32,000 nucleotides of DNA from an uncultured Flavobacteriaceae bacterium (GTDB taxonomy: Bacteria > Pseudomonadota > Alphaproteobacteria > Micropepsales > Micropepsaceae), in contig CAYMIJ010000001.1 in NCBI GenBank assembly GCA_964390465.1, positions 378,765-410,764 of the forward strand. Reading direction: 5' to 3'. The notes below the pieces were generated by a model, which saw nothing but the letters and a program-made list of their open reading frames with translations, did no database searches and had not been told where the DNA came from. Shown in pieces: positions 1-32,000 of this stretch; within the stretch, counting starts at the first letter, position 1, and each line of letters starts with the position of its first letter. The position numbers were made by a program, and so were the translations under genes.

Positions 1-68
1 CAGGGAAGCCAGCGTCAGTGCGGCCAATACACCCCAAAGCAACATCAGCGGTTCAACCTTCAATTCAC

Positions 69-626
69 ATGTCCAAGCCTATAGCATCCACTGTCATGAT
101 ACGCGCGTTTTTCCTGCTTGCCGCCGGGCTTGTTCCTGCCGCCATCTGCACAGCCTCTGCCGCACTCGCGCCAGACTATTACATCGAAGCACGGCGTTCG
201 GCCGCCCATCATGTTCAGGTGGAAATCACCGGCGTCGAAGCCCCGTCCGGCCAACTGGGTTCGTGCCCTGTGACCGGCAAAATCGTGAATGTCTTTCGCG
301 GTCCGATGCTGCCCGGCGATCCCATCGCCTTTGATGTCTCGTGTCATGTCTCAGGCGAAATCCCTGACAGTGCCGTGCTGTGGACAGAATATGAGACCCT
401 GAACAGCGCCAGCCATCTGGAAGTCTTCCTGTCAGCCGATACACCGCCGCGTGTCGTGCTGGATCAGGTGGCGATCATCGCCATGCCGCGCGCCACGCCC
501 TATTGCGACGACCAGTCTTTGAGTTGCGAGTCTATCGAGACATCGAAGCCGCAGGACGAAAGCTGCGGTCTGGCCGGGCGCACACTGGACTGGCTTGGCC
601 TTGGCGACTGCAAGGCCCGTGACTAG
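69..626 (+). CDS. hypothetical secreted protein (signal peptide, several Cys)
   Basis: ORF 18..626. The ATG at 69 gives MSKPIASTVMIRAFFLLAAGLVPAAICTASA, a hydrophobic signal-like N-terminus ending in ASA. No family recognised. The start could also be 96. Confidence 0.5.
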   Translation: MSKPIASTVMIRAFFLLAAGLVPAAICTASAALAPDYYIEARRSAAHHVQVEITGVEAPSGQLGSCPVTGKIVNVFRGPMLPGDPIAFDVSCHVSGEIPDSAVLWTEYETLNSASHLEVFLSADTPPRVVLDQVAIIAMPRATPYCDDQSLSCESIETSKPQDESCGLAGRTLDWLGLGDCKARD

Positions 627-652
627 ACATTCAGGCCGTGCCTGCTCCGCAT

Positions 653-692
653 AAAAAAATTGAGGGCGGTGCGTGGGGATGACACCGCCCTC
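653..692 (-). terminator. rho-independent terminator-like hairpin downstream of minus-strand gene 766..1083
   Basis: Perfect 10-bp inverted repeat GAGGGCGGTG (662-671) / CACCGCCCTC (683-692) with an 11-nt loop. On the minus strand the stem is followed by AA and seven U (653-659). A second 8-bp hairpin ATCCGGCA/TGCCGGAT lies at 733-755, just after the stop codon. Confidence 0.6.
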
Positions 693-765
693 AGGCATGA
701 TGCGCAAACGGGGGAAGCACATCATGCAGCAGATCCGGCAACGGGGCTGCCGGATCCGGTGATCA

Positions 766-1083
766 TCACGGACGACTTTTGTCGTTGTGTTTCAGCCTGT
801 GGATGTCAGCGCTCGCCGCATCCTGACCGGCCTCGATCTTCAGGCGCTCACGTGCCGTCAGATCGCCATCCGCACGGGCCTTTGTCTCAAAATTGTCGAT
901 ACGCAGCTGTTCGCGCCCAAGGCGTTCCATCTCGGAACCAGTCAGCTCACCTGACCCTGCTCCAGCCTCTATACGGTCGATCTGGCTTTTCTGACGTTCA
1001 TGAATGCGCGATTCGGCATAGGCTGCGCCGGAAAAGGCGAGCGTCGACGAGGCAAGAATTACAAGTGCAGTTCTGGACAACAT
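766..1083 (-). CDS. small periplasmic protein with repeated LTxxE(R)L helical motifs (function unknown)
   Basis: 105-aa ORF with an N-terminal signal peptide (MLSRTALVILASSTLAFSGAAYA). It is charged and helical with internal repeats ELTGSEMERLGREQL and DLTARERLKIEAG, followed by the terminator above. Confidence 0.6.
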   Translation of the reverse strand: MLSRTALVILASSTLAFSGAAYAESRIHERQKSQIDRIEAGAGSGELTGSEMERLGREQLRIDNFETKARADGDLTARERLKIEAGQDAASADIHRLKHNDKSRP

Positions 1084-1231
1084 GGGGTCTCCTTCTTGGA
1101 TTGGCCTGCTGTGCGCACATCATTGCAGTCTCTAACGCCCCATCCCCACCTTTCCGTCGCGTCCAGCCAGAGATTCGACGCTGAACGCTCAAAACGCTAA
1201 GCCTGAAGCCACAGACATTGCAGGAGTTGCC

Positions 1232-2431
1232 GTGACCAAAGTGCTGGAAGGGATCAGGGTTCTGGATTTTGGCCGCTACATCGCCGGGCCGTATTGCGCG
1301 GCGCTGATGGCCGATATGGGCGCTGAAGTCATCCGCATCGAAAAACGCGAAGGCAGCGAAGACCGCTACATGACGCCGATCATGCCGGGGGAAAAATCCA
1401 CCGAGCGCGAAGGCACGCTGTTCATGCAGATGAACCGCAACAAGCGCGGCATGACGCTGGACCCCATGAAGCCGGAAGGCCGCGCCATTGCACGCCGCCT
1501 CGTGGAAACGGCTGATGTCGTCATCGCCAATCTGCCGCCCGATACACTCAGCGCGATGGGCCTCGACTACCCCACGCTGTCGGCCATCAACCCGCGTATC
1601 ATCCTCACCACCGCCTCGGCCTTCGGGCATGGCGGGCCGTATTCCGACCGGGTTGGTTTCGATGGCATCGCGCAGGCCATGTGCGGGGCGGCCTACATGA
1701 CGGGCACACCCGATCAGCCCATGCGCGCTGCTGTGCCGTGGGTTGATTTCGGCACCGCCTCACTCTCGGCCTTCGGTACGCTGGCCGCCCTGATGGCGCG
1801 TGCAAAAACCGGGCGCGGTCAGCAGGTCGAAGGCGCTTTGCTGGCGACAGCGATCACCGTCGGCAATGGCGCCATCATGGAACAGGCGGCATTGGGCATC
1901 AATCGCGTCGCCTCGCTCAATCGCGGCCAGACAGCGGGTCCGTCCGATATCGTGCGCTGCAGGGATGGCTGGGTGCTGGTCGCGGTGAACGGCATGCCGC
2001 TGTTCAAACGCTGGGCGCGCATGGTCGGCGCTGAACATCTGGTCAACGATCCGCGCTTCGCCACCGATGAACTGCGCGGCGATCATGGCGAACATCTCTC
2101 GCGCATCATGTCGGATTGGGCGAAGGACAAGACCATGGCGGAAGCGCTGGAGGCGCTGGCCAAAGCGCGTGTGCCTGCAAACCCGGTCTATTCACCGCAG
2201 CAGGCGCTCGATGATCCGCACATCAAGGCCATGGGCTTCCTGCAGGACGTGCCCTATCCCGGCCTGCCGCAACCGGCGAAGGTCGCCACCACGCCCATCC
2301 GCCTCAGTGAGACGCCCGGCCGCATCGAACACCGCGCACCACTGCTTGGTGAACACACCGACGAGATTCTGAAAAGCATCGGCTATGACGAAGCGTCGAT
2401 CTCGGCGTTCCGCGCGTCGGGCGTGATCTGA
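1232..2431 (+). CDS. family III CoA-transferase (CaiB/BaiF family)
   Basis: 399 aa, GTG start. The N-terminus LEGIRVLDFGRYIAGPYCAALMADMGAEVIRIEK is the characteristic family III CoA-transferase motif, and the length is typical. Confidence 0.9.
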   Translation: MTKVLEGIRVLDFGRYIAGPYCAALMADMGAEVIRIEKREGSEDRYMTPIMPGEKSTEREGTLFMQMNRNKRGMTLDPMKPEGRAIARRLVETADVVIANLPPDTLSAMGLDYPTLSAINPRIILTTASAFGHGGPYSDRVGFDGIAQAMCGAAYMTGTPDQPMRAAVPWVDFGTASLSAFGTLAALMARAKTGRGQQVEGALLATAITVGNGAIMEQAALGINRVASLNRGQTAGPSDIVRCRDGWVLVAVNGMPLFKRWARMVGAEHLVNDPRFATDELRGDHGEHLSRIMSDWAKDKTMAEALEALAKARVPANPVYSPQQALDDPHIKAMGFLQDVPYPGLPQPAKVATTPIRLSETPGRIEHRAPLLGEHTDEILKSIGYDEASISAFRASGVI

Positions 2432-3684
2432 CGGCGGCGGATCAATACGCTCGCCAGCAGCAGCGCCAGCGAAAGCGGCACGATGCGATAGCTCATACCG
2501 GGATGGGCAAGCGTGTGTTCGGCAACCGCTTCATTGAAAAGGAAGCCCAGCATCAAAGGAACGGCAAGAGCAAACGACAGCTTCACGCCAGTCTTTGTGA
2601 TGTGCCGGGCACTGAGGAAGACTCCAACGGCCAGCGCCAGCGCAATGGCCGCTTTCCACCAATGTGCAAAGGTCACGGCAAAGGACGACACGAGCGCCGC
2701 ACCCGGTATCCAGCCATGAACCGGCGTCCAGCGCGTGAGATCGCCCCCGTTGAACAGATAGACCTTACCGCCCAACAATGAATAAGCCGCCGCGACGCCC
2801 CACTTCGCGGCCCAGAAGGCTGTGTAGCCCGCCATGACGGCCGCAAAGACGAGGCACACATCCAGCAACCGTATCGGGCGGCCATCACGCCAGGCGGATG
2901 CCGCCCAGCCCCACGCGCAAATGGCTGCAAGGCATTCGGGGTTGCAGAAGAAGTCAAAGAAATTATAGAGCGCGCCCGCAAGACCCGCAGCCACCAGAAG
3001 CGCCACGCCGCGCCAACGCGCAGCCACCAGCATGAAAGCTGCGCCGCCCGCCAGCATCACCGCGAACGATACGGCCTGCATCGGCAGCTGGCCCACCGCA
3101 ACCGTGTCCGTCAAAGTCCCTATGGCCAGTGTCAGAACCAGTGCAGGCCAAAAACCGACACGTCCGATCATCACGGCAAACAACAGCGCCAGCGCGCCCC
3201 ATACCAACCGCGCCGTGACCGCCTGAAGATCATCATAAGTGCCAGTGCTCAACACAGCGCGGTGCAGCAACAACGACCCATGCCAGTAGCGGGCATAGGT
3301 GAACCATGTTGTGTTGGTGCCTTCACCGCGCAGAACGGTTTCAAGCGCAGGGCAGATACCGCCGGCAGGGTCGGGCAGGATGGCTTCAGACCGGACGATG
3401 GCATCACGGGCCAGCGGCACGAACTCCTCACGCACCAGAATGGAAAGCCCGGCACATTCGGGATGATAGGCCGACAGCCTGACAGGATCAGACAGCACCG
3501 CATCGGCCATGCCGCGATCCGATCGCTGCGCGTCACCGATGGCGCGCGTGATCGCCTTGTGATCGGCCGCGTCGAAGGAGCGCAGAAGCGCGCCATAGCC
3601 CAGTGCCGCCAGCACGGACAGGATCAGTACCATTGCGCCAATGGCAGTCAGAATGTCACGGAATGAAATCACGCGGTCCTGCAT
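2383..3684 (-). CDS. polytopic integral membrane protein, unknown function
   Basis: ORF 2383..3756. It has one N-terminal TM helix, a hydrophilic domain of about 150 aa, then about 9 hydrophobic segments. I prefer the ATG at 3684 (MQDRVISF...) because it lies after the upstream stop at 3713; 3735 or 3756 are possible. The 3' end overlaps the convergent CoA-transferase by 49 nt. Confidence 0.55.
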   Translation of the reverse strand: MQDRVISFRDILTAIGAMVLILSVLAALGYGALLRSFDAADHKAITRAIGDAQRSDRGMADAVLSDPVRLSAYHPECAGLSILVREEFVPLARDAIVRSEAILPDPAGGICPALETVLRGEGTNTTWFTYARYWHGSLLLHRAVLSTGTYDDLQAVTARLVWGALALLFAVMIGRVGFWPALVLTLAIGTLTDTVAVGQLPMQAVSFAVMLAGGAAFMLVAARWRGVALLVAAGLAGALYNFFDFFCNPECLAAICAWGWAASAWRDGRPIRLLDVCLVFAAVMAGYTAFWAAKWGVAAAYSLLGGKVYLFNGGDLTRWTPVHGWIPGAALVSSFAVTFAHWWKAAIALALAVGVFLSARHITKTGVKLSFALAVPLMLGFLFNEAVAEHTLAHPGMSYRIVPLSLALLLASVLIRRRQITPDARNAEIDASS

Positions 3685-3712
3685 ACAGGGCTTGCGGCCC
3701 CAGCGCCATGCG

Positions 3713-5179
3713 TCAGGCGGCTTGTACAGCCTCATCCACCGCATGTTTGGCGGCAATCAGGCGGCGCTGCATCAGATCGGCTTCATTGCCGCCCAGCAAA
3801 ATGCGCGTCAGCTCGATCGAATGGTCCATCATGGCGTCAGCATTGGCGCGGTGGTGATCAGACGGCAAAGGCACATGATCAAGCATGCTTTCGGTGAACA
3901 GCCGCAGTCGTTCAGATGACTGCGACATCACCTTGTCGATCACACTGGAGAATGCTCCGGCCGCACCATGAGGCCGTGCTGCTGCCACCACGCGCGCATA
4001 GGTGATGGCGCGCGCGGCGCGCAAACGATCAAACGTTTTGGCCAGATCAGCCATTTTGCCGATGGCCCGTGAGCCAAACCCGCCTTTGCGTGCAAGCGGC
4101 AGACTATTGACGATATCTCGGCTGGCACGGCCAAGCATACGCTCCACTTCAGATGAAATCCCGGCCCGCGCGGCTGTCATGCGCTTGCCCCACGGGCCTT
4201 CGCGCTTGATCCCCATCTCGCGCACCATACCGGTCGAGGTGTTTCCAAACAGCGAGATGCAATCAATAACCGTATCAGCATCCATCTGGTCGCCGCGCAT
4301 GGGCTTCAACCTGTCAACGCTGTCTTCAATGTCAGACAGCAGCAGTTCGCCTGCGAACCCGGCATCGGTGCGGCTGATGAGCGCGTCATCCATCTTGCGC
4401 GAGATGGCACCGTTCAGCCGCAAGACCTCCCATGGATGATCCAGCCTGCCCATCAGCAAAAAAACCAGATAGGGCGCACAATGGGCATGATCCTGTGAAA
4501 CGGTTTCCCAAACCGCCTTCAGCGATTCGATATGTTCAGGCAGCAAGGCGTGGATGCGTTTGGGAAGGGTCTGCTGCAACTGCAGAATGAACGGACCGAC
4601 CTCCATCATCCGGGCCATATCATAGGCATCGCGTGCAATATCGCCGCTGCCCAGCAGGCGCGCCGCAGCCGCAGCCCGTGGATGTGGCGTGGAAGGCTCA
4701 GGAATTTCAGCAAGGATGGCAGCAGCCGCATCGGCCTGAAGCAAAGCGACATCGCGGTCTATGTTGTCCATCTGCCCAGACGCTATCTTGCCGCTCAACG
4801 CCGTCAGCGCATCCATCGCCGCTGGTGGCAGAAGACCGTTTGAAAGCCAGCTCCAGACCGGCATGACAGATGTGGCGGCAATGCGCCCCCTCACCTTCCG
4901 GCGCCGGGGCGTATGCTGGACCAGATCATCGAATGGCGCGAACAGAAGCTTGCGCGGCGAGACAATCTGGGGGGCCCGTCCGCCGGGTTCGGCCAACCGA
5001 GGCGTCAGCGCTTTCAACAGATCATCATGCGGCAAGCTGCCGCCGCCGGCCCTGTCGGCTTCAAGCGCCTCGGCCAACTGGACGGCAATAGAGATGGGTA
5101 TGGCCGCAAAAAACCGGCTGAGACGCTCGACTTTGGTGTCACTCAGCGTCACTTGAATCCGGCTCCGGCGCTCTCCCAT
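3713..5179 (-). CDS. hypothetical soluble protein, 488 aa, no recognised domain
   Basis: Long ORF with coding-like composition, co-directional with and directly downstream of the sensor kinase gene. No TM segments and no catalytic motif that I recognise. Confidence 0.6.
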   Translation of the reverse strand: MGERRSRIQVTLSDTKVERLSRFFAAIPISIAVQLAEALEADRAGGGSLPHDDLLKALTPRLAEPGGRAPQIVSPRKLLFAPFDDLVQHTPRRRKVRGRIAATSVMPVWSWLSNGLLPPAAMDALTALSGKIASGQMDNIDRDVALLQADAAAAILAEIPEPSTPHPRAAAAARLLGSGDIARDAYDMARMMEVGPFILQLQQTLPKRIHALLPEHIESLKAVWETVSQDHAHCAPYLVFLLMGRLDHPWEVLRLNGAISRKMDDALISRTDAGFAGELLLSDIEDSVDRLKPMRGDQMDADTVIDCISLFGNTSTGMVREMGIKREGPWGKRMTAARAGISSEVERMLGRASRDIVNSLPLARKGGFGSRAIGKMADLAKTFDRLRAARAITYARVVAAARPHGAAGAFSSVIDKVMSQSSERLRLFTESMLDHVPLPSDHHRANADAMMDHSIELTRILLGGNEADLMQRRLIAAKHAVDEAVQAA

Positions 5180-5240
5180 GCGCGAACGGGCGCAGAGGCC
5201 GCTATTTTCGGGCAGGTAGGTTAACGCAAAGCAAACCGGC

Positions 5241-6617
5241 TCATGCCATCGGCAAGGTCAGCCGCACCGTCAGCCCGCCCAGCTGCGCCGACCGCGACAG
5301 GCTGAGCCCGCCACCATAAAGATCGGCAATATCGCGCACGATGCCGAGGCCCAGCCCGCTGCCGGGCTTGGTTTCATCCAGTCTTTCGCGCTTTTCCAGC
5401 ACGCGGATGATATCGGCGTCTGACAGCCCCGGCCCGTCATCCTCGAAATTGATGCAAAGCTGGGCCTCGCCTGCTTCGGCGCTCACCCGGACCTCGGATT
5501 TCGCCCATTTGCAGGCATTATCCAGCAGATTGCCGGCCAGCTCCTCGAAATCCTGACGTTCACCGCGAAAGGCAAGGTCGGCCGCCACATCGACATCTAT
5601 ATCAATGCCGCGGCGTCCATAGATGCGCCCAAGTGTGCGTGACAGATCGTCGAGTACCGGCTCGATCTCGGTGCGGATGCCCAGCACTTCGGCCGAAGCC
5701 GCGGCCCGCGCCCTGGCCAGATAATGTTCCACCTGACGGCGCATGACATCTGCCTGTTTCAGAACGGTGTCGGCCAGCAGACCGCTGGTGGCAGATGCTT
5801 CGGTCGTCAGCACACTCAGCGGCGTTTTCAATCCATGCGCCAGATTGCCAACATGGGTGCGCGCCCGATCAACAACGGCGGCATTGTGGGCCAGAAGCCC
5901 ATTCATCTCGTCGGCCAGCGGTGCGATTTCGGAAGGAAAATCTCCTTCCAGACGTCGCGCTTTTCCGGCGCGTATATCTCCAAGATTCTTGCGCACGACA
6001 CGCAGCGGCGCGAGCCCCACCCGCACCTGAATGATGGCCGCGAGTGTCAGAAATGCGCCCAGCGCTCCCAATGACCACATCAGGGTCGCATCAAAACGTG
6101 CTGTCTCGGCGCGCGAGGTCGCCAGATCACTGGCGACGGCGAATATATAGGTTTTGGTGGAGGGCTTTCCATCGCGCTCGTCGACGGCGAAGTCGGGAAA
6201 GCTGATCCGGCGCGCCAACACGCGCAGCTTCTGGTCTTCCGGGCCATCGGCGTGGGTGCGCAGCACCGCCGTGCCTTCAGGCGTGCCGGAAAAGACGAGC
6301 GCGCGCTCCCACAACGAGCGCGACGCGAGCCGCTGCCCGTGGGGCGCTTCTTCCTCAACCTGCCAATACCAGCCTGAAAACGCCGTATCATAACGCTGAT
6401 CGGACAGAATATTCTCGACGATCAGCTCACCCTTCGGCCCCGGGCCCAGCGCGGTGATGAGTGTTTCCATGTCGGCCAGCAGACGATCGTCAAGCTGTCG
6501 CTCGATCGAGGCACGAAAGACATTCGAAAGAAGCAAGCCGCCAGCCAACAATCCTGCAAGGCTGATGACCGCAGCAGCGGCAATCAGCCGGAAGGCGACC
6601 GAGTTAAGCTTCGGCAT
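5241..6617 (-). CDS. sensor histidine kinase (two TM, periplasmic domain, HAMP, HisKA, HATPase; PhoQ/FeuQ-like)
   Basis: H-box GNLAHGLKTPLSVL, N-box LLDNACKWA, G-boxes DDGPGL and GSGLGLGIV. Two hydrophobic segments flank a loop of about 150 aa. The start overlaps the regulator gene by 14 nt. Confidence 0.9.
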   Translation of the reverse strand: MPKLNSVAFRLIAAAAVISLAGLLAGGLLLSNVFRASIERQLDDRLLADMETLITALGPGPKGELIVENILSDQRYDTAFSGWYWQVEEEAPHGQRLASRSLWERALVFSGTPEGTAVLRTHADGPEDQKLRVLARRISFPDFAVDERDGKPSTKTYIFAVASDLATSRAETARFDATLMWSLGALGAFLTLAAIIQVRVGLAPLRVVRKNLGDIRAGKARRLEGDFPSEIAPLADEMNGLLAHNAAVVDRARTHVGNLAHGLKTPLSVLTTEASATSGLLADTVLKQADVMRRQVEHYLARARAAASAEVLGIRTEIEPVLDDLSRTLGRIYGRRGIDIDVDVAADLAFRGERQDFEELAGNLLDNACKWAKSEVRVSAEAGEAQLCINFEDDGPGLSDADIIRVLEKRERLDETKPGSGLGLGIVRDIADLYGGGLSLSRSAQLGGLTVRLTLPMA

Positions 6618-7290
6618 CGTCCGTATGCGAGCCGGGCGGATTCAACCGATAGCCAAGGCCGCGCATGGTTTCGATGATGCTGACCCCCAGCTTTTTGCGG
6701 ATGCGCCCGACAAACACTTCGATCGTATTGGAGTCGCGGTCGAAATCCTGATCGTAAAGATGCTCGACCAGTTCGGTGCGCGACACGACCTTGCCCTGAT
6801 GATGCATCAGGTAAGCAAGCAGCCGGTATTCCAGCGAAGTCAGCTTGATGACCTGGCCATCGACCGTCACCTTGGCGGCGCGGGTATCAACAGAAACAGG
6901 CCCGCAGGACAGCTCGCTTGAAGCGTGACCGGCGGCACGGCGCAACAGCGCGCGCACACGGGCCAGCACTTCTTCGGTGTAAAACGGCTTGGTGACATAA
7001 TCATCAGCACCGGCATCGAAGCCGGCCACCTTGTCGCTCCAACGGTCGCGCGCGGTCAGGATCAGCACCGGCATGGTGCGCCCTGCCTTGCGCCATTTCT
7101 GCAGAACGCTCACCCCGTCGAGTTCAGGCAGGCCGAGGTCCAGAATCACTGCGTCATAAGGCTCGGTATCGCCAAGGAAGTGGCCTTCCTCGCCGTCTCT
7201 GGCACTGTCCACGACATAACCGGCTTCCTTCAGCGAGGCGCACAACAGACGGTTCAGATCAGGATCGTCCTCAACCACCAGAAGACGCAT
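6604..7290 (-). CDS. OmpR/PhoB-family response regulator (FeuP-like)
   Basis: Receiver domain MRLLVVEDDPDL...DAVILDLGLPELDG...LILTARD...KPF, plus a winged-helix C-terminus (LTSLEYRLLAYLM...VFVGRIRKKL...GLGYRL). Confidence 0.93.
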   Translation of the reverse strand: MRLLVVEDDPDLNRLLCASLKEAGYVVDSARDGEEGHFLGDTEPYDAVILDLGLPELDGVSVLQKWRKAGRTMPVLILTARDRWSDKVAGFDAGADDYVTKPFYTEEVLARVRALLRRAAGHASSELSCGPVSVDTRAAKVTVDGQVIKLTSLEYRLLAYLMHHQGKVVSRTELVEHLYDQDFDRDSNTIEVFVGRIRKKLGVSIIETMRGLGYRLNPPGSHTDDAEA

Positions 7291-7293
7291 CGT

Positions 7294-7734
7294 TCAGGCT
7301 CCTTCGACCGAAAGAATCGACCCGCTTTCGGCATCGGCATCAATGTAAAGCACGGCACCGTCATCGGTCAGCCATTTGATGCGGTAAACATAACCGCCAC
7401 CGCTGGCCGATGGTCCACTGGCACTCAGCATCCGGCCCGGATAGCTGGCGGCAATAGCGCCAACCACCTCATCCAGCGCGATGAAGTGCGGCTCAGCCTG
7501 AATGTGTTGCGGGATGGGTTGATCCTCAACCTGCGGCGGCGGCGCATCGGGAATGGGGGCCTCGGGTGGCATCTGCTCATCGGGCAGAGGATCAGGCAGT
7601 GCCGGTCCTTCTGAATCCTGCGCCAGCTGAACGCTGACAGGCGCGTCCACGGACGGATCGTCAGCCGCCATCGCGCCGGGCGCGGCAAGCCCCAGCGACA
7701 CAACACAAATGAGGCAAATCACGGCCTTTTTCAT
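7294..7734 (-). CDS. secreted PepSY-domain protein with Pro-rich linker
   Basis: Signal peptide MKKAVICLICVVSLGLAAPGAMA. PepSY-like C-terminus (IALDEVVGAIAASYPGRML...YVYRIKWLTDDGAVLYIDADAESGSIL). Its stop is 4 nt before the regulator start, giving the order small periplasmic protein - RR - HK as in feuNPQ. Confidence 0.8.
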   Translation of the reverse strand: MKKAVICLICVVSLGLAAPGAMAADDPSVDAPVSVQLAQDSEGPALPDPLPDEQMPPEAPIPDAPPPQVEDQPIPQHIQAEPHFIALDEVVGAIAASYPGRMLSASGPSASGGGYVYRIKWLTDDGAVLYIDADAESGSILSVEGA

Positions 7735-7792
7735 GCGCCGGGTTTACCCGCAATGGAGTGAACCGTCCATGAATAGCCGTTGTGGAACGTGA

Positions 7793-8809
7793 CTATCCCG
7801 CCGCCGTGATGGTCGGCCAGAACTGGTCCGGGCCAAGGGCGGCGATGGGCGCGCCCAGCTTTTCCGCCCAAAACGACGCGCTGCCGAAATCGCTGCGCCA
7901 GCTCCACAGCCGCCGCGTGAAATAATGCAGCCGGTGTTCGTCGGTGAAACCGATGGCGCCATGCACCTGATGGGCGATCGAGGCCACCTGCCCTGCCGCA
8001 TCACCGCAGCGGATCTTGGCGACCGCCGCCTCAAACCCAGCCTCACCTCCATCGGCGATCCGGTCGAACGCCGCATCCACGGCCCGGCTTGCTGCCGCCA
8101 CCTGCGTCGCCATCATGGCAAGCTGCTGCTGGATCGCCTGAAACGTGCCAATCGGCTTGCCGAACTGCTGGCGCTCGCGGGCATAAGTAACGGTCATATC
8201 CAGCACCGTTTCCATCGCACCGGCCATCTGGGCCGCCCGCATCAGCGCGCCGAATTGCATCGCCCGCGCCTCGTTGCAGGGCGCAGCGGCAACAGCCATG
8301 ACGTTTTCAAACACCAGCGTGTCATCCGGCAACCGACTTACGGCACGGTCCAGAGTTACGCGCGCTGTATTCACAGCCAGAACGGCAAGCTGCCCCTCGG
8401 CGACAGCCAGCACATAAGGCGCAAACCGTCCCCACGGCACATGCGCGAGCTTGCCGGACAGCGTGCCGTCATCACCAACCATCAAGGATGAGGTGCGCGG
8501 CGCGGCCAGGGTCAGCGCACCCTCTGGCGCGTCCAGCCCTGCGGCCTGCAACAGCGCGCCAGCCATCAACGTCTCAGCGAGTGGCGCGGGCAGCACATGA
8601 CGCCCACATGCCTTCAGCACCACACAGGCATCGCGCCACGGGTCATCTGACGCACCACTGAAAATCTGCTCCAGACCCAGCGCAGTAATGCCCTGCCATA
8701 TCTCCTGCGGCCACGCGCCCGCCTCGACGCGGCGCAGCACATCTGCCGTTTCAAACTTTGCGAACAGTTTGGCGGCGCTGTCCGCCAGAAGGGCGCGTGT
8801 CTCGCTCAT
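7793..8809 (-). CDS. acyl-CoA dehydrogenase family protein (short, second subunit-like)
   Basis: 338 aa. ACAD C-terminal-domain motifs (YARERQQFGKPIGTFQAIQQQLAMM). It starts 5 nt after the upstream ACAD stop. Confidence 0.8.
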   Translation of the reverse strand: MSETRALLADSAAKLFAKFETADVLRRVEAGAWPQEIWQGITALGLEQIFSGASDDPWRDACVVLKACGRHVLPAPLAETLMAGALLQAAGLDAPEGALTLAAPRTSSLMVGDDGTLSGKLAHVPWGRFAPYVLAVAEGQLAVLAVNTARVTLDRAVSRLPDDTLVFENVMAVAAAPCNEARAMQFGALMRAAQMAGAMETVLDMTVTYARERQQFGKPIGTFQAIQQQLAMMATQVAAASRAVDAAFDRIADGGEAGFEAAVAKIRCGDAAGQVASIAHQVHGAIGFTDEHRLHYFTRRLWSWRSDFGSASFWAEKLGAPIAALGPDQFWPTITAAG

Positions 8810-8813
8810 GGCG

Positions 8814-9959
8814 TCACCTCAGCCCCAGCCCGCGCGCGATGATCCCGCGCAGGATCTCGCGCGTGCCGCCGCGCAGAGAGAATGACGGCGCAATCATGGT
8901 GATCTCGGCAAGTACACGCGCGAAATCACCGGCATGATCCAGCGTCGGTTCTGCCTCGATCAGTTCATGCGCGATCTGCGGAATCTCCTGCTCGAACACC
9001 GCGCCAAGATCTTTCACCATGGCAGCTTCCAGCGCCGGGTCTTCTTTACGCGCCAGCATCCCGGCGACCGACAACGACATACGCCGCAAGGTCACCAGAT
9101 GCGCCGTCAACCGTCCGACGGCGGCAGCCTGTTTCGCATTCGGGCTCGCCCCCACCGCGCCAATCAACTGAATGACCAGCCGCATGGACGATAAAAACCG
9201 CTCCGGCCCGCTGCGCTCGAACGCCAGCTCCGATGTCACCTGCGCCCAGCCCTGCCCCTCGCCGCCCAGAACAGCATCTGGTGGCAGACGCACATCCACA
9301 AAGCTCACTTCGTTGAAGTGTGCATCGCCGGTCAGGTCGCGGATGGGGCGCACGGTGATGCCGGGCGTTTTCATGTCGATCAGAAACTGCGTCAGCCCGC
9401 CATGCTTGGAGTCCGCTGACGTACGGAACAGGCCGATCATGTAATGAGCGCGATGTGCGCCAGACGTCCATAATTTGGTGCCGTTCAGCACCCAGCCATC
9501 TGCCGTCTTTTCCGCACGCGAACGCACGGCGGCAAGGTCGCTCCCTGAATCCGGCTCGCTCATCCCGATGCAGAAGAACAGCTCACCCTTGGCGATGCGC
9601 GGCACAATGGCGCGTTTCTGGTCTTCCGTTCCATAGCGCAGGATGGTCGGCGCGCTCTGCCGGTCAGCGATCCAGTGCGCGCCAACCGGCGCACCAGCGG
9701 CCAGCAATTCTTCCAGCACGACATAGCGTTCAAGAAAGCTGCGCTCGTGTCCGCCATAGTCGCGCGACCACGCCATGCCGACCCAGCCGCGCTCTGCCAG
9801 TTTACGGCTGAATGCCTGGTCAGAACGGCTCCACGAACCGGCCCGCACATATTCGGGAATGCCCGGCATTTCGGTTTTCAGAAACGCCCGCACCTCGGCG
9901 CGGAGGCCTTCGGTCTCAGATGGCAGCGTGACAGGATCAAACCGGAATGCGGACATCAC
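8814..9959 (-). CDS. acyl-CoA dehydrogenase
   Basis: 381 aa. Typical ACAD architecture and motifs (FCIGMSEPDSGSDLAAV, WTSGAH, GGEGQGW, LRGGTREILRGIIARGLGL). Confidence 0.9.
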   Translation of the reverse strand: MMSAFRFDPVTLPSETEGLRAEVRAFLKTEMPGIPEYVRAGSWSRSDQAFSRKLAERGWVGMAWSRDYGGHERSFLERYVVLEELLAAGAPVGAHWIADRQSAPTILRYGTEDQKRAIVPRIAKGELFFCIGMSEPDSGSDLAAVRSRAEKTADGWVLNGTKLWTSGAHRAHYMIGLFRTSADSKHGGLTQFLIDMKTPGITVRPIRDLTGDAHFNEVSFVDVRLPPDAVLGGEGQGWAQVTSELAFERSGPERFLSSMRLVIQLIGAVGASPNAKQAAAVGRLTAHLVTLRRMSLSVAGMLARKEDPALEAAMVKDLGAVFEQEIPQIAHELIEAEPTLDHAGDFARVLAEITMIAPSFSLRGGTREILRGIIARGLGLR

Positions 9960-10059
9960 ACGCTTTGCGTCATTCTTGTGTTGGTCCGCGAAGGCTGACC
10001 ACCCAGGCCTCAGACTAAGCGCGCCCGCTCAGACCACAAGATGCCGCACCGTCACACGC

Positions 10060-10266
10060 TCACCGCTTTGGGGTGGCGTGTCCGACATTCAAAGCCAGCC
10101 ATTCCAGAATGCGGCGGGCGCGGCCAGCCACGCGGTCATCATCTGTGCCGGGCGTCAGCGCAGTGACAGCGGAAGCCGCCGCGACCACACTCAGGCCCGC
10201 ATTCACCCAGGCCGGGAAGGCATCAAAAAAACGCCCTGCGGCGTCGAACAGTTCAATCATCGTCAT
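10060..10266 (-). CDS. small single-TM protein, holin-like by position
   Basis: 68 aa with one hydrophobic helix (AWVNAGLSVVAAASAVTALT) and a charged C-terminus. Starts 6 nt after the M15 peptidase stop. No family recognised. Confidence 0.45.
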   Translation of the reverse strand: MTMIELFDAAGRFFDAFPAWVNAGLSVVAAASAVTALTPGTDDDRVAGRARRILEWLALNVGHATPKR

Positions 10267-10272
10267 TCTCCA

Positions 10273-10656
10273 TCAGGAAGGGTACGTCGCGCGCGGCAAT
10301 TCGAAATGAGGGCCGTCGCGCATTTTCCAGTCACCGCCCCAGGTGAGTGGAATCTTGAGTTCGCCCGCCGCGCGCTTCATCACCGCAGCAAGCTTTGCAT
10401 AAAGCGGCCAGTCCCAACGGACTTTGCCGCTCACCACAACAGCCAGATCAACGGCATGTCCGGTCAGGTGACGCGAGTTCAGCGTCTGCGATGCGCCTGC
10501 CGCGACAAGCTGTTTCTGGCGCGTGAGTGTGCGCATGCCTTCCAGCACACGAAACGGCACATCGCCCTCAGCGGCGGCGTGTTCAACCACGCGCACCAGA
10601 TCGGCATGCACGCCCGCCAGCCGCGAACGGCTGCGCACGTCCAGTTCAAAAGTCAT
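10273..10656 (-). CDS. M15-family zinc peptidoglycan peptidase (endolysin-like)
   Basis: ORF 10273..10812, trimmed to the ATG at 10656 (MTFELDV...), which lies after the upstream stop at 10676. Motifs SRHLTGHAVDL and GPHFEL fit the H-x6-D...H metal site of VanY/M15 peptidases. No signal peptide. Confidence 0.85.
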   Translation of the reverse strand: MTFELDVRSRSRLAGVHADLVRVVEHAAAEGDVPFRVLEGMRTLTRQKQLVAAGASQTLNSRHLTGHAVDLAVVVSGKVRWDWPLYAKLAAVMKRAAGELKIPLTWGGDWKMRDGPHFELPRATYPS

Positions 10657-10675
10657 GTGACCCTCGTTTGAAAAA

Positions 10676-11869
10676 TCAGGAAACGACGGCGCGGTCGTGG
10701 ACCCGCCGCCAGTTGGTGCCATCGGAAAAGGCCAGCGTTGCCCCGCCCGCCTCGTTGCTGACATGGATGATCGCACCGGCCCCCAGCACCAAGGCTGATG
10801 GCACGCCCGCAACCGTATATGTTTTCACGCGCACCGCGCCATCAACATCCAGCCTGGCTGCAGGCTCCGCGATACCGATGCCAATATTGCCATTGCAGGC
10901 AATCCGCATTTTTTCTGTTGGTGCACTGGCCGTTGAGCTGTTGTCGATCGTCTCAAAGCGCAATGATGTTCCACACATCGTGTTGGTGGAATCATCGCCT
11001 ATGGCATGGACGATACGGCCCAGAGCGCGTCGCACGGGCAGGTTATATGTTGTGCCACGAAACACGATGGCCTGACCAAAACCGTTATATTCCTGCGATG
11101 CCACGTTAACGGCTTCAAGCGTCATAATATTGACCGGCGTTGTCCGCCGCAAAATCGTGCCATCAGATACGGACGCAAAAACATGCAACGGTGTTTCAGG
11201 TTGCGTCATGCCCATCCCGACATAGCCGTGGCTTCGCGCTACAGTAAGTGCCGTTTGCCACACTGAGCCGTCAGCACTCACCTTTACGCTGAAATCATCG
11301 CTGCCAGTCAGGCCGAACTCCGCACGCCCGGAATAATTCGTCTGGAACAGAAACGACGCCGTGTCGGTGGCCGTTTCCTTGTTCAGCTTGTGCTGCACAT
11401 CGCCATTGCCGCCATAGGCTGCATATTCAGCTGTGTGCAGAATGGTGGGCGCACGCACGGCGACCCGGTTGGTGTTGTCGGCAATGGTGCCGACACCCAG
11501 CATGGAGAGATTCTGCAATGCAGAAATCACATTTTGCAAGCTCTGCCATGTACTGCCTGTCCAGTAGACGAGCGCACTTTCGTCCACCACGAAGCCTATC
11601 CAGCCGGGCTGGGGCGCCCGGAACAGCCAGATGCCATCGCTCCAGTATGCCACCCTGCCGGACTGTCCAGCCCAAAGGCCTGTCGCTGAGGCCCCAACAA
11701 TATAGCGTGCGCCCTCTGGCGGGCTGACGGGCGGTGCGCTCAGATCGCGGTCCAGAATGGTCAGTTGCGTCAGCGCATCCAGCACCAGCAGCGCCTCGTT
11801 ATGCGTGACATGTTTCTGCGCCTGCCCCGCTTCCATCAGCGGCAGTTTCAGGTTCATTGTTTCGGTCAT
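10676..11869 (-). CDS. DUF2793-domain tail-fibre-like protein
   Basis: The N-terminus LKLPLMEAGQAQKHVTHNEALLVLDALTQL...ARYIVG...WAGQSGRVAYWSDGIWLF is the DUF2793 pattern. The C-terminal part has the fibre-type motif RIACNGNIGIGIAEPAARLDVDGAVRV. Starts 9 nt after the g15 stop. Confidence 0.8.
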   Translation of the reverse strand: MTETMNLKLPLMEAGQAQKHVTHNEALLVLDALTQLTILDRDLSAPPVSPPEGARYIVGASATGLWAGQSGRVAYWSDGIWLFRAPQPGWIGFVVDESALVYWTGSTWQSLQNVISALQNLSMLGVGTIADNTNRVAVRAPTILHTAEYAAYGGNGDVQHKLNKETATDTASFLFQTNYSGRAEFGLTGSDDFSVKVSADGSVWQTALTVARSHGYVGMGMTQPETPLHVFASVSDGTILRRTTPVNIMTLEAVNVASQEYNGFGQAIVFRGTTYNLPVRRALGRIVHAIGDDSTNTMCGTSLRFETIDNSSTASAPTEKMRIACNGNIGIGIAEPAARLDVDGAVRVKTYTVAGVPSALVLGAGAIIHVSNEAGGATLAFSDGTNWRRVHDRAVVS

Positions 11870-11878
11870 TGAAAACTC

Positions 11879-14800
11879 TCAGATCGCCAGCCAGGCATCG
11901 CGCGGTGCGCCCGCACCATAGCGGGCGCTGATCTGCGTTATGCGCACCGGCAAGGACGATGACGCACCATCCGTACTTTGCATGGCGGCTGTATAAAGAA
12001 AGGAAGGGGTGTTCACGTTCGCCACACGCGACTGCGTCGGGCCGATCTCGATGCGATAATTTTCCGCCTCATCCAGCGGCACCTCCGTCTCACTCCAGCG
12101 TCCGGGATCATCACGCGCCCGCCGCACCCACGAGATCAACACATCGCCATTCGCCTGACGCAGCGCCTTCAACTGGCACACGCGCCATGGCTTCATGGCC
12201 AGCGCTTCATAGGTCAGCGACAGTGTGTCCCACGCCACATCATCCACCGGCATATGTGTTGGCCCGACCTTCAGGTGCAGCACTGCGCCCATATCTGAAG
12301 GCGCAATCGGCAGGCGCATCACATGCTCGTCCAGCAGCACGAAGCGCGCGCCGACATTCAGGTTCCTGGCCATATTGATCTCACTGCCCGCCTGACCGCG
12401 CAGAAATTGCGAAAGCCGCCATGTGTCGGGCGCAATCAGACTGGCTTCCGCAAACTGGAAAACCTCCCAGCGCCCCGGCGCTGTTTCAACCGCCGCGCGG
12501 TTCGCACCATTAAGAACACGCAGTGGGTCCACACGCGACAGCCCGCCACCATACAGAATGACATCCAGATGCGTCGCCCGATCCCACACATGCAAGGAAC
12601 CTTGCGGAAAACTGCTGGCCGTTTCGCCCACCACGGCACGGTGCGGCACGGTCATCCAGTCCGTATACGGACCATTATCGCAATCCGCATGCAACACACT
12701 CACCGCCCCGGGCCAGGGCTCGGCGAAGGCAGCGATGAAAAGGCCATCCTCTCCTGCCTGTGCGGCAAGTGCGGGCACATCCATCACCGCAACAAAAGGT
12801 GGCCCACTCACATGCGGGGCAAGACCCGGTGTCCCGTCAAGCTCAGCGTGCGTGCCTTGGTAGAGATGGCCATGCCACACACCGGCCTCGCAACGCCGCA
12901 CGCCGTGCTCCTCCACGCGCGTCAGACGGAAGCAGCGCACAACGCCATGCAGTGTCAGCTGCACGAGATCGCCGGGCTCCAATGCGATAAGACTTGGCGG
13001 CAAAGCGAAATGTGCCGCCTCCCGCGCGGCCCAGTGTTCCTGCAACAGCCGCTGTGCCACGCGTCCGGCTTCGGCTTTGCACATCGCCAGCGGTAATTGC
13101 ACCGGCATCACCTTGGCAGATGGCGCAGCGCTCATGCGGGCTTCGGCAGCACCCGGTGCATAGTCTGCTATCGTGTCGATGAACGATACTTTGATCGCGC
13201 CCGGCAGCCCCGCCGTTTCCGCACGTGTGATCATTGGCGCGGCGACAGCTCCCTCCTCAGCTTCAGCCAGTCGCTCCATCGGTACGCTCACCGCATAACC
13301 GTCACCGCTATGAAAGAAGCGAATACGACCGGCGCTTTCTGAAGCCTCAATGGCAAAGGCCATCATCAATGGCGACAGCGCCTCGCGCGCGCTCATCACC
13401 CGGTCGAGCGCATAGCCGGCAACACTCCCGCGCAGACCCGTCACATCGACATCACTCAATCCGGCGCACGTGCAGATCTCACGCACCAGCGTGCCTAATG
13501 GTGCAGCCCCGGCACGGCCATTCAGCCAGTGGCCGGTGCGCCAGAGCGGGCCATCTGACCACACATCATCGCGCAGCGGCCAGTCAGGGAATGGCCGTGC
13601 ATCCCAAGCCCACACATAAGCGTGGCTGGTTTCAATCATCAATCGTCCGTTGACGGATGAAGCCGGGTTGCGTCCTGCCTCGCGCCAGTATCCCAGCAGC
13701 GCCTCGATACCGGCGCGTTGAGAAAGGTCATCACGCACACCCGACGAAAAGTAAGGCAAGCCGCTTTCGGATGATCGCGGGTCGTAAAACACATTGGGCT
13801 GGTTGGTGCTTTTGTCGAGCGCCCCAAACCCACATTCCGTGAAGCGGAACGGCTTGGATTGCGGCACCCAATCTGTCGCTGAGGCGCTTTCAGTGCCATC
13901 CGGCCTGTTATGATGCGGGTTCAGCCACCAGTTGCGGAAGTCCTTGGCGCGCCATATCCAGGGCTTGCCATAGGCCCCGTCAGAAATGGTGCTGCGCGTC
14001 TTTGCATCACGCGCCACATCGCTGGCGTAAAACCAGTCATAGGCCTCACCGCCTTCGACATGCGCTTTCAGAGCAGCACGGTCATAGGGTGATCCGTCAT
14101 CGCCATCACGCCGGTCTGAAAGCGGCGCATAAACATCCACCCCGATGAAATCGATATTGCCATCTGCCCATAGCGGATCGAGGTGAAAGAAGAACGCGCC
14201 GCTGCCTGCATCATGTCCGCGCCACTCGGTCCAATCAGCGGCGTAAGAGATGCGCGTCTCAGCCCCCACGATGGCACGCACTTCAGCGGCCAGTGCTTTG
14301 AGTTTCGCAACAGCGGGATAAACGCCAGACGCCGAACGCAATGTTGTCATCCCGCGCAGTTCGCTGGCGATCAGAAAGGCATCGACACCGCCCGCCTCCG
14401 CGCACAGATGCGCATAGTGGCGGATCATCCGCCGCAATCCCCATGTCCCATCAAAGAACGCGTCAATCTGACTGGCGGCAGCGGCGCTCATATCCGGCGA
14501 GCCAGCCCTTCCCGGCGCAGGCATGCAGGTAATGCGTCCGCGCCAGGGGAATGCGCCCTGTGCCGTGCCGCCATAAGGGTCGGGCAAAGCGTTGCCCGGC
14601 GGCACATCCATCAGGATGAAGGGGTAGAACATCACTTCCAGCCCACGCGCTTTCAACGCGCGGATGGCAGCGATCGCCGCAGCATCGTCCGGCGTGCCGC
14701 CATAATTGGGGCGGCCACTGGTCTGGCTCACCTGATAGGCGCTCGCCCGCGTCACCTGTTCCACACGCCACGCGCCGGGCCGGTTTCGCTTGGCATTCAG

Positions 14801-15694
14801 CTCAACACCCGGCCTGATCTGGCAGACGCCAGCGCGCAGATCATCGCCGAACCACGCCACCACCAGCGCCACGCGCTTCACTTTGGGAAGGGCTGCCTGC
14901 AACTGATCCAGCGAGGCTTCAAAGTCTGTTTTGCCCGCGCGATTATTGACGTTTTCGGCAATCCATTTGCCCCGCCCCGCATCACGCAGCACGCGGCTGG
15001 GCGACAGCGCAAATTCGCCTGAGCCGGGAATGAGGCACACGGCCTCGACCACCTCCTCCATTGTGCCTGCCTCACCGCTCAGCGGGCGCATCACCTCAAA
15101 TGAAAGCTGCGGCACGCGGTTGCCGAACGGCTCCAACGGCAGGTTTTCAAACACCACATAGGCTGTGCCACGAAAGGCCGGGCCACCTGCACCCTCGGTC
15201 AGCTCGATCAGCGGATCGGCGGGTTGATCCTCCGTGCCCGGATGAATGCGCATGATAACGCCATCAAGGGTCATCGGCTTGCCGTCAGCCCATACACGCC
15301 CGATGCCGCCGATCACACCTTCGCACAGACCCACGGCGAAGCTGGCACTGTAGCTGTAACTGGTCACACGCGGCCCGGCCTTGCCGCCACCCTTGCGCGA
15401 GGCGGTTTCCCTAAACCGCGCCGCCCAGATGATCTGCCCTGCCAGACGCATGGTGCCCCATACGCGTGGCACGGGTGCGCCCTGTGTCGAAGCCTGCACC
15501 TGAAGTTCTTTCAGGCGCGGCCCTTCAACACGGCTTGCCCCGCGCAACATCGCATCGACATGCGATCCGGCATAAGCGCCGATCGCCCCGCCAATCGCCG
15601 CGCCGGTGATGGTCTGGCCAAGAATGGTCAACCCTTCGGGCAGCAGCGCATTGCCGATCGCCTGACCGGCAAGGCCAAGAACAAGTGAAGCCAT
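11879..15694 (-). CDS. GTA g15 host-specificity / baseplate multidomain (megatron-like) protein
   Basis: 1271 aa. Gly/Ala-rich N-terminus followed by VEGPRLKELQVQASTQGAPVPRVWGTMRLAGQIIWAARF, typical of g15 homologues. Size and position after g14 match. Confidence 0.92.
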   Translation of the reverse strand: MASLVLGLAGQAIGNALLPEGLTILGQTITGAAIGGAIGAYAGSHVDAMLRGASRVEGPRLKELQVQASTQGAPVPRVWGTMRLAGQIIWAARFRETASRKGGGKAGPRVTSYSYSASFAVGLCEGVIGGIGRVWADGKPMTLDGVIMRIHPGTEDQPADPLIELTEGAGGPAFRGTAYVVFENLPLEPFGNRVPQLSFEVMRPLSGEAGTMEEVVEAVCLIPGSGEFALSPSRVLRDAGRGKWIAENVNNRAGKTDFEASLDQLQAALPKVKRVALVVAWFGDDLRAGVCQIRPGVELNAKRNRPGAWRVEQVTRASAYQVSQTSGRPNYGGTPDDAAAIAAIRALKARGLEVMFYPFILMDVPPGNALPDPYGGTAQGAFPWRGRITCMPAPGRAGSPDMSAAAASQIDAFFDGTWGLRRMIRHYAHLCAEAGGVDAFLIASELRGMTTLRSASGVYPAVAKLKALAAEVRAIVGAETRISYAADWTEWRGHDAGSGAFFFHLDPLWADGNIDFIGVDVYAPLSDRRDGDDGSPYDRAALKAHVEGGEAYDWFYASDVARDAKTRSTISDGAYGKPWIWRAKDFRNWWLNPHHNRPDGTESASATDWVPQSKPFRFTECGFGALDKSTNQPNVFYDPRSSESGLPYFSSGVRDDLSQRAGIEALLGYWREAGRNPASSVNGRLMIETSHAYVWAWDARPFPDWPLRDDVWSDGPLWRTGHWLNGRAGAAPLGTLVREICTCAGLSDVDVTGLRGSVAGYALDRVMSAREALSPLMMAFAIEASESAGRIRFFHSGDGYAVSVPMERLAEAEEGAVAAPMITRAETAGLPGAIKVSFIDTIADYAPGAAEARMSAAPSAKVMPVQLPLAMCKAEAGRVAQRLLQEHWAAREAAHFALPPSLIALEPGDLVQLTLHGVVRCFRLTRVEEHGVRRCEAGVWHGHLYQGTHAELDGTPGLAPHVSGPPFVAVMDVPALAAQAGEDGLFIAAFAEPWPGAVSVLHADCDNGPYTDWMTVPHRAVVGETASSFPQGSLHVWDRATHLDVILYGGGLSRVDPLRVLNGANRAAVETAPGRWEVFQFAEASLIAPDTWRLSQFLRGQAGSEINMARNLNVGARFVLLDEHVMRLPIAPSDMGAVLHLKVGPTHMPVDDVAWDTLSLTYEALAMKPWRVCQLKALRQANGDVLISWVRRARDDPGRWSETEVPLDEAENYRIEIGPTQSRVANVNTPSFLYTAAMQSTDGASSSLPVRITQISARYGAGAPRDAWLAI

Positions 15695-15706
15695 GAGAGA
15701 GCGCTC

Positions 15707-16171
15707 TTATCTGTGATTGATTTTGTCAGGGCCCGCCTGTGCGGCGCCTGAAACGTCAGGGAACCGGAACGCACAGGCCATTCGCCGCCGCCACCAAGGA
15801 CTGATGGGCACTTCGGCCACCGCATGCCCAGACCAGGCATGCACCATCGTGTCCCTGCCGGTCATGATGCCTGCATGTCGGGCGGGACTGTTCATCCCTA
15901 AACGGAACAACAGCACATCACCTGCCGCCACCTCCTGCATGGGCAGCGGCCTCATGTTCCGTGCCAGCGCATCGCACAGCATCTCGCCATGGCCATCTTC
16001 GGCCCATGTTTCATGATAGGGCGGCAGTGGTTCCGGCTCAGGCCCGATCACCTCGCGCCACACGCCGCGCACCAAGCCGAGACAATCCGTCCCGGCCCTT
16101 TTCAGGCTCGCCTGATGATGAAAGGGCGTGCCAATCCACCCGCGCGCGGCGGCAATGATGCGCGCTGTCAT
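15707..16171 (-). CDS. GTA g14 NlpC/P60-family cell-wall peptidase
   Basis: 154 aa. ARGWIGTPFHHQASLKRAGTDCLGLVRGVWRE contains the catalytic Cys context of NlpC/P60. 4-nt overlap with g13. Confidence 0.9.
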   Translation of the reverse strand: MTARIIAAARGWIGTPFHHQASLKRAGTDCLGLVRGVWREVIGPEPEPLPPYHETWAEDGHGEMLCDALARNMRPLPMQEVAAGDVLLFRLGMNSPARHAGIMTGRDTMVHAWSGHAVAEVPISPWWRRRMACAFRFPDVSGAAQAGPDKINHR

Positions 16172-17046
16172 CGCATCAGACTGGTGCCATCGTGGCGCTC
16201 GCCACTGGCTGGATAGGCCGTCACCCAGTCATTGCCGGGCATGTAAGGAAAGCCGCGAAAGTTTACGCCATTGGCAAACTTCGCCCTGCATGTGGAAAGG
16301 CGCTTGTCGCATCCAGCCGTGACGGTGAAGCCATCGCCCGCCGCGACGACGCGCGGCGCGCTCTGCCACAGTTCAAGGCGCGTGCCGTCTGAATGGCGTA
16401 TCTCGGCTTTCAAGGCGACATTCGCGCCAGATGTCCAATGCAGAACACCGCCTGCAAACCAGCCACTGGCAAAAGCGGTAAGGCCGCTTGCCATCAGCAC
16501 GCGATTGTCATCAACGCCAGTGACGATGCCGGTGCCGCGAAAAGCTGAAGCTTCCACATTCACGCCGCATCGCCCGTCGCCCAGCACAGCGTCACACACG
16601 GGCTGGAAAGTTCGCCCCAGCGGAACATTCAGCTTCGCTGTCAGGCCGCGCAGCTCGGCCTCGAAGCCGAGGGCACCGCGCTTCACCTCGCCGATCCCCG
16701 CTTTGGAAAGCAAAACGCGCTGGCTCACATCGCGCCAGTTGACCAGCCAGGTTTCCACCACTGCATCGTCATAAAGCCCGCTTTCCAGCTCGGCCTCGTC
16801 AATGCCATCACTTGAAAGAACACCCGCCACGGTCTGGTCATTCACCGACAAACCCAGCTCGGATGAGATGGCTGACCCCGCAAATCCGGTGGCCGCCTTA
16901 TGCATCACCCCATCAAACGTCAGGTCATGATCGTGTTCGGTGAAGCCGCGCCTGCGCCCATCGGCCAGACACAGCCGCCAGCATTTCGCCAGTGTCGTGA
17001 CACCGCCTTCGAGATGCGCCTGCAACGCGGTTGAAATATCTCTCAT
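16168..17046 (-). CDS. GTA g13 hub protein (DUF2163 family)
   Basis: 292 aa. LQAHLEGGVTTLAKCWRLCLADGRRRGFTEHDHDLTFDGV is the DUF2163 N-terminal signature. Confidence 0.88.
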   Translation of the reverse strand: MRDISTALQAHLEGGVTTLAKCWRLCLADGRRRGFTEHDHDLTFDGVMHKAATGFAGSAISSELGLSVNDQTVAGVLSSDGIDEAELESGLYDDAVVETWLVNWRDVSQRVLLSKAGIGEVKRGALGFEAELRGLTAKLNVPLGRTFQPVCDAVLGDGRCGVNVEASAFRGTGIVTGVDDNRVLMASGLTAFASGWFAGGVLHWTSGANVALKAEIRHSDGTRLELWQSAPRVVAAGDGFTVTAGCDKRLSTCRAKFANGVNFRGFPYMPGNDWVTAYPASGERHDGTSLMR

Positions 17047-17669
17047 GGCAAAATCTCGACAATGGGAATGGAAGGCACTTCGCCTGCCTGAAAGGCCGCA
17101 AGGTTGATGCTCAACCGATCAGTGTCGAACCGCACCGGCACATCAAAGCGAAAGCCTGCCGTCACCAGTGCCCCGGACGCCGCTGCATGGGTCAGCGTTA
17201 CGATGCCATCTGCGCTCAGTGTGAAATCTGCGCTCGTCAGTTCCACCCCGTTCACGGCCACGCGCACCGACCCGATCACCGGTTTGCTGATCCGCCGTTC
17301 ATACCGGCCCGCCGCGTCCCAATAGGTCTTGGTCAGCGGATAACTCACGCGCAGGCCATCACCTTCGCCCAGGGTCTCATCCATTGGCGATATGGCCTCG
17401 GATGGGCGGCACGATTTGAAGTCGAGATGATCTTTCCAGCGAAACCCGTGCAGTCGGCCCTGCCGCGCTTCGAAGAACGCAATCACGCCATGCAGATCGT
17501 CCAGCGAATTGAGTCCCAGCCCCGCATCGTAACGGCGGCGGCTGCCTGCCCATGGGGAATTACGCTCCTCACGGCCTGACCCCAGCGTGATGATCTCCGT
17601 GCGGCGCTCTGGCCCGCCGGTGGAACCAAACGCCACGCTCACGGGAAAAACAATGTCATGGAAGCCCAT
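17043..17669 (-). CDS. GTA g12 distal tail protein (DUF2460 / TIGR02217-like)
   Basis: 208 aa. FHDIVFPVSVAFGSTGGPERRTEIITLGSGREERNSPW is the family signature. Confidence 0.88.
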   Translation of the reverse strand: MGFHDIVFPVSVAFGSTGGPERRTEIITLGSGREERNSPWAGSRRRYDAGLGLNSLDDLHGVIAFFEARQGRLHGFRWKDHLDFKSCRPSEAISPMDETLGEGDGLRVSYPLTKTYWDAAGRYERRISKPVIGSVRVAVNGVELTSADFTLSADGIVTLTHAAASGALVTAGFRFDVPVRFDTDRLSINLAAFQAGEVPSIPIVEILP

Positions 17670-17670
17670 G

Positions 17671-18225
17671 TCACAAACTCCTTTGTCCGCGCATCACGGC
17701 GCGGCTCAACATGGCCGTCAGTTGGCTTTCTGAACGGCGGAAGCTCTCGGCATCGCGGGCATGCACGGTGATGCTCACCTGTGGCCGCGTGCCGCCCTGA
17801 CCGTTCGGGGCGATTGATCCGTGCCCGGATGGTGTGAACAGTTCAGGCCCGTTCTCACCCACCAGATAAGATCGGCCCGGCGTCACCGGCCCGCCCACGG
17901 CGCGCGCGCCGCCAAAGTTGAACAGGCCTTTGAAGAACCCTTCCAGCGGCTGCGTGATGAAGGTCTGTACGGCCATGCGGCTTAAATCCGCGATGATCGC
18001 ATCAACCATCCCGCGAAACGAAAACTGGCCGGTCTTGGCGGCACGCAAAATCTGCGCCTCCACCACGTCAAAGCTGCGGGTGAAGGCACGTTCCAGAAGT
18101 TCGGCGCTTTCCTGCGCAGGTTTTGAAAGCCCGCTGATGCGCTCATTCACGTCGTCCAGCGCCCGCGTGACGCGCGAAAAATCAGCCGCCACGCGCACAC
18201 TGCGCGCTGGCTCGTCAAAGGTCAT
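17671..18225 (-). CDS. GTA g11 short tape-measure protein
   Basis: 184 aa. Helical N-terminal half and the C-terminal motif GGPVTPGRSYLVGENGPELFTP typical of tape-measure C-termini. Position fits. Confidence 0.8.
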   Translation of the reverse strand: MTFDEPARSVRVAADFSRVTRALDDVNERISGLSKPAQESAELLERAFTRSFDVVEAQILRAAKTGQFSFRGMVDAIIADLSRMAVQTFITQPLEGFFKGLFNFGGARAVGGPVTPGRSYLVGENGPELFTPSGHGSIAPNGQGGTRPQVSITVHARDAESFRRSESQLTAMLSRAVMRGQRSL

Positions 18226-18416
18226 GCATGTTCCTCAAACCTGTCTGGAAACTGCGCGCTCAGCGCCTCCAGTTCATCGCGCGCCAACGGCTTCACATCA
18301 TCGCCGGTCAGCATGCGCCATTCAGTCACTGATAGCCGCCAGAACGCATCCGGCGTCGTGCCGAACATACGCGCGGCGTAACGAAGCGCGGCGCCCCACT
18401 GCGCCTGCTCCATCAC
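18222..18416 (-). CDS. GTA g10.1 (rcc01693-like) tail assembly chaperone
   Basis: 64 aa. FGTTPDAFWRLSVTEWRMLTG matches the small g10.1 family pattern. Overlaps g10 and g11 by 4 nt each. The start may be the ATG at 18413. Confidence 0.7.
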   Translation of the reverse strand: MMEQAQWGAALRYAARMFGTTPDAFWRLSVTEWRMLTGDDVKPLARDELEALSAQFPDRFEEHA

Positions 18417-18703
18417 GCCGCGCCCATGCCTGCGGCGGCGAAGGCGGCGGCAATGGCATTGGCCGCTTCGCCAAGATCGAGCTTCATATGCTCCACCTCG
18501 CGCGCTGCCTCCATGTCACCGCCGCCTTTCAGCAGCGCCCGCAGAATGGCGATCAGCTCATGCACGCTCAGGCGCTGCCCATCGCGCCCGCTTATGCCGC
18601 CGATCGCCGTTTCGATTTCGGCAAGTGCGCCGAGCGTCAGGCACAGGCACAGCGCCCGGCCCTCGCACATCAGCGTCACCTCACCTCGTGCTTTGTTGCT
18701 CAT
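18413..18703 (-). CDS. GTA g10 tail assembly chaperone
   Basis: 96 aa. NKARGEVTLMCEGRALCLCLTLGALAEIETAIG resembles g10 homologues. Position between g9 and g10.1. Confidence 0.75.
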   Translation of the reverse strand: MSNKARGEVTLMCEGRALCLCLTLGALAEIETAIGGISGRDGQRLSVHELIAILRALLKGGGDMEAAREVEHMKLDLGEAANAIAAAFAAAGMGAA

Positions 18704-19113
18704 GACGCCGCCGTGAAGGTCAGCCGCCCCGCCGAATTGAGCGTGATGGAAAACGTCGCTGCGCCGTCATGCGGCCCGGCATATTCCAGCGCGGCGATGT
18801 GAAACGCGCCTTCCATCGTGCCGAAGTCGGGCACGATCACCTGAAAGCGCGGTGTTTCACCGTTGAAGAATGCGGCACGGATGGCCGCATCGCTCGCTGC
18901 ATCCTTGAAGATGCCGCTGCCGGTGATCGCGGCGGTTTTCACCCCCGCGCCCGCCAGAATCTCGCGCCATGCGCCGTCGCTATCGGCATTGGTAGCATCC
19001 GCCCCCTGCGCCGCCAGCTGAAGCGACCGTGCCCTCAGCCCTGCAACGGTTGTATAAGTGTTTGGCGCGCTCTCGATTTTCAAAAGCAGCGCGCGCCCCT
19101 GCTGTGTGCTCAT
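18700..19113 (-). CDS. GTA g9 major tail tube protein (TP901-1-like)
   Basis: 137 aa. QGRALLLKIESAPNTYTTVAGLRARSLQL...ITGSGIFKD is typical of this family. Confidence 0.88.
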   Translation of the reverse strand: MSTQQGRALLLKIESAPNTYTTVAGLRARSLQLAAQGADATNADSDGAWREILAGAGVKTAAITGSGIFKDAASDAAIRAAFFNGETPRFQVIVPDFGTMEGAFHIAALEYAGPHDGAATFSITLNSAGRLTFTAAS

Positions 19114-19128
19114 CGTACCATGTCCTTT

Positions 19129-19530
19129 CTATGGAATATCAATCAACGCGCGGAAGCGGCCGCGCGCGCGCCAGGACTGGCGGTCTTTGTCCAGCACTGC
19201 CTCGGCCTCGTCGAAGAAGACCCCGACCACATGCCCGCCCGGCACAGCATAGGCCCCGCCTTCCAGCGCCAGTGCCGCCGCCCCCAGCACATCCAGCGCC
19301 AGCATGCGTCCGCCTTTGCGCGCTGAGGCGACAAGGGCGAACACGATCTCCTCACCGCGCTCACTCACCGTATTCCACGCCTTCACGCGCCACGCCCCGA
19401 TGGCGATATGCGCAAACACCGTCTGTGCCTCAGCCTCATGAGTCACGCGCCCTGAAACAAGCGCCGCAACACCCGCATCATTCTTCAGTATGCGGATGAC
19501 TTCAGCCTCAAATCCGGCAGAGACGCTCAC
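19129..19530 (-). CDS. GTA g8 tail terminator (DUF3168-like)
   Basis: ORF 19129..19620, trimmed to the in-frame GTG at 19530, which overlaps the g6 stop (GTGA). About 133 aa, with the pattern ...ILKNDAGVAALVSGRV... and a C-terminal RARGRFRAL. Confidence 0.78.
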   Translation of the reverse strand: MSVSAGFEAEVIRILKNDAGVAALVSGRVTHEAEAQTVFAHIAIGAWRVKAWNTVSERGEEIVFALVASARKGGRMLALDVLGAAALALEGGAYAVPGGHVVGVFFDEAEAVLDKDRQSWRARGRFRALIDIP

Positions 19531-20102
19531 AACCGCACCGCGCGATAGGGGGCGATCAGCCCCGCCACCTCTTCCGGCAAGGCAGCGACCGGCGCCCCCA
19601 CCGAGTCCCGCCGCTCCCACATCGCGGCGGCGAGCAGCAGCATGGCGGCCTTCAACGGATCAGGCACGGCATCGGCACTTGGATAACCCGCCACCCAGAC
19701 GATCTCGATCGGACGCCACATCCGCGCTCCGTTCAGATCGCCGGGCCGCAGCCACACATGCCCGCCATCCGCGTCGATGCGCACATCCTGCGTGCCGATC
19801 ACCCGGCTGGTGCCGTCGTGAAGTGCCACCCGCGCTTCAACGAATGAAAGGTAAGGTGCGGGCTTCAGCGCGAACACGCGAAAGCCCATCCGCACTTTGC
19901 CTTCATCCACATCGGCGCTCATGCGCCAGGTCTGCGGCATCAGCGCGCGCCCTGCTGCTTCTTCAACACGTGCACGGGCGGCGGAAAGAAAGGTGCCGAT
20001 CATCGTGTCATCTTCGGTGCCGCTCACGCGCAGAAACGCGCGCGCCTCGGCCAGCGCCACAGGCTCGCCGGCCGGTGGTGTCACACGTTTCTGCGCGGTC
20101 AT
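19527..20102 (-). CDS. GTA g6 head-tail adaptor (gp6-like / phiE125 gp8-like connector)
   Basis: 191 aa. VALAEARAFLRVSGTEDDTMIGTFLSAARARVEEAAGRALMPQTW is the gp6-like connector signature. Confidence 0.85.
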   Translation of the reverse strand: MTAQKRVTPPAGEPVALAEARAFLRVSGTEDDTMIGTFLSAARARVEEAAGRALMPQTWRMSADVDEGKVRMGFRVFALKPAPYLSFVEARVALHDGTSRVIGTQDVRIDADGGHVWLRPGDLNGARMWRPIEIVWVAGYPSADAVPDPLKAAMLLLAAAMWERRDSVGAPVAALPEEVAGLIAPYRAVRL

Positions 20103-20105
20103 GGT

Positions 20106-21344
20106 TCAGCTCGCAGCGAACTTCATCAGCTTGATGGCCTCAAAATTGGCCACGCCGCCGCCAACCCGCTTGGTCGTGTAGAACATCACATAGGGCTTGT
20201 TCGAATAAGGATCACGCAGCACGCGGATGCCCTGCCGGTCAGCGATCAGATAGCCACGCCGGAAATCACCAAAGCCAATCGAGAACGCATTGGCCGCGAT
20301 GTCAGGCATGTCCTCGGCTTCCACGACAGGATAACCAAGCAGCGTTGCGGGCTGACCGGCACTCACCGCGGGCTGCCACAGATACGACCCTTGCGTGTCT
20401 TTCAGTTTGCGCACGGCCGCTTCGGTCGCGCGGTTCATCACCCACGATGCATTCTGGCGATAGGTCTGGCGCGGCGCATAGGCCAGCGCGATCAGCGCAT
20501 CAGCCGGGTTGCTCGCGGCGAATGCCCCGGCCCCGCCTGAAAGCACAAAGCCGATATTGCCCCAGCTCCAGCTGGCATCGGCCACTTTGGGGTAATTCAG
20601 AAAGCCACGCGGTTTGTTCGTGCCATCGCCATTCACGAAGGCGGCGCTTTCCTGTGCGGCGAATGCGTACTGCACTTCGCCCGCCACCCATTCCTCGACA
20701 TCAACAAGCGCATCATCGAGCAGGCTTTGCGTTGCCGCCGGCATGGCATACAGCTCCATGGCGGGGAACTCGACCAGCGTCAGGTCCGGCACATCGGTCT
20801 CAGCACGCACGCCGGTTTCCGCTGTCCAGCCGCTGGCAAACCCGTTGCGCCCAATGGGCAGACGCAAGGACTGCCCGGCAATCTGGCGCACCGAAGCCAG
20901 CGAACGGATGGGCGAAATGCTGGCCAGCAGGCTGTCGATGCGCTTTTCGGTTTCCACCGGCACCAGATAGCCGCCTTCGGTCAGCGTGCCTTCCGAAAGC
21001 CTGTCTTCCTTCACCTCAAGGCGCGAGACATCACCCTTGCGCATATAGCTCTGGAAGCCATCGCCGCGTTCGGTTCGCGGCTTCAGCGCTTCACCGCCAT
21101 GCGGGCGACGCATGTCCAGCGCCATGCGATCAAGCGCCGCTTTCTGTTCGGTCAGCGCCGCGTTGATGCGCTCGACCTTATCGACGCTCACAGCATCGGC
21201 GTTCAGCTTCTGCTCGATCTCGGCCAGGCGTTCGTCATTCGCCTCGCGGAACGCAGCGAGCGTGCGCATCATCTCGTCCAGCACGCTCTCGCGGCCATAG
21301 GCCTTTGTCTCCGGGGCGGCCTGCCCCGAACCGTAATCATCCAT
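20106..21344 (-). CDS. GTA g5 HK97-fold major capsid protein
   Basis: 412 aa. Coiled-coil delta-like N-terminus followed by an HK97-type capsid body, directly after the prohead protease. Confidence 0.95.
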   Translation of the reverse strand: MDDYGSGQAAPETKAYGRESVLDEMMRTLAAFREANDERLAEIEQKLNADAVSVDKVERINAALTEQKAALDRMALDMRRPHGGEALKPRTERGDGFQSYMRKGDVSRLEVKEDRLSEGTLTEGGYLVPVETEKRIDSLLASISPIRSLASVRQIAGQSLRLPIGRNGFASGWTAETGVRAETDVPDLTLVEFPAMELYAMPAATQSLLDDALVDVEEWVAGEVQYAFAAQESAAFVNGDGTNKPRGFLNYPKVADASWSWGNIGFVLSGGAGAFAASNPADALIALAYAPRQTYRQNASWVMNRATEAAVRKLKDTQGSYLWQPAVSAGQPATLLGYPVVEAEDMPDIAANAFSIGFGDFRRGYLIADRQGIRVLRDPYSNKPYVMFYTTKRVGGGVANFEAIKLMKFAAS

Positions 21345-21360
21345 GCTTTTCTCCTTGAAA

Positions 21361-21864
21361 TCAGGCGACGCGCGTCACGCGTGCGCCGGTCAGCATGGGA
21401 AATGTCACCACCGACACTTCCCACAGATCCGCTTCCAGAATGGTGCGGCGTCCGTTCAACCTATCCATCCGTGCACGGATGGTCTTGAACCCGATGGACA
21501 GGCCATCGAGCGCCCCTTCACGCATCAGCGCCAGCACATCGCGCCCGCGTGATATGTCTGTCAGCACCCGCCCGCGCACGAACAGGCCCACAGGGTCTTC
21601 GTAAAGCTCGCTCCACACGCCAATCGGTTCTGCGGCGCTGTGCTGGTACAGCATCTTCACGCCCCGGGCCCCGCGCGCTTTCAGACTGCGCACGAAAGCC
21701 CCCTGCGCCACCACATCGCCGCCCGCATCGGCGCGACCAAACAGGCTGGCATACCCCTCGAAGCGGCCATCATCGCGTGTATCCACCAGCCCGCCCGGCG
21801 ATGAGGCACGCGCGCTGCCACGCCGCGTGAAGCGGATGACTTCAGCCTTACCCATGCGGCTCAC
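21361..21864 (-). CDS. GTA g4 HK97-family prohead protease
   Basis: 167 aa. FEGYASLFGRADAGGDVVAQGAF...MLYQHSAAEPIGVW is the prohead protease signature. The start may be 21855. Confidence 0.93.
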   Translation of the reverse strand: MSRMGKAEVIRFTRRGSARASSPGGLVDTRDDGRFEGYASLFGRADAGGDVVAQGAFVRSLKARGARGVKMLYQHSAAEPIGVWSELYEDPVGLFVRGRVLTDISRGRDVLALMREGALDGLSIGFKTIRARMDRLNGRRTILEADLWEVSVVTFPMLTGARVTRVA

Positions 21865-22096
21865 CTTTCATCGCGTCGATCTTGTGTTCGATACGTTCCA
21901 GCTGAGCACGCACCGCATTCACCTGTTCTTCCACACGCGCGATGCGCTCGCCCTCGCCGTCATGGGCGCCAAGCTCGCGCTCCACATGCGACAGGCGTTG
22001 TTCAGCGGCGCCCGCCCACAGCAACGCCGCAGCGGTCTGCAGCACCAGTGTCACCACCACGGCCATCGGCACGCGGCGTTCTGTCTGAATGGTCAT
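21848..22096 (-). CDS. GTA g3.5-like small TM / coiled-coil protein
   Basis: ORF 21848..22249, trimmed to the ATG at 22096 (MTIQTERRVPMAVVVTLVLQTAAALLW...), 4 nt after the portal stop. 82 aa with one TM helix plus a coiled coil. Assigned mainly from its position between portal and protease. Confidence 0.65.
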   Translation of the reverse strand: MTIQTERRVPMAVVVTLVLQTAAALLWAGAAEQRLSHVERELGAHDGEGERIARVEEQVNAVRAQLERIEHKIDAMKGEPHG

Positions 22097-22100
22097 GTGA

Positions 22101-23270
22101 TTATTCTTCGTTTGTTGCGCCGTAGCCCACCGCCGCACGCTTCTCGTCGCGGTTGATGAAACGCGCCGCCTCAAGCTGCGCCCATAACTGCGCGCGTTCA
22201 GCCCGCAAGGCAGGGATGGCATCTTCATCGGGTACCAGCGCGACATCACCCATCAGGGGCGAAAGCCAGTGCGACAGCGCCTCGCCCAACCGCGACGCCA
22301 GCGGCAGCACGCTCTGGCGCCAGAAGGCCAGGTTGGCAGACTCGTAATTGGCATAGGTCGCATCGCCCGGAATACCGAGCAGCATGGGCGGCACGCCAAA
22401 CACCATCGCGATATCGCGCGCACTCGCATTGCGGCCGCTTTCGAAATCCATTTCCTGCGGCGTCAGGCTCATCGGCTTCCAGTCGAGCCCGCCTTCCAGC
22501 AGCAAGGGCCGCCCGGCATGGCGTGTGCCGCTGCGGCCTTCTTCCAGTTCCGCCTTCAGGCGCGTGAACTGTTCATCGCTCAGGCTTTCGTGTCCCTGCG
22601 GCCCTTTGTAAATCAGCGCGCCTGAAGGCCGCGCGGCATTATCGAGCAGCGCCTTGTTCCACGCCGACATCGCATTATGCGTGTCGATCGCCTGCGCCAC
22701 CGCTTCAACGGGCGACAGACCATAATGGTCATCGACCGGATGCACACGGCGCACATGACACACCGGCATGAAGCCATCGGCTTCGCGCGTCAGGCGCAGC
22801 TCGCGCCCACCCGCCGTATAGACATAAGCCTGCGGCCAGCCATCGCGGCCCGGCACCACGCGCATGCGGTCAGATCGCAGCGCATACAGCTCGCGCACCG
22901 CGCTATCCAACCGCACCGCCTCGATATACGCATTGCCCGAAAGCAGCAGCGCGACATAAAGCTGCTCCATCAAAGCGCGCCCGGTCTGCACATCATTGGG
23001 GCGCGTCACCAATGCACGCAGCGGATGATCCTCCACCTCGTGCGCGCCCTGCATGGCCGTGAACTGCACGCTTGCGGCGGCTTCTGCCGTCATGGCAATG
23101 GCACGATGCGCGACCGGGTTTTTCATGAAGGCCTCGCGCGCCAGGCTCGCATAATCGCGCGGCGTCCAGCGTGGCTGACCGCCACCCGTCAGCGCGATCA
23201 GCGGCCCGGTGCGGCTGGCCTTGGCTTCCGGCGCGCGCGTCCGCGCCCTTCGCGAGAAGAGAGAGATCAT
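22101..23270 (-). CDS. GTA g3 portal protein (HK97 family)
   Basis: ORF 22101..23393, trimmed to the ATG at 23270 (MISLFSRRARTRAPEAKASRTGPLIAL...), which matches the usual N-terminus of GTA portals. 389 aa. Confidence 0.93.
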   Translation of the reverse strand: MISLFSRRARTRAPEAKASRTGPLIALTGGGQPRWTPRDYASLAREAFMKNPVAHRAIAMTAEAAASVQFTAMQGAHEVEDHPLRALVTRPNDVQTGRALMEQLYVALLLSGNAYIEAVRLDSAVRELYALRSDRMRVVPGRDGWPQAYVYTAGGRELRLTREADGFMPVCHVRRVHPVDDHYGLSPVEAVAQAIDTHNAMSAWNKALLDNAARPSGALIYKGPQGHESLSDEQFTRLKAELEEGRSGTRHAGRPLLLEGGLDWKPMSLTPQEMDFESGRNASARDIAMVFGVPPMLLGIPGDATYANYESANLAFWRQSVLPLASRLGEALSHWLSPLMGDVALVPDEDAIPALRAERAQLWAQLEAARFINRDEKRAAVGYGATNEE

Positions 23271-23296
23271 CTGGATTCCAGTGCTTGCTTGGATGT

Positions 23297-23328
23297 CAAA
23301 AAACTTTTCTCCCCGTTTGCGGGGGAGA
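23297..23328 (-). terminator. terminator/attenuator-like hairpin in the leader upstream of portal
   Basis: Minus-strand RNA forms UCUCCCC-CGCAAAC-GGGGAGA (7-bp stem, 23308-23328), followed by AAAG and UUUUUU (23298-23303). The 4-nt spacer before the U-run makes it non-canonical. Confidence 0.35.
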
Positions 23329-23397
23329 GGCACCACGAAGTGGTGAAGGGGCTCATTGCGTAACGATGTGACGGCGGCAGAAGCCCGCCTCACCCAG

Positions 23398-23458
23398 TAC
23401 CGGATATAATTCCTATATACGGCTCGACCGTTCGCATGTCAAGCCATAAAGGATTATT
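23398..23458 (-). promoter_or_regulatory. promoter-like repeat copy A (between TerL stop and portal)
   Basis: Minus strand reads AATAATCCTTT-ATGG-C-TTGACA(23442-23437)-N17-TATATA(23419-23414)-GGAATTATATCCGGTA. It is 51/61 identical to copy B. Confidence 0.55.
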
Positions 23459-23459
23459 T

Positions 23460-24755
23460 TCACAACTCTCGCACTTTTGGCTCACGGCCCTGCCCCATCA
23501 GATCACGCACCGCCCATACCAGCGCATCGACGCGGTCGGGGCTGGCTGAATAATCACGGCTGCCAAACAGGCACATTTCGTCTTCCAGTGCGGCGAAAGT
23601 GCCGACGTGATGCGCCTGGCCCTTTTCATACGCGACCGAAACCATCTCGGCGCGCGTCTGCTTGTCGGAACGTGCATGCACCCGCACCACGCGCCGTTCA
23701 CCGCATACCTGACGCAGCAATCCGCTGATCAGTTCACCACCCTGATTGGTCTCGGCGATGATCGCACCGGCCTCGTGCGTTTCGGCAGCGCGGCGCACGG
23801 CTTCGGCCCACCCTGCCGGGGTCAGGCCCTGAACGCTGGCATCATGCAGAACATAGATCTCGCCCTTCGCGCAGTGCCCCGCCACGATGATGCCGCAACG
23901 GTCGGCCCGCGCGCCCGATGTGACCGGCGGATCAACCGCCACCACCACGCGCTTCAACGCCGGGGCCGCAGTCACGCGGCCTGCGTCGATCCAGCCGCGC
24001 TGCCACATCGCATCGTCCGGATCGCTCAGCATGTCGGCCATCAATTCCTGACGGCCAAGGCGCGTGCCGCCATACATGGCCTGCATCTGCTCAAGATAAG
24101 ACGGCGCAAGGTATTGCGCATTGTCGAACGTGGTCGCGCGGGTTGTCACGGTTGATGGCAGCGCCAGCAGACGCTTCAGCGCCGACACGGGCCTTGGCGT
24201 GGTCGTCACCAGCATACGCGGATGCGTGCCAAGGCGCAGTGTCATCTGTGCCATATCAAGTGCCATGTCGGCGCGCCGCCATTTGGCGAACTCGTCGGCC
24301 CAGATGAGGTCGAATTGCGGGCCGCGCAGCTGTTCGGGATCATCTGCGGAAATCACATCGCCCGTCGTCCCGCTATCCCAGAATAATTTGCGGCGCGACT
24401 TCACAAAATCGGGCCGCATATTGGGCAGCAGAGGCGACATCAGGCCAGACTGGCCCTCGATCATCACATTCGCCGCATCGTGCATGGTTTCACCAATCAA
24501 CCCGATGCGCTGCACCAGCCCCCGGCTGGCGAGCTGGTTCACCCATTCTGCACCCGCGCGGGTCTTGCCGGCACCGCGCCCTGCCAGCAGCACCCATTGC
24601 CGCCATTGGCCTTTGGGTTCGTCCTGATGGGGATGGGCATGCAGCCACCATATGCTTTGTAGGGCCTCATATTTTTCCGGCGTCAGGGAGTTGCGATACG
24701 CTTGGCGCTGCGCCCTCGTCATCTTCGCCAGCACCGCCATCTTCAAAAATCGCAT
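23460..24755 (-). CDS. GTA g2 large terminase (TerL)
   Basis: 431 aa. Walker A-like LLAGRGAGKTRAGAEWV, Walker B-like LIWADEFAKW, and a C-terminal nuclease-like domain. Alternative starts at 24740 and 24722. Confidence 0.95.
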   Translation of the reverse strand: MRFLKMAVLAKMTRAQRQAYRNSLTPEKYEALQSIWWLHAHPHQDEPKGQWRQWVLLAGRGAGKTRAGAEWVNQLASRGLVQRIGLIGETMHDAANVMIEGQSGLMSPLLPNMRPDFVKSRRKLFWDSGTTGDVISADDPEQLRGPQFDLIWADEFAKWRRADMALDMAQMTLRLGTHPRMLVTTTPRPVSALKRLLALPSTVTTRATTFDNAQYLAPSYLEQMQAMYGGTRLGRQELMADMLSDPDDAMWQRGWIDAGRVTAAPALKRVVVAVDPPVTSGARADRCGIIVAGHCAKGEIYVLHDASVQGLTPAGWAEAVRRAAETHEAGAIIAETNQGGELISGLLRQVCGERRVVRVHARSDKQTRAEMVSVAYEKGQAHHVGTFAALEDEMCLFGSRDYSASPDRVDALVWAVRDLMGQGREPKVREL

Positions 24756-25239
24756 AGATCCTGTTCACAATCGCCATATTGGTGCCGGTGGCATGCCGCG
24801 CTTTGATGCCTGGCACTTTGGTCATGGACGCAATGGAACGGCCCAATTGCGTCAGCTTGCGCAGCATTTTCAGATGCTCGGCCTGGACCGCCTGTTCCTG
24901 CTTCAGCGTTTTGGCTTGCGACTGTGCGCGGGCATCCAGCCGTTCCTGACGGCGCACGGCTTTGTCGATGGATTTCTGCAAGGCCTGACTGATCTCTGCG
25001 ATGCAGCCACTGACGTCGCCGGGGTCGCTGACCGACTGGCACATACGGTGCCAGCGCCCGGCCGCCCGTCGGCTGAAAAAGGCGGGCTTGGTCACCCCAT
25101 GCCGCTGCACAAGGCTGACCACAGGTTCATCGGTTGTCATGTAGTCGCGCTTGATCGCCTCCCAGTCCGGGGCGGGATTCAGCGCAGGGTCGGGCGCACG
25201 GCGCGATGTGCGCCGTGGCGGGGATGCTGTGTCATTCAT
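24667..25239 (-). CDS. g1-position small-terminase-like protein (HTH N-terminus plus coiled coil)
   Basis: 190 aa directly upstream of TerL. DWEAIKRDYMTTDEPVVSLVQRHGVTKPAFFSRRAAGRW resembles the HTH of small terminases. It has a central coiled coil and an acidic C-terminus, and its 3' end overlaps g2 by 56-89 nt depending on the g2 start. Confidence 0.55.
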   Translation of the reverse strand: MNDTASPPRRTSRRAPDPALNPAPDWEAIKRDYMTTDEPVVSLVQRHGVTKPAFFSRRAAGRWHRMCQSVSDPGDVSGCIAEISQALQKSIDKAVRRQERLDARAQSQAKTLKQEQAVQAEHLKMLRKLTQLGRSIASMTKVPGIKARHATGTNMAIVNRIYAIFEDGGAGEDDEGAAPSVSQLPDAGKI

Positions 25240-25331
25240 GAAAAGCCCACTGGAAAAATGGCGCGTCCGCTCACATCTGACACGCCGTTAAACGAAAACG
25301 GCCGGGCACTGCCCAGCCGCTGAAGACCTGA

Positions 25332-25392
25332 TACCGGATATAATTCCTATATACGCATCCCCCGCGCGCCTGTCAAGGCGAAAAGGATTATT
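25332..25392 (-). promoter_or_regulatory. promoter-like repeat copy B (upstream of g1)
   Basis: Minus strand reads AATAATCCTTT-TCGC-C-TTGACA(25376-25371)-N17-TATATA(25353-25348)-GGAATTATATCCGGTA. Only this copy extends into the inverted repeat AAAGGAT-TATT-ATCCTTT (25382-25399). Confidence 0.6.
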
Positions 25393-25462
25393 ATCCTTTC
25401 AGGGGTGGTGCGGCGGTGGGTGCGTCCAGGACGGGGAACCTGAACGCACCCTGCCGGTACTG

Positions 25463-25486
25463 CGGGCAGAAGGGGCGGTCTGCCCG
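25463..25486 (-). terminator. hairpin downstream of gene 25497..25781
   Basis: 8-bp stem CGGGCAGA / TCTGCCCG with an 8-nt loop, 11 nt after the stop codon. No U-tract. Confidence 0.35.
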
Positions 25487-25496
25487 CTTGGGGAAC

Positions 25497-25781
25497 TCAG
25501 CGAACGGATTGCTTTTCTTCGGCGATGGCAGAGGCGAGTGCATCAAGGCCCTGCACGGCCAGATCCTGCGCGCCATCCACCGCATTCATACCTGCGACAC
25601 ACAGGTCAGGATTGGACAGGCACACATCGGCCACCTTTTGATAGGTTTCATCAGCCGCGACCGACGAAGCCGTCGAAGCCGCTGATGACGCCGTGCGGGT
25701 TACGGCATCTGCCGCCGGATTGCCGGGCAGGAAAAACGCCACGACCGAAATCCAGAAGGCAGCACGAAACAGGTTCAGCAT
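25497..25781 (-). CDS. small secreted protein, Ala/Ser-rich, unknown function
   Basis: 94 aa. Signal-like N-terminus MLNLFRAAFWISVVAFFLPG, two Cys (CLSNPDLC), and a GGAG about 11 nt upstream of the ATG. Confidence 0.5.
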   Translation of the reverse strand: MLNLFRAAFWISVVAFFLPGNPAADAVTRTASSAASTASSVAADETYQKVADVCLSNPDLCVAGMNAVDGAQDLAVQGLDALASAIAEEKQSVR

Positions 25782-25840
25782 TGAGGCGGGGTCTCCGTTC
25801 TATGCTGACCAATATGCCCGACATCTCCTGAATTGCTGTG

Positions 25841-26040
25841 AACCAGTCCAGTAAAATTAGAATATTGAAAATTTTCGCTAATCGTCCATTTAATATACAA
25901 AACGATCTATGCTATTATTTGATTGATTTGTATTCTATTTATCTGACAATTTTTAGATAACATTCGGAAAATTTGCATAAAATACGTTCTATTAACCTGT
26001 GTAAATGCATGTAAACCATAACCTCATTCAATCATCCTTA
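25841..26040. other. strongly AT-rich divergent intergenic tract
   Basis: Hand count gives 47 G+C in 180 nt (25861-26040), about 26% GC, in an otherwise GC-rich window. Contains the inverted repeat TTATCT-N10-AGATAA (25939-25960) and direct TGTAAA repeats 10 bp apart (about 26000-26016). Confidence 0.8.
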
Positions 26041-26088
26041 ACACCGCCGGGGCAAAAGTTAGTCCTAACGGTGGGCTAACGATCAAGA

Positions 26089-27792
<1,704 letters not shown>

Positions 27793-27871
27793 GCATCCGG
27801 GTGAAGCGCACTTCATCATTCGCTAACACGGGCGTGTTAATGTGGGCGCTTTCGAATGGGGCAAGCGGGCA

Positions 27872-28288
27872 ATGATCCGCCAGATCTGCTATCTCAGTTC
27901 CGTCAATGAAGCGCTCGATGCCGAAGCATTGACGCAGCTTGTTGAACGCGCGCGCATCACCAATGCGGCGCTTCAGGTCACCGGCCTGCTCGCTTATGGC
28001 GAAGGTCACTTCTTTCAGGTTCTGGAAGGTCCGCGCGATAATATCGCCTCGGCCTTTGCGCGCCTGACCCGCGATGGCCGCCATCACGATATCCACGTTC
28101 TGCAGGACGAGATGATTTCATCGCGTGATTTCGCAGGCTTCCCGCTCGCCTTCCGTCCGCTCGACTCGCGAGTCCTGCTCACACTGGACAGCTTCTCATG
28201 GGAGTCGGCCATTCCCATGATCATTGGCGGCCTTGGCCACGAACTTCCGGTCCAGGCAACGCGCGAATCAGCCAACGCGGCCGCCTGA
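27872..28288 (+). CDS. short BLUF-domain blue-light photoreceptor protein
   Basis: ORF 27842..28288, trimmed to the ATG at 27872. MIRQICYLSS...VTGLLAYGEGHFFQVLEGPRDNI...LTRDGRHHDIHVL has the BLUF Tyr and Gln contexts. 138 aa. Confidence 0.88.
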   Translation: MIRQICYLSSVNEALDAEALTQLVERARITNAALQVTGLLAYGEGHFFQVLEGPRDNIASAFARLTRDGRHHDIHVLQDEMISSRDFAGFPLAFRPLDSRVLLTLDSFSWESAIPMIIGGLGHELPVQATRESANAAA

Positions 28289-28404
28289 CTCAGCGGCTCC
28301 GCGCGTAGCACGAACAGCCTTGCTGGAAGGCCTTGTGCCAACGCAACGAAAGGTTTAGCACCCCACGGCCTGCGGGCAGGGCACCGGAACGCCGGAAGTG
28401 GGGC

Positions 28405-30366
28405 ATGAAGCAATCCTTCTACGCGCTGACATCTCTACGCCGCTTTCAGAAGATGTCGCTGCAGATTGTTGCGGACAGCGCGATCATCGCACTTGCCTTT
28501 GTCTCGGCGATGGCGCTGCGCCTCGAAAACCTTCAGACACTCACCAGCTTGGAGACATGGCTGCCCATCGCCGTCATGTGGCCGCTGACCATAGCCGGGT
28601 TCTGGGCGTCTGGCCTCTATCAGACGGTTATCCGTTACATGTCTCCCGATGGGCTATGGGGCATCGGCGTGGTGTCCTTGCTATCGGCGCTGGGTCTGGC
28701 CATCACCAATGCGGGGGCAGGGTCGCCCCTGCCGCGCTCGATCCCCATGATCTATGCGATCTTGCTGTTCACTATGGTCAGCGGGCTGCGCTTCTTCGCG
28801 AAAGGTGTTTTTCGACAGACCAATAAGCTCATCAAGCGGCCAGTTCTGATCTATGGCGCTGGCGAAGCCGGCCGTCAGCTTCTCATCGCGCTCACCCAGG
28901 GCCGGGAATACGCCCCTGTAGGACTGGTCGATGACGACAGAAACCTGCAAGGCATGCTGGTGGGCGGACTGCGTGTGCAAAAGCCCACGGACCTGCCAGG
29001 TCTGGTGGAAAAAACCTCGGCGGCGGAAATGCTTCTGGCGATGCCCAGCATCAGCCGCAAACGCCGACAGGAGATCATCCAGTCGGTCGAATACCTGCAG
29101 CTTGAAATCAAGACCATTCCTTCGGTGGCTGACATCATCAGCGGGCGCGAGGTCATCAGCGATCTGCGCCCGGTTTCTCCCGCTGATCTTCTTGGCCGTG
29201 ACCCAGTCACGCCGGTGCACGAGCTCATGTCTGAGAACATCACGGGCAAAGCCGTGATGGTGACAGGTGCCGGTGGCTCCATCGGCAGCGAGCTGTGTCG
29301 GCAGATCCTGTCTCAGAACCCGCAATGTCTTATCCTTTTTGAACTGTCTGAATTCGCGCTCTATGCCATTGAGGCCGATCTGACCGACATCATCAGGCGT
29401 AACGGCAGCAGAACCCGAATCATACCGATCCTTGGCTCCGTGCAGAACCGCGCCCGCCTTGAATCCGTCATCCAGACCTATCGGGTGCAGACCATTTATC
29501 ATGCCGCCGCCTACAAGCATGTGCCGCTGGTTGAAGAAAACGTCATCGAAGGCATTCAGAACAATGTTTTCGGAACACTCACAACAGCGCAGGCGGCCAG
29601 GAAATGCGGGGTTGAGCGCTTCATTCTCGTTTCCACCGACAAAGCGGTGCGTCCGAAGAATGTCATGGGCGCGTCCAAGCGGCTTGCCGAACTCGCCTGC
29701 CAGGCCTTGGCCAAGGAAACGAACAATACAGTTTTCTCGATGGTGCGATTTGGCAATGTGCTGGGATCATCAGGCTCGGTGATCCCGTTGTTCCAGACGC
29801 AGATTTCCAGAGGCGGCCCTGTCACCGTCACACACCGCGACATCAACCGTTATTTCATGACCATCCCCGAAGCCGCACAGCTTGTCATTCAGGCGGGCGC
29901 AATGGGCAAAGGGGGCGATGTCTTCGTGCTCGACATGGGCGAGCCTGTGAAGATCCTGGACCTCGCAATGACGATGATCAGACTTCAGGGACAGATCCCT
30001 TATGTCACCGATGCAACGGACCCGGAAGAACCGCAGCCCGGCCACATGCCCATCCACATCACCGGCCTCAGGAAAGGCGAAAAACTCTACGAGGAACTCC
30101 TGATCGGTGAGAACCCAAGCGGCACTCAGCATCCGCGCATCATGACGGCCTCGGAAATATCCCTCTCGCCGGATGCCATGCGCAGCATTCTCGATCAGCT
30201 TCACGCCGCCTGTGTGTCGCTGGATATGGCCGCCCTGCGACGGCTGCTGATTGAAACACCACTTGGCTATGACCCGACTGATGCCGAGCTTGCCGATCTG
30301 ATCTGGGTTGAGGGTAAGCGGTCTGTGGTGCCAGGGCTGCGCGTGATCGACGGCAGCCGCGCCTAG
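28405..30366 (+). CDS. CapD/PglF/WbpM-type membrane-anchored NDP-sugar 4,6-dehydratase
   Basis: ORF 28333..30366, trimmed to the ATG at 28405 (GGAAG upstream). About 4 N-terminal TM segments, Rossmann motif VMVTGAGGSIGSEL, and STDKAVRPKNVMGASKRLAE typical of this family. Confidence 0.92.
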   Translation: MKQSFYALTSLRRFQKMSLQIVADSAIIALAFVSAMALRLENLQTLTSLETWLPIAVMWPLTIAGFWASGLYQTVIRYMSPDGLWGIGVVSLLSALGLAITNAGAGSPLPRSIPMIYAILLFTMVSGLRFFAKGVFRQTNKLIKRPVLIYGAGEAGRQLLIALTQGREYAPVGLVDDDRNLQGMLVGGLRVQKPTDLPGLVEKTSAAEMLLAMPSISRKRRQEIIQSVEYLQLEIKTIPSVADIISGREVISDLRPVSPADLLGRDPVTPVHELMSENITGKAVMVTGAGGSIGSELCRQILSQNPQCLILFELSEFALYAIEADLTDIIRRNGSRTRIIPILGSVQNRARLESVIQTYRVQTIYHAAAYKHVPLVEENVIEGIQNNVFGTLTTAQAARKCGVERFILVSTDKAVRPKNVMGASKRLAELACQALAKETNNTVFSMVRFGNVLGSSGSVIPLFQTQISRGGPVTVTHRDINRYFMTIPEAAQLVIQAGAMGKGGDVFVLDMGEPVKILDLAMTMIRLQGQIPYVTDATDPEEPQPGHMPIHITGLRKGEKLYEELLIGENPSGTQHPRIMTASEISLSPDAMRSILDQLHAACVSLDMAALRRLLIETPLGYDPTDAELADLIWVEGKRSVVPGLRVIDGSRA

Positions 30367-30455
30367 TCTCTGCATCGGCAACTGTCAGCTTTGGTCCGGC
30401 GCTGATTGCAATTGTGCACGTCGCCGCGCATATGGGCGCCCTTATGGAGAACCCG

Positions 30456-31658
30456 ATGCCCGCACGCACATTGGAAAAACGCATCGCATCCGCGCCGAAG
30501 CGCTTTGCCAGTGTGGCGCAGGCGATTGAAAAGCGACAGCCACGCGAGCCGGTCTACGCGCTTTATCCAAGGCGCATCTCACGTGCGGTCAAAACCTTCA
30601 TGACGGGCTTTCCCGGCACCACCATGTATGCGGTGAAGGCCAATCCTGCGCCGCCGCTGCTCGATCTCATCTACAAAGCGGGGCTTCGGGATTTTGATAC
30701 GGCGTCGCTGCCGGAAGTGAAGCTGATCGCCGGCCGCTTCAAGGACGCGCGCTGTCATTTCATGGCACCGATCCGCATACGCGGCACCACGGGTGAAGCC
30801 TATCGCAAATATGGCGTCACCAGTTTCGTGATCGACGACGAGCGCGAGCTTCAGCGGCTGATCGAGGAAACCGGCATCACGACACCATCCGAACGAAAAC
30901 GCGTGAAGGTTTTTGTGCGGCTGTCGACGCCGGTGGATGGTGCCTTTCTCGAACTCTCATCGAAGTTCGGCCTTGATGCTGGCGAAGGTGGTGCGCTGCT
31001 GAAGAAAGTGGCGGCGGCGGGTTTCGTTCCGGCGCTGACCTTTCATGTCGGCTCATTGTGCATCCGCCCCATGGCCTATCGTCAGGCGCTGGAAATCTGC
31101 CGCGATGCCGTGAACGCTTCAGATGTTGAACTGGGCGGGTTTGATGTCGGCGGCGGCTTTCCTGCACCCTATCCAGGCGTGCCTGCCCCGTCACTCGACG
31201 AATATTTCTACGCGATCCGCGAAGCCCGCAAGACGCTGCGCCTGTCGAAAAAGGCTGATCTGTTCTGCGAGCCGGGGCGCGCCATCTGCGCGGAAGGCAT
31301 CTCGGTCATAACCCAGGTCATCCGCCGCAAGAACGACCGGCTGTATCTGAACGATGGCGTCTATGGCAGCTTTGACGAGATGACCCTGCCCGACTGGAAC
31401 ATCGACTATCCCCGCCGCGTCTATATGCGCACAGGCGCGGGCAAGGTGGTGGAAGTGGGCGGCCCGCGCCGCCCGTTCCGTATCTACGGCCCCACCTGCG
31501 ACACGCTCGACAAGATGCCGCGCCCCATCCTGCTGCCCCAGAATCTGGGGGACGAGGACTGGATCGAGTTCGGGATGCTGGGGGCCTATTCCTGCGCCCT
31601 GCGCACGGGTTTCAACGGCTTTTACCCGGATGAGTGGGTCGAAGTGCAGGAAAACTAA
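30456..31658 (+). CDS. type III PLP-dependent decarboxylase (ornithine/lysine decarboxylase-like)
   Basis: PLP-lysine motif YAVKANP, Gly-rich FDVGGGFP, CEPGRA and GPTCDTLD motifs. The ATG at 30456 is preceded by GGAG; the ORF opens at 30414. Confidence 0.88.
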   Translation: MPARTLEKRIASAPKRFASVAQAIEKRQPREPVYALYPRRISRAVKTFMTGFPGTTMYAVKANPAPPLLDLIYKAGLRDFDTASLPEVKLIAGRFKDARCHFMAPIRIRGTTGEAYRKYGVTSFVIDDERELQRLIEETGITTPSERKRVKVFVRLSTPVDGAFLELSSKFGLDAGEGGALLKKVAAAGFVPALTFHVGSLCIRPMAYRQALEICRDAVNASDVELGGFDVGGGFPAPYPGVPAPSLDEYFYAIREARKTLRLSKKADLFCEPGRAICAEGISVITQVIRRKNDRLYLNDGVYGSFDEMTLPDWNIDYPRRVYMRTGAGKVVEVGGPRRPFRIYGPTCDTLDKMPRPILLPQNLGDEDWIEFGMLGAYSCALRTGFNGFYPDEWVEVQEN

Positions 31659-31749
31659 GCCTGATGATGCGCAAATAAAGCTGCAATGGAACGGAATGTT
31701 TACACCATAGGCTGACTATTGGCGGGCTCATTTCACTCGTCCATTGCCT

Positions 31750-32000
31750 ATGTCCAGCTCGAACGACAATCTTCAGACGCTGATCGACCTCGCCAGAGAA
31801 CCCTCCAGCGACAAGCGCCGCGAGTTGCTGCGCCAGATGACAGATCTGTTCATGGAGGCCCCGGCAGCCCATTCCGATCTCGCCCGTTCACAGTTCGGCG
31901 AGATCCTCGGCACCATTGCCCATGAAATGGAAATGGAGGTGCGCCAGACTCTGGCCGCGCGCCTCGCTCATGTGCCCGAAGCGCCGCACGCGCTCATCCT
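31750..32000 (+). CDS. DUF2336-like protein, 5' partial (runs off the window)
   Basis: My own translation from the ATG at 31750 is MSSSNDNLQTLIDLAREPSSDKRRELLRQMTDLFMEAPAAHSDLARSQFGEILGTIAHEMEMEVRQTLAARLAHVPEAPHALI. It is open to the window end, and the pattern resembles DUF2336 N-termini. It is not in the ORF track because there is no stop. Confidence 0.55.
   Translation, partial: MSSSNDNLQTLIDLAREPSSDKRRELLRQMTDLFMEAPAAHSDLARSQFGEILGTIAHEMEMEVRQTLAARLAHVPEAPHALI

Follow-up and report, generated by a model that had tools for sequence, protein, structure and literature searches.

The window analyzed here, meaning the whole 32,000-nucleotide stretch of DNA, carries the gene set of an RcGTA-type cluster, with Terminase_6N and Terminase_6C, Phage_portal, Peptidase_S78, Phage_capsid, a tape-measure fragment, GTA_TIM (1e-129), Rcc01698_C and DUF2793 (Table 1). 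Gene content and order, from the g1-like gene through TerL, portal, protease and capsid to GTA_TIM and DUF2793, are the same as in RcGTA, as is the placement of a promoter, here a predicted one, 5′ of g1. By tblastn, the g1-like ORF weakly resembles the ORFs at the g1 position in the related locus L038 and in strain SO-S41. TerL has a 100% identical database copy (P0001, 420 aa), and alignment to the 68%-identical portal of SO-S41 confirms 23270 as the start of portal. The order of the g1-like ORF, TerL and portal around the repeats that a first-pass annotation had described agrees with ours, as does its description of the other junctions as short or overlapping. It had also called the 189-nt gap between TerL and portal unusually long, which is true within this cluster but not across 67 other GTA-like loci, where the median gap is ~175 nt and 14 of the 67 exceed 1 kb. 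The TerL-portal junction is a recurrent breakpoint of GTA clusters.

Table 1. Promoter-like cassettes, leader hairpins and neighboring genes in the window.
Feature	Position	Strand	Details
Cassette copy B, 5′ of g1-like gene	25306..25397	-	nhmmer envelope 25397-25306, E=7e-22
Copy B AT-rich block	25392-25382	-	AATAATCCTTT
Copy B -35	25376-25371	-	TTGACA
Copy B spacer	25370-25354	-	17 nt
Copy B -10	25353-25348	-	TATATA
Copy B invariant block	25347-25332	-	GGAATTATATCCGGTA
Copy B predicted +1	A25341	-	
Cassette copy A, 5′ of portal	23370..23468	-	nhmmer envelope 23468-23370, E=1.4e-24
Copy A AT-rich block	23458-23448	-	
Copy A -35	23442-23437	-	TTGACA
Copy A spacer	23436-23420	-	
Copy A -10	23419-23414	-	TATATA
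Copy A invariant block	23413-23398	-	followed by CTGGGTGAGGCGGG
Copy A predicted +1	A23407	-	
Hairpin B1, g1 leader	25287..25321	-	AGCGGCTGGGC-AGT-GCCCGGCCGTT (11 pairs), then TTCGTTTAAC
Hairpin B2	25252..25286	-	GGCGTGTC-N11-GACGCGCC, then ATTTTTCC; just 5′ of g1 start codon 25239
Hairpin A, portal leader	23298..23328	-	TCTCCCCCG-CAAA-CGGGGAGA, then AAAGTTTTTT; ~+80 to +100
g1-like ORF	24667-25239	-	190 aa, no family match; overlaps TerL start; would head unit 1
TerL (large terminase, g2-like)	23460-24755	-	Terminase_6N + Terminase_6C; would close unit 1
Portal	22101-23270	-	Phage_portal 4e-85; would head unit 2
GTA_TIM host-specificity protein	11879-15694		proposed unit 2, after portal, protease, capsid and tail genes
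DUF2793 protein	10676-11869		proposed unit 2

The longest direct repeat of the window in a repeat search (64 nt, 83% identity, spacing 1934) pairs 23398-23461 with 25332-25395 on the minus strand, identical at 53 of 64 nt; copy A begins directly past the stop codon of TerL (23462-23460). The minus-strand sequence of copy B (25392-25332) is AATAATCCTTT-TCGC-C-TTGACA-N17-TATATA-GGAATTATATCCGGTA and that of copy A (23458-23398) is AATAATCCTTT-ATGG-C-TTGACA-N17-TATATA-GGAATTATATCCGGTA. This is the layout first described, and our recount of the 61-nt comparison from the sequence gave the same 51 identical positions. The spacer identity of 8/15 given earlier is that of a sub-block, and the whole 17-nt spacer agrees at 10 of 17 positions. 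A 22-nt core, TATATAGGAATTATATCCGGTA, is exact in both copies and occurs at exactly two sites in the window even with three mismatches allowed (0.00 expected in shuffles). The pattern TTGAC-N17-19-TATAT is likewise found just at these two sites (0.01 expected), and a profile HMM of the cassette, built from 13 family members, detects these and no others in the 32-kb window.

Across the family described below, the cassette is ~95 bp long. It starts with an AT-rich block at the place of an UP element (about -57 to -46), followed by the -35 (CTTGAC), a GC-rich spacer of 17 nt that is semi-conserved (GCGCGCGGTCGAA), and a nearly invariant block that runs from the -10 (TATATA) through ~+10 and contains the core. 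In most copies a semi-conserved GGTGAGGCG follows at about +14 to +22. The semi-conservation of the spacer is visible from the family and not from the two window copies alone.

Both copies in the window look like sigma-70 promoters. The -35 matches the consensus at 6/6 positions in each, and the -10 matches TATAAT at 4/6, with A kept at position 2 and A instead of T at position 6. TATATA fits the alpha-type TATAT pattern, with TACATA and CATATA as variants within the family, and all but two of the 16 family copies retain TTGAC (L010 has TTGATG and L035 has TTGCCG). A standard promoter scan missed both sites because it demands T at the last -10 position, where TATATA ends in A. The RpoD promoter consensus of rhizobia and other alphaproteobacteria is approximately CTTGAC-N17-CTATAT. 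Compared to this consensus, the cassettes agree in CTTGAC (6/6), GTATAT (5/6), the 17-nt spacing and the A/T-rich block, but ordinary RpoD promoters are not known to carry an invariant 16-nt block after the -10 that is common to genomes and to paralogous copies. The leaders predicted from these promoters are 102 nt for g1 and 137 nt for portal. We found no CtrA box (TTAA-N7-TTAA) in the window and no GANTC in the core. A perfect TATAAT on the opposite strand was considered as an antisense promoter and rejected, as inspection revealed no -35-like hexamer 17 nt upstream of it.

We find 16 copies of the cassette in at least seven related alphaproteobacterial genomes or contigs, among them strain SO-S41 and a MAG of the Micropepsaceae. 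A g1-side copy is present in four (the window, SO-S41, L034 and L036), and a copy between TerL and portal in seven (the window, SO-S41 with two in tandem, L034, L035, L036, L038 and L023); L038 has no g1-side copy. In the relatives, all GTA-linked copies have the same orientation as those in the window, toward the next gene. The first-pass annotation had proposed that the pattern of identity reflects selection on binding sites and not a recent duplication, and that an alignment of orthologous clusters should reveal whether the element is kept. It is indeed kept in the related genomes, where TerL is just 56-62% identical and where the 22-nt core is still exact in 9 of the 16 copies.

The same comparison bears on the suggestion that the cluster is split into a g1-TerL unit and a portal-onward unit. 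Besides the recurrence of the TerL-portal copy in seven genomes or contigs, two arrangements separate TerL from the portal-side copies: in SO-S41 a TonB_C gene sits in between, and in L035 an ArsR-type and a glyoxalase gene, both on the opposite strand, do so. Transcription from a g1 promoter would have to cross these antisense genes to get to the L035 portal, which therefore needs a promoter of its own. Judged from sequence, the cluster probably consists of two co-regulated transcription units and not of one operon. We consider it likely, with reasonable though not strong confidence, that the repeats are paralogous promoter cassettes that make these two units, with control after initiation as the favored mode. 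Sequence and comparison establish how the cassette is built, how it is oriented and placed with respect to the genes, that it is conserved, and that it is confined to one clade.

A competing view is that the cassette is a conserved protein-binding or architectural site, such as one for a nucleoid-associated silencer on TA-rich DNA or for a distant regulator, and that its likeness to promoter hexamers is coincidental. The core is an AT-rich island of 33% GC in a genome of 62% GC, conservation ends ~12 nt past the predicted start, and the orphan copies described below face convergent genes and drive no ORF, all of which could be expected of such a site. Nevertheless, we find this improbable, since conservation across the 16 copies falls on CTTGAC, on the 17-18-nt spacing and on TAyATA while the sequence between them varies, since all GTA-linked copies point to the next gene from 50-190 nt before its start, and since the L035 portal has no other plausible promoter.

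Within single genomes the copies co-vary: ATGTCC is found in both L034 copies and CCAGAA in both L036 copies, which fits copies that follow a single trans factor or that are homogenized. An attempt to date the duplication by orthologue/paralogue clustering was abandoned, as the identity matrix of variable columns held no signal except the homogenization in L034.

A few orphan copies, which the first-pass annotation did not mention, lie at non-GTA loci. They face convergent genes, drive no recognizable gene, and number one or two per genome where seen. The syntenic orphans L007 and L008 keep ~62 of 70 nt of the cassette between flanks that are unalignable on both sides, and L007 and L010 have terminators 3′ of the cassette. 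The pattern of the exact core is matched twice in the complete 4.4-Mb genome of SO-S41, with 1 near-match beside these two, and once or twice in each of the other genomes; in a metagenome collection it matches only 17 stretches, most of them by chance. Many copies per genome irrespective of gene orientation, as in REP- or MITE-like elements, were not found in these genomes. The concern that the motif could be a generic dispersed repeat is eased by its low number, but the element is not exclusive to GTAs, as orphans occur at unrelated loci. A phage origin or dispersed element was also considered and rejected. Three pattern matches in IMG/VR lay in AT-rich contexts with no -35, and nhmmer aligned only the 20-nt core, in one of the three. 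As none has the rest of the cassette, we treat them as chance matches. A single-protein portal scan for a phage origin found nothing.

These observations also weigh on the idea that the repeats are recombination targets flanking the terminase module, acting as a g1-TerL excision switch, or else a neutral dispersed repeat or recent duplication. Direct repeats do bracket g1-TerL in four genomes, further copies exist elsewhere in the genome, and gene conversion is suggested by the two copies of L034, which agree at 76% even when variable columns are compared. However, no recombinase gene is found nearby, the copy number in SO-S41 is very low, IMG/VR holds no genuine cassette, and the spacers of the two copies in the window disagree at 7 of 17 positions, so that a recent duplication is not their origin. 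Neither version explains why the promoter hexamers specifically are conserved across genomes, and we regard this as the least credible of the alternatives.

Terminator-like hairpins follow both copies in the window, which the first-pass annotation had overlooked. Hairpin B1 starts 11 nt past the end of copy B, at ~+21 to +45 of the predicted transcript; it is the top terminator-like site in an 18-kb scan, has a dG of -20.3 in the RNAfold-based scan and is present in the fold of the leader. Hairpin B2 comes from the MFE fold of 25240-25346 and is a weaker terminator-like candidate in the RNAfold-based scan. Hairpin A ranks second in the 18-kb scan and its leader fold has z = -2.5; it has a counterpart in the same place in L034 (CCTCCCCCG..CGGGGGAGG+AAAATTATTT), and it could terminate the g1-TerL unit, attenuate the portal unit or be a REP-like palindrome. 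In the 18 kb of the window that were scanned, the two top-ranking sites of this kind thus come right behind the two copies; L034 has only two such sites in 5.1 kb, and they likewise follow its two copies. A hairpin with a U-tract was found in 6 of 15 leaders scanned, and in a seventh, the L034 portal leader, by a different terminator scan only. Several portal-leader hairpins resemble generic REP-type palindromes. The g1 leader of Variibacter has a near-consensus -35 (TTGACA) and then a canonical terminator.

In another alternative the conserved unit would work as RNA, either as an sRNA family or as a common 5′-leader element (AUAUCCGGUA..GGUGAGGCG, with an SD-like AGGUGA) that is transcribed from an ordinary promoter and bound by a protein, a ribosome or an sRNA. 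The orphans L007 and L010 resemble a promoter with a 70-nt transcript and a terminator, and GGTGAGGCG is semi-conserved downstream in most GTA-linked copies. On the other hand, Rfam searches at permissive thresholds returned nothing relevant for the window region or for seven loci, the leaders have no structure in common and two of them fold no better than shuffles, the transcribed parts of L007 and L008 cannot be aligned past ~+12, and conservation is strongest upstream of +1. An RNA-level unit is therefore very unlikely in our view, and the sRNA reading of the orphans was dropped, as L007 and L008 have only the cassette in common.

The layout appears to be unusual among GTAs, as the comparison with RcGTA in the first-pass annotation had implied. 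The cassette HMM had no match in 80 more distant GTA loci, and in 66 other GTA lineages no sigma-70-like site 5′ of portal scored above coding-sequence controls; the best promoter-like score there was 9/12, versus 12/12 here. The sequence upstream of g1 was repeated before portal in none of the 15 other loci where this could be tested. With all three tests negative, we discarded the notion that a duplicated promoter is a general feature of GTAs.

How the two promoters would be controlled is a separate matter. We propose that the RpoD holoenzyme would start near A25341 and A23407, and since both hexamers are near-consensus, we infer that recruitment of RNA polymerase does not limit activity. 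A putative clade-specific trans factor would read the invariant block (-12 to +10) at both copies, so that the two modules switch on together. We tentatively favor control after initiation as the decisive step, though we give it somewhat less than an even chance: transcripts would stop at the hairpins or U-tracts of the leaders unless RNA polymerase has picked up a GafZ- or Q-type antiterminator while at the cassette, and the second copy would reload polymerase for the head-tail module, which needs far more product. The position of the best terminator-like sites directly after the copies, in the window and in L034, speaks for this, as do the terminators in the Variibacter g1 leader and after the orphans L007 and L010, and the precedent of Caulobacter described below. 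Speaking against it, no second promoter would be needed if the antiterminator were truly processive, and hairpins with U-tracts occur in a minority of leaders. No gafY, gafZ or gafA was recognized within the window, and NCBIfam gave nothing for its unannotated ORFs. A conserved small regulator gene upstream of the cluster was sought among relatives and rejected, as the small upstream ORFs are unrelated between genomes.

Operator repression over the -10 and +1 is nearly as likely as post-initiation control. Here the same two promoters would be strong and kept silent until GTA induction by a dimeric or tandem repressor on the invariant block, and maybe also on the upstream AT-rich block, while the hairpins would be incidental (REP sequences, mRNA stabilizers or the terminator of the preceding unit); we see this as a possibility to be taken seriously, well short of a probable one. 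The invariant block overlaps the -10 and +1, which is the classic position of a repressor, near-consensus hexamers imply a need of negative control, and in over half of the leaders the hairpins have no U-tract. There are two TATAT sequences 11 nt apart, and GGAATTATATCC forms an 8/12 dyad. This dyad over the predicted +1, pointed out in the first-pass annotation, is present but weak, and the conserved block is longer (~24 nt or more), asymmetric and reaches into transcribed sequence. The upstream block is core-like in the third SO-S41 copy (22.5 of 31 bits), the L034 portal copy (16.8) and the L023 copy (12.6), with shuffle p <= 0.0015 for each of these PWM scores, but it is a poor second site in both window copies (0.2 and -6.6 bits). 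As PWM and shuffles are convincing in 3-4 copies and not in those of the window, a second operator in the AT-rich block was rejected as a general feature. Furthermore, repression leaves unexplained why, in the window and L034, the best terminator-like sites immediately follow the copies, and no repressor gene is conserved beside the clusters, where the small upstream ORFs differ between genomes.

A more specific form of post-initiation control, speculative and on balance rather unlikely, has a processive antiterminator akin to Q or GafZ load at the cassette, with the duplication serving to re-arm polymerase at the head-tail module. After starting from the near-consensus promoter, RpoD polymerase would pause at the second TATAT close to +1. 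A GTA-specific factor, recruited by the invariant block, would then allow polymerase to read through the leader terminators. The orphans would in this case be harmless pairs of promoter and terminator, or would serve as decoys or drive antisense transcription in response to the same switch. The resemblance to lambdoid PR′ is one of possible working and not of membership: both have a strong promoter with a conserved element within or beside the core promoter, a second -10-like sequence (here TATAT, starting 11 nt after the first, around the predicted +1), a terminator-like hairpin within ~20-100 nt and long structural-gene clusters downstream. Here, however, the -10-like repeat lacks the conserved last T, terminators do not follow all copies, and no Q-like gene is known, whereas lambda needs one such promoter for its whole late operon.

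Detailed work on how GTAs are regulated is known from only a few models (Rhodobacter, Dinoroseobacter, Caulobacter and Bartonella), and in these the structural cluster is treated as one operon read from a weak, activator-dependent promoter. RcGTA of R. capsulatus is described as one operon with a GafA-activated promoter upstream of g1, and it is not known to have a homologous promoter before g3 (portal). The second homologous promoter-like cassette before portal departs from this single-promoter model. In Caulobacter crescentus, PgtaT is activated by GafY and IHF and is subject to antitermination by GafZ (Tran and Le, 2024, PMC11150451). GafZ loads between the -35 and the -10 and reads through a terminator between TerL and portal, a junction that holds terGTA and four IHF sites, and a promoter given a consensus -35 becomes constitutive, its activator dependence gone (PMC11150451). 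Both clusters are RcGTA-type with the terminase gene(s) first and a TerL-portal junction that acts, or here may act, as a regulatory boundary. Caulobacter also has a long structured 5′ leader, like the one predicted here, and a logic of terminator read-through, which may apply here as well. Each also has a factor-binding element, putative here, inside the core promoter, which in Caulobacter is the ZBE between the -35 and the -10. In Caulobacter, by contrast, one start is mapped, the -35 (AATCAT) and the -10 (TATCTTT) are both degenerate, and portal is not preceded by a promoter, whereas we find near-consensus hexamers (TTGACA in place of a degenerate, activator-dependent -35), a cassette duplicated before portal, and an invariant block from -12 to +10 and not only a spacer element. 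The ZBE palindrome GCGCCCG-CTGGCGC shares no sequence similarity with the cassette beyond GC-richness, and a GACC-N7-GGTC symmetry of the spacer with the -35 flank occurs in 4 of 16 copies, which do not include those of the window.

In conclusion, the duplicated cassette extends known GTA regulation and is not a new kind of system. The Micropepsales-related clade, which includes SO-S41 with its complete genome, has a different design from the GTA models, in which each functional module carries a near-consensus promoter-like cassette with an invariant 24-bp core. This design could explain in a simple way how packaging enzymes and structural proteins might be made at different levels and yet be switched on together, and it is in line with the TerL-portal junction being a recurrent breakpoint of GTA clusters. 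If the cassette is indeed an antiterminator loading site, this would be a GTA circuit unlike both the RcGTA and the Caulobacter models, with a compact and searchable DNA signature. The 24-bp core, together with the two promoter candidates, offers a handle for finding the regulator of a GTA lineage that has not been studied before.

The first-pass annotation described a promoter-like element in two copies within a gene transfer agent (GTA) cluster, and our analysis confirms both its anatomy and its gene context. By Pfam the cluster is of the RcGTA type (TerL, portal, S78 protease, capsid, tape-measure fragment, GTA_TIM/Rcc01698-type protein and DUF2793). The 190-aa ORF in the g1 position has copy B about 100 nt upstream of it, and copy A begins directly 3′ of the TerL stop codon, inside a 189-nt gap preceding portal. 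Read on the minus strand, the copies are identical at 51 of 61 nt, and in a repeat search over the window no direct repeat was longer than this pair, which spans 64 nt at 83% identity with a spacing of 1934 nt. In the cassette the -35 hexamer is near-consensus and the -10 apparently so, and an AT-rich block occupies the position of an UP element; a second TATAT, CCGGTA and GGTGAGGCG are further elements. Its 22-nt core has exactly two matches in the window with up to three mismatches allowed (expected 0.00), and TTGAC-N17-19-TATAT is matched in the window by these two sites only (expected 0.01). The GC content of the core is 33% versus 62% for the window.

Coordinates of the cassette copies, hairpins and neighbouring features (window positions unless a locus of another genome, L plus number, is named)
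Feature	Position	Strand	Composition or context
Copy B	25392-25332	minus	AATAATCCTTT-TCGC-C-TTGACA-N17-TATATA-GGAATTATATCCGGTA
Copy A	23458-23398	minus	as copy B except the N4 block and 7/17 spacer positions
Hairpin after copy B	25321-25297		11 pairs, tail TTCGTTT; starts 11 nt past copy B
Hairpin after copy A	23328-23308		TCTCCCCCG-CAAA-CGGGGAGA, then AAAGTTTTTT
Portal start	23270		supported by alignment to a 68%-identical portal
29-codon ORF, portal leader	23271-23352		ATGAGCCCC..., spotted by eye; stop overlaps portal start as ATGA; no obvious ribosome-binding site
GANTC site	23274-23278		immediately precedes portal start codon
Inverted repeat	13512-13600		within GTA_TIM host-specificity gene; 30-nt arms, 80% complementary, 29 nt apart
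Two large ORFs, 457 and 488 aa	2383-5179	minus	beyond the two-component system past the GTA cluster end; no Pfam or NCBIfam match
AT-rich intergenic region	25797-26122		about 300 bp
94-aa ORF	25497-25781	minus	flanks AT-rich region
PAS histidine kinase	26089-27792	plus	divergent; flanks AT-rich region
SO-S41 tandem copies	L006:5685-5592 and 5396-5294		spaced by about 300 nt, in the stretch from the inserted TonB_C gene to portal
Orphan copy	L007:3351-3456		convergent gene: OYE-type oxidoreductase
Orphan copy	L008:790-687		convergent gene: OYE-type oxidoreductase
Orphan copy	L010:2270-2372		convergent gene: RNase R-like protein
Orphan copy	L031:7688-7587		convergent gene: 150-aa protein
Half-cassettes	L038:2318-2370, L002:2634-2689, L037:2726-2780		NMT1-DUF1254 intergenic region
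Variibacter g1 leader	L043:2320-2471		GGAAAATAATC..TATAGGAAAATA, TTGACA, -10, canonical intrinsic terminator, then GTGAGGCGGGCGTG at start codon

The nearest relative of the window TerL is only 62% identical. A scan for ATAGGAATTNTATCCGGTA over one genome per species in about 185,000 species gave 14 stretches, five of which carry a full cassette and come from three alphaproteobacterial genomes, namely Alphaproteobacteria bacterium SO-S41 (a complete genome), a Micropepsaceae MAG and a Pseudomonadota MAG. The remaining stretches, with the core alone, were rejected as chance matches in other phyla. L023 and L031 were added by a metagenome scan, and L034, L035, L036 and L038 through contigs retrieved with TerL homologues; there are 16 distinct cassette copies in total. 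An HMM built from 13 copies recovers all copies of the relatives and, in the window, only the two known sites. Cassette-bearing genomes are only 56–62% identical to the window in TerL and 64–69% in portal. The best-conserved parts over the 16 copies are CTTGAC, the 17–18-nt spacing, TAyATA and then GGAATTATATCCGGTA, the 22-nt core being exact in nine and altered at one or two positions in four more. The spacer is semi-conserved over the family (GCGCGCGGTCGAA), and yNrGGTGAGGCG continues most GTA-linked copies downstream. Certain lineage-specific substitutions are common to both copies of one genome (ATGTCC in L034, CCAGAA in L036), as expected from co-evolution with one trans factor, or from gene conversion.

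The window, SO-S41, L034 and L036 each have a copy ahead of the gene in the g1 position, and a copy stands after TerL or before portal in the window, SO-S41, L034, L035, L036, L023 and, in diverged form, L038. The SO-S41 cluster has three copies altogether, and its TonB_C gene separates TerL from the two portal-side ones; an annotated 49-aa ORF is antisense to the interval between these. L035 has two genes on the opposite strand (ArsR-type, glyoxalase) in the interval from TerL to the copy preceding portal, so that a separate portal promoter would effectively be needed there. L038 has retained the portal-side copy alone, and L002 and L037 have a solitary TerL, without g1 or portal. All three loci also contain a degenerate half-cassette, made up of AT block, TTGAC and GC spacer (L038 has lost the -10), that is aimed at TerL across opposite-strand DUF1254 and DUF1214 genes and may be a stranded former g1 promoter. 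At the level of sequence, we thus show a conserved, oriented, putative promoter cassette present in duplicate, once at the head of each module; relatives show that the two modules can be physically separated.

Against 80 RcGTA-like loci from an IMG/VR portal-profile scan, with portals 55–70% identical to that of the window, the cassette HMM gave no match at E <= 0.01. In 66 distinct loci, no sigma-70-like site within the 250 nt preceding portal scored above 9/12, equal to coding-sequence controls, versus 12/12 in the window on the same scale. Repetition of the g1-upstream region in the TerL–portal gap was found in none of the 15 loci with enough upstream sequence, one having only a REP-like palindrome in common; in L034, which served as positive control, the repeat was detected. 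By these comparisons the cassette is clade-specific. The 189-nt gap had been called unusually long, which does not hold for this junction in general: over 67 loci the median is about 175 nt, with more than 250 nt in 21 and more than 1 kb in 14, so the length is ordinary and it is the content of the gap that is unusual. Judging from this spread, the TerL–portal junction is a general soft spot in RcGTA-like clusters. Several IMG/VR provirus calls start exactly at portal.

Four orphan copies lie at non-GTA loci, L007 in the same MAG as the L034 cluster and L008 and L010 together in one other MAG. In all four a full cassette is directed toward the 3′-end of an unrelated gene that runs convergently. 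An sRNA family was considered as an explanation. L007 and L008 are syntenic and have about 62 of 70 nt in common over the cassette, the upstream flank being unalignable, as is the sequence downstream of the predicted start until the convergent gene; selection therefore targets the DNA element (about -60 to +12) rather than the body of a transcript. Together with the lack of any Rfam match, such conservation limited to the DNA element argues against an sRNA family. The orphans could give short transcripts, drive antisense transcription, act as decoys or be relics. The cassette is thus not strictly GTA-exclusive, though its copy numbers are very low.

We consider it moderately probable that the two window copies are co-regulated promoters. 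RpoD-type starts would lie near A25341 and A23407, and g1–TerL and the genes from portal onward would be expressed separately yet under common control. In the single-promoter model of RcGTA the promoter lies upstream of g1, and the alpha-type promoter consensus is about CTTGAC-N17-CTATAT. The closest known system is the GafY/IHF/GafZ circuit of Caulobacter, which has in common with the cassette clusters the cluster type, a regulatory boundary between TerL and portal and, putatively, an element inside the core promoter and the terminator logic; unlike them, it has a single start site, hexamers that are degenerate, and no promoter before portal. A degenerate -35 defines the Caulobacter type and is absent from the cassette, which we therefore do not class as a promoter of that type. 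The Caulobacter GTA promoter, with its degenerate -35, requires GafY and IHF, and becomes constitutive once the -35 is made consensus (PMC11150451), and it follows that a GTA promoter with near-consensus hexamers must be under some other form of control. The most evident candidate for the control site is the invariant block, which extends from the -10 hexamer to about +10.

Control could be exerted after initiation, by antitermination established at the cassette and read-through of terminators in the leaders. When 18 kb of the window were scanned for terminator-like sites, the two that ranked highest, overlooked by the first-pass annotation, were found directly after the two copies, and a second hairpin in the g1 leader is followed by AUUUUU. 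The sole two such sites in 5.1 kb of L034 are the hairpins after its two copies, and good intrinsic terminators follow the orphans L007 and L010. A hairpin with a U-tract is present in only six of 15 leaders scanned, a seventh (the L034 portal leader) coming from a different terminator scan alone, and several portal-leader hairpins resemble REP-type palindromes, with which the intergenic DNA of these genomes is filled. Variibacter gotjawalensis, whose TerL is about 50% identical to that of the window, has no cassette at its GTA cluster; its g1 leader carries the terminator GGGCGGC-GGTCGA-GCCGCCC + TTTTTCG, and its 247-nt TerL–portal gap has REP-like hairpins only. Antitermination is also favored by conservation reaching into the initially transcribed DNA, by the second TATAT 11 nt past the first, and by the precedent of Caulobacter GafZ, which is loaded in the interval between -35 and -10 and overrides a terminator exactly at the TerL–portal junction (PMC11150451). 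With the lambda PR'/Q design the analogy is one of function only. Alternatively, a repressor could occupy an operator over the -10/+1 region, a less complex model that agrees with the weak dyad and with a partial upstream site seen in some copies; we place this slightly behind, and slightly prefer antitermination.

The intergenic region at 25797-26122 is very AT-rich (60-mers down to 20% GC, window 62%). The best NCBIfam match of the adjoining PAS histidine kinase is the cell-cycle kinase DivJ, at 309 bits and far under the 1000-bit cutoff. The CtrA phosphorelay controls GTAs elsewhere, and a DivJ-like kinase next to the cluster is therefore suggestive. The whole window contains no full CtrA box (TTAA-N7-TTAA), and GANTC, at which CcrM methylates, occurs in it far less often than expected (36 sites versus about 116 from shuffles).

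Full-text literature searches returned no account of a promoter inside a GTA cluster or at its portal gene, and none of GTAs in Micropepsaceae. SO-S41, a carrier of the cassette, is a named strain whose genome has been completely sequenced (AP024629), which makes the proposal directly testable. We regard the arrangement as of moderate interest to specialists in GTA and phage regulation; a second promoter would also shift the ratio of output toward the structural module and away from the packaging enzymes.
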